This document shows positions 1 through 64,000 of a stretch of 64,000 nucleotides of DNA, in pieces. The stretch covers positions 6,490-70,489 of the forward strand of contig DAOTZA010000229.1 of the NCBI GenBank assembly GCA_034434515.1, in the 5' to 3' direction. How positions within the stretch are numbered: position 1 is the first letter of the stretch; the number at the start of each line of letters is the position of its first letter. Both the position numbers and the translations under genes were made by a program. This DNA comes from Anaerolineales bacterium. GTDB lineage: Bacteria; Chloroflexota; Anaerolineae; Anaerolineales; UBA4823. Below the pieces are notes generated by a model that was not told the origin of the DNA, ran no database searches, and saw only the letters and a list, made by a program, of their open reading frames with translations.

Positions 1-1017
1 TTCAACTCACCAGAACAACCTGCACCAACAATGGCGCTGATCTCTCATTTAGATACCGTGTATGCTCCGGAGGAACAAGAGAGACATGATTTCTACTGGC
101 GTATTGAGGGGCGGCGCGCTTATGGACCGGGCTGCGTGGATATTAAGGGCGGGACGGTAATGATCTTGATGGTTTTCGATGCGCTACGAGAAGCTTTTCC
201 AGATGACTTCGAGAAGACCTACTGGATTGTGGCAATGAATGCCAGCGAAGAAGCGCTTGCCGAGGACTTCGGTCAATATTGTTTCGACCGGTTTCCGCCT
301 CACACGCTGGCTTGTCTGGTATTTGAAGCAGGAAATATCCAGGACGAGACCTTCAAACTGGTGGTAGCTCGCAAGGGACGGGCGTATTTTCGGATTGATG
401 TCGAAGGGCGTTCGGCGCATTCGGGGAATAATCACCAGAACGGCGCCAATGCTATTGTACAAATCGCGCATACGATTCAACGGTTAGCTGCTTTGACCGA
501 TTACGAGCGCCAATTGACCTTCAATATAGGAGTTGTGCAGGGGGGCACAGTGGTAAACCGCGTGCCTCATTTTGCCCATGCCGAAGCGGAACTCAGGGCA
601 TTTTCACCACCAATTTTTGACGAGGCTATTCAGAAGGCTTTGGCGTTGCAGGAAGAGAGCCAGGTGTTCAGCCAGGATGGTTTTGCCTGCAAGGTCAAAA
701 TTCACCTTCTGGAACGCACCTCACCCTGGCCAGAGAATGAATCTACCCGGCGACTGTTCAGGGTTTGGCAAAAAACTGCCCTCCAGTTGGATATGAAAGT
801 TGCTGCCGAAAAGCGCGGTGGCTTGAGCGATGGCAATTTCTTTTGGCAACACTTCCCGACCTTAGATGGCTTGGGACCGGCCGGCAACAATGCGCATTGT
901 TCGGAGCGAGATGCCAAGTCCGGTAAGGATCAAGAATATGTGTCGATCCCTTCCTTTGTGCCCAAGGCTTTATTGAATACCCTGGCAATCCATGAATTGA
1001 TCAAGCAAACGCAATGA
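1..1017 (+). CDS. M20/M25/M40 family metallopeptidase (glutamate carboxypeptidase-like), 5'-truncated by window edge
   Basis: Frame 1 is open from base 1 (FNSPEQPAPT-MALISHLDTV). M20 motifs SHLDTV, DIKGG, EE, GRSAHSG, GGLSDGN and AHCSE are present. Confidence 0.88.
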   Translation, partial: FNSPEQPAPTMALISHLDTVYAPEEQERHDFYWRIEGRRAYGPGCVDIKGGTVMILMVFDALREAFPDDFEKTYWIVAMNASEEALAEDFGQYCFDRFPPHTLACLVFEAGNIQDETFKLVVARKGRAYFRIDVEGRSAHSGNNHQNGANAIVQIAHTIQRLAALTDYERQLTFNIGVVQGGTVVNRVPHFAHAEAELRAFSPPIFDEAIQKALALQEESQVFSQDGFACKVKIHLLERTSPWPENESTRRLFRVWQKTALQLDMKVAAEKRGGLSDGNFFWQHFPTLDGLGPAGNNAHCSERDAKSGKDQEYVSIPSFVPKALLNTLAIHELIKQTQ

Positions 1018-3224
1018 TGAAACAAATTGTGCAAAATCTGCGAAACGGAAAAACGCAATTAATTGAAACGCCGGCACCAACCTTGAAGCCAGGTTTTATC
1101 TTGGTTAAAACACGCGTTTCCCTCGTCTCGGCCGGGACAGAGCGTATGGTAGTAGCCTTTAGCGGGAAGAGTCTGATAGGTAAAGTCCGCTCTCGCCCTG
1201 ACCTGGTGCGTCAAACGCTTAGCAAAGCCAGACAAGAAGGACTGTTGACGACTTTAGAGATGGCACTTAACCGCCTGGATCAAGCCATGTCTCTGGGATA
1301 TTCCTCGATGGGAAGGATCGTAGCCATTGGCGAAGGTGTAAGTGGCTTTCAGATAGGACAACGAGTAGCCTGCGGTGGTGGTGGTTATGCAGTTCATGCT
1401 GAATTTGCCTTGGTGCCGAAAAATTTGGCGGTGCCTGTTCCTGACCCGGTTCCCGATGAGGCGGCTGCTTTTGCTACAGTTGGCGCAATTGGAATGCACG
1501 CCTTTCGTCTCACCAAAACTCAGGTGGGTGAACGAATTGCAGTGATTGGGATGGGCCTGGTGGGTTTTATGGCAGCTCTGGTTGCTCGAGCGGCTGGCTG
1601 TGAGGTTGCGGCTTTTGAGCCAGATGCCTGGCGTTTAGAACTTTGCCGCAAGATGGGATTTGTAGCTGCTGAGCCAGGTCAGGCTATTGAATTGACTCCC
1701 ATCTTTACCGAGGGCAAGGGGTTTGATGCGGTTATTATCGCTGCAGATACACCCTCCTCCCAGCCGGTTGAGCTGGCAGCAAGCATTGCCCGTTCGCGGG
1801 CAACCATCGTGGCAGCCGGCGCGGTTGGGGAAGACCTGCCGCGCAAGCCCTATTATGAGAAAGAGCTTTTCTTTGTCAACTCGCGCTCTTATGGTCCAGG
1901 GCGCTACGATGCCCAATATGAAGAACAGGGGATAGATTACCCAATCGATTATGTGCGCTGGACGGAGGGGCGTAACCTGGCTGCCTTCATCCGCCTACTC
2001 GAGAAGCGAGCCATTGATGTTCATCCCTTGATCACCCATCGTTTTACCCTTGAACAGGCGGCCCAAGCTTATGCTTTGATCTCCAAAAAGGATAGTGAGC
2101 CTTTTTTAGCGGTCTTGTTTGAATACCCCGATCAGGACCAGGAACCAATCTCGACCATTCAACTTCCACGGCTGCAGAACCCGGCAAAGCGTTCGGAAGC
2201 ACCGCTGCGAGTCGGCGTGATTGGAGCCGGCAATTTTGCCTCTCTCGTCATGCTACCCCTTCTCAAACGTATCAATGGTGTTGAATTAAGGGGAATTGCC
2301 TCCGCCAGCGGTTTATCGGCGCAGCATTTGGGAAAAAAATACCATTTCCACTACGTCACCAGTGAAGCTGTGCAAGTACTTGAGGATAAAGAAATCGACC
2401 TGATCCTGATCTTAACCCGTCATCATCTTCACGCTCAACAAACTACAGCAGCCTTACGGGCAGGGAAGCACGTTTTCTGTGAAAAACCGCTGGCAATTTG
2501 TGAAGCTGATTTGAATCTGATCCAAGAAGCGCTTGGGCTAACGGCTGAACAGGGAGGGTCGAGCCAAACAGCGAAAGAGATCCCCCTGCTGATGGTAGGC
2601 TTCAATCGACGCTTTGCACCATTTATCCAGAAATTGAAAAAATTCATGACGCCAAGACATCAGCCAGCCATGATCCACTATCGGATCAATGCTGGATATA
2701 TTCCCCGCTCCCATTGGGTGCAAGATGCTCACCAGGGAGGAGGGCGTCTGATTGGAGAAGTGTGTCACTTCGTGGATACGATGGTCTATCTGTTGGACGC
2801 CTTACCGGACAAGGTGTGGGTGAAAAGCCTGCCAGATGAGCAATGGTACTGTGAAGATAACCTGGTCTTGAATTTCAACTTTCCGGATGGTTCGATTGGG
2901 GTGATTACCTATCTTGCAAACGGAGATAAAGCCTTTCCCAAAGAGCGCCTCGAGGTCTTTTGGGGTGGGAAAGTGGCGGTGATGGATGATTTTCGGCGCC
3001 TGGAGCTAGTCCATAATGGAGAGCGCCACATCGAGCGGAGCTGGCTGCGACAGGATAAGGGTCATGCCGCTGAACTGCGCGCTTTCCTGAGATCGATCAC
3101 GCAATCAGGCACACCGCCGATCTCCTATCAGCATCTCCTAGGGGTCAGCCAGGCGACCCTGACTGCCCAACAAGCCCTTCATTCAGGGAAAGAAGAGACA
3201 ATTCCCTACCCGAGTATACGATGA
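1014..3224 (+). CDS. Bi-domain oxidoreductase (MDR/Zn-ADH-like domain + Gfo/Idh/MocA domain), surface-polysaccharide associated
   Basis: N-terminal MDR fold (SLVSAGTE, GYSSMG, VIGMGLVG, SRSYGPGRYD). C-terminal Gfo/Idh/MocA domain (GVIGAGNFA, HVFCEKP, VGFNRRF, GEVCHFVD). ATGA overlap with the upstream gene. Confidence 0.88.
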   Translation: MMKQIVQNLRNGKTQLIETPAPTLKPGFILVKTRVSLVSAGTERMVVAFSGKSLIGKVRSRPDLVRQTLSKARQEGLLTTLEMALNRLDQAMSLGYSSMGRIVAIGEGVSGFQIGQRVACGGGGYAVHAEFALVPKNLAVPVPDPVPDEAAAFATVGAIGMHAFRLTKTQVGERIAVIGMGLVGFMAALVARAAGCEVAAFEPDAWRLELCRKMGFVAAEPGQAIELTPIFTEGKGFDAVIIAADTPSSQPVELAASIARSRATIVAAGAVGEDLPRKPYYEKELFFVNSRSYGPGRYDAQYEEQGIDYPIDYVRWTEGRNLAAFIRLLEKRAIDVHPLITHRFTLEQAAQAYALISKKDSEPFLAVLFEYPDQDQEPISTIQLPRLQNPAKRSEAPLRVGVIGAGNFASLVMLPLLKRINGVELRGIASASGLSAQHLGKKYHFHYVTSEAVQVLEDKEIDLILILTRHHLHAQQTTAALRAGKHVFCEKPLAICEADLNLIQEALGLTAEQGGSSQTAKEIPLLMVGFNRRFAPFIQKLKKFMTPRHQPAMIHYRINAGYIPRSHWVQDAHQGGGRLIGEVCHFVDTMVYLLDALPDKVWVKSLPDEQWYCEDNLVLNFNFPDGSIGVITYLANGDKAFPKERLEVFWGGKVAVMDDFRRLELVHNGERHIERSWLRQDKGHAAELRAFLRSITQSGTPPISYQHLLGVSQATLTAQQALHSGKEETIPYPSIR

Positions 3225-5257
3225 CTCCTGCCGGACGATTTTGGCTGGTTTTAAGGGCGATCCTGTCCCTGGGGGTCACCCCGCTTGCGAACTATACCTG
3301 GTATCAATTTGGGATGCGTAGCGGCTTAACCGAAAGAGTTAGCTATACAGCCCTGCTACGGGCTTTGAAAGGTGCAAAGGGCGTACAATTTCAGCCCGTT
3401 TTTCAATTGCCATCTCCGCAGCTACTGATTTCGGTGATGGGCGATCAAGTTCAAGATTTACTGCAAGAAGCTGAGGACGTCTGTGCGGGAAAAACGCGCC
3501 TTTTTGGTTTTCAATTATTTGATTTGGATTACCGCCAGGGAAAGTCGGAGCTATGGTTCACCAGAGTGGAACGTTCGCTCGTGGATAAAAAAGAAGGCCC
3601 TGTAGATATGAAATTCTTTTGGGAGCCGGCTCGCTTTGGTTGGGTCTATCCCTTAGGACGCGCTTATCGCATTCGTCCCGAAGAGCGGTATGTTGAAAAA
3701 TTTTGGGAAGGTTTTGAATCCTTTTCGGAGCACCATCCTCCCTATTATGGCGTGAACTGGTTGTCTGCTCAAGAAGTCGCTCTGCGCCTGATGGCATTAA
3801 CTTTTGGTTTTCAGGTCTTTCAAAACGCCGCAGCAAGCACAGCAGAACGGAAGCAAAGCCTGCTCGAAGCGCTGGCTGTCCATGCAGCGCGCATTCCCTG
3901 CACCCTTTCTTATGCCGTGGCGCAAAATAATAATCACCTCCTGAGTGAAGCGGTGGGATTGATGACCGCTGGAGCGGTCTTACGGGGACATTCGCTTTCC
4001 GATACATGGTGGAAGACGGGCTGGAAATGGTTTTTGCTCGGCATCTGCCGCCAGATTGCTGAAGATGGAACGTATGTTCAGCACAGTGCAAATTATCACC
4101 GCTTGATGCTCCAGTTAGCCCTTTGGGCGCGTTTGCTAGCCGTAGGTAAGGGGGTAGAATTTCCAAATCCTGTCTCTCACCGCCTAACCGAAGCTGCAAA
4201 GTGGTTGTGGGAATGCTGTGAGGTGAGCAATGGACGCGTCCCGAATTTAGGTCCAAACGATGGGGCAATCATTCAACCGCTAAGTCAAACCCCGTTTCAC
4301 GATTATCGGGCGGTAATTCAGGCTGCCTGGCGGGCTTTTGTCGGTAAAGCAGCCTTTCCACAAGGCGTTTGGGATGAGATGAGCCTCTGGTATGGAGTTT
4401 GGCATCTGCCTATCCCTGCTGACAAAGCGGCTTTTGAAGAAGAGCAAATACCTCCTGAGAAAGAGCCCTTATCGATTCGCCCAAATTCATGGGTGCTCAT
4501 TCGTTCCCAGAAGCAAAAAACGTGGGCAGCTTTCCGTTGTCCCCGCTTTTTTTCTCGCCCTGCTCACGCCGATCTCCTTCACGTTGATTTATGGTGGGAT
4601 GGGGTAAACCTGGCGATGGATGCCGGCACCTACCGATATACGGCTCCGCCGCCATGGGAAAACTCCCTCGCTGAGGCCTTTTACCATAACACGGTAACGG
4701 TTGACGGTCGTAACCCAATGACCAGAGCGGGGAAATTTCTTTGGCTGGATTGGGCTAAGACCAGGATCGAACTCAACCGAAACGACAAGATTAAGTCAGA
4801 TTTGGTGGTAGGGGCAGAACATACGGGCTATCTGGCTCGAGGTGTACGCTACCAACGCTGGGTTACGCTGCAAGAGGATCACCTTTGGATCATTAATGAT
4901 TGCCTTGAGCCAGCACATCCCGAAAAGCAGCCAATTGCCCCGATGGTTCGCCTGCACTGGCTGGTCACTTTGGGTGATTGGCAAGTCACCAAAGAAGCAT
5001 TCGGCTGGGGTATCCTTTTGCGGCTCCATGATCGACAATTGCGGTTATGGTTAAAAGCTCCAGGAACGTCTCATTTGCGCATCGTGAAAGCGGGTAAGGT
5101 GGTTTTTGGAGAAGGTGGGGTGATGCCAGTTTATGGGTATTTCTCACCCTCGTATAATCACCTTGAACCGGCGCTCTCGGTGATCTTAGAGGTGCAGGCA
5201 ACCCTGCCGCTGAATTTAGAAACCGTTTGGGATTTAACTGCTACTGATAAGCTATGA
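3221..5257 (+). CDS. Heparinase II/III-like (alginate lyase family) protein
   Basis: Motifs WEPARF, EVALR, NNHLLSE, QHSANYHRL, HADLLH, DAGTYRY and HNTVTVDG. Confidence 0.85.
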   Translation: MTPAGRFWLVLRAILSLGVTPLANYTWYQFGMRSGLTERVSYTALLRALKGAKGVQFQPVFQLPSPQLLISVMGDQVQDLLQEAEDVCAGKTRLFGFQLFDLDYRQGKSELWFTRVERSLVDKKEGPVDMKFFWEPARFGWVYPLGRAYRIRPEERYVEKFWEGFESFSEHHPPYYGVNWLSAQEVALRLMALTFGFQVFQNAAASTAERKQSLLEALAVHAARIPCTLSYAVAQNNNHLLSEAVGLMTAGAVLRGHSLSDTWWKTGWKWFLLGICRQIAEDGTYVQHSANYHRLMLQLALWARLLAVGKGVEFPNPVSHRLTEAAKWLWECCEVSNGRVPNLGPNDGAIIQPLSQTPFHDYRAVIQAAWRAFVGKAAFPQGVWDEMSLWYGVWHLPIPADKAAFEEEQIPPEKEPLSIRPNSWVLIRSQKQKTWAAFRCPRFFSRPAHADLLHVDLWWDGVNLAMDAGTYRYTAPPPWENSLAEAFYHNTVTVDGRNPMTRAGKFLWLDWAKTRIELNRNDKIKSDLVVGAEHTGYLARGVRYQRWVTLQEDHLWIINDCLEPAHPEKQPIAPMVRLHWLVTLGDWQVTKEAFGWGILLRLHDRQLRLWLKAPGTSHLRIVKAGKVVFGEGGVMPVYGYFSPSYNHLEPALSVILEVQATLPLNLETVWDLTATDKL

Positions 5258-6474
5258 GAATTCTCTTGATTCATCAAGCCTTTGCTGCCCTGGATGAGCC
5301 GGGGGGCACCCGTCATCATGAACTGGCACGCTTTTTTGCCGAACGTGGGCATCAGGTGGTGGTGATCACCAGTCCCATTAATTACATGACCGGCGCGGAG
5401 CATTCGGTAGAAAAAATAGAGCAAATGAAGCTTGGCAAAGGAGAGGTCATCATCCTGCGGGTTCCGGTCTATCGCGCTTTTCATCGTAGCTTTGTACATC
5501 GTACCTTGAGTTTTATCAGCTTTATGCTTTCTTCTCTGTGGTATGCCTTAACCCTCAAGTCGCCCGATGTGGTATGGGGAACTTCTCCCCCGATTTTTCA
5601 GGTGATCACTGCCTGGTTGGTGGCTAAAGTGAAGCAAAAACCCTTGGTATTTGAAGTGCGAGATCTCTGGCCGGCTTTTGCGGTGCAGGTGGGTGTGTTA
5701 CGAAATCGATTCTTGATCGCTGCGTCTGAATGGTTAGAGCAGTTCCTTCTTCGTCAAGCAGACGTGGTCGTGGTCAATTCGCCCGGATTCGTATCCCATG
5801 TTCGCCAGCGGGGTGCAAAACGCATCGAAATTATTCCAAACGGCTCCGATGTGGAGCTGTTTGCTCTCCCCCCAGATGAAAATGACTTTCGGCGAGCGAA
5901 TGGATTAGAAGGCAAGTTTGTCGTTTTGTATGCCGGCGCGCACGGAATGTCCAACGATTTGGATCAGGTCTTGGCGGCGGCGGAAGAGCTACGCACCGTT
6001 GCGGAGATCGTTTTTGTTTTGGTGGGAGATGGCAAGGAAAAACCCAGATTACAGCAAAAGGCAGCCGACTTAAAGTTAACCAATGTCCTGTTTCTGCCGC
6101 CAGTGGCGAAAACAGACATGGCAAAGGTGATTCACGGAGCGGACGTTTGCCTGGCGATCTTAAAACCGATCCCATTGTACGGAACAGTTTATCCCAATAA
6201 AGTATTCGATTACATGGCTGCCGGCAAAGCGGTACTTTTGGCAATTCCTGGTGTCATTCGAGAGGTTATCGAAGAACATCGCGCGGGGATTGCTATTCCT
6301 CCTGGAGATTCGCACGCTTTAGCGGAGGCGGTACTTTTCTTATCTCATAACCTTGAGCTGGTTCTCCAGCTAGGGTGTAATGGGCAAAGAGCGATTGAAG
6401 AACATTATAACCGAAAAAAGCTGGCTGCGGATTTTCTGGCTCTTTTTGAAGAATTAGCTGACCGAACGGATTAA
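5254..6474 (+). CDS. Glycosyltransferase family 4 (WbuB-like)
   Basis: GT-B motifs TSPPIF, EVRDLWP, IPNG, YAGAHG and PNKVFDYMAAGK. Confidence 0.9.
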   Translation: MRILLIHQAFAALDEPGGTRHHELARFFAERGHQVVVITSPINYMTGAEHSVEKIEQMKLGKGEVIILRVPVYRAFHRSFVHRTLSFISFMLSSLWYALTLKSPDVVWGTSPPIFQVITAWLVAKVKQKPLVFEVRDLWPAFAVQVGVLRNRFLIAASEWLEQFLLRQADVVVVNSPGFVSHVRQRGAKRIEIIPNGSDVELFALPPDENDFRRANGLEGKFVVLYAGAHGMSNDLDQVLAAAEELRTVAEIVFVLVGDGKEKPRLQQKAADLKLTNVLFLPPVAKTDMAKVIHGADVCLAILKPIPLYGTVYPNKVFDYMAAGKAVLLAIPGVIREVIEEHRAGIAIPPGDSHALAEAVLFLSHNLELVLQLGCNGQRAIEEHYNRKKLAADFLALFEELADRTD

Positions 6475-7418
6475 TTCTGAGGAACGATTTTTTCTTTCGT
6501 ATAGACTTCAGTTATCCAATGATGATATTTTGGAAGGCGACCGCGAATGGCTTTTTCAAAAGCCTCGCGTAAGAAACTAGTGATTGGTCCCATTATCCCT
6601 TTGCCTACTGGTCGGTGATCTACTTGAGTAACCGCAACGATCTGGGCTGCGGAACCGGTTAAGAATAATTCTTCGCATAAATAGATTTCTGTGCGATCGA
6701 TGGGATGTTCATGGACAGTTAGATTGAGTTCGTTCTGCGCCATTTCAATCACCGAACGCCGCGTAATGCCTTCGAGAATATTGTCAGTTACCGGTGGCGT
6801 AACCAGAATTCCATTCTTAACCATAAATACGTTCATCGCACTGGCTTCGGATACATGCCCATCCTCAGTAAGTACCAATGCTTCATCAAAACCAGCCAAT
6901 ACAGCATCGGTTTTGATAAACGCAGAATTAATATAAGCACCGCTGATCTTCCCTCGTGCTGGAATGGCATTATCGTCGATGCGGCGCCAGGATGAGAAAG
7001 TTACGTGGGCATTGGTGTCGTTCTTGAGATAGCGTCCAAAAGGGATAGCGACAATGGCGATTTCATCGCGTAAATCGTGCAATCTTACCCCAATCACTTC
7101 GTCAGCTTTGTAAGCAATGGGGCGAATGTAAATGTCCTGGCGATAATTTTCCTGGCGGATGAGGTCAAGTGTAACCCGGGTCAGGCTATGTGGGGAATGG
7201 TTTAGCTCCATTCGGAGCAGTCTGGCAGAGTTCAATAATCTTTCGTAATGTTCCAGAGGGCGGAACAGATACAATTGTTCTTGTTCTTGATTCCAGTAGG
7301 CGCGGAGACCCCCAAAGACCGCGGTGCCATAATTGAAACCGTGCGTCAAGACACTAATTTTCGCTTCAGAATACGGGACGATCTTTCCTTGAAAATAGGC
7401 ATGGAGAGGAATGGACAT
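6471..7418 (-). CDS. ilvE: Branched-chain amino acid transaminase
   Basis: PLP fold-IV motifs YGTAVFGGLRAY, K in GKISGAY, EASAMNVF, ILEGITR and FLTGSAA. Start set at MSIPL behind an AAGGAG SD. Confidence 0.92.
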   Translation of the reverse strand: MSIPLHAYFQGKIVPYSEAKISVLTHGFNYGTAVFGGLRAYWNQEQEQLYLFRPLEHYERLLNSARLLRMELNHSPHSLTRVTLDLIRQENYRQDIYIRPIAYKADEVIGVRLHDLRDEIAIVAIPFGRYLKNDTNAHVTFSSWRRIDDNAIPARGKISGAYINSAFIKTDAVLAGFDEALVLTEDGHVSEASAMNVFMVKNGILVTPPVTDNILEGITRRSVIEMAQNELNLTVHEHPIDRTEIYLCEELFLTGSAAQIVAVTQVDHRPVGKGIMGPITSFLREAFEKAIRGRLPKYHHWITEVYTKEKIVPQN

Positions 7419-7572
7419 GGGAACCTTCTCCTTCGAAAGAAACCACAAGGGTAGGTTTTCTTTGATTATACTCTTTCTTCTTCTCCTTACGGTGCTTGCG
7501 TCTATCCAAAGGGGAAACCTTAGAGTATGATTGGGGTTGTCTCATACAGAACTTTATTTGGAGGCGGACAAG

Positions 7573-8472
7573 ATGAAGCGTGCGGTTAGCATTAGTATTG
7601 GCTCGTCGAAGCGGGATAAACGGGTGGAAGTGCAACTGTTAGGGGAAACGGTATTGATCGAACGAATTGGGACTGACGGTGATATGGAGAAAGCAGCCCG
7701 GCTGTATCAGGAGCTGGATGGGAAGGTGGATGCTTTTGGAGTTGGTGGAGCAGATTTAGGTGTCATGGTGGATCGAAAGTGGTATCCTTTATATTCTGTG
7801 CAGTCGATGGTTCGCTTTGTCAAAAATACTCCTCTCGTAGATGGGGCTGGATTAAAAAATTCATTAGAGTATCGCCTGGCGCCAATTATCAATGAGCAGA
7901 TAGGTGATTACGTGAAAGAGCGCAAGGCTTTTATTACAGTAGGTGTGGATCGGTGGGGAATGGCTTGCTCCTTTGCCGATCACGGCTACGAATGTATCTT
8001 TGGGGACATGATGTTTGCCTTAGGATTGCCATTCCCGATTCGCAAGACCGCTACCTTGAAAGTGTTGGCAGCGATTTTAATGCCAATTGCTGGTCGGCTT
8101 CCCTTTGAGTGGCTTTATCCCACTGGTGAAAAACAGGAGCAGCGAATCCCGAAATGGGAAAAATACTACCGCTGGGCAACCGTGATTGCCGGGGATTGCC
8201 ATTACATCAAGAGACATATGCCCGAACGATTGGAAGGCAAAGTGATTGCCACTAACACAACCACTGCTTCGGATGTTGAACTGTTCCGCCAGGCAGGGGT
8301 GAAATATCTGGTGACTTCAACCCCAGTTTTGGAGGGCCGTTCCTTTGGCACAAACATGATGGAAGCTGCCTTGATTGCCGCCAGTGGGAAGGGACGAAAA
8401 TTAACCATAGAGGAGTTAAATGAAATTTTAGACCAAATCGGTTTACAACCTCAGCTTCAGGAGTTGAACTGA
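7573..8472 (+). CDS. Conserved uncharacterised protein (family usually labelled 'quinate 5-dehydrogenase'; function unverified)
   Basis: MKRAVSISIGSSKRD...ERIGTDGD...DAFGVGG...PLVDGAGLK...GDMMFALG...TNTTT...GRSFGTNMMEA is recognised from memory as this family. SD GGAGG precedes ATG 7573. Confidence 0.7.
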   Translation: MKRAVSISIGSSKRDKRVEVQLLGETVLIERIGTDGDMEKAARLYQELDGKVDAFGVGGADLGVMVDRKWYPLYSVQSMVRFVKNTPLVDGAGLKNSLEYRLAPIINEQIGDYVKERKAFITVGVDRWGMACSFADHGYECIFGDMMFALGLPFPIRKTATLKVLAAILMPIAGRLPFEWLYPTGEKQEQRIPKWEKYYRWATVIAGDCHYIKRHMPERLEGKVIATNTTTASDVELFRQAGVKYLVTSTPVLEGRSFGTNMMEAALIAASGKGRKLTIEELNEILDQIGLQPQLQELN

Positions 8473-9263
8473 TGCTTCCCGCAATCGTAACTGCTGGTGG
8501 AATTCCTCAACCGGGTGAACCGCTCTATCCTCTTTCTCAGGGGAGAGAGAAGGCTTTACTTCCGATAGCTGGAAAGCCGATGATCCAGTGGGTATTAGAA
8601 GCAGTGGAAAGTGCTTCGCTCATTGATACGGTGATTGTCGTTGGGGTGGCATTGCCTGAAAACCTTCAGAGTGCAAAGGTGCGGGCAATTCTTCCCAATC
8701 AGGAAGATATGCTGGCGAATATCCTGACCGGGATGAGAAAGCTTCTGGAAATTGAACCCGCAGCTCATCACGTCGTTTTGGTATCCTCGGATATCCCGGC
8801 AATCACCGGTGAGATGGTGGACTGGCTGGTGCAGGTAACCATGCAGACGGATGAAGATGTCTATTATACGGTTATTGAGCGGCGCGTCATGGAAGCAAAA
8901 TATCCACTCTCCAAACGGTCTTACACTCGTTTGAAAGATATCGAGGTTTGTGGCGGCGATATGAACGTTGTGCGGGCGACTCTGGACGCAGAGAACCAAC
9001 AAATGTGGAAAAACATTATTGCTGCCCGAAAGAATGTATTCAAACAGGCGGCGTTAATTGGTTTGGATACATTGTTTTATCTTCTCATTCGTCAGATTAC
9101 CCTAGATCAGGCGGTGCGAACGGTGGCATCGAGAATGAACATCAGTGGGCGAGCTATTGTCTGTCCGTATGCTGAAGTTGGAATGGATATCGATAAACCG
9201 CATCAATTTGACATCGTCGAGGCAGATTTACTTCAACGGCTGAGGAGTAACCTGATAGCATGA
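8472..9263 (+). CDS. Nucleotidyltransferase (MobA/CofC/CobY-like NTP_transf_3 family)
   Basis: AIVTAGG, KALLPIAGKPMIQWV, SSDIP and MDIDKP motifs. TGATG coupling to the upstream gene. Confidence 0.8.
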   Translation: MLPAIVTAGGIPQPGEPLYPLSQGREKALLPIAGKPMIQWVLEAVESASLIDTVIVVGVALPENLQSAKVRAILPNQEDMLANILTGMRKLLEIEPAAHHVVLVSSDIPAITGEMVDWLVQVTMQTDEDVYYTVIERRVMEAKYPLSKRSYTRLKDIEVCGGDMNVVRATLDAENQQMWKNIIAARKNVFKQAALIGLDTLFYLLIRQITLDQAVRTVASRMNISGRAIVCPYAEVGMDIDKPHQFDIVEADLLQRLRSNLIA

Positions 9264-9766
9264 AACGGTGGATGGAGTGGGATGCACGCTTCAGTGAAAA
9301 AATGCGCATAGATGATAGTCGCAGTTGGGTGAAAAGGGGGGCAGCGATCTTCGCCCATTCAGGGGATTCGTGGTTCTGGCTATTGGGCTTAATCCTGGTC
9401 GGGTTCTTCTTCCCTTCCCTGAGGCAACTTGCGTTTCTCTATGCTGGGGCGATCTTGTTTCTGGCTATCTTGGTGTTGGGAATCAAATTCTCGGTCAGAC
9501 GTCAAAGGCCGCAGGGTGAGTGGGGTGCAATCTATCGACGCACAGACCCCCATTCATTCCCCTCCGGCCATGCAGCTCGGGCGACCCTCTTGGCGGTTTT
9601 GGGAGTTGGAGTGGGGCCCCCGCTGTGGGGGCTTGCGTTAACCATTTGGGCGCCTTTGGTTAGCCTTTCCCGGGTAGCTTTGGGACTTCATTACCTGTCA
9701 GATATTTTGGCAGGGGCGCTGTTAGGAGCGTTGGTTGGGATCTTGAGCTTATGGTGGCTAGGCTAA
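9260..9766 (+). CDS. PAP2 family membrane phosphatase
   Basis: K...RRQRP, SFPSGHA and SRVALGLHYLSD catalytic motifs with hydrophobic helices. ATGA overlap. Confidence 0.88.
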   Translation: MKRWMEWDARFSEKMRIDDSRSWVKRGAAIFAHSGDSWFWLLGLILVGFFFPSLRQLAFLYAGAILFLAILVLGIKFSVRRQRPQGEWGAIYRRTDPHSFPSGHAARATLLAVLGVGVGPPLWGLALTIWAPLVSLSRVALGLHYLSDILAGALLGALVGILSLWWLG

Positions 9767-10836
9767 TCTGGCGAGAAGGGGATTTTTGCCAGTTCGCGTT
9801 TGAAATTTTCGAGCATTTCAATTGGAGTCGGATCGACACCATAAGCGATTGCCAGATAATAGGCGATATAATCACCGAGTAACAAACTGGTCCATAATTG
9901 GGCAAGGGGAGTGTCTCCTTCGGCGTCAATAAAATCGGTGCCTAACCCCTGCAGCATAAACTCTCGTTTGGTCATTTCTAATCGTTGTTGATGGCGGGGG
10001 TGTAGAAAGCGAGAACGTAAAAACAGAGCCACGATTTGGCTTAACAGCGTTTCGGGGTTTTGGGTGCCGGTCAAGAGGTTATGGTTTGCTTCGGGGATCT
10101 CCTCCGATTGCGCCCAGGCTTTGGCAAGCTCGTTGATCTGCGTTTTCCAACGGCGCGCTACAGGAGCAAGAAATCCAGCCCCAAAGACTGAGACCCATCT
10201 ACCAATCAACTGACCTGCCATCCTTTTGGCGGGGTTTTGCACCGTAGGTATTTGGGGGTCGAGTTTCTTCTGCAAAATTGACATGGCCTGGATAGCACTA
10301 TCCAGCTCGAAAGTTGGATCGGCGATGGCTTTTAAGCGATACAACAGTGCCAGGATCAGGGTGAAGGAATATCCAACTGCCGCTCTCGGTTGTCCCCGAT
10401 AATCATATTTCCAAAGTGGGAAATTAAATTTGAGAGCCAGGTCTTCCAGTTTCCCACCGGTTGAGATTCCTAACAATGTACAGCCACGTTTATGGGCAAT
10501 CTCAAGGGCAATTAGGACCTCTTCGGTATTGCCGGAATGGGATGAACCCACTACCAGAAAAGAAGGACCACTTACCCAGGCTGGAATTTCGTAATCCCGA
10601 ACGAGAGTATAAGGAATTGAGAGCTGGTTATTGATATAGTTTTGAACTAAGTCAGCTCCAATCGCCGATCCACCTACACCAACAACAATGATTTGCTTTA
10701 GGGAGTTTGATTTAGGCGCTTCCTGATTCAGCCCTAACTTCCACCCGTTATCTAACTGGTCAGCAAGATGTTGCAAATGCCAGAGCATATTTTGTTGGTC
10801 ATAACGTGTGTAGATAGATGGATCATCAAAAATCAT
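9763..10836 (-). CDS. Bifunctional phosphoglucose/phosphomannose isomerase (SIS family, PGI/PMI)
   Basis: GVGGSAIG, SHSGNTEE, QPRAA, RWKTQINE and EIPEANHN motifs. Confidence 0.88.
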   Translation of the reverse strand: MIFDDPSIYTRYDQQNMLWHLQHLADQLDNGWKLGLNQEAPKSNSLKQIIVVGVGGSAIGADLVQNYINNQLSIPYTLVRDYEIPAWVSGPSFLVVGSSHSGNTEEVLIALEIAHKRGCTLLGISTGGKLEDLALKFNFPLWKYDYRGQPRAAVGYSFTLILALLYRLKAIADPTFELDSAIQAMSILQKKLDPQIPTVQNPAKRMAGQLIGRWVSVFGAGFLAPVARRWKTQINELAKAWAQSEEIPEANHNLLTGTQNPETLLSQIVALFLRSRFLHPRHQQRLEMTKREFMLQGLGTDFIDAEGDTPLAQLWTSLLLGDYIAYYLAIAYGVDPTPIEMLENFKRELAKIPFSPD

Positions 10837-10882
10837 TGTCTCCTCCCGGAAAGTAAGTTTAGAGATTATATTGTAACGTGAA

Positions 10883-10908
10883 TTCGAGATTTATTGAGAC
10901 ATCTCGAA
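10883..10908. terminator. Small hairpin between rsmI and pgi/pmi (possible terminator)
   Basis: TTCGAGAT-10 nt-ATCTCGAA, an 8-bp stem. No clear U-tract. Confidence 0.3.
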
Positions 10909-10938
10909 GGCAAACGGCATGATTTTGGAGACAACGGA

Positions 10939-11769
10939 TTAGGGATTTGATTTGAGTTGTAAGGCTCTTCGATAAATCTCCCGGCTTTGCCAGCCAGACT
11001 CAGTAGCTAAAAGATTTGCCAGCTTTTTGAGGTTTGTTCCTGCTTTTAAGTGCAAGCGAATTTGTTCCAGCAAACGCGCTTCATCCCAAAGTTGCGGGGA
11101 TTGCGGGGCGCCTTCGATGATAATGGTAATCTCACCCCGCGGGGTTTGGGCAGAGAAGTGATCCAGGGCTTGGGCGAGGTTGCCTCGCCAAAATTCCTCA
11201 TAAAGCTTGGTAAGCTCGCGAGCGATAACCAGCTTACGATTGCCTAAGGTTTGATACAGGAAGTCCAGGGTTTTCAGTAGCCGGTGAGGAGCTTCCAAAA
11301 TCACAAGGGTATATGGGACGGAGATGACTTTTTCAATGATTTGTTTGCGCTCGGTTACCTTACGGGGTAAGAAGCCTAGATACAGAAAATGATTGGCAGG
11401 CAAGCCAGAAGCAACCAGGGCGGCAACCGGCGCGCAGGGTCCAGGAATCGGGCTGACTCGATGTCCGTTTGCAATAGCTGCGTTAACCAATTCAAAACCA
11501 GGATCGTTCAATCCTGGCGTGCCACTATCCGAAACCAGAGCCACATCTCCCTTTTGAAGGGCTTCAAGCAGGAGGGGGATGCGCCGGATTTCGTTTTGAT
11601 CGTAGAGGCTGATCATTCGATTGTGGATTTGGTAATGGGTTAACAGTTTTTGGGTGACGCGAGTATCTTCGGCTGCAATCAGCGAAACTTTTTTGAGAAT
11701 TTCAATCGCTCTCAGGGTGATGTCAGCTAAGTTGCCAATGGGAGTTGCTACCAGATAGAGAGTGCTCAT
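10939..11769 (-). CDS. rsmI: 16S rRNA (cytidine1402-2'-O)-methyltransferase
   Basis: LYLVATPIGNLADITLRA, AEDTR, LVSDSGTPG, EAPHRL and ARELTKLYEE. Confidence 0.96.
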   Translation of the reverse strand: MSTLYLVATPIGNLADITLRAIEILKKVSLIAAEDTRVTQKLLTHYQIHNRMISLYDQNEIRRIPLLLEALQKGDVALVSDSGTPGLNDPGFELVNAAIANGHRVSPIPGPCAPVAALVASGLPANHFLYLGFLPRKVTERKQIIEKVISVPYTLVILEAPHRLLKTLDFLYQTLGNRKLVIARELTKLYEEFWRGNLAQALDHFSAQTPRGEITIIIEGAPQSPQLWDEARLLEQIRLHLKAGTNLKKLANLLATESGWQSREIYRRALQLKSNP

Positions 11770-12935
11770 GGTTGCAGAGATGACTTGATCATCGGTTTCG
11801 AAGGCAATTTATCGAAAATGATTTTCGCGATATCCATTGCTGCTGTGGGTCTGGCGATTCTCCTGCATGCCTGAACAGCTTGTTGATAACTCTCTGGATT
11901 TTCTAGCCAGGTCTGTAAGGCTTGCGTAAGGCTTTCATCGGTCGGAGTCCAAAATCCGGCGCCGCGGGAAACGACATATGAGACATTGCCATCTTCCTGT
12001 CCGGGCAAACGCGAATATAACAGCATTGGTAAGCCGGCATTAATGGCTTCGGTGATGGTCCCTGGACCGGCTTTTGTGATAAGAATGTCGGCTGCCTGCA
12101 TGAAGTCGGGCATATCATGCACAAAGCCATATACCTTGACCATTTGTTTCCACTGTCTGGATTCAAGCGAGTGTTTTAATTTTTGATTGCGGCCGCAGAC
12201 GACAACCAAACAAACCGGTAGGGGGAAGCGGTCAACATTGAGGGCGACGCGTTCCATTGGCCCCATCCCTTCACCACCACCCACCAGCAGCAAGATGGGG
12301 CGATCTTGAGGCCAACCCAATTTTTGCCGCATCGTTGGTTTATCGGCGGGAGGTTGACAGAATCGTTGGGCTACCGGCAAACCGATGACTCGCACTTGAT
12401 CTTCTCTCAACCCACACAGAAATGCCCTTTGGCGGGCTTCTTCGGTTGGGACAATACACAAATCGACCCGCCGGTGATACCAGAAAGCATGGGTGGTAAC
12501 AAGATCGGTAACGACCGTGATGAATGGCGGTCTGCGTTCGCCAAGCGCCCGTAGGATTGGTGCGTTAGCGATCGGATGAACTGAAACGATTAGGTCGCTG
12601 GGATGTGATTTCACCAGCTTGCGGATGTTTTGGCGGACAAGAGGCCAGGCGCTATCGGCAATGAGTTTTGCCCGGCGAGAATCGTTGCTGATATAATACC
12701 CCCATCCCCAGGCTTGCGGCACCCGCACCATAATTGGATAGAGCTCCGGTAACAGGTCAAAGGGCTTTGGGGCATATTGTTTGAAGATGTCCACCATTTC
12801 GGTTTGAATAGCATCCCCATATTGAATTTGTAGCGCTTCAATGATTGCTTCGGCAGCGCTGCGGTGTCCTCCGCCGGTGTCAGAAAACAAGAAAAGAATG
12901 CGAGCTGGTTCAGGGTTGGTTGGTTGAGGCATCAT
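11766..12935 (-). CDS. MGDG-synthase/UgtP-like glycosyltransferase (GT28)
   Basis: SDTGGGH, VSVHP, TVVTD, IGLPV, GGGEG and [11 protein letters not shown]...GQEDGN. Confidence 0.88.
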
Positions 12936-13125
12936 GGGATTGGGATAGGATTACTTTTTTGAGTCGATGAGCCAGTTCACGGCGCGACAGCAGTACCCGC
13001 CGGCCGCATACTAAACATTGCAAGCCAATATCTGCACCCAAACGGACAACCCGCCATTCGTAGCTGCCACATGGATGCGGTTTGCGTAAACGGACAATGT
13101 CATCAAGTTGTAGCTCCGGTAACAT
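12910..13125 (-). CDS. DUF951 family small Zn-ribbon protein
   Basis: [36 protein letters not shown] is the DUF951 pattern. Confidence 0.88.
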
Positions 13126-13297
13126 CTGCTTTACAAAAACTGGTCGAATACCTTGTCCTCGGAAGTGAGGCAGTGGTTTTTCAGATTATAACACGCTCAG
13201 TTTTTGCTTCTCGGGAAAGATGCCGGGCAATAGCATCCAGAGAGTAGGTACAGGTGTGGGTTAAAGAAGCAATAATTCGCTGATCGCAGAGGGAGAA

Positions 13298-13306
13298 TGG
13301 TATAAT
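13298..13306 (+). promoter_or_regulatory. Extended -10 promoter element for the site-2 protease operon
   Basis: TGGTATAAT ends 25 nt before ATG 13332, with SD-like GAGG in between. Confidence 0.55.
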
Positions 13307-13331
13307 CCCCTTACACAAGAGGTAGATTCTT

Positions 13332-13976
13332 ATGTTGAATTTGGATTTTTCAACCCTGCTTGCGCATTTATTTGTGTTATTAACCGCCTTTTCAGTGCAT
13401 GAGTTTGCTCATGCCTGGACGGCTAATTATTTCGGTGACCCGACGCCCAGGATGAACGGCCGTTTGACGTTAAACCCCTTAGCCCATCTTGATCCAATTG
13501 GCTCTTTGCTTTTATTGGTGGCTGGCTTCGGTTGGGCAAAACCCGTGCCGGTCAATCCCTATGCTCTGCAACGCAAGTCCTCTTCAGCGATGATGCTTGT
13601 CGCCCTAGCTGGGCCTCTCTCCAATCTGGGGATGGCTCTTCTGGCTGCGATTCCCTTCCGTATGGGATGGGTTTCCCTGGATGAAGCCATTTTAGCCATC
13701 CAAACCCGTTCAAATCATCTCTTGCCAACCCTTCCGCAATTGTTATTTGTTTTTATCCAGATCAACCTCTTGTTGATGCTCTTTAACCTATTACCGATTG
13801 CCCCTCTGGACGGTGAAAAAATTGCCGAGTATTTCTTTCCCCCAAAGTGGGTACAATTTTTAGATGCGATTCGACCTTATGGCCCGCTCATCTTGATGGC
13901 AATCGTCTTTTTGGGTGTTTTGGGTTATATTATCAGTCCGCCTTTATGGTTTCTCATGAGGATTTTGGTTGGGTAG
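13332..13976 (+). CDS. Site-2 protease (peptidase M50)
   Basis: HEFAH, NPLAHLDP, ALAGPLSN and FNLLPIAPLDG. Confidence 0.92.
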   Translation: MLNLDFSTLLAHLFVLLTAFSVHEFAHAWTANYFGDPTPRMNGRLTLNPLAHLDPIGSLLLLVAGFGWAKPVPVNPYALQRKSSSAMMLVALAGPLSNLGMALLAAIPFRMGWVSLDEAILAIQTRSNHLLPTLPQLLFVFIQINLLLMLFNLLPIAPLDGEKIAEYFFPPKWVQFLDAIRPYGPLILMAIVFLGVLGYIISPPLWFLMRILVG

Positions 13977-14513
13977 TTGGTTAATTGGAGTTATCGCCTT
14001 TGGCAATTTTGGAAAACCATCTGGGCGAAGCCAACGTTGAGCGACCGAGAGCTTGTGGAGCAATTTCTGGCACCGCCGCTCGTGCAACTCTTTGAGCGTC
14101 TTGACCCCTCTGAGCAAGCTCATGCGGTACGGGTTTGTCGAAAGCTAATCGCTGAAGGAGAAACGAACCCGCTTTTCCTCACTGCAGCTCTGCTTCATGA
14201 CATTGGGAAAATTTGCTATCCTTTACGATTGTGGGAACGAGTCTGGATTGTACTCTTTGGTGGGATGGTCAAGAAAATGGCAAAACCGTTGATCCTGAGC
14301 GACGAACAGTTAGAGAGGGCTGCGTGGTGGAAACGACCCTTGCTGGTGGGGAAATTCCATCCGTCTTGGGGGGCAGAGATATTGCGTTCTAATGGGGTTG
14401 ATGAGCGGATTGTATGGCTGGTGCAATACCATCAGGATGCCAATGGAATTGATCCAAAGCATCCTCAGGCAAGCTGGTTGCAAAAATTGGGGCGAGCAGA
14501 TGAGCTATGTTAA
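13977..14513 (+). CDS. HD-domain metal-dependent phosphohydrolase
   Basis: H...LLHDIGK...HPSWGAEIL...YH...D. The TTG start directly follows the upstream TAG, so the start is uncertain. Confidence 0.75.
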   Translation: MVNWSYRLWQFWKTIWAKPTLSDRELVEQFLAPPLVQLFERLDPSEQAHAVRVCRKLIAEGETNPLFLTAALLHDIGKICYPLRLWERVWIVLFGGMVKKMAKPLILSDEQLERAAWWKRPLLVGKFHPSWGAEILRSNGVDERIVWLVQYHQDANGIDPKHPQASWLQKLGRADELC

Positions 14514-14523
14514 GGAGATACCG

Positions 14524-15516
14524 ATGAGAATAACCATTCTCGGATTGGGGAAAACGGGCAGTTCCCTAGGATTAGCGCTGAGAAGGAAATCAGAAGACCT
14601 CCAGCGAATCGGACATGATCGGGACATTGGTGTGGCAAAAGAGGCGCAGAAAGTGGGAGCGATTGATACTGTAGCTATCAACCTTCATCAGGCCGTGCAA
14701 GATGCTGATGTCGTTTTCTTGGCTATTCCCTTTGATCAGGTTCATGAAACGCTTCAGCAAATTGCCCAAGACCTGAAAGAAGGCGCTGTTTTGATCGATC
14801 TCAGCCCTGCCAAGCAAAAAATCGCCGAATGGACGAGAGAATTGCTTCCTGCAAGAAGATATTATGTGGGCTGGAACATAGCGATTAACCCCGCCTACTT
14901 GCAAGATACCCGCAAAGGGGTAAATGCTTCACGGCAAGATTACTTTCAGCAGGGGGTTGTGGCAGTCACAGCTCCATCGGGCACACCATCTGGGGTTTTC
15001 GAATTGATCACGGCCTTGATCAAAAGTATTGGAGCTGAGCCGCTCTTTGCCGATGCCCTGGAGATGGATGGCGTGCTTGCCGAAGCACAAGTTATTCCGC
15101 AATTGCTTTCGGCGCTGATGGTCTATACGCTCACCCAGCAACCTGGTTGGCGAGAAGCTCGCAAGTTTGCTGCGCAGGATTTTCTTGAGATGGGAATGCC
15201 TTTAGTAAACTCTGTCTCTGCTGAAGAATTATCCCAAACCCTCTTTGCCAATCGGGAACTGATCAAGCGGTTGATCAACGAACTGCTTATTGCATTGGTA
15301 GAGTGGCGAGAGTATCTGCTCAATGACGAGATTGGGGCATTAACCCAGAGCCTCTCGGAAGCCCAACAACGCTTTGAAAAATGGCAAACCGAACGCACGG
15401 CAGCAAACTGGATACTGGAGGAGACCGGTATTCGCAGCGAAGATTTGCCAACCTCAGGAGAGGTCTTTGGGCGATTACTGGGGGTTGGGAACCGGAACAA
15501 GAAACAAAAGAAATGA
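14524..15516 (+). CDS. Prephenate/arogenate dehydrogenase (TyrA)-family protein with a degenerate active site
   Basis: Rossmann [10 protein letters not shown] and DVVFLAIP are present, but the HPM motif reads WNI. SD AAGGAG precedes ATG 14524. Confidence 0.72.
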
Positions 15517-15545
15517 CGGATAGAGAATTGATAAGGAGGTCTGAA

Positions 15546-16727
15546 ATGACATCACCTTTAGCCTGGATTCAAGATGAGATCGAGACTCTTAAAACTTCGG
15601 GGTTGTATAATCGCATCCGCACGCTAAGCTCGCCACAGGGAGCCTGGTTGTTGGTGGATGGCAAAAAAGTGTTGAATTTTTGTTCAAATAATTATTTGGG
15701 GCTGGCGAACCATCCGAAAGTTATTCAGGCAGCAAGGGAGGCAATGGACAAATATGGGGTTGGTCCTGCAGCCGTGCGCACAATTGCTGGCACAATGGAT
15801 TTGCACGTTGAACTGGAAAGACGTCTGGCAGCCTTCAAAGGGGTTGAATCGGCCATTACTTTTCAGTCCGGATTCAACGCCAATTTAGCCACCATACCTG
15901 CTTTGGTGGGGAAAGAAGATGTCATATTTTCCGATGAACTCAATCACGCCAGCATCATCGATGGTTGCCGCCTCTCCGGAGCAAAAATTATCCGCTATAA
16001 CCACTGCGATCCGCAGGATTTAGAAAAGGCACTGTTCGAAGAACGCCGCGATCACCCCCGTGCCCTGGTGGTCACCGATGGGGTCTTTAGCATGGATGGG
16101 GATATCGCTCCGCTGGATCAAATCTATGAGGTGGCAAAGAAACACGAGGCCATCCTCATGGTGGATGATGCTCACGGGGAGGGCGTGCTTGGAAGAGGTG
16201 GACGGGGCATCGTTGATCATTACCAGTTGCACGGAAAGGTAGATGTCGAGATCGGGACACTTTCCAAAGCCTTTGGTGTGATTGGAGGGGTTGTTGCAGG
16301 CAATAGCTTGATCGTCGAGTGGTTGCGGCAGCGTGGCCGGCCATTTTTGTTCTCCTCTGCGATGACGGTTCCCGACACTGCTGCCTGTTTAGCCAGCCTT
16401 GAAATTCTGGAAAGCTCAACCGAGTTAGTCGATCGACTCTGGGAAAATACGCGTTACTTCAAGGAAGAGATGCGCAAAGCTGGCTTTGATTTGGGGAAAA
16501 GCGTTACCCCAATTACACCAGTCATGCTCGGCGAAGCGCCCTTAGCCCAGGAGTTCAGTAAAGCTCTATTTGATGAAGGCGTATTTGCGATGGCGATCGG
16601 ATTCCCTACGGTACCCCGCGGCAAAGCGCGCATTCGGGTCATGATATCTGCTGCTCACCAAAAAGAAGATTTGGAACGCGGCCTGGAAATTTTTACCAAA
16701 GTTGGAAAGAAACTAAAGGTAATTTAA
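15546..16727 (+). CDS. kbl: Glycine C-acetyltransferase / 8-amino-7-oxononanoate synthase family
   Basis: [36 protein letters not shown] and GTLSKAFG (PLP Lys). SD AGGAGG precedes ATG 15546. Confidence 0.88.
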
Positions 16728-16960
16728 CCGCGGTCAGCAAACGGGTCCACCAAAGGATTGGTTCCAGACCAAACGCAGCCCGCGTGAGCGTCATAATTAC
16801 AAATTGTGCCATGCGAACAGCGATGGGCAAGGACGCGTGGCGGGGTATCCGGCAACCATTCAGCAGGATAGACCACTTCGGCTTCAAAATAAACGTCACA
16901 ACCAGCTTGATTGCAAAATCGAGTTTTGTAGATTTCCCAAACTTTCGTTGCCATCATCAC
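16724..16960 (-). CDS. Small Cys/His-rich hypothetical protein
   Basis: Strong SD (AAGGAGA) before GTG/ATG. Pattern C-x4-C...HRC-x5-C...C. Its stop overlaps the kbl stop by 4 bp. Confidence 0.65.
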
Positions 16961-16980
16961 TCTCCTTGCATGTTGATTAT

Positions 16981-16997
16981 GGTCTATAGTATAGACC
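16981..16997. promoter_or_regulatory. Perfect palindrome, candidate operator
   Basis: GGTCTATA-G-TATAGACC lies 20 nt upstream of the small minus-strand gene. Confidence 0.45.
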
Positions 16998-17130
16998 TGT
17001 GTTCCTGGGATGCAAAGTGTCAGGTGTCATGAATAAACTTGATAAATTTCGTCTATTTGGGATAATAACTATCGGGCGGATTTGTTTGGAAATGCAAGAG
17101 CTTTTGAAGACGGGATTTATTGATGAATTT

Positions 17131-17160
17131 TTGGCAGCGCTCGGGAATCTCGATTATAAT
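17131..17160 (+). promoter_or_regulatory. Sigma70-type promoter of the peptide ABC operon
   Basis: TTGGCA-18 nt-TATAAT, predicting a leader of about 210 nt. Confidence 0.55.
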
Positions 17161-17177
17161 ATTGGACACGCAAAGAG

Positions 17178-17256
17178 ATCATGGGCAGGGTGCTTTTTTC
17201 ACAATCCTTCAAGCGAGATGCCATACCCTAACTGTTTATCTGCGTTTGCCCATGAT
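17178..17256 (+). ncRNA. Candidate cis-regulatory leader RNA with partial TPP-riboswitch-like features
   Basis: 10-bp outer stem ATCATGGGCA/TGCCCATGAT encloses GGGTG/TACCC, GCTT/AAGC and a GAGA junction. The P4/P5 arm is missing. Confidence 0.3.
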
Positions 17257-17378
17257 GCCCGTTATGGATCGCGAATCTATTTACTAAACAGGAGGTGGTC
17301 GAAGAAAAAAAGTTTCTCAATATCCCAAATCAATTTCCCAAAAATTTCGTAAAATCTATTTATTCAGGAGGAGAAAGT

Positions 17379-19157
17379 ATGACTCGAAAAATGCTAACCG
17401 TCATTGGAACGGGGTTGTTGTTGGTGAGCTTCATTTTAGGAGCTTGTGCCCAACCGACTCCCGCTCCTGCGCCAGAGCAACCTGCTGCCACTGAAGCCCC
17501 AGCAAAAACGGAAGCTCCAGCAGCAACCGAAGCCCCGGCTGCAACGGAAGCTCCGGTCGAAGAAACACCGCCGCCCAAGGTACCCATTGCGATTTACGAT
17601 GGGAAAAGCCTTTCCGTACCGGATTGTGAGTATGGCGGCCTTATCAAATCTATTGAAGCCACCGATGATCACACGGTAACCTTCACGCTGTGTAAACCTG
17701 ACCCGGCTTTTGAAGTCAAATTGGGTTTCGGTGTCTTCTCAATTTACCCCAAGGAATGGATTGAAGCCACAGCCGGAGAGAGCACCCGCGCCAGCGAGGG
17801 TTTGGAAAGACCGGTTGGGACAGGCCCCTACAAAATCCAGGAATGGAAACGTGGCGATAGCGTTGTGCTGGTCAAGAACCCAGATTACTGGGATCAAGAA
17901 TTGATTAAGAATGCGCCTGACACGTTAATATTCCGCTGGTCAACCGAGTCGGCCGCTCGTTTGCTGGAATTGCAAGCTGGCACCATTGATGGCTTTGATA
18001 ACGTCGGGCCTGAAGATTTTGAGGTGGTGACGAACGATCCCAATCTTCAACTGGTCGTTCGCCCGGCTTTGAATATCTTTTATATCGGCATGACCAACAC
18101 CTATCCTCCCTTTGACAACGTCAAGGTGCGCCAGGCGGTTGCCATGGGCATCGACCGCCAACGAATTGTGGACACCTTCTATCCTCCAGGTTCTGAAGTG
18201 GCTTCGCACTTCACTCCTTGCGCCATCCCGAATGGTTGCACGGGTGAACCGTGGTACGACTTCGACCCCGAAGCCGCCAGAGCTTTATTGGCTGAGGCGG
18301 GATATCCGGATGGCTTCCAGACCAAACTCTATTACCGCGATGTCGTGCGCGGTTATCTGCCCCAGGTTGCCAATGTCGCCCAGGATATCCAGGCGCAGTT
18401 GAAGGAAAACCTGAACATCGATGCGGAAATTGTGGTCATGGAATCCGGCGCCTTCCTCGAGGCTTCAGCTTCTGGACAGCTCAATGGGTTCCATCTCTTA
18501 GGCTGGACCGGTGACTATCCACACATTACCAACTTCCTTGACTACCACTTTGGTAAGGAAACTCAGCAATTTGGCAAGATTCCGCCCGAAATTTACGAGC
18601 CTCTGATTGAAGGTGGAAAAATTGCCGATGTCGATCAGGCCGCGCCAGTCTATGAGCGGGCAAACAACGCCATCCGTGAATTTGTCCCCATGGTGCCGGT
18701 AGCCCATGGTGCTTCTGCTACAGCCTATCGAGCAGATGTGACTAACCCACAAGCCAGTCCCCTGGGGAACGAGCGCTTTGTTTTCTCCAAAGGTGGCGAC
18801 CGCGATACCTTCGTGTTCATGCAGAATGCTGAGCCAATCAGCCTGTTCTGCGCTGATGAAACCGATGGTGAATCGCTCCGACCATGCGAGCAAATCACCG
18901 AAGCCCTCTTTGCGTTCAAAATCAATACGACCGAGCTTGAACCAGGACTGGCAGAGAGCTGTGAGCCCAATGCAGACTTGACTCAGTGGGTTTGCAAGCT
19001 GCGCCAGGGCGTCAAGTTCCACGATGGCAGTGACTTCACCGCCGAAGATGTGGTGGCAACCTTCAATATGGGCTTGAACCCGGGTTCGCCAACGCACGTC
19101 GGCAACACCAATCTGTGGGATTATTACGACTATCTGTGGGGCTTGATGTGGAAGTAA
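17379..19157 (+). CDS. Family-5 peptide ABC substrate-binding lipoprotein, circularly permuted DppA-like
   Basis: Lipobox LGAC and AATEAP linker. Core motifs VGTGPY, VRQAVAMGIDR, YDFDPEAARALL and GWTGD. The canonical N-terminal motif (PGLAES...LRQGVKFHDG...TAEDV) lies at the C-terminus. Confidence 0.92.
   Translation: MTRKMLTVIGTGLLLVSFILGACAQPTPAPAPEQPAATEAPAKTEAPAATEAPAATEAPVEETPPPKVPIAIYDGKSLSVPDCEYGGLIKSIEATDDHTVTFTLCKPDPAFEVKLGFGVFSIYPKEWIEATAGESTRASEGLERPVGTGPYKIQEWKRGDSVVLVKNPDYWDQELIKNAPDTLIFRWSTESAARLLELQAGTIDGFDNVGPEDFEVVTNDPNLQLVVRPALNIFYIGMTNTYPPFDNVKVRQAVAMGIDRQRIVDTFYPPGSEVASHFTPCAIPNGCTGEPWYDFDPEAARALLAEAGYPDGFQTKLYYRDVVRGYLPQVANVAQDIQAQLKENLNIDAEIVVMESGAFLEASASGQLNGFHLLGWTGDYPHITNFLDYHFGKETQQFGKIPPEIYEPLIEGGKIADVDQAAPVYERANNAIREFVPMVPVAHGASATAYRADVTNPQASPLGNERFVFSKGGDRDTFVFMQNAEPISLFCADETDGESLRPCEQITEALFAFKINTTELEPGLAESCEPNADLTQWVCKLRQGVKFHDGSDFTAEDVVATFNMGLNPGSPTHVGNTNLWDYYDYLWGLMWK
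17481..17555 (+). repeat. Degenerate 18-bp tandem repeat encoding a (P-A-A/K-T-E-A)x4 flexible linker
   Basis: PAATEA PAKTEA PAATEA PAATEA follows the lipobox. Confidence 0.8.
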
Positions 19158-19176
19158 TCTAACCACGCGAAGCAAT

Positions 19177-19203
19177 ACGGGATGGCGAGCCTCGCCATCC
19201 CGT
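19177..19203. terminator. GC-rich hairpin after the SBP gene (mRNA stabiliser or attenuator)
   Basis: ACGGGATGGCGA-GCC-TCGCCATCCCGT is a perfect 12-bp stem with no U-tract, at the usual position in ABC importer operons. Confidence 0.65.
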
Positions 19204-19222
19204 CCGCTATTGACAAAGAACT

Positions 19223-20305
19223 ATGTTAATTCAATATATCGTCCGCCGCTTCCTATCTGCTATCCCGGTACTTTTTGGAATTCTTCTAGTAACCTTTACG
19301 CTTGCTAGAGTGATCCCCGGTGATCCTTGTCGGGCAATTTTAGGAGAGAAAGCGACTCAAGAAGTCTGCGATCGCTTTATCCGCGAGAAAGGGTTAGATA
19401 AACCCATCCCGGTTCAATTTTGGGTTTATCTAAATGAAATCGCACGGGGAGATTTTGGTCAGTCCTTCCGCTATGGAATGCCGGTAACACGCTTGTTAAT
19501 TGAACGGTTGCCGACCACGGTCGAGTTGAGTCTGACTGCCCTGTTGATTAGCATGGTGGTTGGAATTCCCCTCGGAATCATCTCGGCGGTCAAACACAAT
19601 TCATGGATCGATGTTTTTACAATGATTTGGGCGAATATCGGCGTATCTATGCCGGTCTTCTGGCTAGGGCTGATGTTGATGTATGTCTTTTCCCTAGCTC
19701 TGAAAGACACTCCCTTTTGGTTGCCTCCCTCCGGACGGTTAAGCGCAGGGATGTCAGCCGATCCGTTCTATGTGGTCTGGGGATGGTCTTTGCCGGAAAG
19801 CGGCCTTCGCATTGCCGTTGCCCAATTTATCAGTCGCTTGAACATTCTCAACGCTCTGTTAACGGCGAATTGGGCATTGTTGAAGGACGCCATTACCCAT
19901 CTGATCCTGCCCTCGGTGGCGCTGGGTACAATTCCCATGGCATTGATTGCCCGCATTACTCGCTCCAGTATGCTCGAAGTGCTTGGTCAGGATTATGTCC
20001 GCACCGCGCGCGCCAAAGGGTTGCCCTATGGGAAAATTATCCTCAAGCATGCCTTTCGGAATTCCCTCTTGCCGCTCGTGACCGTCATTGGGCTATCGTT
20101 GGGCAGCTTATTGGGAGGCGCGGTGTTGACCGAAACGATCTTCGGGCTTTCTGGGGTTGGGCGAACTTTATATGATGCTATCACCGCCAGAGATTATGGA
20201 ATTGTCCAGGCTTTTACTGTGGTTATTGCAATTTTCTTTGTCATCTTGAACTTGATTGTGGATATCTCGTATGCCTATTTAGATCCGCGCATTCGCCTCG
20301 ACTAG
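19223..20305 (+). CDS. dppB: Peptide ABC transporter permease (DppB-like)
   Basis: GDFGQS, RLPTTVEL, SMPVFW and EAA loop DYVRTARAKGL. Confidence 0.9.
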   Translation: MLIQYIVRRFLSAIPVLFGILLVTFTLARVIPGDPCRAILGEKATQEVCDRFIREKGLDKPIPVQFWVYLNEIARGDFGQSFRYGMPVTRLLIERLPTTVELSLTALLISMVVGIPLGIISAVKHNSWIDVFTMIWANIGVSMPVFWLGLMLMYVFSLALKDTPFWLPPSGRLSAGMSADPFYVVWGWSLPESGLRIAVAQFISRLNILNALLTANWALLKDAITHLILPSVALGTIPMALIARITRSSMLEVLGQDYVRTARAKGLPYGKIILKHAFRNSLLPLVTVIGLSLGSLLGGAVLTETIFGLSGVGRTLYDAITARDYGIVQAFTVVIAIFFVILNLIVDISYAYLDPRIRLD

Positions 20306-20306
20306 G

Positions 20307-21275
20307 ATGGTTGGCATGAGTGACCAGGATATTTCCTCAAAAAAAGTGGCTTCATTCGATGCAGAGGGCTTATCCCTGAAATCGGTGAGTTTGTGGCAGA
20401 TCACCTGGCGAAGGTTTTTTCGCCGCAAATCTGCCCTAGTGGGATTGGGGATACTGGCGGTTCTGGTATTTATTGCCCTGACCGCCCAATGGATTGCCCC
20501 CTATGATCCTTATAAACCATTGATTGGGATCGAGAAAGTACAACGGCGTGAAAAACCCTGCATTCATCTCCTGGGATGTCCCAAGGACAAACCCCAGCAC
20601 ATAATGGGAATCGATGGCAATGTGCGCGATCAATTTAGCCGTCTGCTTTTTGGCGCGCGCTTGAGTTTGATCATTGGTGTTTCGACGGTTAGTTTCGCAA
20701 TCGTTATCGGTACGATTTTCGGAGCAGTGGGAGGATATTTTGGGGGATGGATCGATAATGTGATTATGAGAGTAATGGATGTGCTGCTTGCTTTCCCCTC
20801 CTTGCTCCTGGCGATCACTATTGTAACGGTTTTAGGGCCTGGATTGATCAATGCCCTAATTGCGATTAGCATTGTATCCATTCCAGCTTATGCGCGCGTG
20901 GTGCGCGCCAGCGTTCTCTCGGTTCGAGAGATGGACTATGTGTCTGCTTCACGGGCATTAGGCGGTTCAGACAGTCATATTATCTTTAAGAGAATACTGC
21001 CGAATGCGCTAACACCGCTGATTGTCCAGGGGACGTTAGGAATAGCCACGGCGATTTTGGAGGCTGCTGCGCTCTCCTTCTTGGGATTGGGAGCTCAACC
21101 ACCCACTCCGGAGTGGGGCTCGATGCTTGGGGCAGAACGAAATCAGGTTTTCACTGCGCCACATCTGGTCTTTTATCCAGGGTTTGCCATCATGTTGACG
21201 GTTTTATCCTTTAATCTCTTGGGGGATGGGTTAAGAGATGCGCTCGATCCAAGATTAGCTCATGTGAGTGGGTGA
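20307..21275 (+). CDS. dppC: Peptide ABC transporter permease (DppC-like)
   Basis: HIMGIDGNVRDQFSRLLFGARLSL, DYVSASRALG and LSFLGLGAQPPTPEWG. The start could be 20316. Confidence 0.9.
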   Translation: MVGMSDQDISSKKVASFDAEGLSLKSVSLWQITWRRFFRRKSALVGLGILAVLVFIALTAQWIAPYDPYKPLIGIEKVQRREKPCIHLLGCPKDKPQHIMGIDGNVRDQFSRLLFGARLSLIIGVSTVSFAIVIGTIFGAVGGYFGGWIDNVIMRVMDVLLAFPSLLLAITIVTVLGPGLINALIAISIVSIPAYARVVRASVLSVREMDYVSASRALGGSDSHIIFKRILPNALTPLIVQGTLGIATAILEAAALSFLGLGAQPPTPEWGSMLGAERNQVFTAPHLVFYPGFAIMLTVLSFNLLGDGLRDALDPRLAHVSG

Positions 21276-22290
21276 AGTTAAGCATGGGAGTTGTACTGTG
21301 CCAGAAAATTCAAAGCCACTGCTAGAAATTAAGGATTTGTCGACATTTTTCTATACCGAGGATGGTATTGTTCGGGCTGTGGATGGGGTTGATTTAGTGG
21401 TTTACCCGGGAGAGGTTTTGGGGTTGGTGGGTGAATCGGGGTGTGGAAAAAGTGTCACCTCATTATCGATTATGCGCCTTATTGCTCCGCCTGGTAAGAT
21501 CGTCAAGGGGGAAATCTGGTTTGAAGGAGAGAATTTAGCTGAAGTTCCTGAAAGTCGCATGATGAAAATCCGCGGCGATCGTATTTCGATGATCTTCCAA
21601 CAACCTCAGACCAGCCTCAATCCGGTCTTTACCACCGGTAGCCAGGTTGGTGAAGTCTTTACTATTCATGAAAAGTTAAAAGAAAAAGAAGCCTGGCAAA
21701 GGGCGGTAGAACTGTTCCGTCTGGTGGGCATCCCTGATCCAGAACGACGGGCAAAATCCTATCCCCACGAGATGTCGGGCGGAATGGCGCAACGAGTGAT
21801 GATTGCCATGGCTTTGGCGCTTCGTCCGGCCTTGTTGATTGCAGATGAACCAACCACGGCACTGGATGTCACCATTCAGGCGCAAATCCTCGACTTGATG
21901 CGGGAGTTGCGCTCGAAGTTTGGCGCTTCGGTCATCTTGATCACCCATGATTTAGGGGTTATCGCAGAAATGGCTGAACGGGTGGCGGTGATGTACGCCG
22001 GCCAGATTGTGGAGGAAGCGGATGTCATCACCTTGTTCGATCGTCCGCGGCATCCCTACACGGTTGGGTTGATGAACTCTATCCCGATTTTAGGGCGGTA
22101 TCGCGAGCAGTTGGAAGTAATCCCCGGCTCTGTGCCAAATCTCATCGATTTGCCACCGGGTTGCCGTTTTGCACCGCGATGCAGGGCAAGAGTGGAAAAC
22201 CGTTTGGAAATTTGCGAGTTTCAAAATCCAGACTTGATTGAGGTCGACAAAGGGCATACCGTTCGCTGTTGGCTGTATCAAGCGCATTGA
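21268..22290 (+). CDS. dppD: Peptide ABC transporter ATP-binding protein (DppD-like)
   Basis: [29 protein letters not shown] and a C-terminal Cys-rich oligo_HPY region. Confidence 0.92.
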
Positions 22291-22297
22291 TTTCGGT

Positions 22298-22326
22298 TTG
22301 ACAATCTTTGAGCTGGGGGCTAAAAT
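22298..22326 (+). promoter_or_regulatory. Sigma70-type promoter for coaE-cdaA-cdaR-der
   Basis: TTGACA-17 nt-TAAAAT. Confidence 0.7.
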
Positions 22327-22352
22327 GGATAGCAACGAGATATAAGATTGCG

Positions 22353-23477
22353 ATGAGTGCCTGGCCTGGAAAAACAGTCATTGGGTTAACCGGTAATATT
22401 GCCACCGGGAAAAGCGTGGTGCGCAAGATGCTCGAACATTTGGGGGCTTATGGCATTGATGCGGATGCGCTGAGTCATCGCGCCATTGCCATAGGTGCAC
22501 CGGGGTATCAGATGGTCGTGGATACATTTGGAAAATGGATTCTTGCCCCGGATGGACAGATTGATCGCAGTAAGCTGGCGAAAATCGTTTTCTCCGATGC
22601 GGCGGCGTTGAAAAAACTCGAAAACATCATCCATCCCCTGGTGCGTCAAGCAGAGGATTTGCTCATTCGTCGCACGACTAAAACGGTGATTGTCGTTGAG
22701 GCGATTAAGTTAATTGAATCGGGGTTTGACCGCTTTTGTGATCAGGTCTGGGTAACGTATGCTCCCGAAGATGTTCAGTTGCGCCGCTTGATGATGAAAC
22801 GTGGCTTGAGCCGTGAAGCTGCTCTGCAGCGAATCCTCGCTCAACCCCCTCAGGAAGAAAAAATCAAACGCGCCGATGTCGTCATCCACAACGATAAATC
22901 TTTTGAAGATACCTGGCAGCAAGTTGTCAATGCCTGGAAAAGCCTGTTTCCAGAGAAAGAAATTGAAGGCAAACGAGCGTCCCAAGCCGGGATGATGGTT
23001 GAGCGAGCCAAGCCCAGTCAGGCAAGTGAGATTGCGGATTTGCTGCGAGCGGTTTCAAAAGGGAAAAGACTTTTATCTTCGCAAGAAGTGATGGAAGCTT
23101 TTGGTGAGAAGGCCTACTTGCTCCTCCGCAGAGATGGCATAGCGGAAGGAATATTGGGTTGGAGGGTCGAAAACCTTGTGGCGCGGGTGGATGATTTTTA
23201 CGTCTCTGATCGAGCGCCTTTCGCCGAGGCAGCAACTTTGCTCATACAGGAAGTGGAGAGGGCATCGAGAGAATTACAATGTGAAGCAGCACTTTTATTT
23301 TTGAGTGATGAGCTAAAAGCACACCAGGAAGTCTGGCAGAAAATGGGATATCAGGAGACAACTGCCCAGAATATCGGTATCCGCGCCTGGCAGGAAGCAG
23401 CTTTGGAATTCAAGCAACCAGGGCATACGCTTTGGATCAAGCGTTTGCGGGAAGATCTGGTGTTGAAACCGGTGTAA
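22353..23477 (+). CDS. coaE: Dephospho-CoA kinase with C-terminal GNAT-like domain
   Basis: IGLTGNIATGKS, DADAL, IIHPLVR, EAIKLIE and QPPQEEK, followed by about 165 aa of alpha/beta GNAT-like sequence. Confidence 0.88.
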   Translation: MSAWPGKTVIGLTGNIATGKSVVRKMLEHLGAYGIDADALSHRAIAIGAPGYQMVVDTFGKWILAPDGQIDRSKLAKIVFSDAAALKKLENIIHPLVRQAEDLLIRRTTKTVIVVEAIKLIESGFDRFCDQVWVTYAPEDVQLRRLMMKRGLSREAALQRILAQPPQEEKIKRADVVIHNDKSFEDTWQQVVNAWKSLFPEKEIEGKRASQAGMMVERAKPSQASEIADLLRAVSKGKRLLSSQEVMEAFGEKAYLLLRRDGIAEGILGWRVENLVARVDDFYVSDRAPFAEAATLLIQEVERASRELQCEAALLFLSDELKAHQEVWQKMGYQETTAQNIGIRAWQEAALEFKQPGHTLWIKRLREDLVLKPV

Positions 23478-23482
23478 GACTC

Positions 23483-24367
23483 GTGAATGATTTATTCGCA
23501 AACTTTATCGATAGTATCCTTTTTGTTTTGCAACGGATTACGTGGCTGAGCGTAATCGATCTCTTGTTGGTTACGGCGATCTTTTTCATTGTTCTGAAAT
23601 TAATCCAGGACACACAAGGGATTATCCTGATTCGCGGGGCGATTTTTTTAATCGTTATTGTAGCCATGTTGTCCACTTTAGAGGTGTTGCCGGCGTTCTC
23701 ATGGATGGTGCGCAATACCTTGCCGGCTTTATTGATCGCCATACCGGTTATCTTTGCCCCGGAAATTCGGCGCACACTTGAAAGGTTGGGGAGGGCGGGA
23801 ACATTAATTTCAAGCAGTCAAATGAGTTCAGGTACTCCTCAGGTGATCAAGTCCGTGGTTCGAGCTTGCGCGCGTTTATCAGAGCGCAAGCATGGAGCGT
23901 TAATTGTCTTTCAACGTTTCGATCGCCTGGATGAGTATATTAATAGCGGAGTTCAACTCAATGCCAAAGTAAGCCCTGAGTTGTTGCTGCAAATCTTTTA
24001 TCCCAATACGCCCTTGCATGATGGTGCGGTGATTATCAGCAATGAGACTATCCTAGCGGCGGCTTGTGTCTTACCGCTTTCTTCAAGCGGCGTGCTGACC
24101 GAATCGCCTGAGCGCCAAATGGGATTGCGCCATCGCGCTGGACTTGGTATTAGTGAGGTCTCCGATGCGATTGCGATTGTGGTCTCCGAGGAAACTGGAT
24201 CGATCTCTATTGTGGATAACGGGCGCATGATTCGGCGCATTGATCCAAATCGACTTGAGTTGATTCTCAAAGCGCTGCTTCACTTCCCCTCTGATGATAA
24301 GGGATTGAGTATCCTAATGAAAAAAATCCTTGGTTTTGTTCAATCCAAAGGAGAAACTCATCAATGA
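23483..24367 (+). CDS. cdaA: Diadenylate cyclase CdaA/DacA
   Basis: Three N-terminal TM helices, FAPEIRRTLE, LHDGA (DGA) and GLRHRA (RHR). GTG start is inferred. Confidence 0.93.
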   Translation: MNDLFANFIDSILFVLQRITWLSVIDLLLVTAIFFIVLKLIQDTQGIILIRGAIFLIVIVAMLSTLEVLPAFSWMVRNTLPALLIAIPVIFAPEIRRTLERLGRAGTLISSSQMSSGTPQVIKSVVRACARLSERKHGALIVFQRFDRLDEYINSGVQLNAKVSPELLLQIFYPNTPLHDGAVIISNETILAAACVLPLSSSGVLTESPERQMGLRHRAGLGISEVSDAIAIVVSEETGSISIVDNGRMIRRIDPNRLELILKALLHFPSDDKGLSILMKKILGFVQSKGETHQ

Positions 24368-25704
24368 AGGGCGGTTTTTTTCGCTGGTTGAGAGAATCGT
24401 TTGGCTCTCTGAGTTTAGCCTTTTTTTTATCGGTGGTTGTGTGGGTTTCAGCAGTCTTATCCAATGATCCAACCCTTACCCGATCCTTGCCACAACCGAT
24501 TCCTCTCGAAATCGAAGGCTTGAACCGTGAATTGACAATCCTCGACGATCTACCAAATACAGTTTTGGTAACGCTCCGCGCGCCACAGTCGGTTTGGGAT
24601 CGAATTCTGATTCAACCGAACCTGGTACACGCCTGGTTAGACCTCTCCAACCTGTCTGAAGGAGAGCATGAGGTTGAAGTAAAAATACGGGTAGGGGCTA
24701 CTCCCTATCATGTTGTCAGAATAGTGCCTGATCAGGTGAATCTGCATCTGGAGAAGGTCGAGACGAAGACTATCTTGGTCACGTTGAATGTGGTTGGTGA
24801 ACCCGCTTTGGGCTATCAAAAGGGGCAGCTCACCCTTTCACCCAGCCAGGTACAGGTGAGTGGAGCGAGGTCGTTGGTTGAGCAAGTGAAAAGCGTCCAG
24901 GGCGAAATAGATATCAATGGCGCCGCCGAAAGCCAACGCCGGGCAGTGAAGCTCAACGCCCTGGACGAGAACGGAATGTTGGTTGAAGGGGTCAAATTAA
25001 TCCCGGACACGGTTTCAGTAAATCAAATTATTACCTTGTTAGGCGGATATCGGAATGTTGTGGTTAAAGTTGTCACCCAGGGGGAATTAGAGGAAGGATA
25101 TTGGTTGACCAATATCTCAGTTTCACCTCCCAATGTGATTGTGTTTTCTGCCGATCCGCAGCTTGTGGATGCGTTGCCTGGCTATGTAGAGACCGAAACA
25201 GTGGACTTGAGCGGATTGAGCGATGATGTTGATTTGCGGGTTTCATTAAAATTACCGGCGGGGGTAGAATTAGCGGGGGAGGAAAGCGTTTTGGTGCGCT
25301 TGAATATTGCTGCCCTGGAAGGTAGTTTACCGATCACATTACCGATTGATGTGATTGGTTTGTCCTCAGGCCTGAAAGCTGAACTTTCACCCAGCCAAGT
25401 TGATGTGTTGATCAGCGGTCCGCTGCCGGTGTTAAAGACAGTCAAGGCCAGTAATTTACGGGTAGTAGTGGACTTGACTGGCTTGACGCCTGGGGAATAT
25501 CAGCTTCCTCCCTTAGTAGATTTATTGCCAGACTCGGTAAAAGTGGCTTCGATATTACCTTCGAATATTTCGGTTGTGATTGTTGCGGTGGAAAACGGGG
25601 AAGGCACTTCGACCCCGATTCCGACCGTCTCCCCCAGCCCGAATTTTGGCCTTCCTGTAACACCAACCCCTGCGCTGCTGCCAACGGCTACCCCTCTTCC
25701 ATAG
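24364..25704 (+). CDS. cdaR: CdaR/YbbR-repeat regulator of diadenylate cyclase
   Basis: N-terminal TM helix, repeated YbbR-like units (P..V.V.G...) and a Pro/Thr-rich tail. ATGA overlap with cdaA. Confidence 0.85.
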   Translation: MKGGFFRWLRESFGSLSLAFFLSVVVWVSAVLSNDPTLTRSLPQPIPLEIEGLNRELTILDDLPNTVLVTLRAPQSVWDRILIQPNLVHAWLDLSNLSEGEHEVEVKIRVGATPYHVVRIVPDQVNLHLEKVETKTILVTLNVVGEPALGYQKGQLTLSPSQVQVSGARSLVEQVKSVQGEIDINGAAESQRRAVKLNALDENGMLVEGVKLIPDTVSVNQIITLLGGYRNVVVKVVTQGELEEGYWLTNISVSPPNVIVFSADPQLVDALPGYVETETVDLSGLSDDVDLRVSLKLPAGVELAGEESVLVRLNIAALEGSLPITLPIDVIGLSSGLKAELSPSQVDVLISGPLPVLKTVKASNLRVVVDLTGLTPGEYQLPPLVDLLPDSVKVASILPSNISVVIVAVENGEGTSTPIPTVSPSPNFGLPVTPTPALLPTATPLP

Positions 25705-25718
25705 GAGAGCAGAAGAAA

Positions 25719-27095
25719 ATGAGAAAACCGCTGGTTGCCCTGGTCGGTCGGCCGAATGTCGGAAAAAGCACCTTATTCAACCGCTTGATTGAGCAACGCC
25801 TGGCAGTCGTGGATGATGTCCCCGGCACGACTCGCGATCGGCTAATCGCTGAAGCAGAATGGGCAGGGCGATTTTTTGATGTGGTTGATACAGGGGGGAT
25901 CGACCCGCGCCGGGTTGGAAATAGCCGGAAAGGAGAACCGCTCTCGGTGGGATCGGCTGACTATGTTGAGCAAATTCGTCTTCAGGCTGAAATGGCAGTT
26001 CAAGAAGCCGATGCTGTGTTATTCATCACTGATGCAGAAAGCGGGGTGACTCCCGCCGATCGAGAAGTCGCTCAAATTTTGCGCGCCCTTCAGCGCGAAG
26101 AAGAAAGCCGTCGAGTACCACCGGTGTTTTTAGTTGTTAACAAAGCGGATAGCCCTCAAAGACGATTGGCGGCAGTGGAATTTTACGAACTGGGGTTGGG
26201 TGATCCCTACCCGATTTCAGCTTTACATGGCACCGGCACGGGGGATCTACTCGATGCGTTGGTAGCGGTATTGCCTGAAGTGGGTGAGGAAGAAGACGAC
26301 GACTCAATCAAGATCGCTATTGTGGGAAAACCAAACGTTGGTAAGTCCTCCTTGTTAAACCGCTTGTTGGGGATTGAACGGGTCATCGTTAGCCCCATTC
26401 CTGGAACAACTCGCGACGCAGTTGACACCCGATTAACCTATCAGGATATTCCACTAACCCTGATTGACACTGCAGGCATTCGCCGGCGAGGTCGGATTGA
26501 AGTCGGGGTTGAGAAGTACAGTGTGCTGCGGTCGCTAAAAGCCATCGAACGCAGCGATGTTGCGCTGTTGGTTTTGGACGCAACAAGCGGAGTAACAGCG
26601 CAAGATGCTCACATTGCGGGATATATCTTGGAGGCATGGAAGAGTGTTGTGATTGTCGTCAATAAGTGGGACGCTATAGAAAAAGATCATTTTACGATGC
26701 AGCGTTTTACCCAGGAAGTTCGGCAGGCGTTACAATTTTTGGATTATGCGCCAATTTTATTCATATCAGCTAAAACCGGACTGAGGGTAGAACAAGTGTT
26801 GCCAACAGCGATTCGTATCCAAGAGGAACGGTTAGTGCGTCTCCCGACATCAAAATTGAACCAGATTTTACATAATGCTCTGGATCGCCATGCCCCTCCT
26901 GCTCACGCAGGTCGCTCTTTGAAAATTTTTTATGGCACTCAGGTGCGAAGTGACCCACCCACTTTTCTGGTTTATGTTAATGATTACCGATTAGCACATT
27001 TTACCTACTTAAGATATTTAGAGAATTGTATTCGGGAAGAATATCCCTTTGAAGGAACGCCCATCCGCATTGTGTTGAAAAATCGACGTACCTGA
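25719..27095 (+). CDS. der: Ribosome biogenesis GTPase Der
   Basis: Two G-domains (GRPNVGKS/DTGG/NKAD and GKPNVGKS/DTAG/NKWD) plus a KH-like C-terminus. Confidence 0.97.
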   Translation: MRKPLVALVGRPNVGKSTLFNRLIEQRLAVVDDVPGTTRDRLIAEAEWAGRFFDVVDTGGIDPRRVGNSRKGEPLSVGSADYVEQIRLQAEMAVQEADAVLFITDAESGVTPADREVAQILRALQREEESRRVPPVFLVVNKADSPQRRLAAVEFYELGLGDPYPISALHGTGTGDLLDALVAVLPEVGEEEDDDSIKIAIVGKPNVGKSSLLNRLLGIERVIVSPIPGTTRDAVDTRLTYQDIPLTLIDTAGIRRRGRIEVGVEKYSVLRSLKAIERSDVALLVLDATSGVTAQDAHIAGYILEAWKSVVIVVNKWDAIEKDHFTMQRFTQEVRQALQFLDYAPILFISAKTGLRVEQVLPTAIRIQEERLVRLPTSKLNQILHNALDRHAPPAHAGRSLKIFYGTQVRSDPPTFLVYVNDYRLAHFTYLRYLENCIREEYPFEGTPIRIVLKNRRT

Positions 27096-27100
27096 ATGCC

Positions 27101-27129
27101 TTGTCGGTATTCACAGGGGGTCGTATAAT
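27101..27129 (+). promoter_or_regulatory. Sigma70-type promoter for deoC
   Basis: TTGTCG-17 nt-TATAAT. Confidence 0.6.
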
Positions 27130-27150
27130 TCACTTGAAGAGAGAAACACG

Positions 27151-27912
27151 ATGAACGAACTACAAGAAATCTTACAACGTGCAAAAGCCTATCTTGAAAA
27201 ACTGCCTGACCCTCCTGCGCCACTCCCCAGCCCCAATCGAAAAGCCATCAGTCAATGGATTGATCACACTTTATTAAAACCTGAGGCGACAGCAGAGCAG
27301 ATTAAGCAGTTATGTGAGCAGGCTGTTCAGTTTGGTTTTTATTCGGTTTGTGTCAATCCCGTCTTTGTGCCTTTAGCCAGCGGATTATTGCACGGTACGG
27401 GAGTGCATGTCTGCAGTGTGGTTGGGTTTCCGTTAGGCGCCTCGGCTGCCACCCTCAAAGCTATGGAAGCCCTGGATTGTGTCGAAAAAGGCGCAACGGA
27501 AATCGATATGGTGATGAACATTGGCGCCTTAAAGGGACAGGCTTATGGGCAAGTGCTTAATGACATTTGGATGGTCAGAGAAGTGACCAAACGCCAGAAC
27601 GTTGTTTTGAAAGTGATTCTGGAGATGGGGTTGTTGTCCACCGAAGAAAAAATTGTTGCTTGCCTCCTGGCAGAAGCTGCCGGTGTAGATTTTGTCAAGA
27701 CCTCGACCGGATTTAACAGCGGGGGAGCTACGGTGGAGGATGTTGACTTAATGGTTCGGGTCGTGGGAAGGACAACAAAAGTGAAAGCAGCGGGGGGGAT
27801 TCGCACGCTTCAGGATGCGGTTCGCATGATTCGGGCAGGTGCTTCTCGCCTGGGAACCAGTGCGGGCGTGAAGATCCTACAAGAAATCCCGCAGGAGGAG
27901 GTACAACCATGA
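27151..27912 (+). CDS. deoC: Deoxyribose-phosphate aldolase
   Basis: IDHTLLKP, VGFPLG, EIDMV, KVILE, FVKTSTG, KAAGGIR and RLGTS. Confidence 0.96.
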   Translation: MNELQEILQRAKAYLEKLPDPPAPLPSPNRKAISQWIDHTLLKPEATAEQIKQLCEQAVQFGFYSVCVNPVFVPLASGLLHGTGVHVCSVVGFPLGASAATLKAMEALDCVEKGATEIDMVMNIGALKGQAYGQVLNDIWMVREVTKRQNVVLKVILEMGLLSTEEKIVACLLAEAAGVDFVKTSTGFNSGGATVEDVDLMVRVVGRTTKVKAAGGIRTLQDAVRMIRAGASRLGTSAGVKILQEIPQEEVQP

Positions 27913-28223
27913 GCGAAGTCAAGCCTGAAGAACATAATGAAACTCTGGACTCTCAGGCAATCCATTGCCCGGAGTGCATTTCGGGAATCCTGCGCCTGCG
28001 ATTCATGACCTATTTCACCTGGCTGAATGATGAGTTGATCACCGTCCCAAACTTTCCAGCCTGGGTTTGTGATGTTTGTGGTCGCAGAGAATACGACCAT
28101 CGCGCTGTAAGTTGGTTAAATACCCTATTAAACCCGGAGGCGGGGAGTAGAAAAAAACGCAAACGTCGCGTTTCTCCGGATCGAGAGACGCATCTGCCGA
28201 AAAAACCGATCTACCCTGAATAA
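27909..28223 (+). CDS. YgiT-type zinc finger protein
   Basis: CPEC...ITVPNFPAWVCDVCG with a basic tail RKKRKRR. Confidence 0.8.
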   Translation: MSEVKPEEHNETLDSQAIHCPECISGILRLRFMTYFTWLNDELITVPNFPAWVCDVCGRREYDHRAVSWLNTLLNPEAGSRKKRKRRVSPDRETHLPKKPIYPE

Positions 28224-28346
28224 GGAAGTTGTTTTAACGTCAGTTTGGGATAAACGAACCAAACGTCCCACGGGTCAGGTTCTGCTGCTAAAAGTGTACA
28301 GTAAAAACCCTGCGGGACGCTTCGATAATTCACAATTCTGCTGCGG

Positions 28347-28874
28347 TTATCTTAACAGATACGGCTGAGCTAATAGCAAAGCGGCTAGCGTTTTCGAATC
28401 ACGAATTTTCTTTGCTTTTACCCATTGAAAAACTTCTTCAATCGGCGCTTTAACCACGGTAATCATCTCATCTTCGTCACAGGGGAGAGGAGCGGGGGAT
28501 AAATCTTCTGCCAGATAGATGTAACTATATTCAGTCGAATACCCTGGAGCAATATAAAACTCTCCTAAATGGGTGAACTTTGCAGCAGCCATGCCGATCT
28601 CTTCCCGCAATTCTCTCTGGGCGCTGGAAAGGGGGTCTTCCTGGTCTTCAAGGGTTCCTGCTGGCAATTCTAATAACGGTTCAGCGGCTGCGTAACGATA
28701 CTGCTCGACAAACCAAATATTTCCCTGCCGGTCAAGGGGAACAATGATGATTGCCCCATTATGTTGGACAATATCGAGTTTGATCACTTTTCCCGTGTAA
28801 AGTTGAACGTGATCGACGCGGACGGTAAAAACTTTGCCTGAGTAGACGGTTTCTGAATGAACGGTTTTGATCAT
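28347..28874 (-). CDS. NUDIX hydrolase (ADP-ribose pyrophosphatase NudF-like)
   Basis: Nudix box ELPAGTLE...AQRELREEIG, plus APGYSTE and DSKT. Confidence 0.9.
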   Translation of the reverse strand: MIKTVHSETVYSGKVFTVRVDHVQLYTGKVIKLDIVQHNGAIIIVPLDRQGNIWFVEQYRYAAAEPLLELPAGTLEDQEDPLSSAQRELREEIGMAAAKFTHLGEFYIAPGYSTEYSYIYLAEDLSPAPLPCDEDEMITVVKAPIEEVFQWVKAKKIRDSKTLAALLLAQPYLLR

Positions 28875-28909
28875 GAAATTTGCCCTGATTTTCAGTAGGA
28901 ATTTTAAGG

Positions 28910-28943
28910 GATAGGAGTAACTTTTTGACGTTCCTCCTATCCT
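28910..28943. terminator. Hairpin downstream of the LysM gene
   Basis: GGATAGGAG...CTCCTATCC is a 9-bp inverted repeat 21 nt past the LysM stop. Confidence 0.45.
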
Positions 28944-28964
28944 AGCTTATCCGGGGAGTTGTGT

Positions 28965-29630
28965 TTAGGGGATGTAGAGTTCTTGTCCAACCTTAAGGTT
29001 GGCGTTTAACTTCAGCCCATTTGCATCGGCGATGTCTTCAGGCCATACATCTCCAAATTGACAGGCAATGGTGAATAGAGTATCCCCTGACTGAACCGTA
29101 TAGGTGGTGGGGTGTTTTTTGAGAGAACGATCGCCAGGAAAAGACCCAGAACGTGGAATGGTTAAAACGGTGCCAGTAGGATAGGAGCCACTGGTTGATA
29201 ATCCGCTTAATTGAAGCATAGTAATCGGGTTCACGTTAAACCTTCTGGCGATGCAATAGGGATGTTCGCCTTTGCGCAAGGTATAGGTTTTGGGGATGGG
29301 GCGCTGTTTGAGAGTGAATTGAGGCGCCGGTTTTGGTTCACTTTGTGGGGAGGCCTCCGTTGGTTGTGGAGCAACCTGGGTAGGCTCGGGGCTGGGAGGT
29401 TCAGTGGGTGGTTCTGCGGGTTCCTGAGTTGCGGAAGGCGCATTCATCGCAATGGCTGTCTGGGTTGCAAAAGCAGATAATTGTCCAAAAACATCTTCGG
29501 TCGAACCCGGTAATGGAAACTCTGAGGTAGGCGTTGCTTGGGGAGCTTTGGAGGCTGAACGTACACAGGCCGATAAAGCCAGAACGGATAGAATGGCAAG
29601 CACAATCAACAGGATTAATTTTCTTGACAT
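28965..29630 (-). CDS. LysM peptidoglycan-binding lipoprotein (two LysM domains)
   Basis: Lipobox LSAC, Pro/Thr linker, then YTLRKGE...IARRF and YTVQSGDTLFTIA...IADANGL. SD GGAG precedes the start at 29630. Confidence 0.87.
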   Translation of the reverse strand: MSRKLILLIVLAILSVLALSACVRSASKAPQATPTSEFPLPGSTEDVFGQLSAFATQTAIAMNAPSATQEPAEPPTEPPSPEPTQVAPQPTEASPQSEPKPAPQFTLKQRPIPKTYTLRKGEHPYCIARRFNVNPITMLQLSGLSTSGSYPTGTVLTIPRSGSFPGDRSLKKHPTTYTVQSGDTLFTIACQFGDVWPEDIADANGLKLNANLKVGQELYIP

Positions 29631-29829
29631 TTTGGTCTCCTTACAGGCGTTACCGCAACTCCGATAGTTTTCGATTGATTTGAATGACTTCTTATAGTAC
29701 ATACTAGCACAATCTTAGCATTGCGTCAAGCAAATTGCATAAAATAATGCGAAAAAAGCAAGGATTTACTTTCATTTTTGTTTGAGATGACTTAAATGAG
29801 CTTTTCAAACATCTGGTGACTCCTTTCTT

Positions 29830-29847
29830 TTGTAAAGAATTTCACAA
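29830..29847. promoter_or_regulatory. Candidate Rex (NADH/NAD+ sensor) operator
   Basis: TTGTAAA-GAAT-TTCACAA has one mismatch to TTGTGAA-N4-TTCACAA and lies upstream of korD. Confidence 0.65.
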
Positions 29848-29953
29848 AATGTTCTTTTTGTACCCTGAAGAACAGGAGTTTTGTCGCTTTCCTTAACCTT
29901 GAATCCTATATAAAATAGAGAAAGATTGTCTAATAATAGGGAAGCGAGGTGGC

Positions 29954-30214
29954 ATGGACCAAAATCAGAAATCCGAAGTCAGCCTACAAACCTCTGAAGC
30001 AACAAAAAAGAAACCACGTGGACAGGTAATTATCTTTGCTCGTTGGTGTAAAGGCTGTCATTTATGTGTGGAGTTTTGTCCAACGGGGGTGCTTGCCATG
30101 GGCGAGGACGAAATCCCCTATGTTGCTGTGCCAGAAAATTGTACGGCTTGCCATTGGTGTGATACTCATTGTCCGGATTTAGCGATCGTTGTTAAGCCCA
30201 TTAATGATGAATAA
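29954..30214 (+). CDS. korD: 2[4Fe-4S] ferredoxin, delta subunit of 2-oxoacid:ferredoxin oxidoreductase
   Basis: CKGCHLCVEFCP and CTACHWCDTHCPD. Confidence 0.9.
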   Translation: MDQNQKSEVSLQTSEATKKKPRGQVIIFARWCKGCHLCVEFCPTGVLAMGEDEIPYVAVPENCTACHWCDTHCPDLAIVVKPINDE

Positions 30215-30235
30215 GATGGTAAAAGGAGGTGGGGG

Positions 30236-31357
30236 ATGACAGTTCGTTTAATGCAAGGAAACGAGGCAGTTGGCTGGGGAGCCATTGCGGCGGGTTGTCG
30301 TTTTTATGCCGGCTATCCCATTACCCCATCCACGGAAATTGCGGAAATGCTCTCCCGCGAATTACCTAAGCTGGGGGGAATTTTCATTCAGATGGAAGAT
30401 GAGATAGCCAGCTTAGCTGCCTGTATTGGGGCGTCGGTGGGAGGACTGAAGGCAATGACTGCCACCAGCGGGCCTGGATTTTCCTTAATGCAGGAGCACA
30501 TCGGTTATGCTGCCATGGCAGAAGTCCCATGTGTGATTGTAAACGTTCAGCGCCTGGGTCCAAGCACCGGACAACCGACCAGCCCTTCTCAAGGCGATGT
30601 TATGCAAGCGCGCTGGGGAACACATGGCGATCATCCCATCATCGTCTTATATCCAACCTCGGTGCCAGAAGCTTTTGACCTGACCGTTACTGCTTTCAAT
30701 ATGGCTGAAAAGTATCGCACGCCGGTGATCTTGTTGATGGACGAAGTAGTCGGTCACATGCGAGAGCGATTTGAGTCTCCAGCCATGGAAGAGATACAGG
30801 TTGTTGATCGAATGGGAACCGATGTTCCTCCTGAATGGTATAAACCCTTTGGGGACACAATCAGTGATGTTCCCCCCATGCCGAGTTTTGGCTCAGGATA
30901 TCGATATCATATTACCGGCTTATATCATGATCCCATGGGATATCCCACCCAACGGCTGGACGAGATTACCCCCTGGATCGAACGGGTGCATCGGAAAATT
31001 AACGGCCATTTGGAGGACATTCTTTTATACAAAGAAGAGAATCTCGAGGAAGCCAATACGGTAATTGTCGCTTATGGCGCAACCGCGCGCAGTGCCCGCC
31101 ATGCTATGAAACTGGCTCGTCAGCATCGACACCATGTTGGCATGGTGACGCTTTATACAATTTGGCCGTTTCCTGAAGAAGTGATCCAGAGAGTGGGGCG
31201 GATTGCACGGCGGATTGTTGTACCTGAGATGAATTTGGGACAGTTAGCCCTTGAGGTCGAGCGATTGGTTGGTCGCCATAAGGTTATTCGGGTGAACCGG
31301 GCGGATGGTGAAATGATTTCGCCCCAGATGATCCTGGATGCGTTGGAAGGAGCTTAA
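30236..31357 (+). CDS. korA: 2-oxoacid:ferredoxin oxidoreductase alpha subunit
   Basis: GNEA, AGYPITPSTE, QMEDE, ATSGPGFSLM and QRLGPSTG. Confidence 0.92.
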   Translation: MTVRLMQGNEAVGWGAIAAGCRFYAGYPITPSTEIAEMLSRELPKLGGIFIQMEDEIASLAACIGASVGGLKAMTATSGPGFSLMQEHIGYAAMAEVPCVIVNVQRLGPSTGQPTSPSQGDVMQARWGTHGDHPIIVLYPTSVPEAFDLTVTAFNMAEKYRTPVILLMDEVVGHMRERFESPAMEEIQVVDRMGTDVPPEWYKPFGDTISDVPPMPSFGSGYRYHITGLYHDPMGYPTQRLDEITPWIERVHRKINGHLEDILLYKEENLEEANTVIVAYGATARSARHAMKLARQHRHHVGMVTLYTIWPFPEEVIQRVGRIARRIVVPEMNLGQLALEVERLVGRHKVIRVNRADGEMISPQMILDALEGA

Positions 31358-31359
31358 GC

Positions 31360-32232
31360 ATGGCAAAAAGTGAGCATACGGCATATGCCTATCTGCGGAC
31401 AACCAAAAAGTTTCCCAATATCTGGTGTGCGGGGTGTGGTATTGGTATTGTAATGGGTGCGCTTATTCGGGCGATTGACCGTATTGGCCTGGACAAAGAT
31501 GACGTAGCAGTTGTTTCCGGTATTGGTTGTTCGGGAAGAATGCCGGTTTATTTAGATTTCAATACAATGCATACCACTCACGGGCGGGCATTAGCCTTTG
31601 CGACGGGCTTGAAACTCGCCCAACCGAAATTGCATGTCATTGTTGTGATGGGGGATGGAGATGCGCTGGCGATTGGAGGAAATCACTTCATTCATGCCGC
31701 GCGGCGCAACATTGATCTGACTGCGATTGTGATTAATAATGCCATCTATGGTATGACTGGAGGCCAGTATAGCCCGACAACACCTCTTGAGATGCGGGCT
31801 GCTACAGCACCCTATGGACATGTGGAGCCGCCCTTTCCAATCTGTGAACTCTCGATTGCGGCTGGAGCCACCTTCGTTGCCCGGAGTACGGTATATCATG
31901 CCGTCGAACTGGACAAGCTCATTGAAAAAGCGATTCGCAAAGTTGGATTCAGTGTGGTCGAAGCAGTCAGTTACTGTCATACGACCTATGGACGAATGAA
32001 CAAAATGGGCAGTGCCGTGGATATGATGCGTATACTGAAAGATCACAGCATTTCACTGGCAGCAGCCGAAAAACTGATGCCAGAGGAACGGGCAATGAAG
32101 ATCGTCCGCGGCGTGCTGCACGATGTGGAAAAACCAGATTATCTAACTCTGTATAACCGGGTCATCGAACGAGCGAAGGCAACGATCAGCGGAAAGGAAT
32201 TTCTCCGCGCCGGCCCAGGAGGTTTGGAATGA
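31360..32232 (+). CDS. korB: 2-oxoacid:ferredoxin oxidoreductase beta subunit
   Basis: WCAGCG, SGIGCS, HGRA, TPP motif GDGD...NN and GMTGGQYSPTT. Confidence 0.92.
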   Translation: MAKSEHTAYAYLRTTKKFPNIWCAGCGIGIVMGALIRAIDRIGLDKDDVAVVSGIGCSGRMPVYLDFNTMHTTHGRALAFATGLKLAQPKLHVIVVMGDGDALAIGGNHFIHAARRNIDLTAIVINNAIYGMTGGQYSPTTPLEMRAATAPYGHVEPPFPICELSIAAGATFVARSTVYHAVELDKLIEKAIRKVGFSVVEAVSYCHTTYGRMNKMGSAVDMMRILKDHSISLAAAEKLMPEERAMKIVRGVLHDVEKPDYLTLYNRVIERAKATISGKEFLRAGPGGLE

Positions 32233-32801
32233 AAGCCAAAGATCACAACGGAAGAATTGAAATTCGCTTGGCTGGGGAAGGTGGTCAGGGAATGATCCTG
32301 GCAGGGGTGATTTTGGCAGAAGCGGCTGCAATTTACGATGGAAAAAATGTTGTCCAGACCCAAACCTACGGTCCTGAAGCGCGGGGTGGGGCAAGCAAAG
32401 CTGAGGTAGTGATTAGTAATGAACCGATTGATTACCCTGAGGTAATATCAGCAGATGTGTTAGTAGCTATGAGTCAGGAGGCCTGTGACAAATATGCCTC
32501 CAACTTGAAAAAAGACGGTTTGCTCATTGTTGATATTGACAAAGTCAAGCGGGTGCCGCTAACCAGTGCGATTAAGATTCCTATCACACGGGCGGCCATT
32601 GAATCATCCGGCAAGGCGATTACTGCCAATGTGGTCGCTTTGGGAGTGTTAGTTGGCTTAACAGGCATTGTAAGTCGAGAAGCCATCGAAAAAGCCATTC
32701 TGGCGCGGGCGCCAAAAGGTACAGAGGAAATGAACTATAAGGCGCTGGAGCGCGGTTTTGCAGAAGCAGAAGCGTTGCTAACGATAAAGCAGAAAGCCTA
32801 A
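32229..32801 (+). CDS. korC: 2-oxoacid:ferredoxin oxidoreductase gamma subunit
   Basis: GEGGQGMILAG and YGPEARGGAS. Confidence 0.92.
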   Translation: MKAKDHNGRIEIRLAGEGGQGMILAGVILAEAAAIYDGKNVVQTQTYGPEARGGASKAEVVISNEPIDYPEVISADVLVAMSQEACDKYASNLKKDGLLIVDIDKVKRVPLTSAIKIPITRAAIESSGKAITANVVALGVLVGLTGIVSREAIEKAILARAPKGTEEMNYKALERGFAEAEALLTIKQKA

Positions 32802-33335
32802 CATCGCCGTTACGACAACGATCACGGCCGGGTTGATTTTGGTGAACGTCAGAGTTGCAAAAACAGCCATGGCAATGATGGCTTTATCTAGACCGTGAGA
32901 GATTGCTGTCTGCCAACCAAGTTTCTTTACCCCCCAAACGGTATATGCCATGTCGTACGCTGTCCATAACAGCAACCCTACCACTGCCGGCCGGACGGCT
33001 TTTAACATCGCCTGCACGGTTTGGCTATCTTTGACACCATAGAAAAAGACTATCATCACTAACATGAGGACTGTCGTTGGGAAGACAGTGCCAAAGGCTG
33101 CAGCAATTGCGCCAGGGATGCCGGCGAGTTTGTAACCGACAAAAGCCGAAACCTGAGGAGCGATTGGCCCGGGTAAAGCATTTCCGACTGCCACTGCATC
33201 GGCAAATTCTTCGGAAGTCACCCAGCCTGCTGTGGTTGTTTCGCGTTGCATCAGGGCAAGAGAAGCGGGTCCACCACCCCAGGAGAACATTGCCACACGG
33301 GTAAAGAGTACGAAGATATCCCACAGAGTTGCCAT
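32778..33335 (-). CDS. Short-chain (monodomain) chromate transporter CHR family
   Basis: SWGGG, ALPGPIA, GYKLAG and RPAVVGL. The 3' end overlaps korC by 24 bp. Confidence 0.82.
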   Translation of the reverse strand: MATLWDIFVLFTRVAMFSWGGGPASLALMQRETTTAGWVTSEEFADAVAVGNALPGPIAPQVSAFVGYKLAGIPGAIAAAFGTVFPTTVLMLVMIVFFYGVKDSQTVQAMLKAVRPAVVGLLLWTAYDMAYTVWGVKKLGWQTAISHGLDKAIIAMAVFATLTFTKINPAVIVVVTAMLGFLLYR

Positions 33336-33452
33336 ATTGCTCCTTCATTAAAGTAATTTGGATGGGAGAATTTTAGCACAAGCCAGAAGAAGTCTGACGA
33401 TCCTATTTGGTGTGTTAAATGTGGGCAAGGCAGGGGTGACATCCTATAACGG

Positions 33453-33495
33453 AGAAGCCATGCTCTTTTTTTAATGAAATCAGAGCATGGCTTCT
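33453..33495. terminator. 14-bp hairpin downstream of the HMGR-HMGS-DUF35 genes
   Basis: AGAAGCCATGCTCT-15 nt-AGAGCATGGCTTCT. Confidence 0.6.
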
Positions 33496-33529
33496 GATTT
33501 GATCGGAATAAGGGTTAATTTGAAGGTTA

Positions 33530-33934
33530 TTAACTTGCTTGCAAAACGGGTCGGAACTTGTATCCGTAAATGATCATGCCGCGTTCATCGCCATCGGTGC
33601 GGATTTTGCGGGTGACCATTTCGACTGGCATACCAATTTTCACCTCTTTGCCATTTACATCAGTTAATTGAGCGGTGACAATCGGGCCTTCTTCGAGTCT
33701 GACCAGTGCGACGGTATAAGGGGTATATTCTTCAAATCCGGCAGGTGGCTCGTATATTGTTGCAAAGGAATAGACTTCCCCGCGGCCGCTGAACTGATAA
33801 GGTTCACGGGCGTCCTTACCGCATTCAGGGCAGACATCGCGCGGGGGGAATAGTTTGGCGTCACAATGAGGGCAAACTTCTCCCACTAACCCATATCTTT
33901 GCTGCCGTAATCTCCAATGACGAGGGATTTCCAT
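33530..33934 (-). CDS. DUF35 Zn-ribbon/OB-fold protein (acyl-CoA-binding scaffold)
   Basis: CPHC...FPPRDVCPEC, GEVYSFATI, PYTVALVRL and IGMPVEMV..K...YGYKF. SD AAGGAG. Confidence 0.9.
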   Translation of the reverse strand: MEIPRHWRLRQQRYGLVGEVCPHCDAKLFPPRDVCPECGKDAREPYQFSGRGEVYSFATIYEPPAGFEEYTPYTVALVRLEEGPIVTAQLTDVNGKEVKIGMPVEMVTRKIRTDGDERGMIIYGYKFRPVLQAS

Positions 33935-33996
33935 ACACATCTCCTTTTTCCCAATGTTCTTTTCTTCACATAGTATAGCGAAAATCAACTATCAAG

Positions 33997-34008
33997 AACT
34001 ATCAGCTT
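33997..34008. repeat. 12-bp direct repeat, copy 1 (AACTATCAGCTT)
   Basis: Exact copy at 36414-36425. A partial copy AACTATCA lies at 33987-33994. Confidence 0.75.
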
Positions 34009-35090
34009 TATTTCATCGTTAGCTTGCCGCGTTGACGGACATATTGCGCGTAATCGATAGGCACTCGCCGGGCAATATAATCTCTGGTTTTCAGGGCTAA
34101 ATCACGGCGTTCCCGGATCGCATCGGTGACCAGGATAGAAAAGGCGTCTGAACCTGCACCCGAGCCAAAAGATACAACCAGGATTCGATCACCTGGATCA
34201 GCTATATCGAGGATGGCTGTAAGCCCAATGATTGCCGCTCCAGCATAGGTGTTGCCAATGCTACCGACCAGTAAACCGGGTGCAATCTGTTCTTGTCTGA
34301 ACCCAAGCTGAGCTGCGACTTTCTGGGGGAATTTAAGATTCGGCTGATGAAAGACTGCATAGCGGTAGTCAGAGGGTTGGGTACCAGAAGCCTCTAGCAG
34401 GGTTTGGGCGGCGTTGGTGATGTGCTTGAAATAGGCTGGGTCACCGGTAAAGCGTTGAGCGTGTTCCGGGTATTTTTGATATTGGCGGCGAAAGAAGTCC
34501 GGCGTGTCGGTGACAAAAGAGTAGGTGTGTTCGACTATGGCGAGCGATGCTTCTGCTGGGCCAAAGACAAAAGCAGCCCCACCTGCTCCGGCAGTGTATT
34601 CGAGAGCATCGCCTGGTCTCCCTTGAGCAGTATCCATTCCGATTGCCATGGCGTAATCTGCCATGCCTGATCCGACAAAGGCGATAGCGGCCACCATGGC
34701 TTCGGTGCCGGCCTTACAAGCAAATTCCCAATCTCCAGCCTGGATATGCGGCGCGGCGCCGAGCGCTTCTGCCACAATTGTAGAAGTGGGTTTTACAGCA
34801 TATGGATGGGATTCTGAACCTACCCAAATGGCGCGTAGTTGATTTGCAGCGATGCGGGCGCGCTTCATTGCATTGCGGGCAGCTTCAATGGACATGGTGG
34901 CAACGTCTTCGTCCAGACCCGGGACGGATTTCTCTTTGATAGGTAAAGCAGCTTGTCCATCAGTCCACACCCGAGCCACTTCCATGGCTGGCAGGCGATA
35001 TTGGGGGACATAAGCGCCGTAGCCAACAATTCCAACGGCGCGATGGGGTTTTAGAAGCAGGTTTTTAGATTTGGGTTCAGATTGGTTCAC
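34008..35090 (-). CDS. Hydroxymethylglutaryl-CoA synthase, archaeal type
   Basis: [17 protein letters not shown] (catalytic E), [18 protein letters not shown] (catalytic C), HQPN and SFGSGAGSD. About 350 aa, the archaeal length. Confidence 0.9.
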
Positions 35091-36382
35091 GATGACTTTC
35101 TCCAGGATTGTAAGATTTGTTGGGCAAAATCAATTCGGATATTTTGAGAGACTACCAGTTGGTGAGCTAATTTCTCGATCTCGTCACCTTGCGCGCCGGC
35201 TGCTATGGCTACCTGGCGGGCGTGAAGCGCCATATGACCGCGCTGAATGCCTTCAGTTGCCAATGCACGCAGAGCAGCCAGGTTTTGGGCTAACCCCACC
35301 GAGACGATAATCTCAGCTAATTCCTGAGCCGTTTCAACGCCCAGGAGTTTTAGGGCTAACTTTGCAGTGGGATGAACTTTGGTTGCACCTCCGACAATCC
35401 CAACAGCTAAAGGAAGTTCCAGGGTGCCAACCAGGTTTCCTTGGTCATCCTTCCCCCACTGACTGAGTGAGGTGTATTTTCCAGAGCGCGCTGCGTAAGC
35501 ATGAGCTCCGGCTTCAACGGCCCGCCAGTCGTTGCCGGTGGCAATCAGCACGGCATCGATTCCATTCATAATCCCCTTATTATGGGTGGCTGCCCGATAG
35601 GGGTCACTGGCCGCAAATGCCCAGGCAGCAATAATGCCATCTCTTGTAGCCTCGCCCGGAATGCTTTCTTGTTGGAGTTGCTCTGCCGGAATCACACAAG
35701 CTGCGCGAGCAAGGCGTTTATCTGCCAGATTGCTCAGGATACGCAGATGAACTTTGCCACCGCTAATTGACTCAATTAATGGGGTAAGCTTTTCAACGGC
35801 GGTGTTGATGGCGTTGGCTCCCATGGCGTCGCGTACATCCATGATCAAGTGCAGCACAAGGAACACGCCAATTGGCGAGTCTTCGATAACTCGAACTTCG
35901 ATGTCTTTGGGTCCGCCTCCAAGGTTTTGAAGAACTGGATCGCATTTTGCAGCTTCAGCAAGGATTGTTTCTTTTTCAGAAAGCAGACGATGGCGGGCAA
36001 GGTAAGGGTTTACCAGATCGAGGATTTGGATTTGACCAATCATCAAAGGCAGATCGGCTTGGGCGTGGAAGCCGCCGGTTTGGCGAGCGAGCTTCGCCAT
36101 GTAAGAGGCCCCGGCAACTACGGATGGCTCTTCAATGGCCATAGGTACGAGCACTTCCCGGCCATTAACAATGAAATTCAGTGCAATGCCTAATGGCAAT
36201 GGATGAATGCCAATCACATTTTCGATCATATGATCGGCAAGGTCCAGAGAGAATCCCGCCTGCCCGGCAAGGATCGAGAGATCTTTCTCCTCTAGCCATC
36301 CTTGCTGTACCAGTTGCTGCTGTCGTTCGGTTAGCGACAAATTATAGAAGCCAGATAAACGTGATGACTTTTTCAATCTCAT
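35087..36382 (-). CDS. mvaA: HMG-CoA reductase, class II
   Basis: [26 protein letters not shown] and QRGHMALH. Confidence 0.93.
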
Positions 36383-36413
36383 GTCATCTTTTTACCCCCC
36401 TACTTCTGGCAAA

Positions 36414-36425
36414 AACTATCAGCTT
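36414..36425. repeat. 12-bp direct repeat, copy 2 (AACTATCAGCTT)
   Basis: Identical to 33997-34008; 31 nt upstream of the HMGR start. Confidence 0.75.
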
Positions 36426-36520
36426 GATGACTATTTATACCACGAGTCTGGATCGTGAAGCTAAAACATTGGGAAAACGACAAAAATAGTGTAAAATATT
36501 GTTTAAGGAACGGAAGGGAT

Positions 36521-38194
36521 ATGCCTATATTAACTCGGGAGCAGCTCGAAGAACGGTTGACTTCGTTACACCGGGTCAGTTTGGAACTGGTGAGTGATCT
36601 GTCTTTAGATACGGTTTTAGAACGAATTGTCCGCTTAGCACGAGAAGAAGTAGATGCGGATTATGCGGCTTTGGGGGTGTTTGACGAAGCCGGCAATCTG
36701 GTGCAATTCATCCCGATTGGGATGAATGAAGAGGAGATCAAGAGCATGCCATACCCTCCCAAAGGGTTGGGTTTATTGGGAGCATTAAAGCAGGAAAAAA
36801 AGACGCTACGGGTCAGTGATATCCAGAAAGACCCGCGTAGTGTTGGCTTTCCACCAGGCCATCCACCCATGCGTACCTTTTTAGGAGTGCCTATACTCTT
36901 TGGCGAACAGGTATTAGGGCAAATCTACTTAACCGATAAATTGGGTGGCGAGGAATTTACTGAACAAGATGAAAGGGTGATCGAAACACTGGCTGCCTAT
37001 GCGGGAGTTGCGATTAATAACGCCTGGCTCATTCGAGCCTTGACCGAACGCGACCGGACCCTGACAAAGAAAAATGAGGATTTGACGCTGATCAACACCG
37101 TAGCAGCCGCGATAACTCGCTCCCTGGATCTGGACGAGATTTTGCAGAAGACCCTTACCAGCGTAATGGAATACCTGAAGGTTGAAAATGGGGAGATTTT
37201 TTTGAAGGATGACAACGGGTCAGATTATCGCCTCGTTGCTCATCAAGGAAAATTTAACGGGCATTTATTTACCCGTGATGTATTTCGCATCGGGGAGGGA
37301 ATCGTTGGTGAGGTTGCCGAGAGCGGACAGCCATACATCAGTAAAAATGTTGGCAAAGAGGTGCGTTACCTGCGCCAAAAAGTCTTCGAGGAGGGCTGCC
37401 GTTGGGTAGCGGCCTTTCCCTTAATGGCTCGCGGCTCGGTTATTGGGGTCATGGTTGTGGCTCATCATCAGGAAATCGTTATCGAGACCCCACAAGCGGA
37501 GTTGTTAGAGGCGATCACCTCATGGGCGGGGATAACGATTGAAAATGTTGTTCTGCAACAGCAAGCCCAAAGGTTAGCTGTGCTAGAGGAACGCGAACGA
37601 ATTGGAATGGACCTCCACGATGGAATCATACAATCCATCTATGCTGTAGGGCTTGCCTTAGATTATGCTCGCGTTGCTTTGGATGAAGACCCACAGCAAG
37701 CAAAGCAAAAGATTGAGCAAGCAATTGATGGATTAAATAAGACCATCCGCGATATTCGCGCTTATATCCTCGACTTGCGACCGCGAGAGCTGTACGGTAA
37801 TAATTTGATCCAGAATCTGAACCGGTTGGTCGATGAATACCGGGTCAATACTTTGTCGGAGGCAACCCTGACTGCTCCTGAAGATGGATTGGTGGGATTG
37901 CCGGTTTCTCATGCAACAGCCTTGTTCCATATCTGTCAGGAAGCCCTGGCAAATGTTGCCAAACATGCGCATGCACGGCGAGTTGACGTGCGACTCTGGG
38001 CTACACGAGATCGGGTGTTGCTCGAAGTGGCAGACAATGGGGAGGGTTTTGATCTGCGGCAGATGAGCATCACATTGGGACATGGCTTGTCCAACATGCA
38101 TATTCGCGCCCGTAAGGTCGGGGGAGATGTGGAGATTACCTCAGCACCCGGAGAAGGGACGACCGTGCTGGCGTGGGTTCCGAGACGCAAGTGA
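36521..38194 (+). CDS. GAF-GAF sensor histidine kinase, DosS/DevS-like (HisKA_3)
   Basis: GFPPGHPPMRTFLGVP...YLTDK in GAF-A, a second GAF, ERERIGMDLHD H-box, EALANVAKH, DNGEGF and GHGL. Confidence 0.9.
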   Translation: MPILTREQLEERLTSLHRVSLELVSDLSLDTVLERIVRLAREEVDADYAALGVFDEAGNLVQFIPIGMNEEEIKSMPYPPKGLGLLGALKQEKKTLRVSDIQKDPRSVGFPPGHPPMRTFLGVPILFGEQVLGQIYLTDKLGGEEFTEQDERVIETLAAYAGVAINNAWLIRALTERDRTLTKKNEDLTLINTVAAAITRSLDLDEILQKTLTSVMEYLKVENGEIFLKDDNGSDYRLVAHQGKFNGHLFTRDVFRIGEGIVGEVAESGQPYISKNVGKEVRYLRQKVFEEGCRWVAAFPLMARGSVIGVMVVAHHQEIVIETPQAELLEAITSWAGITIENVVLQQQAQRLAVLEERERIGMDLHDGIIQSIYAVGLALDYARVALDEDPQQAKQKIEQAIDGLNKTIRDIRAYILDLRPRELYGNNLIQNLNRLVDEYRVNTLSEATLTAPEDGLVGLPVSHATALFHICQEALANVAKHAHARRVDVRLWATRDRVLLEVADNGEGFDLRQMSITLGHGLSNMHIRARKVGGDVEITSAPGEGTTVLAWVPRRK

Positions 38195-39006
38195 TGGAAT
38201 TTATTTCCAGCCGCAACAACCCAAGAATTAAAGAAATTCGTTTACTAAAACAGGCAAAAGTCCGCCGTCAGAGCGGATTTTGTATTGTTGAGGGAATCTG
38301 GCATTTTATCGAAGCGGTTGAAGCATGGAAACAAGGTGCGTATGCCTCACTTGTGCGCGTTTTCTATGCGCCAAGCCTTCTGAAAAGCGAGATTGCGCTT
38401 GAAACCATTCAGGAAGTTGCTCGGCGAGGCATACCTTGCTTTAGTGTCGAGGAGGGAGTATTCCGCTCAATAGCGGAGAAAGAGAATCCACAAGGGATTC
38501 TGGCGATTGTGCGACTACGTCAACCAGCGCTAGAAGATTTGAACCCCAGAGAACTAAGCTGGATGGTTGGTTTAGTGGAGCCGCAAGATCCGGGCAATGT
38601 CGGTACAATCCTGCGAACGATGGACGCGGTGGGCGCCCAGGGTCTCTTTCTCATCGATGGCGGGGTTGATCCTTTTCATCTTGAAGTCAGCCGTGCTAGT
38701 ATGGGGGCTGTCTTCTGGATACCGACTATGCAGGTTTCTTTTCAGGAGATGATCCATTGGGCTGCGTTTAACGAAATCACAATCTATGGCACATCTGCCC
38801 ATGCGACCAAGCTTTATAACGAAATCCTTCGGTTTGATAGACCTTGTATATTGTTGCTGGGGAACGAACGGCATGGATTGACGGAACCTCAACGTCAGGC
38901 CTGTCACGAATTGTTGAGACTACCCATGAGTGGGAGAGTATCTTCTCTGAATCTTGCGGTTGCGGCAGGAGTGATGCTCTACTACATGCAACAAAAGCTG
39001 AGCTAG
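38194..39006 (+). CDS. TrmH/SpoU family RNA methyltransferase
   Basis: QDPGNVGTILRT, RASMGA, GNERHGL and SLNLAVA. TGATG coupling to the kinase gene. Confidence 0.92.
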   Translation: MEFISSRNNPRIKEIRLLKQAKVRRQSGFCIVEGIWHFIEAVEAWKQGAYASLVRVFYAPSLLKSEIALETIQEVARRGIPCFSVEEGVFRSIAEKENPQGILAIVRLRQPALEDLNPRELSWMVGLVEPQDPGNVGTILRTMDAVGAQGLFLIDGGVDPFHLEVSRASMGAVFWIPTMQVSFQEMIHWAAFNEITIYGTSAHATKLYNEILRFDRPCILLLGNERHGLTEPQRQACHELLRLPMSGRVSSLNLAVAAGVMLYYMQQKLS

Positions 39007-39010
39007 GAAA

Positions 39011-40432
39011 ATGGATTTATTTGATCATGCAGTGCAAGAGGCTTTGAGAGCAGAAGCTCCGTTAGCTGCGCGCATGCGCCCGCGCACCCTCGATGAGTTT
39101 GTTGGCCAAGAGGAAATCCTTGGGCGGGGGAGATTACTGCGCCGTTCCATAGAAGCTGATCGTTTGTTCTCCTCCATAATCTTATGGGGTCCCCCGGGCA
39201 GTGGGAAAACAACTCTGGCAATGATCATTGCCAATCAAACCAAATCTCATTTTGAGACCTTATCTGCAGTTTTGGCCGGTAAAGCAGAGCTAAAAGAGGT
39301 AATTGAAAAAGCATTGGAGCGACGCAAACTTTACCGTCGGCGCACCATCCTGTTTGTCGATGAGGTTCATCGTTGGAACAAGGCTCAACAGGATGCGCTA
39401 TTACCCCATATTGAAAATGGGACGGTTATTTTCATTGGGGCGACCACCGAAAATCCTTATTTTGAAGTGATTAGCGCTTTAGTCTCCCGCTCCCGTGTCT
39501 TCCAACTGCGTCCCTTAGAAAATCATCATATTCAAACAATTCTCGAAAGAGCTTTGAAAGACCCTGAGCGAGGATATGGTAAGCGATCGGTGATGATCAC
39601 CCAGGATGCCCTTGAACATCTGGTGCGCGTTGCCGGAGGAGATGCTCGCAACGCTTTGAATGCTTTGGAATTAGCAGTGGAAAGTACCCCGCCCGATGAA
39701 AAGGGAGTGATTACGGTTACTTACGAGATTGCCCAAGAGTCAATTCAACGCAGAGCTGTCTTATATGATAAAGACGGAGACGCGCATTACGACACTATTT
39801 CAGCCTTTATTAAATCGGTGCGCGGGTCAGACCCAGACGCCGCCTTATATTGGTTAGCCAAAATGCTTTATGCTGGCGAAGAGCCACGTTTTATCCTGCG
39901 TCGCTTGATTATCTTAGCTGGCGAAGATATTGGGCTGGCCGATCCGCTTGGGTTGGTGGTAGCAACCTCGGCGGCTCAAGCATTTGATTATATCGGTATG
40001 CCAGAAGGAATTTATCCCCTGGTCGAAGCGACCCTGTATCTGGCAACTGCGCCAAAGTCAAACACCACAACTGCCTATTTCAAAGCTTTCCAATGCATTG
40101 AACAGGAAGGCGTTCAACCTGTGCCACAGCACCTGCAGGATGACTCCCGCGACCGCCAGGTTTTGGGACATGGTGTAGGATATCGTTACCCGCATGAATC
40201 TCCCGATCATTTTCTGCCCCAACAATACTTGCCGAAAACCCTACTCGGAACGATTTTTTATCATCCCTCCCAACAAGGGTACGAAGCTGTGGTGAGGGAG
40301 CGTTTGGAAAGCTGGCGGAAAGCGCAACGCGAAGCCTTAGGAATCCAGGAAGTCAAAGAAATCCCAGAACTCAACCCGGAGGAAATTCGTGAAATCAAGA
40401 CCAGGCATAAATCCGGCGGGAGAATAGATTAG
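39011..40432 (+). CDS. rarA: Replication-associated recombination protein A (RarA/MgsA)
   Basis: PLAARMRP, GPPGSGKT, FVDEVHR, ATTENP, YDTISAFIKSVRGSD and PKSN. Confidence 0.95.
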   Translation: MDLFDHAVQEALRAEAPLAARMRPRTLDEFVGQEEILGRGRLLRRSIEADRLFSSIILWGPPGSGKTTLAMIIANQTKSHFETLSAVLAGKAELKEVIEKALERRKLYRRRTILFVDEVHRWNKAQQDALLPHIENGTVIFIGATTENPYFEVISALVSRSRVFQLRPLENHHIQTILERALKDPERGYGKRSVMITQDALEHLVRVAGGDARNALNALELAVESTPPDEKGVITVTYEIAQESIQRRAVLYDKDGDAHYDTISAFIKSVRGSDPDAALYWLAKMLYAGEEPRFILRRLIILAGEDIGLADPLGLVVATSAAQAFDYIGMPEGIYPLVEATLYLATAPKSNTTTAYFKAFQCIEQEGVQPVPQHLQDDSRDRQVLGHGVGYRYPHESPDHFLPQQYLPKTLLGTIFYHPSQQGYEAVVRERLESWRKAQREALGIQEVKEIPELNPEEIREIKTRHKSGGRID

Positions 40433-40434
40433 AG

Positions 40435-41055
40435 ATGCCAATGATTTTATTGGTGCGTCATGCAGAAAATGACTATACGCGCAAAGGTCGCCTGGCAGGG
40501 CGATTGTCGGCGGTGCATCTCAATCAACGCGGGCGAGAACAGGCTCAGGCTTTAGCCCAATGCTTGAAAAATGCCCCTCTAAAAGCTATTTACAGCAGTC
40601 CTCTCGAACGGGCAGTGGAGACAGCAGAACCGCTGGCGCAGACCCATCAGTTGGAAGTGAGAATCCATAGCGGGTTGATTGAATTAGACTATGGAGAATG
40701 GCAGGGAAAGTCTTTAAAGGGATTGCGTCGTTTGAAGTCCTGGAGGATCGTGCAGCATATGCCCTCCCTGATGCAGTTTCCCCAGGGAGAGATGATCCTT
40801 GAAGCGCAATATCGAATAACCCAAGCGCTTCACGAGATCGCAAATCAGTATGGAGAGGGCGACTGGGTGGTGTGTGTCTCTCATGCTGATCCGATCAAAC
40901 TTGCCATTGCTCACTTCTTAGGGATGCCTCTAGATGCTTACCAGCGTCTTAGTGTTGGTTTGGCGTCAATTAACGCTATTCATCTTGACCACCACAGCGT
41001 TCGCCTGGTGGCATTAAACTACTCTCCAACCCTGTTGGATGTTCCAGAGAAATGA
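40435..41055 (+). CDS. Histidine phosphatase family (MSMEG_4193-like putative phosphomutase)
   Basis: LVRHAEN, SSPLERA, ELDYGEWQG and SHAD.IK. Lies near the DUF3090/SCO1664 genes. Confidence 0.85.
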   Translation: MPMILLVRHAENDYTRKGRLAGRLSAVHLNQRGREQAQALAQCLKNAPLKAIYSSPLERAVETAEPLAQTHQLEVRIHSGLIELDYGEWQGKSLKGLRRLKSWRIVQHMPSLMQFPQGEMILEAQYRITQALHEIANQYGEGDWVVCVSHADPIKLAIAHFLGMPLDAYQRLSVGLASINAIHLDHHSVRLVALNYSPTLLDVPEK

Positions 41056-41065
41056 ACCTCCCTGC

Positions 41066-41947
41066 CTAGATGTCGATCCCGAAAACTTGCCGAATGATCA
41101 AACCCAGCGCAAAGGAAAAGGTAGCTACGCCAAGACTAATGATGGTCATCTCGATGAAACGCTTTGAAAAGGAAAAATCCTTGGCAATTGATATGTAGTA
41201 GTTGAAGATAGCGATGATCAGGATGGCAATCATTAAAGCAGCAGCTAGGGCAATTAGGTAGTTGTTGAGAATAAAGTACGGCAACACAAGCAGGGTAACC
41301 GTCAAAATATAAGCAAGTCCTGTGTAGATGGCGGATTTTAAGGGGTCTTGCTCTCCTGCCTCCGCTTTTGTGGAGAGATATTCCGAGGCAGCCATGGAGA
41401 AAGAGGCCGAAATGCCGGTTATCAATGCCGCCAAGGCAATAATTGAAGTTTTTTGAAAAGCAAAAGTGAACCCTGCCAGCGCGCCGGTTAATTCAACCAA
41501 AGCATCGTTTAATCCCAAAACAACCGAGCCAGCGTATTTCAGGCTTTCCTCATCGATCATATTAAGGAGTTGATTCTCGTGTACTTCCTCCTCCTGCAGT
41601 ACTTTTTCGATCTCCAGGATTTGGGTGAGATGATGGCGATAGTCATCTTGAGCTTTCTCTTCACTTTTTTCCATCAGTTTGACGCCAAAGGTTAAACCGA
41701 ACAGTTTGGCGATCCAGAAGTAGAGGTGTACTTTCATCCAGTTTGGCTGGACATCGGTCTGAGTATAGCGTTTCCAAGTTGAGTAATGCACCATCTCCTG
41801 ATGGGCAATTTTTTGCAGCAATTGACGATTTGATTCGTCTTTGACAATTGAGGCAAGCTTTAGATAAGTGTGGTAACTGTCAATTTCATCCTGCTGAAGG
41901 ACTTGTAAATCTTTGGTCAATTGTGGGCTTAAGTTGATAGCCTTCAT
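41066..41947 (-). CDS. Ferritin/rubrerythrin-like domain + VIT1/CCC1 membrane domain (MbfA-like iron exporter)
   Basis: Diiron ligands E...EMVH and E...EEVH, plus VIT1 motifs VLGLNDALVE and SMAASEYL. Confidence 0.85.
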   Translation of the reverse strand: MKAINLSPQLTKDLQVLQQDEIDSYHTYLKLASIVKDESNRQLLQKIAHQEMVHYSTWKRYTQTDVQPNWMKVHLYFWIAKLFGLTFGVKLMEKSEEKAQDDYRHHLTQILEIEKVLQEEEVHENQLLNMIDEESLKYAGSVVLGLNDALVELTGALAGFTFAFQKTSIIALAALITGISASFSMAASEYLSTKAEAGEQDPLKSAIYTGLAYILTVTLLVLPYFILNNYLIALAAALMIAILIIAIFNYYISIAKDFSFSKRFIEMTIISLGVATFSFALGLIIRQVFGIDI

Positions 41948-42057
41948 GGTTGCTCCGTCCTAATTAGTCATCTGATGTTGAGTGGTATTATAACCAAGAT
42001 AAAGAGAAATGTTGTCTCCTTAAAGAGCTCCATCCGTTATAGAGAGAGCTTTCAATC

Positions 42058-42066
42058 TGGTATACT
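42058..42066 (+). promoter_or_regulatory. Extended -10 element for DUF3090-SCO1664-hom
   Basis: TGGTATACT lies 46 nt before ATG 42113, with SD AGGAG in between. Confidence 0.5.
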
Positions 42067-42112
42067 AGAGATAACCATTCTATCCTAGCTTTACTCCCTT
42101 CAGGAGTTTCTC

Positions 42113-42640
42113 ATGCCAGCACAGGAAATCGATTTACGCCCGGTAACTCATATCACAACTGATGCGATCGGTAAACCAGGCCAGCGAGTGTTTTATATTC
42201 AAGGATCTCAGGGTGAGAAACGGATCACGTTAATTGTTGAAAAAATTCAGATCCAAAGTCTGGCGATTGGTTTTGAGCAGTTTCTAGAAGAAATCTACCG
42301 TAAGTTCCCCCACTTACCGCAGACTCCCGCTGATTATGACGAGAATCAAATGCACATTCAACCGCCAGTGGATCCACTCTTCCGGGTAGGTGAGATGGGA
42401 TTGGGGTACGACGCAGAAAACGATTTGATTGTTCTCGTGGCTCGCGAGCTGGTTGCTGAGGACGCCGAGAACGTCGAGCCATCGGTGGTACGCTTTTGGT
42501 GCACACGTGCCCAAATGCGTGCCATGTGTCAGTGGGCAGTTGAAGTTGCTTCGCGGGGAAGGCCGATTTGTCCCCAATGTGGTCAGCCCATGGATCCAGA
42601 AGGGCATTTTTGTCCCAAGAAAAACGGGCATCAGCATTAA
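42113..42640 (+). CDS. DUF3090 family protein
   Basis: ITTDAIGKPGQRVFYIQ...EKIQ...FRVGEMGL...GRPICPQCGQPMDPEGHFCP..NGH. Confidence 0.87.
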   Translation: MPAQEIDLRPVTHITTDAIGKPGQRVFYIQGSQGEKRITLIVEKIQIQSLAIGFEQFLEEIYRKFPHLPQTPADYDENQMHIQPPVDPLFRVGEMGLGYDAENDLIVLVARELVAEDAENVEPSVVRFWCTRAQMRAMCQWAVEVASRGRPICPQCGQPMDPEGHFCPKKNGHQH

Positions 42641-42646
42641 GTAAGC

Positions 42647-43375
42647 ATGGTTTCTCTTGATCACGAAGTTTTGTTGAATATTCTGCAAAACGGCAAATTA
42701 CAATTAGAGGGAGAATTTTTGTGGGGGTCGAATTCCACCTTTTATGTAACGATTAGCCTGAATGATGGTGTTTGGAAAGCGGTTTATAAGCCGGTACGAG
42801 GCGAACGCCCTCTGTGGGATTTTCCGCCTCATACACTCGCCAAACGAGAAGTGGCTGCTTATCTGGTGAGTCAAGCCCTGGGTTGGGAATTGGTACCGCC
42901 AACGGTTTTTCGCAAGAATGGTCCTTTTGGAGCGGGATCAATCCAGTTGTATATCGATCATGATCCAGAATATCATTTTTTTGCATTTACCCCTCAAGAC
43001 CGCCAACGCCTGCGGCCGGTTGTGACGTTTGATCTCGTGGTAAACAATGCCGATCGGAAAGGCAGTCATGTTGTCGTTGATCGTCAGGGACATATCTGGT
43101 GCATTGATCATGGCATCTGTTTCCATGAACAAGAGAAACTTCGCACTGTGCTTTGGGATTTTGCCGGTGAATTTATTCCCCAAGACCTGGTCCAAGACTT
43201 AGTACGCTTGGATCAGGAATTGCAAACCGAGGTGGCTTGGGTTAAAGAATTGCGATCCTACCTTTCCAATGCCGAAATTGCTGCCATGCAACGACGGATT
43301 AATGCCTTAGTCCAGAACCCTGTCTTTCCAGCCCCGCCGGAGGATCGTCGTCCGTATCCCTGGCCACCGATCTAA
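42647..43375 (+). CDS. SCO1664 family protein (PI3/PI4-kinase-like fold)
   Basis: GSN, AVYKP..GERPLWDFP, REVAAY, NNADRKG.H, IDHG and LRTVLW. Confidence 0.87.
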   Translation: MVSLDHEVLLNILQNGKLQLEGEFLWGSNSTFYVTISLNDGVWKAVYKPVRGERPLWDFPPHTLAKREVAAYLVSQALGWELVPPTVFRKNGPFGAGSIQLYIDHDPEYHFFAFTPQDRQRLRPVVTFDLVVNNADRKGSHVVVDRQGHIWCIDHGICFHEQEKLRTVLWDFAGEFIPQDLVQDLVRLDQELQTEVAWVKELRSYLSNAEIAAMQRRINALVQNPVFPAPPEDRRPYPWPPI

Positions 43376-43388
43376 GCAAGAGGTTGAA

Positions 43389-44420
43389 ATGAGGTTGAGA
43401 AATGTTAATGTTGCTTTGGTGGGTTTTGGAAATGTCGGACAGGCTCTGGCACGATTGTTTCTGCGCAAAGAAATTGAGCTAGCTGAGCGAACTGGCATCA
43501 AGGTCACGGTTAGCGGCATTGCTACAGGCCGACATGGCATGGCTTTTGACCCAGATGGACTTGACATCCAGCGAGCTCTACAGCTTGTAACTCGAAATCA
43601 ACCTCTGGATAGCCTTTCTAAACGAACCTGTCAGGATTTGGAGGTTTTTCTTCATTCCTGTCAGGCAGAGGTTCTTTTTGAGAGCATTCCGGTTAATTAT
43701 CAAGATGGTCAACCCGCGCTGGACATTCTGAGGAGAGCCCTATCTTTGGGAATGCATGTCATAACTGCAAATAAAGGGCCAGTCGTTCATGGTTATTTTG
43801 AGTTAAGCCGCATTGCCAGAGAAAAAGGTCGGAAGTTTTTGTTTGAGTCGACGGTAATGGATGGCACGCCGATTTTTTCCTTGTTTCGACATTGTCTCCC
43901 AGCAGTTAATTTAAAGAGTATCTCTGGAATTCTTAATTCGACCACCAATTTCATCTTGACCCGCATGGAGGAGGGGGAAAGCTTCGGTAAGGCGTTACAA
44001 ATGGCTCAGGACATCGGCATCGCCGAGACAGATCCCAGCGGAGATATTGATGGGTGGGACGCGGCCATCAAGCTAGCTGCGTTAGCAACCGTTTTAATGG
44101 ACATCCCCCTCAAACCTCAAGAGGTTGAGCGCAACGGTATCCGTGAATTAAATCTGGAAAAGATTCAGGCCGCGATTGAACAGGGTAAACGCTGGAAGCT
44201 GGTTTGCCGCGCTACCAGAAATGGTTCAAAAATTCGGGCAAAAGTTACTCCAGAATTGGTCTCGGCGGATTCTCCGATGTATAATGTTAATGGCACGTCC
44301 AGCGTCGTCCAGTTTGAAACCGACACTTTAGGCATCCTGACCATCATCGAACAAGATCCCTCCCCCGACACCACTGCCTATGGACTGTTTGCCGATTTTA
44401 TCCATGCCATAAACCCGTGA
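43389..44420 (+). CDS. hom: Homoserine dehydrogenase (no ACT domain)
   Basis: GFGNVG, TANKGP, FESTVMDGTP, GILNSTTN and ETDPSGDIDGWD. Confidence 0.88.
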   Translation: MRLRNVNVALVGFGNVGQALARLFLRKEIELAERTGIKVTVSGIATGRHGMAFDPDGLDIQRALQLVTRNQPLDSLSKRTCQDLEVFLHSCQAEVLFESIPVNYQDGQPALDILRRALSLGMHVITANKGPVVHGYFELSRIAREKGRKFLFESTVMDGTPIFSLFRHCLPAVNLKSISGILNSTTNFILTRMEEGESFGKALQMAQDIGIAETDPSGDIDGWDAAIKLAALATVLMDIPLKPQEVERNGIRELNLEKIQAAIEQGKRWKLVCRATRNGSKIRAKVTPELVSADSPMYNVNGTSSVVQFETDTLGILTIIEQDPSPDTTAYGLFADFIHAINP

Positions 44421-44442
44421 TTTTGTCCAAAGGAGGGGACGG

Positions 44443-45414
44443 ATGAAAATCCTTGAATCCGGAAGCGGCAAATTAATCCAACCGCCAGATATTGACGCTT
44501 TCCGAGAGTGGAATCGTCAGAAAAGCAAGGAACTGGTGGACAAACGGATGAGTGAAGCGGAAGCGGTGAGCCGCTTTATTCACAATGGCGATTACATTGG
44601 CACCGAGCTTTATGGCACGGTGCGTTGTCCCATGTCGTTAGTCAGGGAAATTATCCGCCAGGGTAAAAAGAATTTGCGTTTAGCCGGACAGGGGGTGATG
44701 GAACTGGATATGTTGTTGGCAGCCCATACGGTCAAGGAAATCGACATTACTTATGTCGGGCTCGAAGTGTATGGTGTTTCAAACGGCTTGCGCCGTGAAG
44801 TTGAAAGCGGGCGGGTAGAGACGGTTGTAGATTGGAGTAATGCCAGTATTGCCTGGCGATTTAAGGCGGCCGCAATGGGGGTTCCTTTTATCCCTGTTCG
44901 CTCCAATCTGGGGACTGATACGCTCAAGCACAGTGCTGCAAAAGTCGTCGAATGTCCTTTTACGGGCAAACCAATCTGTTTATTGCCGGCCTTAATTTTG
45001 GATGTGGGCTTAATCCATGTTCATCGCGCAGACAAGTACGGAAACGCTCAGATCGAGGGCATTAGTGGCTTTGCCGCCGAAATGGCTCGAGCGTCGAAGA
45101 GACTTATTATTAGCGCTGAAGAAATCATTGACGAAGAAGAAATTAGGCGCTATCCTAATCGCACGATGATTCCGTATTATTTGGTGGATGCAGTTGTCCA
45201 TGCACCTTTTGGTTCTCATCCAGGAGAAATGTGTTATGTTTACCGCCGGGATGAAGAAAAAATTCGGGAATGGGTGGAAGCAGCCAAAACTGAAGAAACC
45301 ACCCTGGCGTATTTCCAGAAATATATTTTCGATGTTCCACATCATCAGGCTTATTTAGACTTGATTGGAAGAGAGCATCTGGAGAGCTTAAGGCATTCGG
45401 GGAGGGCAGATTGA
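44443..45414 (+). CDS. CoA-transferase subunit A (glutaconate CoA-transferase family)
   Basis: RFKAAAMGVPFIP, GTD, LIHVHRADKYGN and APFGSHP. Confidence 0.87.
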   Translation: MKILESGSGKLIQPPDIDAFREWNRQKSKELVDKRMSEAEAVSRFIHNGDYIGTELYGTVRCPMSLVREIIRQGKKNLRLAGQGVMELDMLLAAHTVKEIDITYVGLEVYGVSNGLRREVESGRVETVVDWSNASIAWRFKAAAMGVPFIPVRSNLGTDTLKHSAAKVVECPFTGKPICLLPALILDVGLIHVHRADKYGNAQIEGISGFAAEMARASKRLIISAEEIIDEEEIRRYPNRTMIPYYLVDAVVHAPFGSHPGEMCYVYRRDEEKIREWVEAAKTEETTLAYFQKYIFDVPHHQAYLDLIGREHLESLRHSGRAD

Positions 45415-45415
45415 A

Positions 45416-46183
45416 ATGAGCGAATTAGAGTACAATCCGACCGAATTGTTAATTTGCACGGCGGCGCGGATGATGCCGGACAAGACGACGGCTTTTATTG
45501 GCACCGGAATCCCCTTACTGGCAGCCGCTTTGGCGCAACGAATGCATGCGCCGAATTTGGTGCCGATCTTTGAATTTGGCGGCACAGGGGCCATTTTGGA
45601 ACGGATTCCGATCGCTGTGGGAGAGGAAAATACCTTTCATCGCGCTGTTGCGGCTTCGGGAATTTGTGATATTGTCGAAACCGCGCAACGGGGTTTTATT
45701 GAATTCGGATTCCTTGGAGGAGCGCAAATCGATCGCTATGGCAATTTGAACAGTACGGTAATTGGTGATTATCATCATCCAAAAGTGCGCTTGCCGGGCA
45801 GTGGTGGAGCAAACGATGTCGGGTCGCATTGTTGGAAAACGATTATTATTATGCGTCACGACCGTAAACGATTTGTCGAAAAAGTGGATTTTATTACCAC
45901 ACCAGGCTATCTGGATGGACCAGGCAGCAGGGAGCGAGCTGGATTGCCTCCGAATACCGGACCGTATCGAGTGGTCACGAACCTGGCTGTGTTGGGTTTT
46001 CATCCGGCGACCAAAGAAATGATGTTGCTGGCGACACAGCCGGGTATCTCGACGGAGCAAGTGATCGCCGAGACTGGTTTTGAGCTGTTGTTAGCCGAAA
46101 CAATAGAAGAAAATCCCCCTCCAACCAACGAAGAACTGCGCATCCTGCGTGAAGAAGTGGATAAAGAGCATTTTTATATTTAG
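45416..46183 (+). CDS. CoA-transferase subunit B (glutaconate CoA-transferase family)
   Basis: IGTGIP, IFEFG (catalytic E), FLGGAQIDRYGN, RLPGSGGAND and VDFITTPG. Confidence 0.87.
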   Translation: MSELEYNPTELLICTAARMMPDKTTAFIGTGIPLLAAALAQRMHAPNLVPIFEFGGTGAILERIPIAVGEENTFHRAVAASGICDIVETAQRGFIEFGFLGGAQIDRYGNLNSTVIGDYHHPKVRLPGSGGANDVGSHCWKTIIIMRHDRKRFVEKVDFITTPGYLDGPGSRERAGLPPNTGPYRVVTNLAVLGFHPATKEMMLLATQPGISTEQVIAETGFELLLAETIEENPPPTNEELRILREEVDKEHFYI

Positions 46184-46207
46184 AGGGTTTCTCTCATCAC
46201 TACGGAC

Positions 46208-47185
46208 CTATAAAGGCAACCACACCCCTAGACCCATTTCCTTTGCCTTTTGATAGATGGTTGGCGCAACTGCCATATCATCCATAGCTAAACCCAGATT
46301 CATGGCCATGCTGCGCTCGGTTGGGGACTGGCGACCAGGTTTTTTACCGGCGACAATTTCTCCGAGGTCAGCATACGGCTGGGGAGTTTCTTTGAAATAA
46401 CCAAGGGTGCGGTAGTATTCCATTTGGGCTAAGTCGTCAGTAGTGAATTTGTCAATTTGTTGCAGTGCTTCACCTTTCCAGTAAGAATCGAAGTCCAAAG
46501 CAGTAGCAAAGGCGCCGGGTTGTAACCAGTCTTTTTCAATTGTTGGCGATGGATTTTTTAGAATCGGGCCGGCGGTGACCACAATCTCGCTTTGGATGAC
46601 GACTTCCCTGGGGTGAGTGGCTGGCACAAACTCGATTTTGGGGAATTTTGCGCCCATTTCGGCGATAAATTTCTCCTGAGCGGAAGGGAGAATGTCATAA
46701 GCGTAAAGACGTTCAATCGGAAACATCGTGGTCATTGCCTCGGTATGAGTGCGCCCTTGCACACCGCAGCCGATGATTCCAAGCGTTTTTGAGTCTGGAC
46801 GAGCAAGGTACTTCGCTGAAAGCGCCGAAGCGGCCCCTGTGCGATAGGCAGTGATCCAGGTGCAATCCATCACGGCATAAGGAAGACCGCTTTCCTCATC
46901 GTTGAGTATCAGCAAACCGGAAATGTAAGGCAGCCCTCTTTTGGGATTATCCGGGTAACCGCTAACCCATTTGATGCCTGCCGAATGAAGGGAAGGGATA
47001 TAGGCTGGCATGGCGTGAATAAAGGAGTTTGGTCGGGTATGAATGCCGGGTTTGGGAGGCAGTTCGACTTTCCCTTCGCCTTTTTCACGGAATGCTTTTT
47101 CTAGCAAATCGATAATCGTAGGAATGTCCAGGGCGACTTTTTCAACGTCCTGACGGGAGAGATATAGTAAAGATAAGTTGCTCAT
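46208..47185 (-). CDS. Ornithine cyclodeaminase/mu-crystallin family protein
   Basis: HAMPA, GIKWVS, ITAYRTGA, IIGCGVQG and GLAMDD. SD AGGAGG precedes the start at 47185. Confidence 0.88.
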   Translation of the reverse strand: MSNLSLLYLSRQDVEKVALDIPTIIDLLEKAFREKGEGKVELPPKPGIHTRPNSFIHAMPAYIPSLHSAGIKWVSGYPDNPKRGLPYISGLLILNDEESGLPYAVMDCTWITAYRTGAASALSAKYLARPDSKTLGIIGCGVQGRTHTEAMTTMFPIERLYAYDILPSAQEKFIAEMGAKFPKIEFVPATHPREVVIQSEIVVTAGPILKNPSPTIEKDWLQPGAFATALDFDSYWKGEALQQIDKFTTDDLAQMEYYRTLGYFKETPQPYADLGEIVAGKKPGRQSPTERSMAMNLGLAMDDMAVAPTIYQKAKEMGLGVWLPL

Positions 47186-47204
47186 ATCTTTGCCTCCTGT
47201 TTTT

Positions 47205-48431
47205 CTACGAATCATAAAGCCATTCTACAATAGTGGCTTCTCCCTGTCCAACACCAACGCATAAGGTTGCCAGCCCATAAAATGGTCTTTTAGCGGTTGG
47301 GGCGCGCCGGCGCATTTCATGTAGCAGAGTGGTCATGATTCGTGCACCGGAGCAGCCCAAGGGATGCCCTAATGCAATAGCGCCGCCGTTGACGTTTGTG
47401 ATTTCGTGGGTGAGACCTAATTCCTGCATTACCACCAGTGCCTGGACGGCAAAAGCCTCATTAAGCTCGATAAGTTGAATGTCTTGAATGGACAACCTAG
47501 CGCGTTGGAGTGCTTTTTGGGTGGCAGGAACCGGCCCAATGCCCATGATTCGCGGCGACACTCCGGCAGCGGCGCTGGCAACAATGCGCGCCATGGGCTT
47601 TAGTCCTAATTCAGTCGCTTTTTCTCTACTGGCGAGCAGCAGGGCAGCAGCGCCGTCGTTTAATCCAGAGGAGTTGCCGGCTGTCACGGTGCCATTAGGC
47701 CGAAAAGCTGGTTTTAGGCGCGCCAGGGATTCCATTGATGTATCCCGCCGCGGGCGCTCATCCGTGTCGACCCAAATTGGCTCTCCTTTCGGTTGGGGTA
47801 CCGGGACGGGAGCAATTTCCTCAGCAAACTTTCCGTTATCGATGGCGGCAATGGCACGTTGATGGCTGGACAGAGCAAAAGCATCTTGCCTTTCGCGGGT
47901 GATCTCTGGATATTGTTCAGCCAAGTTTTCAGCGGTTTCCCCCATCGATTCGATTCCGTAAAGGGATTGTATCTTGGGATTTGGATAACGCCAACCTAAG
48001 GCGGTATCCCAGGCGGTTAGATTGCCAAACGCGAAAGGGCGTTCGGCTTTGGGAATGGAATAAGGAGCGCGGGACATGCTCTCCACGCCTCCAGCGATAA
48101 AGACCTCACCCTCGCCACTTTTGATCGCCCGGGCAGCTTGATTGATGGCATTTAATCCGCTTGCGCATAGCCGATTGATTGTTACTCCTGCGACATGCAC
48201 CGGGAAGCCAGCTAATAACAGCGCCATGCGGGCTATGTTACGATTGTCCTCCCCAGCTTGATTGGCGCAACCCAGGTAGACTTCCTCGACAAGAGAGGGA
48301 TCAATTTGCGTTCGTTCAACGAGCGCCTGCAGGATGTGAGCTGCAAGGTCATCTGGCCGTACGGTAGCCAGGACGCCTCCTAGAGCTCCAATCGGGGTGC
48401 GCACTGCATCGATAATGACAGCTTCAGGCAT
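47205..48431 (-). CDS. Thiolase (acetyl-CoA C-acyltransferase, PaaJ/PcaF-like)
   Basis: [26 protein letters not shown] and CVGVGQG. Confidence 0.92.
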
Positions 48432-48451
48432 GATAGACCTTCTCCTTTCGT

Positions 48452-48988
48452 TTAGATTTTTACCCCTTCGAGCTCAAGTAAGCGTGCCTTGGTGTGTAAA
48501 CCGCCAGCGGCGCCATAACCATGCAGTGAGCCGTCGCTGTCAATCACTCGATGGCAGGGAATAATGATTGGGATGGGATTGTGTGATTCAACTTGTCCCA
48601 CTGCTCGGGCAGCGCGTGGTTTGCCGATTGCACAGGCAATCTGAGCATATGTCTTAACCTCTCCATACGGAATTGCAAGTGTTTGCCGCAGGACGACTTC
48701 CTGAAAAGGGGTGAATCTTTGCCAGTCAATGGTTACGTCGAACGCTGTACAGGTTCCCTGAAAATAGGCTTTCAATTGCTCGATAGCCTCGTCTAATAGG
48801 TGTAAATCTTTAGCATCCGGAAGGAATCCCTGTTCTTTTAATTTTGTTTCAAATCTTTCCGGGTTGGTCTGCATTTCGAGAAAAGCTAATCCGCCTTCCG
48901 TTGCTGCCAGACCAATTTGACCAAAAGGTGTTTGGGGTAGATAGGCAACGATCAGACGGGATAGGCGAGAACTGGTTTTTGATTTCAT
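48452..48988 (-). CDS. ogt: Methylated-DNA-protein cysteine methyltransferase
   Basis: TPFQ, IPYGE, ARAVG and IPCHRV. Confidence 0.93.
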
Positions 48989-49003
48989 CGTCAGCTCCTC
49001 AGG

Positions 49004-49876
49004 TTAGTAATTGGTAACGGTATCAATTAGTCCCAGTTCTTTTGCTCGGTTTTCGCAGGCGCGAAACACGATGGCGGATAATATAGCAAAGAAAAGGGTC
49101 AGGATGATTAAGATGAGAAAAAGTTGGACATTGGAAAAACTTTGTAAGGTGGGAAAGCTGGAGGCAACCGTGCCAACCAAAAGGCGACGTAGAAGCTCTA
49201 GCCAGTACGTAATGGGCATTAAGAAGCCGATCGGACGTAGATAAACTGGCAATACCTCTAATGGAAAAATGGCCCCACTGAATAGATAAAGAGCGCCTGC
49301 TACCGCCTCGCCGACCCCGAACATGTGATGAACCAGCAACAACATGATTCCTGCCAGAGTCAAGCCCATGAGCGCTAGCATCACGACCCCAGTAAGGAGA
49401 GTTAATACAAAAAAAACCCAATTGACTTGAGTGAGATCGATCGAGATATTGAGGAAGAGCATCCCGAAGACGATGGTCACAACAACCGATATGGAGGCGA
49501 TAATAAAGCGCGCTACACCCCTGCCAAGCAAATACGATGGGAAGTGCACCGGCGCAGTATAGATGTATTTCATCGTCTTATAGTGTTCGCGATCGTCAAT
49601 TACCGCCCACGAGATACCGGTCATCACATGCCCAACGTACATATAGAAGGCATTACCCAAGTAGATATAGGGGAAGATCGGCGAATCGAAATTCGACTTG
49701 GTGATGATGCTGTACATGATAACCAGAATCGCTGCGCTGGAGAGGGGTTTGATGAGCGAATAGATGGTGAAGAGAAATGGATCGGCCCAATTCGACTCGA
49801 TTTGCCAACCCAGCCAGGTTGCCAATCGAAACGAACGCCAGGAAAAAGAGAGAAAGCTTGCTAATCGTGTTTGCAT
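49004..49876 (-). CDS. ABC-2 type exporter permease
   Basis: Six TM pattern, SGAIFPL..LP and P+TYWLE..R. Confidence 0.85.
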   Translation of the reverse strand: MQTRLASFLSFSWRSFRLATWLGWQIESNWADPFLFTIYSLIKPLSSAAILVIMYSIITKSNFDSPIFPYIYLGNAFYMYVGHVMTGISWAVIDDREHYKTMKYIYTAPVHFPSYLLGRGVARFIIASISVVVTIVFGMLFLNISIDLTQVNWVFFVLTLLTGVVMLALMGLTLAGIMLLLVHHMFGVGEAVAGALYLFSGAIFPLEVLPVYLRPIGFLMPITYWLELLRRLLVGTVASSFPTLQSFSNVQLFLILIILTLFFAILSAIVFRACENRAKELGLIDTVTNY

Positions 49877-49890
49877 TTGTGATCCTTGTC

Positions 49891-50745
49891 TCAACGCCGT
49901 GACTCAGTTAAACGCCCTTCCTGAATTGATAATTTTTCCATGTAATTTAACAGATAACGGGCACCAAGCAGGAAAATGAAGCATAAAACTGATAATCCTA
50001 TCACTTCGATACGCACATCAAGGAAACCGAATTGGGCAGCAGATGGGAACACTAGTTGACGCATGGCATCCAAGCCCATGGTTAAGGGAATTAGAGAAGC
50101 GCTGAGCGCCAGCCAAAACCCCAGATTCTTAACCGGGAAATAGAAACCCGAAATCAGATAGATTGGCTCCTGGGCGAGGTTCGCTAAATGCCAGGCTTCC
50201 CGACTGAGCAGTAAAAAGAGTGAGGCAGACATCATCCCCAAACCATAAAGAGCAGTCATTGTTAAGAAGAAAACCAGCAGCAACGTCCAGAAATCAGTAA
50301 CGACAAAGCGCACCTGAAATAACCAACCTCCGATGAACAGAATGACTATGGCGCGCAAAAGCGTTGCTATCATTCCCCCCAAAGCCATGCCAAGTAAAAT
50401 TGCCATCATGGAGCTAGGCGCCATAATATAAAGAGCTAAATTCCCTTGCTCTTTTTCCCAGTACAACTGGCTGGACATACTCCATAAGACATTCAACCAA
50501 AAAGCGGTCATTGCACCCCCCAAGACGACAAACCCGATGTATTCTTCGGGGGCTCCGATCGCACGATAGACATAAACGTAAGCAGCAATGCTCAGGATAG
50601 GGAGAAAGATATCGAAAAACATCCACGATTTTTCACGCTGCTGTCCCACGATACGCGGATAGGCACGCGCGAAAACTGTCTTAAAAAACAATTTCCAGGA
50701 GCTAGCTTTCGGAAGGGTTGGCACCGTTGTTGCCACGTTCGACAT
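49891..50745 (-). CDS. ABC-2 type exporter permease
   Basis: WEKEQGNL, SGFYFPV and PLTMGLDAMR. SD GGAGG precedes the start at 50745. Confidence 0.85.
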   Translation of the reverse strand: MSNVATTVPTLPKASSWKLFFKTVFARAYPRIVGQQREKSWMFFDIFLPILSIAAYVYVYRAIGAPEEYIGFVVLGGAMTAFWLNVLWSMSSQLYWEKEQGNLALYIMAPSSMMAILLGMALGGMIATLLRAIVILFIGGWLFQVRFVVTDFWTLLLVFFLTMTALYGLGMMSASLFLLLSREAWHLANLAQEPIYLISGFYFPVKNLGFWLALSASLIPLTMGLDAMRQLVFPSAAQFGFLDVRIEVIGLSVLCFIFLLGARYLLNYMEKLSIQEGRLTESRR

Positions 50746-51727
50746 CCTCCATGCTTTTTCCGACCAGATCGACAAAAACATCTTCAAGGGTTGGTTCGCG
50801 TTTTTGCAGGTTGATAATGCGCACCTTGTTTTCCGTTAGAGCATTAACCACTGCTGCAAGGGTTTCATCTTGATCGAGAATAAGTTCCAGGACTGCGTAG
50901 CCATCCCGAGGACGGAGCAGAAATTTGCGAATCCCTTGAATAGCCTTGAGATGCTCTGAATAATGGTTCTCAACCTGGCTGACTTCTAGATGGTAAATGG
51001 CTTCTCGTTGTAGGCGGTGTTTTAAGGAGGCTGGTGTGTCACAGGCTAAAACACGCCCTTGATTGATTATGGCAACGCGATCGCACAGTTCTTCAGCTTC
51101 TGCCATGTAGTGGGTGGTCAACAGAATCGTGCGTTCAGGATGGTCATCCAACCATTGGCGGATGAAACGGCGTACATCTCGAGATGCTCCGACATCCAGC
51201 CCCAGGGTGGGTTCATCGAGAAATAAGACTTGAGGGTCGGTGAGGAATCCACGGACAATGTTCATCTTTTGGCGTAAGCCAGTTGAGAGGTCAGATGATT
51301 TGGTGTTGATTCGATCTGCTAGGCCGACAACTTCGAGCAATTGCGCAATGCGCCGATTGGCTTCTTTGGAGCTTAAGCCGTAAAATTGAGCAAACATCCA
51401 AAGATTCTCGCGCACGGTCAATAATCCATACCCCGAAGACTCTCCGCCAGAGACCATGTTGATAATCGGCCGAATATTATGCGCCTCTTTGACGACGTCA
51501 TAGCCGCAGACCAGTGCTGTTCCAGACGTGGGAGCGAGTAGAGTGATTAAGATTTTTATCAGGGTAGTTTTCCCAGCCCCGTTCGGCCCGAGCAAGCCAA
51601 AAAGCTCTCCTGGATGGACTTCCAAAGAGACATCTTGTAAAGCGACCAATTCTCTCGGACTGTTCTTCTTGCTGCCGCGAATTTTATAAATGCGGCTGAG
51701 ATGGTTGGTTTGGATTGCAAAATTCAT
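50702..51727 (-). CDS. ABC exporter ATP-binding protein (DrrA-like)
   Basis: GPNGAGKT, LSTG, FLDEPT, TTHYM and C-terminal EPTLEDVF. Confidence 0.92.
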   Translation of the reverse strand: MNFAIQTNHLSRIYKIRGSKKNSPRELVALQDVSLEVHPGELFGLLGPNGAGKTTLIKILITLLAPTSGTALVCGYDVVKEAHNIRPIINMVSGGESSGYGLLTVRENLWMFAQFYGLSSKEANRRIAQLLEVVGLADRINTKSSDLSTGLRQKMNIVRGFLTDPQVLFLDEPTLGLDVGASRDVRRFIRQWLDDHPERTILLTTHYMAEAEELCDRVAIINQGRVLACDTPASLKHRLQREAIYHLEVSQVENHYSEHLKAIQGIRKFLLRPRDGYAVLELILDQDETLAAVVNALTENKVRIINLQKREPTLEDVFVDLVGKSMEDVERGNNGANPSES

Positions 51728-51764
51728 CGTGATTTGTTCGAAACCTGCAAAATTGTTGGGTTAG

Positions 51765-51785
51765 CGTAGGTTAATCGTAGGTTAA
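51765..51785 (-). promoter_or_regulatory. 10-bp direct repeat at 11-bp period within the putative ABC-exporter promoter
   Basis: Minus strand reads TTAACCTACG-A-TTAACCTACG, immediately downstream of TTGACG. Confidence 0.45.
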
Positions 51786-51858
51786 GCGTCAAGCATTTCT
51801 TTGGGATGTCTGGTAAACTGACAATCGAAGGGCGATTTCTCTTCTTCTCCTCCTTAGA

Positions 51859-51887
51859 GAGAGCCGGAAGCGGCGTATCCGGCTCTC
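51859..51887. terminator. 10-bp hairpin downstream of the heptad-repeat gene
   Basis: GAGAGCCGGA-9 nt-TCCGGCTCTC. Confidence 0.5.
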
Positions 51888-52004
51888 GATGATTTAATAA
51901 ACCATCCATTTTTAATTACCAAGTAGAATTGAGAACCTTCGAAATTGAGCAGTCTACCTTCTGTCCACTACGCTCACCTTTGTCTGTCCAATAAATTTAC
52001 ATTT

Positions 52005-53012
52005 CTAATTCTGACTTGAGCTGCTAAGCCGTTTTAGCGCTTCTTCTAGATAGAGCAAAACTCCGTTCTTCTGCAACAAAACCCCATTGTCCCTTGCGAC
52101 TGCAACGGCTCCTTCGGTTACTATCCGACCGGCCGCGACAGGAAGCACAGGAAACCCTGCTTTTTCTAAAAGATCAGCCCTTCGCCTGGCTCGCTTGACA
52201 TCGTTTTGGTCCACTGTGCCAGAAACTTCTATAGCCAGCCAGAGTTCTGATTTACCGGTTAGCTCTTCAAGTGAGTGTTTTAACTGCCCACGAACTAGCA
52301 GGTCTAACGAGAGTAATTCATCACGCTCGTCTTCGGTAAGGATAGGTTCAATTTTGTCAGACCAGATTTCTTGCAGGTCAACTACCTGAGCCCGTGAGAC
52401 AATTTTTCCAAAATAGCTGAAGGCGCGTTGGCGATAACGGATTTCGAGCATGTCACCACGCAATTCGCCAATATCATCCGTCATCTCGTCAACCCGCTGG
52501 TTTAGTCTATAGAGTTGTTCTTCGTGGCGTTTCTGCACTTCGACCAGCTCGGCCACAACGTGTTCAAGGCGTGTGAGACGTTCTTCTACTTCTACCTGGC
52601 GTTCTTCTAGACGGGTCAGGCGCTCCTCTACGTCTGCCATACGTTCTTCGAGACGAATGATACGTTCTTCCAGGGCGGCTTGACGCTCTTCGAGACGGAT
52701 GAAGCGTTCTTCCAGGGCAGCCTGACGCTCTTCTAGAGCGATCTGGCGTTCTTCTAGGTCGGCTTGACGTTCTTCGAGGCGGATGAAGCGTTCTTCTAAT
52801 GCTGCCAGCCGTTCATCGATTTGGATAATGCGCTGCTCACTGCGTTTCTGGATTTCAGTCAGTTCACGTTGAGCTTCGATCAAGTCGCGTAGAGCTTGCG
52901 GTAGCTCAAGAACTTCCGGGCTGAGCAGCAAATGGCGTAACTCTTCCCGCCATTCTGGGTGTTCGTGAAGCAGACGCACAAAGTCATGGTAGTCTTTTAC
53001 CTCGAAAGCCAT
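52005..53012 (-). CDS. Coiled-coil heptad-repeat protein with C-terminal PD-(D/E)XK-like domain
   Basis: N-terminus MAFEVKDYHDFVRLL..HPEWREEL, about 12 LEERxxx heptads, C-terminal DLLVRG...AIEVS...DV.RA.RRA..L...G...PVAAG. SD AGGAG precedes the start at 53012. Confidence 0.8.
   Translation of the reverse strand: MAFEVKDYHDFVRLLHEHPEWREELRHLLLSPEVLELPQALRDLIEAQRELTEIQKRSEQRIIQIDERLAALEERFIRLEERQADLEERQIALEERQAALEERFIRLEERQAALEERIIRLEERMADVEERLTRLEERQVEVEERLTRLEHVVAELVEVQKRHEEQLYRLNQRVDEMTDDIGELRGDMLEIRYRQRAFSYFGKIVSRAQVVDLQEIWSDKIEPILTEDERDELLSLDLLVRGQLKHSLEELTGKSELWLAIEVSGTVDQNDVKRARRRADLLEKAGFPVLPVAAGRIVTEGAVAVARDNGVLLQKNGVLLYLEEALKRLSSSSQN
52557..52818 (-). repeat. Degenerate 21-bp coding tandem repeat (about 12 units, LEERxxx)
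   Basis: Plus-strand unit ...CG(T/C)TCTTC... recurs every 21 nt with no spacers. Confidence 0.9.
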
Positions 53013-53160
53013 TATTGGTCTCCTCTCTATGATTATAATCCAAAAGCCCAATGATACTGAGCCAAGAATCTGTTCGACAAATTTTTCATTCTCAAATCCG
53101 CCCAGGGAGGTATTGATTGGTTGTCGTTGCAAATGAGTTTGGTTATCCTGTATAATCGAT

Positions 53161-54768
53161 ATGGTGAGCGGAAAGTCGAATTCTACTTCGGGACGACTGG
53201 TGCAGGCAGCCGCTACGGTGATGGCGGCTTTCTTTATCGGTAATCTTACCGGCTTGTTGCGCCAAATTCTGGTTGCACGGGCATTTGGCACTGGGGCGGA
53301 GATGGAAGCCTTTAACGCTGCCAATCGGGTGGCGGAAACGCTCTTCAATTTAGTGGCAGGAGGAGCTTTAGCCAGCGCTTTTATCCCCACTTTCAGTGGT
53401 CTTCTAGCGAAGAATGACAAGGTAAGAGCCTGGCAGTTGGCTTCTGCGATTGCCAATCTTGTCTTAATCGTTCTAATTTGTCTAACTGCAGTTACCTATT
53501 TATTTGCTCCAGAGGTGGTGCGTTATATTCTGGCGCCAGGATTTCGCTCTGATGCCTTGAAGGAAGCAACAACAATCTACCTTTTGAGACTGATGTTGCC
53601 CTCAGCGATTTTGTTTGCCCTGAGTGGTCTAGTGATGGGCATTTTGAATTCACACCAGGTATTCTTAATTCCAGCCTTGACTCCCTCGATGTATCAGTTG
53701 GGGATGATTTTTGGGGTCTTGGTACTTTCGCCGAAGCTAGGAATAGCCGGGTTAGGATGGGGTGTCCTGATTGGAGCAGGGTTGCACCTTTTTCTGCAGC
53801 TTCCGACGTTGCGGCGGCTCAAAGGACAGTACTTCCCGAAAATTGCTTTGGATATGCCAGAAGTGCGCGAGGTAATTGGCTTATTTGCGCCGCGCCTACT
53901 TGGTGTTGCTATTGTTCAATTGAATTTTTGGGTGAACACCCGCATTGCTTCCCAGCAACCTGAAGGTAGTGTGACCGGTGTAGTACTGGCTTTTGCTCTC
54001 ATGTTGATGCCCCAGGCTGCCATCGCTCAATCGGTTGCAATTGTGGCTTTACCTACCCTTTCTGCCCATTTTGCGTTGGGTCGCTTCGATGAGTTGCGTT
54101 CGACGCTGGTAAATGGCTTGAGGGGGGTGCTTTTTTTAGCCATTCCCGCCAGCGTTGGATTGATCCTGTTGAGAAAACCGATAGTAGCGATGCTCTATCA
54201 GCGCGGGGCTTTTGACGAACGCTCAACCGAGTTTGTCGCCTGGGCGTTATTGTGGTATGCCAGTGGATTGGTTGGTCACAGTCTCGTTGAACTCTTTGCC
54301 CGCTCTTTTTATGCCATGCATGACACCCGCACGCCAGTTTGGGTCGGTTCAGTGGCGATGGGGTTAAATGTTGCCTTAAGTTATCTCTTTTCCGCCTTTT
54401 TTCAACGTCTGGGGTGGTTACCCCACGGAGGATTGGCTTTAGCCAACACAACTGCCACATATCTAGAAGCGCTGGGATTGTATTGGATTATGCGCGGTCG
54501 CCTGAGAGGATTGGAAGAACACCAAATTTTGCGTCTGGTTGTCCGAACGATTTTTGCTAGCCTAAGCATGGGAATCGGGATAGAATGGTACTCCCTTGTA
54601 TTGGGGAATAAGAATCGCTATTTAATGGCATTGGGAGGCATCCTGGTCGGAGGGGGGGTGTTTTTCGTTAGCGCCTGGTTGTTGAAAATTCAGGAATTAG
54701 AGAACCTTAGGGGGACAATCTACACTCGCTGGATCACCTTACGAAAATCCACACCAGTTGAGCGATAA
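53161..54768 (+). CDS. murJ: Lipid II flippase MurJ (MviN)
   Basis: GLLRQ..A..FG, F.LVAGGALASAF.P, QLN..VN, P.A...AFDE and A.SFYA..DTRTP. The start may be GTG 53164. Confidence 0.92.
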   Translation: MVSGKSNSTSGRLVQAAATVMAAFFIGNLTGLLRQILVARAFGTGAEMEAFNAANRVAETLFNLVAGGALASAFIPTFSGLLAKNDKVRAWQLASAIANLVLIVLICLTAVTYLFAPEVVRYILAPGFRSDALKEATTIYLLRLMLPSAILFALSGLVMGILNSHQVFLIPALTPSMYQLGMIFGVLVLSPKLGIAGLGWGVLIGAGLHLFLQLPTLRRLKGQYFPKIALDMPEVREVIGLFAPRLLGVAIVQLNFWVNTRIASQQPEGSVTGVVLAFALMLMPQAAIAQSVAIVALPTLSAHFALGRFDELRSTLVNGLRGVLFLAIPASVGLILLRKPIVAMLYQRGAFDERSTEFVAWALLWYASGLVGHSLVELFARSFYAMHDTRTPVWVGSVAMGLNVALSYLFSAFFQRLGWLPHGGLALANTTATYLEALGLYWIMRGRLRGLEEHQILRLVVRTIFASLSMGIGIEWYSLVLGNKNRYLMALGGILVGGGVFFVSAWLLKIQELENLRGTIYTRWITLRKSTPVER

Positions 54769-55177
54769 CAATACCGAGCACGACGCCAGCAAAGGCTTCT
54801 AAAGGTGTATGTCCGAGCACTTCGCGCAGTTGTTCTTCTTTGAGGGGATGTCCACTGGCGAGATCGTTAATCATGGCATTGATTAACTCGGCATGTTTGC
54901 CGGCTTGGCGACGGATGCCTGTGGCGTCATAGACAACCACCATGGCGAGGGTGAGCCCAATGGCAAAGTGGGGGGAATCAAACCCATAGAACAACCCTAG
55001 CGCGTGCGCAACAGCCGTTACCAATGCGGAGTGCGAACTGGGCATTCCACCCGCCCGGAACAATAAGGCCCAATTCCACTGGCGCGTTTTTAGGTATTCG
55101 ATGGGTACCTTCACTGTTTGGGCAATGCTCCAGGCAATGGCTCCGGCGATCAGAACGTAATTATGTAACAATTCCAT
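54734..55177 (-). CDS. Divergent PAP2 family (DUF212/YuiD-like)
   Basis: AQ..K, GGMPSSHSA, VVYDA.GIRR.AG.HA and LGHTP.E. Confidence 0.9.
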   Translation of the reverse strand: MELLHNYVLIAGAIAWSIAQTVKVPIEYLKTRQWNWALLFRAGGMPSSHSALVTAVAHALGLFYGFDSPHFAIGLTLAMVVVYDATGIRRQAGKHAELINAMINDLASGHPLKEEQLREVLGHTPLEAFAGVVLGIVIAQLVWIFVR

Positions 55178-55200
55178 CTCAAAAGCTTCACTCTGTCAGC

Positions 55201-55419
55201 TCATGATTTCTCGTTGCTCAGCGTTCGAATGGTTAATTCAGCCTGATCAAGCAGTTGAAGACAATATTGCACTAACGCTTGTCCACGCTGATAGAGGCTA
55301 AGGGTTTCTTGCAAGGTTTGTTCGCCATTTTCCAACTGGGTGACGATCTGCTCTAATTGTTGCATGGCCTGTTCAAAGGAGAGTGATTCGATAGCGGTTG
55401 CGGGTGTCTCGTTACTCAT
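55201..55419 (-). CDS. xseB: Exodeoxyribonuclease VII small subunit
   Basis: SFEQAMQQLEQIV..LE.G...L...L..Y.RG..L...C...L..AE. Confidence 0.92.
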   Translation of the reverse strand: MSNETPATAIESLSFEQAMQQLEQIVTQLENGEQTLQETLSLYQRGQALVQYCLQLLDQAELTIRTLSNEKS

Positions 55420-55861
55420 CGGTTCTGTTGCTTTCCATAGATTGTCTCATCATACCAAGTGCTTCTAGAAGCGGGGCTTCGGTGGGTAAAATCTCTCGGG
55501 CTTTTGAATCAAAAACCTCAAAATCAAAAGCTTGAGAAGCCTGAAAGTATCGGATTTGAGGAATAGTCTTGTCCTGGATGGCACGGCGAATTGCGTTCTT
55601 GCGAGCCTGGCTGGCTAAAATGGAGGTTGCTGCGACAAAGGTGAGAAAGATAATAATCCCTAAGAAAAAAGCCAGAATGATATTGATCACCTTGAAAGCG
55701 AGCAGAATGGCAACAATTGCCAGAATAGGCAGCGTTCCTAACCAGACAGCCAAACCAAACGATTGCTCTGCGCTGGAAGCTCCAATTGAGAGCAGTTGTT
55801 CATTCAATTGACGGATAATCTCTTCATCGGTTAGGGGTGGATTATCTGTTTCGTCCATCAT
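55412..55861 (-). CDS. Hypothetical two-TM membrane protein
   Basis: 149-aa ORF filling the xseA-xseB gap exactly, with a hydrophobic hairpin in the middle. Confidence 0.65.
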   Translation of the reverse strand: MMDETDNPPLTDEEIIRQLNEQLLSIGASSAEQSFGLAVWLGTLPILAIVAILLAFKVINIILAFFLGIIIFLTFVAATSILASQARKNAIRRAIQDKTIPQIRYFQASQAFDFEVFDSKAREILPTEAPLLEALGMMRQSMESNRTDE

Positions 55862-55863
55862 CG

Positions 55864-57087
55864 CTATCCTTTTTTTGAGATAGCCTCAACTCGCGCATCG
55901 AATTCACCATCCTTGAGACGCGCCTGGAGAGAGTCACCAACCTGCACTTGAGCAACCGTGCGCACAATCTCGCCATCTGGTTTGATTAACAGTGCATAGC
56001 CTCGTTCCAGAATAATTGAAGGATTCAGGGATGCTAAACGATGAGCCAACAATTCCAGTTTCGAGTGTTTTTGCTGAATGTTATGCGTCAAATGCAGTTC
56101 CAGGTGGCGCGACCATTCATCTAGCCGTTGACGGGCGATATTGACTCGGTTGAGAGGAGAGCTCAGGCTCAAGCGATGGGTTAGTTGGTATAATCGGTCG
56201 CGCTGAGTGCTCAAACGGTTTGAGATGGCATTTTGAAGCCGTTGGGAGAGGTTTTGCAGGCTGACCTGGATATCGGATAGATTGGGTGTGACCATCTCGG
56301 CTGCTGCGGTTGGGGTTGGAGCACGCAAGTCACTAACAAAATCGGCAAGCGTAAAATCCGTTTCATGCCCAATACCGGTCACAACGGGTGTTTCTAAAGC
56401 GGCGATGGTGCGCACCAGAGTTTCGTCATTAAAAGCCCATAAATCTTCCATCGAACCACCCCCGCGGGCTAAGAGAATGACATCCGGCTTAATTTCTTGA
56501 TCAAGGAGCTTAAGGGCGTTGATAAGGGTTGGGACAGCCTCATCGCCCTGGACAGATGCTGGAGCGATGACAACTTCAGCCAATGGAAACCGCCGCCTAA
56601 GCGTGTTGAGTATATCCTGCAAAGCAGCCGCTTTCAGGCTGGTAACGATACCGATTTTTCGAGGAAAGGTGGGGATGGGTTTTTTGCGTTGGGTGTCGAA
56701 TAAACCTTCTTTTTCGAGTTTTGCTTTACGGTAAAGGAATTCCTGATAAAGAACACCTGCCCCAACACCAATTAAGTTATCGGCATAAAGTTGATAGGTG
56801 CCATTTGGCGGATAAATGTCGAGATAACCGTGGGCAATGATCAAATCACCATTTTTCGGTAAGAAGAGTTGATAGGAGACCTGTTGACGCCACATGACGC
56901 AACGTAAGGAGGCGGATGCATCTTTGAGGGTAAAATAAAAATGACCCGAGGTAGCCCTTGTGGCATTGGAGACCTCACCCAGCACCCACAAATCGCGCAA
57001 TGCTTCCTCATCAGCAATGAGTTGCTGCAGGTAGGCGGTGAGTTGGGACACTGTCCAGTTGATCGGACTATCGAAAAGTGGTAGCAT
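55864..57087 (-). CDS. xseA: Exodeoxyribonuclease VII large subunit
   Basis: WVLGEVSN, SGHFYFTLKD, GIVTS, ARGGGS.EDL, GIGHETD and RAPTPTAAAE. Confidence 0.96.
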   Translation of the reverse strand: MLPLFDSPINWTVSQLTAYLQQLIADEEALRDLWVLGEVSNATRATSGHFYFTLKDASASLRCVMWRQQVSYQLFLPKNGDLIIAHGYLDIYPPNGTYQLYADNLIGVGAGVLYQEFLYRKAKLEKEGLFDTQRKKPIPTFPRKIGIVTSLKAAALQDILNTLRRRFPLAEVVIAPASVQGDEAVPTLINALKLLDQEIKPDVILLARGGGSMEDLWAFNDETLVRTIAALETPVVTGIGHETDFTLADFVSDLRAPTPTAAAEMVTPNLSDIQVSLQNLSQRLQNAISNRLSTQRDRLYQLTHRLSLSSPLNRVNIARQRLDEWSRHLELHLTHNIQQKHSKLELLAHRLASLNPSIILERGYALLIKPDGEIVRTVAQVQVGDSLQARLKDGEFDARVEAISKKG

Positions 57088-57170
57088 TTTTCTCGAAAAC
57101 TAACGTTGATTATAAATCATTCATCCTATCTTCGGGTAAAATCATAGTGAACTCAAATTGTGTAGAACGG

Positions 57171-57671
57171 ATGACAGCTTTGAGGTATTTGTGGTCTCCC
57201 TGGAGAATGAAATACATTCAAAATCACCGTCGCGATGCGGCATGCATATTTTGTTTAGCGGCGGGTCAAGCAGATAGTCCTGAAAACTTAATTGTCAAAC
57301 GGGGCGAGTTTGTCTTTGTAATTCTCAATCGTTTTCCATACACAAGCGGCCATCTGATGGTTGTTCCCTATCAACACACCGCAAACCTGGAGGAGTTGAC
57401 GGCAGCCTGTCGTGGGGAAATGATGGAGTTGGCTACCGCCTCTATTGAAGTATTGAAAAAAGTTTATCGACCCCAAGGATTTAATCTGGGGATGAACCTG
57501 GGTGAGCCAGCCGGGGCGGGGATTGCTGACCACTTACACATGCACATTGTGCCGCGCTGGAGTGGAGATACCAATTTTATGTCCACGGTTGGTCAGGTGA
57601 GAGTTTTACCCGAAGAATTGGAAGAGACCTATCGTCGGATTAAGGAGGTGTGGGAGCAGATAAATACGTAA
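57171..57671 (+). CDS. HIT family hydrolase (Ap4A phosphorylase-like)
   Basis: LWSPWRM.YI, CIFC, N.FPY..GHLMVVP, AGAGIADHLHMHIVPRW and D.NFM. Confidence 0.9.
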   Translation: MTALRYLWSPWRMKYIQNHRRDAACIFCLAAGQADSPENLIVKRGEFVFVILNRFPYTSGHLMVVPYQHTANLEELTAACRGEMMELATASIEVLKKVYRPQGFNLGMNLGEPAGAGIADHLHMHIVPRWSGDTNFMSTVGQVRVLPEELEETYRRIKEVWEQINT

Positions 57672-57782
57672 TAGGGTTTGTTCTAGATGAATCCTGGCGA
57701 TCCAACAGATTAATCTCGCTATTCAAAAGCAGTTACCCTAATCGTTCATCTTAACCGATCATTTGCCAAAGGAGGAGGACGT

Positions 57783-58991
57783 ATGGATGGAAGCGGAGGG
57801 GATGCACTGATTTTAAGTGCAGTGCGCACGCCAAGTGGGAAATTTCAAGGCAGTCTAAGTGGTTTCACTGCAACCCAATTAGGTGCTATTGTTGTCAAAG
57901 AAGCTGTGCGGAGAGCTCACATCAAGGAAGCGGCTGAAATCGATGAGGTTTTGATGGGGAATGTCGTTTCCGCCGGTTTGGGACAAAATCCTGCCAGGCA
58001 GGCAGCGATATTTGGGGGTTTACCGGAAAGTGTTGGGGCGACTACCATCAACAAAGTGTGTGGGTCGGGCTTGAAGGCGGTGATGTTGGCAGCCCAGGCG
58101 ATTCACGCCGGGGATGGTAACCTGTTTGTGTGTGGCGGAATGGAGAGTATGAGCCGCGCTCCATACCTGGTGCGTGGACGTAGCGGAGAGTTACGCTTTG
58201 GTCATGTACAACTGGTGGATGCTTTGCTTCATGATGGCTTGTGGGATGTGTTTGAGAATTGGGGCATGGGAGACGCAGCAGAATTTATTGCCCACGAGTG
58301 GGACATCTCGCGTCATGAAATGGATGAGTTCGCCTTTCAGAGCCATCAGAAAGCTTTGTGGGCGATCGATCAGGGTAAATTCAAAGGAGAAATTGTGCCG
58401 ATTGAGATTCCTACCAGAAAAGGTGCTCCGACTATTTTTGATACTGACGAGACACCCCGCCGTGATACCACTTTGGAAACATTGGCAGCCCTCAAGCCAG
58501 CCTTTCAAGCGAATGGAAAAGTAACCGCTGGAAACTCGCCGGGCTTAAACGATGGGGCTGCCGCGTTGGTTGTCGCCTCTCGAGCAAAAGCTGAGCAGAT
58601 GGGAAGCAAACCATTAGCCCGCATTGTGGGGTACGCACAAGCAGCCGTGGATCCAAAACATCTCTTTATTGCACCAGCCATGGCAATTCCCAAACTATTG
58701 CAAAAAGTGGGGTGGAGGCTGGCGGATGTCGATCTCATCGAGCTCAACGAAGCCTTTGCTGCCCAAGTCCTTGCCGATGGCAAAGCATTGGCAGAACACG
58801 GGTGGGATTGGGAGAAGGTCAATGTGCATGGTGGCGCGATTGCTCTGGGGCATCCGATTGGTGCCAGCGGAGCAAGGGTGTTGACAACATTGGTTTACGC
58901 GTTAAAAGACCGTAGCTTGAAGCGCGGCATCGCCTGCCTTTGTCTGGGTGGAGCTGAGGCAGTGGCAATGGCCATCGAGTTAGTGGATTGA
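57783..58991 (+). CDS. Acetyl-CoA C-acetyltransferase (biosynthetic-type thiolase)
   Basis: [27 protein letters not shown] and CLGG. Confidence 0.93.
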
Positions 58992-59012
58992 AAGGAAAAA
59001 AAGGAGCGCGAA

Positions 59013-59864
59013 ATGGAGATTCGGCAAATCTATGTGATCGGCGCCGGCACGATGGGCAGCGGCATTGCTCAAGTGGCCGCCCTGGCGGGCTATCACACGA
59101 CCGTGATGGATATTATCCCGGAACAGTTAGAGAAAGCCAAGGGAATTATTCAGCGTTCGGTTGAGAAATTGTTGAGCAAAGATCAATTAACTGCCGAACA
59201 AGCCAGCCGTGTAGAGGAAATTCGCTACGAAAAGGAGATGAAATCTATCGGATTTGCTGATTTAGTGATCGAAGCGGTAATTGAAGACCTTTCTGCGAAA
59301 CAAGAGATCTTTCGAAAGGTCGATGGACTCTGTCAAGAAAAAGCTATTCTTGCCTCTAATACGTCATCGATTTCGATTACCCAGCTTGCAGCCGTCACCC
59401 GCCGGCCGCAACAGGTGATTGGGATGCATTTCATGAATCCGGTGCCGCTAATGCGGCTGGTTGAGGTGATTCGAGGTTTGCTGACCTCTGCAGAGACGCT
59501 GCAAACCGTGTTGCATGTCTGTCGTCAGATGGGGAAAGAACCCATCGAAGCCAATGACTCACCGGGTTTTATCTCGAATAGAATCTTATGCCCGATGATC
59601 AATGAGGCGATTTTTGCTTTACAGGAAGGAATTGGCAGCCGCGATGCGATCGATGCTGTGATGAAATTGGGCATGAATCATCCCATTGGCCCATTAGCAT
59701 TAGCCGATTTGATTGGCTTGGATGTAGTTCTGGCGGTGATGGAAATTCTCCACCGCGATTTAGGCGAAGATAAATATCGCCCAGCGTACTTGCTGCGCAA
59801 AATGGTGGCGGCTGGACATTTAGGAAGGAAGACAGGTCGAGGTTTCTATGAATATGCTTCCTAG
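59013..59864 (+). CDS. hbd: 3-hydroxybutyryl-CoA dehydrogenase
   Basis: GAGTMGSG, IEAVIE, ASNTSS, GMHFMNP, GFISNR and HPIGP..LAD.IGLD. Confidence 0.93.
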   Translation: MEIRQIYVIGAGTMGSGIAQVAALAGYHTTVMDIIPEQLEKAKGIIQRSVEKLLSKDQLTAEQASRVEEIRYEKEMKSIGFADLVIEAVIEDLSAKQEIFRKVDGLCQEKAILASNTSSISITQLAAVTRRPQQVIGMHFMNPVPLMRLVEVIRGLLTSAETLQTVLHVCRQMGKEPIEANDSPGFISNRILCPMINEAIFALQEGIGSRDAIDAVMKLGMNHPIGPLALADLIGLDVVLAVMEILHRDLGEDKYRPAYLLRKMVAAGHLGRKTGRGFYEYAS

Positions 59865-61479
59865 TCAGGACGAAGTATACGATTTTGTTGTGATTGGTTC
59901 TGGGTTTGGCGGGAGTGTGGCGGCTATGCGTTTAGCCGAAAAAGGCTATCGCGTTTTGGTGATCGAACGCGGCAAGCGCTTTGAAGACCAGGATTTTGCC
60001 ACGACAAATTGGAAATTTTGGAAATATTTGTGGTTGCCTGCCTTACGCTGTTTCGGCATTTTGGAATTGAGCTTTTTCAAGGATGTTTTTGTCCTGCACG
60101 GCTGCGGGGTTGGCGGGGGGAGTTTGGGGTACGCCAACGTCTTGATGGAACCGGATGACCGCTTGTTTGAAAATCCGGCCTGGAAGGAGCTGGCAGATTG
60201 GAAAACGATCCTAAAACCCTATTACCAGGTTGCTAAGCGCATGTTGGGGGTTTACCCTAATCCAAAACTCTGGCCTGCTGATCAGCTTTTGCGGGATATT
60301 GCCAGAGAATTGGGGATGGAACACACGTTTCGGCCGACAGAAGTAGGGGTTCTATTTGCTGAAAGCGTTGGAGCATCGGAGGATCAAGAATTGGACGACC
60401 CCTATTTTGATGGGAAAGGCCCGCGGCGGCGCACTTGTAAGCATTGCGGGGCGTGTATGGTAGGCTGTCGCTACAATGCTAAAAATACATTGGTGAAAAA
60501 TTACCTTTGGTTTGCTGAGCAATTTGGCGCTCAGATTATGGCCGAAAGTCAGGTGGTTGATATCCAACCGGTAAACAATCACAGAACTGCCCGATATATC
60601 GTAAAGGTCAAATCCTCCACTCAATTTTGGCGATCACCGTCCGGGGTCTACGCCCAGAATGTTGTGGTTTCGGCTGGAACTGTGGGAACGTTAAGATTGC
60701 TCTTGTCCTGTCGAGAGCGTTCGGCATCGCTTCCAAAACTCTCACCGCGTTTAGGAGAAAACGTTCGCACCAACAGCGAATCGTTGCTTGGTGCGGTGAG
60801 CCGTACGAAAGTTATCGATTACTCGCAAGGGATTGCCATCACGTCGATTTTTCAGGCTGACGCGGTAACGGCGGTCGAGCCGGTGCGTTACCCGGCGGGT
60901 TCATCCCTAATGCGCTTTCTCAGCGCGCCGCTGGTCAGTGGGCATAAGCCGCTTTTCTTCCGTTTGCTGGAGTCGTTCTTTCTGATCCTTCGTCATCCGA
61001 TAGAAGCTCTGCGGGCATACATCCTGCCTGGCTGGGCTCGGCGCACAACGATCTTGCTGGTCATGCAAACCGAAGACACTCGCTTGCGCCTCAAGTTGGG
61101 GAGACATCTCTTCACTGCCTTCCGCAAGGGGTTAGTCTCTGATAGCCAGGGAGAAGCCATCCAAGGGGTCAGCCACATGGGTGAGTGGGTCACGCGGCGA
61201 TTTGCCGAGCGAGCTAATGCAGCACCCGCCGGCGCAATCAACGAGAGCCTCTTCAACACTCCTATGACTGCCCATCTTCTGGGTGGTGTTCCGTTTGGAA
61301 GAAACCGCGAGGAAGGTGTGATTGGATTAGACTGCCAGGTGCACGGTTACCCAGGTTTATATGTCGTGGATGGCTCAATTGTGCCGGCAAATCCAGGGGT
61401 TAACCCAAGCCTGACCATCACCGCTTTGGCGGAATATGCTATGGCACAAATTCCGCCAAAAGCCCAAGCGAGTTCTTGA
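59848..61479 (+). CDS. GMC family oxidoreductase (ChoD/cholesterol-oxidase-like)
   Basis: IGSGFGGSVAA, GVGGGSL.YAN, C..CG.CM.GC..NAKN, TAHLLGG and DGS..PANPGVNPSLTI. Confidence 0.87.
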   Translation: MNMLPSQDEVYDFVVIGSGFGGSVAAMRLAEKGYRVLVIERGKRFEDQDFATTNWKFWKYLWLPALRCFGILELSFFKDVFVLHGCGVGGGSLGYANVLMEPDDRLFENPAWKELADWKTILKPYYQVAKRMLGVYPNPKLWPADQLLRDIARELGMEHTFRPTEVGVLFAESVGASEDQELDDPYFDGKGPRRRTCKHCGACMVGCRYNAKNTLVKNYLWFAEQFGAQIMAESQVVDIQPVNNHRTARYIVKVKSSTQFWRSPSGVYAQNVVVSAGTVGTLRLLLSCRERSASLPKLSPRLGENVRTNSESLLGAVSRTKVIDYSQGIAITSIFQADAVTAVEPVRYPAGSSLMRFLSAPLVSGHKPLFFRLLESFFLILRHPIEALRAYILPGWARRTTILLVMQTEDTRLRLKLGRHLFTAFRKGLVSDSQGEAIQGVSHMGEWVTRRFAERANAAPAGAINESLFNTPMTAHLLGGVPFGRNREEGVIGLDCQVHGYPGLYVVDGSIVPANPGVNPSLTITALAEYAMAQIPPKAQASS

Positions 61480-61487
61480 GCTTTGGA

Positions 61488-61934
61488 TTAACCCTGAAAG
61501 CCACTGCTGAGGATGTAATTCTCTAAACCGCGGATTTCACTTTCAAGGCTTTGCACGGCAGCTTCCATTACATCCCGTAAGGAAAGGATACCCACCATTT
61601 GATTGTTTTCAACCACCGGTAAGTGGCGAATGTGAAATTGTCGCATGAGCGCCATACATTGTTCGACCGTCGTTATGGGGGTGACGGTAACCATTTTTTC
61701 GACCATAACCTCCCGAATTGGTGTTTGTTTGGCAGAACGTCCTTGCAGTTCTCCCTTGCGGGCGTAATCCCGCTCGGTAAAGATGCCGACAACTTTGTCG
61801 TCTTCCATGACCATCACTGCGCCAATATTGGCTTCTGCCATCACCTTGAGCGCATCAAAGACCGAGGCATCTGCGGCAACACTGTAATTTGGACGTTTTC
61901 CCTTGGCTGCGAGTAAATCTTTTACCGTGTTCAT
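61488..61934 (-). CDS. CBS domain protein (tandem CBS pair)
   Basis: GIFTERDY and RHLPV...GILS..D. Confidence 0.92.
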   Translation of the reverse strand: MNTVKDLLAAKGKRPNYSVAADASVFDALKVMAEANIGAVMVMEDDKVVGIFTERDYARKGELQGRSAKQTPIREVMVEKMVTVTPITTVEQCMALMRQFHIRHLPVVENNQMVGILSLRDVMEAAVQSLESEIRGLENYILSSGFQG

Positions 61935-61964
61935 TTGTTCTTCTCCTTTGGCAGAAAAATCACC

Positions 61965-63404
61965 TCACTTGTTCAAATACTTCTCCAGAATCGAACGCGC
62001 TAATTGAGCGTCGGCTTTTCCTTGGGTCTCTTTCATCACCTGACCAACGAACCACCCCAGCAAACCGGTCTTGCCTTTGCGGTAGTTAGCCACTTGTTCG
62101 GGGTTGTTAGCAATCAATTGTTGAATCAAGCTATCCAGAGCATCGGCATCGCTTACTTTTGCCAGACCCTCTTCTGAAACGATAATGGCCGGTTCTTTGC
62201 CACTACTTTGCACCTTATCCAATAAGGCCTTGGCTGTGGAATTGTTGATCGTGTTATCGTCTACCATGCGAATGATCTGGGCGAGGTAGAGAGGAGTTAC
62301 CTTCAGCTCTGCAGCAGAGATACCCAGTTCATTTATCATCCGTAAGAGATCGTTGATGATCCAGTTTGAGACACGCTTGGGGTCTCCTTGATAGGCTTGC
62401 AGGGCTGATTCATAATAATCGGATAAAGAACGTTCGGAGGTGAGGATATCGGCGTCATACAGGGGTAGTCCATATTGACTGGCAAAGCGTGCTCGCCGTT
62501 GGAGGGGTAGCTCCGGCAAGGTACTGAGCACTTCAGTTTTCCATTTTTCATCGATTTGTAAAGAGAGTAAGTCAGGTTCGCGAAAATAGCGGTAATCGGC
62601 TTCAGTTTCTTTCGAGCGCATTTTACGCAAAATGCTGCTCTCTTCGTCCCATTCGAGTGTCCAGGATTCGATTTGGTTACCGGCTTCCACTTCGCGGATT
62701 TGGCGTTGAATCTCGGTTTGAATTGAATCCCGAATGGCAACGATCGAATTGACGTTCTTAATCTCGGTTTTTGGGTTAAGAACCGAACAACCTTTTGGAC
62801 GAATTGAGACGTTAGCATCGCAGCGCAGGTGACCCTTTTCCATATCTGCTTCAGAAACGCCAATCCAACGCAATAACTGACGTAAGCGGATGATATACTG
62901 AGCGGCTTCGTCTGCCGAGTGCAGATCCGGGCCGGTGACCATTTCAACCAGGGGAACGCCACAGCGATTAAAGTCAATCAACCTTCGCCCAAAGTCGTTC
63001 TTGGTCTTACCAGCATCCTCCTCTAAATGCAATTTTTGGATGGTGACTTTGCGTTCTGTGCCATCCGGCATAGGAAAAACGAGATAACCACCCCGCGCAA
63101 TGGGCATGTTGTACTGGCTGATTTGATACCCTTTGGGCAGGTCGGGATAGAAGTAATTCTTGCGGTCGAAGTAGGAGATGGATTGGATCTCGGCGTTCAT
63201 AGCAGTAGCCAGCAGCATGGCTTTTTCTACTGCGGCTTTGTTTAGCACCGGTAAAACCCCTGGCAATCCGGTACAGACAGGGCAGATGTTTGTGTTTGGA
63301 GGGTCATTCCACGAATCTGCCTTACAGGAACAAAAAATTTTGGTCAGTGTATTCAGTTGGATATGTGTTTCCAGTCCGATTACAGCTTCGTATTCTGTCG
63401 TCAT
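61965..63404 (-). CDS. gatB: Asp-tRNA(Asn)/Glu-tRNA(Gln) amidotransferase subunit B
   Basis: IGLE.H.QL, RKNYFYPDLPKGYQISQ, EEDAGK, NR.GVPL.E, EIKN and DYRYF.EPDL. Confidence 0.96.
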   Translation of the reverse strand: MTTEYEAVIGLETHIQLNTLTKIFCSCKADSWNDPPNTNICPVCTGLPGVLPVLNKAAVEKAMLLATAMNAEIQSISYFDRKNYFYPDLPKGYQISQYNMPIARGGYLVFPMPDGTERKVTIQKLHLEEDAGKTKNDFGRRLIDFNRCGVPLVEMVTGPDLHSADEAAQYIIRLRQLLRWIGVSEADMEKGHLRCDANVSIRPKGCSVLNPKTEIKNVNSIVAIRDSIQTEIQRQIREVEAGNQIESWTLEWDEESSILRKMRSKETEADYRYFREPDLLSLQIDEKWKTEVLSTLPELPLQRRARFASQYGLPLYDADILTSERSLSDYYESALQAYQGDPKRVSNWIINDLLRMINELGISAAELKVTPLYLAQIIRMVDDNTINNSTAKALLDKVQSSGKEPAIIVSEEGLAKVSDADALDSLIQQLIANNPEQVANYRKGKTGLLGWFVGQVMKETQGKADAQLARSILEKYLNK

Positions 63405-63416
63405 CCTTTTTTCCCC

Positions 63417-64000
63417 TTAACCGGGAAGATTCTTCTGGCTCAGTTCTTGCAGGGCATCTTTGGCATTCCAACGCGCGGCTTTTGAGTCAAGATTTGCCAT
63501 TTGTTGGGCGACTTCGATCGCTTTCTGTCGTAGCTGACGATTGCGCTTTCCAATTTGGCGCAAAGCCCAATTAACCGCCTTTTTGACATAATTTCTTTCA
63601 TCGTTAGCGTGTTTTAGTATTAGTGGGAAAAAAGCTTCAAATGATTCATCAGGAGCGTTTTTATCATGGAAAGCGAGCGATGCCATCAGGGCAAAGCCAG
63701 CACGTTTAACGAATTCTTCTTCCCTCTCGCACCACTCGGCTGCTTTGAGGTAGGCGTAGGGAGTCTTATCGAACAGATTCATGCAAACTTGATCACAAAC
63801 GTCCCAAGAATCAAATTGAACTACCCATTCATCCATTTGTTCTTTAGTGACTTTCTTAGGGTCGTCTATCATACTGGCTAAAATTTTAGCTTCGTGAATC
63901 CCGCTTGCCCATAATTGGTGAGCGAGTTCGTGGTCGAGTTTGAATCGCTTAGCCAGGTTGCGCAAGGTTGGAATGGATATGCCCAATGTCCCCTTGGGAT
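63417..64000 (-). CDS. DNA alkylation repair protein (AlkD-like HEAT repeat), 5'-truncated by window edge
   Basis: GISIP.LR, LW..G.HE, FDSWDVCD, W...E.E...RAG and VKKAVNWALRQIGK. The frame stays open to base 64000. Confidence 0.87.
   Translation of the reverse strand, partial: PKGTLGISIPTLRNLAKRFKLDHELAHQLWASGIHEAKILASMIDDPKKVTKEQMDEWVVQFDSWDVCDQVCMNLFDKTPYAYLKAAEWCEREEEFVKRAGFALMASLAFHDKNAPDESFEAFFPLILKHANDERNYVKKAVNWALRQIGKRNRQLRQKAIEVAQQMANLDSKAARWNAKDALQELSQKNLPG

What the first reader, a model, noticed from the sequence alone, without database searches (positions are those of the whole stretch)
17379..19157. Circularly permuted DppA: the canonical N-terminal about 120 residues sit at the C-terminus
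Seen: after the lipobox and linker, the protein begins at a segment (GLIKSIEATDDHTVTFTL) matching the internal E. coli DppA segment ELISEVKKVDDNTVQFVL. It runs through the normal C-terminus (QASPLGNERF, cf. VVDPLGKHHF). It continues from 18804 with the normal N-terminus (TFVFMQNAEP...FKINTTELEPGLAES...LRQGVKFHDG...TAEDVVATF...NPGSPTH...WDYYDYLWG, cf. TLVYCSEGSP...FKIGTTEVIPGLAEK...NADDVVFSF...NAQNPYH...YEYFEGMG). The two pieces cover the fold once, with no overlap or gap. Several extra Cys could form disulfides. Inference: a natural circular permutant in which the old termini are joined by a short GGDR linker and the lipid anchor moves to a different surface. This could alter docking on DppBC or ligand range.
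Basis: partly seen in the sequence, partly recalled or inferred. Interest (0 to 1): 0.72.

Follow-up and report, generated by a model that had tools for sequence, protein, structure and literature searches.

The report
Circularly permuted peptide-transporter binding protein
This gene encodes the binding protein of a dipeptide-type ABC importer with its chain order rotated (the usual first ~118 residues come last); it belongs to a large family found in several phyla that I found described nowhere, and relatives show the fold has been re-rotated at least twice more.

Summary
ORF 17379-19157 (592 aa) matches solved DppA/HbpA structures in two non-colinear pieces. Residues 84-467 match HbpA 121-502, and residues 477-583 match HbpA 4-117. 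The fold is covered once.

It is not a misassembly. More than 250 proteins from independent assemblies share this order ("T1"). They come from Chloroflexota, Acidimicrobiia, Alpha- and Gammaproteobacteria (including a cultured Pseudooceanicola), Phycisphaerae and others.

AlphaFold models one compact protein (pTM 0.81). The DppA ligand anchors are kept (R324 = R355, D379 = D408). Four Cys pairs co-occur almost perfectly, which implies four disulfides. The gene heads a DppB/C/D-type operon.

All three rotations of the chain exist in nature. A second permuted family (T2) is nested inside T1. A third (T2') derives directly from canonical proteins, with 85-90% identity across topologies. T2 and its T1 sister group sit in the same operon layout, so permutation does not need a new transporter.

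I found no paper describing natural permutation in family-5 binding proteins. The nearest precedent is Treponema TpMglB-2, in a different cluster.

Verdict: real, a new variant of a known kind.

The parts
17366..17373 (+). Shine-Dalgarno sequence AGGAGGAG, 5 nt upstream of the ATG at 17379
   Evidence: Read directly from the sequence. The N-terminus MTRKML... agrees with the homologue consensus.
17379..17447 (+). Lipoprotein signal peptide, residues 1-23, with lipobox L-G-A-C (Cys23)
   Evidence: Sequence reading. C23 is invariant in 57 homologues. 195 of 258 T1 proteins have a lipobox-like motif. No SignalP-type tool was available.
17448..17579 (+). Pro/Ala/Glu/Thr-rich flexible tether, residues 24-67, containing TEAPA repeats
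   Evidence: AF2 pLDDT is below 50 for residues 1-62. The tether is absent from proteobacterial homologues.
17580..17627 (+). Structured N-terminal extension, residues 68-83, with no canonical counterpart. It ends in C83, the predicted disulfide partner of C105.
   Evidence: AF2 pLDDT is 72-97, with short strands. The C83/C105 columns are both Cys in 309 proteins, neither in 10, and single in 6.
17628..18317 (+). Segment S1, residues 84-313, equivalent to DppA ~121-344: the second half of domain II, the middle part of domain I and the first part of domain III
   Evidence: phmmer alignments to 3m8u, 5f1q and 1dpp. Foldseek aligns ~400 columns at rmsd 2.5 A.
18318..18779 (+). Segment S2, residues 314-467, equivalent to DppA ~345-501: the rest of domain III and the C-terminal part of domain I. 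It carries R324 (= DppA R355) and D379 (= DppA D408).
   Evidence: Residue mapping from the alignment. Roles of R355 and D408 from PMC8566422. Conservation.
18780..18806 (+). Join of the ancestral termini, residues 468-476, VFSK-GGDRD
   Evidence: Canonical relatives end ...TVSL/ITFK and start TFVF.... The gap length is 7-10 residues in 255 of 258 T1 proteins. AF2 pLDDT is 80-93.
18807..19157 (+). Segment S3, residues 477-592 plus the stop codon, equivalent to DppA ~1-118: the first strand of domain I and the first half of domain II
   Evidence: phmmer second stretch, i-E 6e-8 to 4e-7. AF2 pLDDT is 81-98. Cys pairs 491/503 and 528/539 covary.
19223..20305 (+). DppB/OppB-type permease
   Evidence: Pfam BPD_transp_1_N plus BPD_transp_1.
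20307..21275 (+). DppC/OppC-type permease
   Evidence: Pfam OppC_N plus BPD_transp_1.
21268..22290 (+). DppD/OppD-type ATPase with the oligo_HPY C-terminal region. It is the only such ATPase in the operon.
   Evidence: Pfam ABC_tran plus oligo_HPY. There is no second Opp-type ATPase in the window. The same layout is found in L001 and L003.

Best explanation
The gene encodes the substrate-binding receptor of a Dpp/Opp-type ABC importer. The importer comprises the SBP, two permeases and an ATPase, at 17379-22290.

**Topology.** The protein is a genuine, inherited circular permutant of the family-5 (cluster C) binding-protein fold. Take canonical DppA as S3-S1-S2, where S3 = residues ~1-118, S1 = 121-344 and S2 = 345-end. 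This protein then reads S1-S2-S3. The ancestral C- and N-termini are fused by a ~5-residue linker (GGDRD). The new termini lie in a surface loop of domain II.

**Predicted structure and function.**
- An N-terminal lipid-modified Cys and a ~45-residue flexible tether hold it on the outside of the cytoplasmic membrane of a monoderm Anaerolineae cell.
- A short N-terminal extension is stapled to the first hairpin by a family-specific disulfide (C83-C105). Three further disulfides are inferred (281-287, 491-503, 528-539).
- Ligand binding should work as in DppA. A small peptide-like zwitterion would be clamped between the lobes, with D379 holding the alpha-amino group and R324 the carboxylate. The closed protein would then dock on the permeases.

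**Origin.** The permutation most likely arose by in-frame fusion of tandem gene copies followed by loss of the outer parts. The same process has recurred in this family. T1 gave rise to a second permutant, T2 (S2-S3-S1). Canonical proteins independently gave rise to a third, T2' (S2-S3-S1).

**Shown versus inferred.** Shown: the sequence order, the family distribution, covariation of the Cys pairs, conservation of the ligand anchors, and the operon. Inferred: the 3D placement of S3, the disulfides, lipidation, the ligand class, and the duplication-fusion-truncation route.
For: **Non-colinear homology.** The matches to DppA/HbpA are significant and out of order.

**Family size and spread.**
- 120 of 120 best database hits are colinear with the query at 65-91% identity.
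- 71 species-representative genomes from at least 7 phylum- or class-level groups carry a colinear match across the old-termini junction.
- About 95 full-length representatives of 50%-identity clusters show the same order, down to 30% identity.

**Structure prediction.** AF2 gives pTM 0.81 and pLDDT ~90 for residues 63-592, including the junction and S3. Foldseek's best hits are liganded GbpA and DppA, with ~400 columns at 2.5 A and TM 0.70 normalised to the target. That value is close to the ceiling for a sequential aligner that can see only S1+S2.

**Ligand anchors.** R324 and D379 map to DppA R355 and D408. These residues anchor the dipeptide termini (PMC8566422; PMC3295651). They are invariant in close homologues and present in 81 and 87 of 109 diverse T1/T2 sequences.

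**Cys pairs (both / single / neither).**
- 281/287: 48 / 0 / 61
- 528/539: 41 / 0 / 68
- 491/503: 90 / 2 / 17
- 83/105: 309 / 6 / 10

**Operon.** The downstream genes are a DppB-like permease, a DppC-like permease and an OppD-like ATPase. The layout is syntenic in L001 and L003.

**Recurrent permutation.**
- 65 T2 and 54 T2' proteins were found.
- T2 is nested in T1 in an NJ tree.
- P0129 (T2) and P0329 (T1) are 85% identical over S2-S3 and 72% over S1. P0246 (T2') and the canonical P0435 are 90% and 85% identical.
- The junction sequences are concatenations of the parental termini.
- A fused tandem SBP5-SBP5 protein exists, P0160.
Against: - No coordinates were available, so I could not run a non-sequential superposition. 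The placement of S3 in the canonical position rests on homology plus AF2 confidence.
- No ligand has been tested for any member of the family. About a quarter of diverse T1 sequences lack the Arg or the Asp, so ligand range varies across the family.
- The protein scores far below the NCBIfam DppA equivalog cut-off (192 against 1005 bits). It is not a DppA orthologue.
- The operon has one ATPase gene where Dpp/Opp systems normally have two.
- The tree is a single NJ tree without bootstrap support.
- The duplication-fusion-truncation route is inferred from end states and one fused-tandem example. No intermediates were found on the actual lineage.
Confidence: 0.9

Rival explanations
1. Artefact. 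A misassembly, chimeric contig or frameshift near 18800 has joined the 3' part of one SBP gene to the 5' part of another.
For: Nothing specific. The only reason to consider it is that a non-colinear match is what such an artefact would produce.
Against: - The same order and the same junction occur in more than 250 proteins from NCBI, JGI, ENA and Logan assemblies.
- They also occur in 71 species-representative genomes, including a cultured isolate and multi-Mb contigs.
- Junction length is conserved at 7-10 residues in 255 of 258 proteins.
- The fold is covered exactly once, with a signal peptide in front and a stop codon at the end.
- The operon is syntenic in L001 and L003 at 91-95% identity.
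Confidence: 0.01
2. Not a true permutation. The protein would be an N-terminally truncated SBP that acquired a C-terminal partial duplicate as an independent extra domain, with the canonical N-terminal position left empty or filled by something else.
For: Foldseek aligns only about 400 columns to canonical structures. The position of S3 in 3D was not directly superposed.
Against: - A sequential aligner cannot align a permuted segment, so the ~400-column result is expected under either reading.
- pTM is 0.81 for the whole chain even with 62 disordered residues. This implies S3 is confidently placed relative to the rest.
- S3 includes the first strand of the domain I sheet and half of domain II, which the rest of the protein would otherwise lack.
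- S3 is as conserved as the core, with many invariant columns in residues 475-592.
- In T2 and T2', S3 is followed directly by S1, as in canonical proteins.
Confidence: 0.03
3. The permutation is adaptive. Moving the N-terminus, and with it the lipid tether, to domain II would change how the receptor approaches the permeases or which ligands it takes.
For: - In the window protein the tether does attach at domain II rather than at the domain I strand.
- A similar tethering argument was raised for the permuted TpMglB-2 (PMC4990184).
- T1 carries a family-specific disulfide at the new N-terminus.
- T1 domains are also found C-terminal to kinase, TIR and other modules.
Against: - T1 proteins in Proteobacteria have an ordinary cleaved signal peptide, with no lipobox and no tether.
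- T1 and T2 sister groups sit in the same operon layout, with permeases of the same or similar length (358 aa, and 274 against 308 aa).
- The ligand-anchoring residues are conserved.
- A ~45-residue disordered tether makes the attachment point geometrically forgiving.
Confidence: 0.15

Closest known systems
E. coli DppA (PDB 1DPP/1DPE), with Haemophilus GbpA/HbpA (3M8U, 3TPA) and Yersinia DppA (5F1Q): cluster C / family 5 (PF00496) binding proteins
   Same: - Homologous over the whole fold, at 26-30% identity.
- The same secondary-structure elements are present.
- The ligand-terminus anchors are the same (R355/D408 = R324/D379).
- The operon partners are of the same kind: OppB/C-type permeases and an oligo_HPY ATPase.
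   Different: - The chain order is rotated. DppA 1-118 lies at the C-terminus, and the ancestral termini are fused by GGDRD.
- There is an extra ~16-residue N-terminal extension.
- Four family-specific Cys pairs are present.
- The protein has a lipoprotein tether.
- It scores far below the DppA equivalog cut-off (192 against 1005 bits).
- The operon has only one ATPase gene.
Treponema pallidum TpMglB-2 (Tp0684), the founding member of the proposed circularly permuted 'Type Ic / Cluster Bc' binding proteins (PMC4990184)
   Same: - It is a natural circular permutation of an ABC-transporter binding protein in which the N-terminal strands of the canonical protein are found at the C-terminus.
- The topology is shared by a family of homologues.
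- Ligand binding is retained.
- Many members are tethered lipoproteins.
   Different: - It belongs to a different structural cluster (B, sugar-binding, two domains), so it reflects an unrelated event.
- There the permuted part showed poor sequence similarity and its origin was left open. Here the permuted part is clearly homologous.
- Here all three rotations of the chain exist, and there are pairs of 85-90% identical proteins with different topologies.
Textbook natural permutants explained by duplication and truncation, such as DNA methyltransferases, saposin/swaposin and concanavalin A (reviewed in PMC3320104)
   Same: - The proposed route is the same: tandem duplication, in-frame fusion, then loss of the outer segments.
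- Fused-tandem forms exist in the family (P0160).
   Different: - Here the protein is a large three-domain, hinge-bending receptor.
- At least two different cut sites are used.
- One permutant is itself re-permuted.

Membership tests
Family 5 / cluster C solute-binding proteins (Pfam PF00496 SBP_bac_5) | Significant match to the family profile, above the curated cut-off | tested here: met
   PF00496 scores 287 bits against a cut-off of 32.4, E 2.6e-85, in two stretches.
Family 5 / cluster C solute-binding proteins (Pfam PF00496 SBP_bac_5) | DppA/OppA-like three-domain fold | tested here: met
   AF2 gives pTM 0.81. Foldseek's top hits are all cluster C proteins; the best aligns ~400 columns at rmsd 2.5 A with TMt 0.70-0.71. 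The placement of the permuted 116 residues could not be superposed, because no coordinates or non-sequential aligner were available.
Family 5 / cluster C solute-binding proteins (Pfam PF00496 SBP_bac_5) | Canonical N-to-C order of the fold elements | tested here: not met
   Residues 84-467 match HbpA 121-502 and residues 477-583 match HbpA 4-117. The protein is homologous but permuted, so it is a topological variant of the family.
Family 5 / cluster C solute-binding proteins (Pfam PF00496 SBP_bac_5) | Encoded with OppB/C-type permeases and OppD/F-type ATPases carrying the oligo_HPY region | tested here: met
   BPD_transp_1_N/BPD_transp_1, OppC_N/BPD_transp_1 and ABC_tran+oligo_HPY lie immediately downstream. 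Only one ATPase gene is present.
Family 5 / cluster C solute-binding proteins (Pfam PF00496 SBP_bac_5) | Export signal (Sec signal peptide or lipobox) | tested here: met
   MTRKMLTVIGTGLLLVSFILGAC was read from the sequence. C23 is invariant. No dedicated predictor was available.
DppA proper (NCBIfam NF043070, dipeptide-binding protein equivalog) | Score above the equivalog cut-off | tested here: not met
   192 bits against a cut-off of 1005. The protein is DppA-like but not a DppA orthologue.
DppA proper (NCBIfam NF043070, dipeptide-binding protein equivalog) | Asp408 and Arg355, which anchor the dipeptide alpha-amino and carboxylate groups | tested here: met
   D379 and R324 align to D408 and R355. 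Their roles are taken from PMC8566422. Both are invariant in 57 close homologues.
DppA proper (NCBIfam NF043070, dipeptide-binding protein equivalog) | Demonstrated binding or transport of dipeptides | not testable with these tools
   This needs DSF, ITC or native MS with the purified protein.
Natural circular permutants of ABC binding proteins (the 'Cluster Bc' concept of PMC4990184) | The N-terminal elements of the canonical fold are found at the C-terminus, with the rest colinear, and the order is shared by a family | tested here: met
   The parent cluster here is C, not B, so this would be an analogous 'Cluster Cc' class rather than a member of Bc.

The most novel reading that the evidence does not exclude
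The family-5 binding-protein fold may be a natural hot spot for circular permutation.
- All three rotations of one circular order (S3-S1-S2, S1-S2-S3, S2-S3-S1) exist as large, functional-looking families.
- They were produced by at least three independent events. One is ancient and now spread over several phyla: the window's type, T1. Two are recent and lie within Anaerolineae. T1 gave rise to T2, and canonical proteins gave rise to T2', with 85-90% identity between proteins of different topology.
- The junction sequences still read as concatenated parental termini.

This would be an undescribed 'cluster Cc' class. It would also be an unusually clean natural record of the duplication, fusion and truncation route, including a permutant of a permutant in which the transporter genes around the binding protein keep the same layout.
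Probability: 0.6. Interest if true: 0.78.

Novelty: new variant of a known kind. Interest (0 to 1): 0.68.

Why it matters
**Protein evolution.** Natural circular permutation is usually inferred between distant relatives, and recent events in large multi-domain proteins are hard to document. Here a 500-residue hinge-bending receptor is permuted at two different surface loops. Sister proteins of different topology are still 85-90% identical, and they sit in matching operon layouts. This gives a direct natural test of how permutants arise and of how much topology matters for folding, hinge motion and docking.

**Annotation.** Thousands of these proteins are labelled simply 'ABC transporter substrate-binding protein', and the profile models used here match them in two non-colinear pieces. 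Recognising the permuted classes would improve domain models and structure-based classification of binding proteins.

**Engineering.** Binding proteins are common biosensor scaffolds. Nature has marked two permissive cut sites and a workable ~5-residue linker between the old termini in cluster C proteins.

Tried and rejected
- **Misassembly or frameshift.** Rejected on the grounds given under rival 1: the junction is conserved across independent assemblies and in syntenic genomes.
- **Solved structure of a permuted member.** None was found. All PDB sequence hits are canonical and match in two stretches, and all Foldseek hits are canonical.
- **Prior description in the literature.** Six full-text searches combined circular permutation or 'permuted' with substrate-, solute- or periplasmic-binding protein, oligopeptide-binding protein, DppA and cluster C. 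They returned only engineered sensors, the TpMglB-2 paper and unrelated work. The library lacks most subscription journals, so absence is not proof.
- **Contact prediction from covariation.** Not attempted. There are too few diverse sequences for about 530 positions. Cys-pair co-occurrence was used instead.
- **Regulatory RNA upstream.** Rfam found no family hit anywhere in the window.
- **Tandem T1-T1 gene pairs as raw material.** Only 1 of 74 fetched loci (L064) has two T1 genes close together, so this gives weak support only.
- **Dunten and Mowbray 1995 (PMC2143009).** The paper is not held. The roles of R355 and D408 were taken from PMC8566422 instead.
Full report
**1. The observation**

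The ORF runs from ATG 17379 to the stop at 19155-19157 and encodes 592 residues. A strong ribosome-binding site, AGGAGGAG, lies at 17366-17373. The longer GTG-initiated frame from 17295 is not needed. The homologue consensus starts at the same Met.

The protein begins with a lipoprotein-type signal, MTRKMLTVIGTGLLLVSFILGAC. A 44-residue Pro/Ala/Glu/Thr tether follows.

Pfam finds only SBP_bac_5, at 287 bits and in two stretches. The best stretch matches residues 87-395 to profile positions 63-365. The NCBIfam DppA model is matched from its position 149 onward by residues 86-467.

Against PDB sequences every strong hit is split and out of order:
- Residues 84-467 match GbpA/HbpA 3m8u residues 121-502 (i-E 6e-48).
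- Residues 477-583 match 3m8u residues 4-117 (i-E 6e-8).
- For E. coli DppA, residues 88-467 match 123-501 and residues 508-585 match 34-117 (i-E 4e-7).

So the canonical chain is covered once.

Two refinements are needed. Residues 468-471 (VFSK) still correspond to the last residues of canonical proteins, which end ...TVSL...ITFK or ...VSIE. The added linker is therefore GGDRD. Residues 68-83 form a short structured extension with no canonical counterpart.

**2. It is real and inherited**

- All 120 best hits among 5.8 billion proteins are colinear with the query. They share 65-91% identity, are about 570-600 aa long, and come mostly from Anaerolineales and other Chloroflexota MAGs in four independent data sources.
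- A fragment spanning the old-termini junction (residues 401-592) matched colinearly in 71 species-representative genomes. These include Anaerolineae, Chloroflexia, Thermomicrobiales, Acidimicrobiia, Alphaproteobacteria, Gammaproteobacteria, Phycisphaerae, Acidobacteria and Chthoniobacterales. The alphaproteobacterial hits include the cultured Pseudooceanicola endophyticus, a Pelagibacteraceae MAG and a Kiloniellales MAG.
- In an exhaustive search of 1.84 billion 50%-identity representatives, most of the top 150 are single colinear matches across the junction, down to 30% identity. Canonical proteins appear only from E ~1e-71, as two-stretch hits whose main stretch stops at the junction.
- Splitting the query into segments and re-searching gave 223 permuted, 15 canonical and 32 fragmentary proteins among the first 270.
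- The operon is syntenic at 88-95% protein identity in two other Anaerolineae genomes, L001 and L003.

Misassembly is excluded.

**3. Structure**

AF2 with a 57-sequence alignment gave pTM 0.81. pLDDT is about 90 for residues 63-592, and residues 1-62 are disordered. The junction (pLDDT 80-93) and the C-terminal segment (81-98) are confident.

Foldseek's best PDB matches are liganded GbpA, Yersinia DppA and E. coli DppA. They align about 400 columns at rmsd 2.5 A, with TM 0.70 normalised to the target. That is about what a sequential aligner can reach when it sees only the colinear 380-residue block.

I could not run a permutation-aware superposition. The placement of residues 477-592 in the position of DppA 1-118 is therefore inferred, from homology and from the high whole-chain pTM.

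**4. Function**

From the alignment to 1dpp, R324 corresponds to DppA R355 and D379 to D408. These residues hold the carboxylate and alpha-amino groups of the bound dipeptide (PMC8566422; PMC3295651).
- Both are invariant in the 57 close homologues.
- They are present in 81 and 87 of 109 diverse permuted sequences, and in the canonical outgroups.

Downstream lie a DppB-type permease, a DppC-type permease with OppC_N, and an OppD-type ATPase with oligo_HPY.

The most likely function is therefore the receptor of a di- or oligopeptide-type importer, working by the usual Venus-flytrap closure and docking. The protein is not a DppA orthologue (192 against 1005 bits). The ligand is an inference. I put peptide-like ligands at about 0.55.

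**5. Cysteines**

All eight post-lipobox Cys are invariant among close homologues. Across diverse family members they appear and disappear strictly in pairs:

| Pair | Both Cys | One Cys | Neither |
|---|---|---|---|
| 281/287 | 48 | 0 | 61 |
| 528/539 | 41 | 0 | 68 |
| 491/503 | 90 | 2 | 17 |
| 83/105 | 309 | 6 | 10 |

Three of the six single cases for 83/105 are truncated sequences. This pattern is strong indirect evidence for four disulfides.

The 83-105 pair ties the new N-terminal extension to the first hairpin. It is nearly universal in the permuted clade. Canonical relatives have Ser, Lys or Arg at position 105.

**6. The wider picture: all three rotations exist**

I divided the chain into three segments:
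- S1 = residues 84-313 (DppA 121-344)
- S2 = residues 314-467 (DppA 345-501)
- S3 = residues 477-592 (DppA 1-118)

Canonical proteins read S3-S1-S2, and the window protein (T1) reads S1-S2-S3.

*T2.* The representative search turned up P0129, which reads S2-S3-S1. A follow-up search found 65 such proteins on many contigs, the longest 594 kb.
- Their closest other relatives are T1 proteins. P0129 and P0329 are 85% identical over S2-S3 and 72% over S1.
- In an NJ tree of un-permuted sequences rooted on canonical proteins, T2 is monophyletic and nested deep inside T1.
- The T2 internal junction reads GTFEYFGAFFGSFLNA + ~20 residues + CEYGGEFKSIEAVD. This is the C-terminal tail of the T1 sister joined to its N-terminal start.
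- The T2 ends fall in the loop AGYTDA|NPLEITLSYR of the T1 sister.
- T2 (L072) and its T1 sister (L073) have the same operon layout: ATPase 344 aa, ATPase 331 aa, SBP, permease 358 aa, permease 274 or 308 aa.

*T2'.* P0246 represents a separate family of 54 S2-S3-S1 proteins. Its nearest relatives are canonical.
- P0246 and the canonical P0435 are 90% identical over S2 and 85% over S3-S1.
- Its old-termini junction, YFEGVTVEGSD|TFVFGRGG, reads as the canonical C-end (YFEGVVITE*) plus the end of the canonical tether (EGSS) plus the mature N-terminus.

*Summary of events.* At least three permutation events are recorded:
1. Canonical to T1: ancient and now found in several phyla.
2. T1 to T2: recent.
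3. Canonical to T2': recent.

T2 and T2' use the same surface loop in domain III as their cut site.

A fused tandem SBP5-SBP5 protein also exists. In P0160 (1202 aa), copy 1's C-terminus runs directly into copy 2's mature N-terminus. This is the kind of intermediate the duplication-fusion-truncation model requires. It is not on these particular lineages.

AF2 of a T2 protein gave pTM 0.77, and its best Foldseek hits are again DppA-type proteins.

**7.

The tether does attach at a different place, in domain II. Three observations argue against any required change in docking or ligand class:
- Proteobacterial T1 proteins have a plain cleavable signal peptide and no tether. They keep all four Cys pairs and the Arg/Asp anchors.
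- T1 and T2 sister groups sit in matching operon layouts.
- The 45-residue disordered tether makes the attachment point forgiving.

The permutation looks functionally tolerated rather than demonstrably adaptive. An adaptive role remains possible, at about 0.15.

**8. Comparison with what is known**

The protein is a homologue of cluster C / family 5 binding proteins, but it fails one feature: the canonical chain order.

The closest precedent for a naturally permuted binding protein is TpMglB-2 of Treponema pallidum. Its authors proposed the class 'Type Ic / Cluster Bc' (PMC4990184). That protein belongs to a different cluster and reflects an unrelated event.

Six full-text searches found no description of natural permutation in family-5 or cluster C proteins. 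No PDB entry has the permuted order. The literature library is incomplete, so novelty is probable rather than certain.

**9. Verdict**

- The core interpretation is supported.
- The functional rider is unsupported.
- This is a new topological variant of a well-known kind. Interest is raised by the repeated, recent re-permutations found among its relatives.

Noticed in passing
window 21268-23477; L001, L003, L075: The operon has a single OppD-type ATPase, and coaE follows it directly. This layout is conserved in L001 and L003. Related operons carry two ATPase genes (L072, L073, L075, L053, L060). No second Opp-type ATPase lies elsewhere in the window; the only other hit is a 26%-identical ABC ATPase at 50933-51643.
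   Followed up: partly
window 22308-24367 compared with L075 15413-17430: The dpp-like operon is followed by coaE and then a DAC (diadenylate cyclase) gene, both in the window (T1 binding protein) and in a distant Anaerolineae contig whose binding protein is T2'. L075 also has ybbR next. The chromosomal position is the same, but the binding-protein topology differs and the SBPs are only 33-36% identical.
   Followed up: partly
P0148, P0122, P0123, P0130 (metagenomic representatives): T1-type permuted binding domains occur at the C-terminal end of much longer proteins. The N-terminal partners are a Ser/Thr protein kinase (P0148), a TIR domain (P0122), a Peripla_BP_6 domain (P0123) and a double zinc ribbon (P0130). 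This suggests the domain is used as an extracellular sensor module.
   Followed up: partly
P0160 (1202 aa); P0263 (3461 aa): P0160 is an in-frame tandem fusion of two canonical family-5 binding proteins with no signal peptide between them. P0263 is a giant protein with several out-of-order SBP_bac_5 pieces and Big_6 domains.
   Followed up: partly
P0442, P0445, P0456, P0463, P0488 and others: Many canonical relatives of the T2' family in Anaerolineae are fused at the N-terminus to a second, unrelated binding-protein domain (SBP_bac_3, Bmp or Peripla_BP_4). The result is two-receptor lipoproteins of 750-900 aa.
   Followed up: no
window 17448-17579: The tether is built from near-repeats of (A)TEAPA(A/K), encoded by repetitive DNA. 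Tether length varies widely among homologues, from 0 to more than 100 residues.
   Followed up: no
window 16728-17365: A ~640-bp stretch upstream of the gene holds only short ORFs that look non-coding. It has no Rfam match. Any regulatory content was not examined.
   Followed up: partly
L064 5049-6432 and 9008-10519: One Chloroflexia MAG carries two T1-type genes about 2.5 kb apart on the same strand. It is the only such case among the 74 fetched loci.
   Followed up: no
window 14392-16727: The listed ORFs for a prephenate-dehydrogenase-like protein (14392-15516) and a class I/II aminotransferase (15381-16727) overlap by about 135 nt. The true aminotransferase start is probably further downstream, near 15513.
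   Followed up: no
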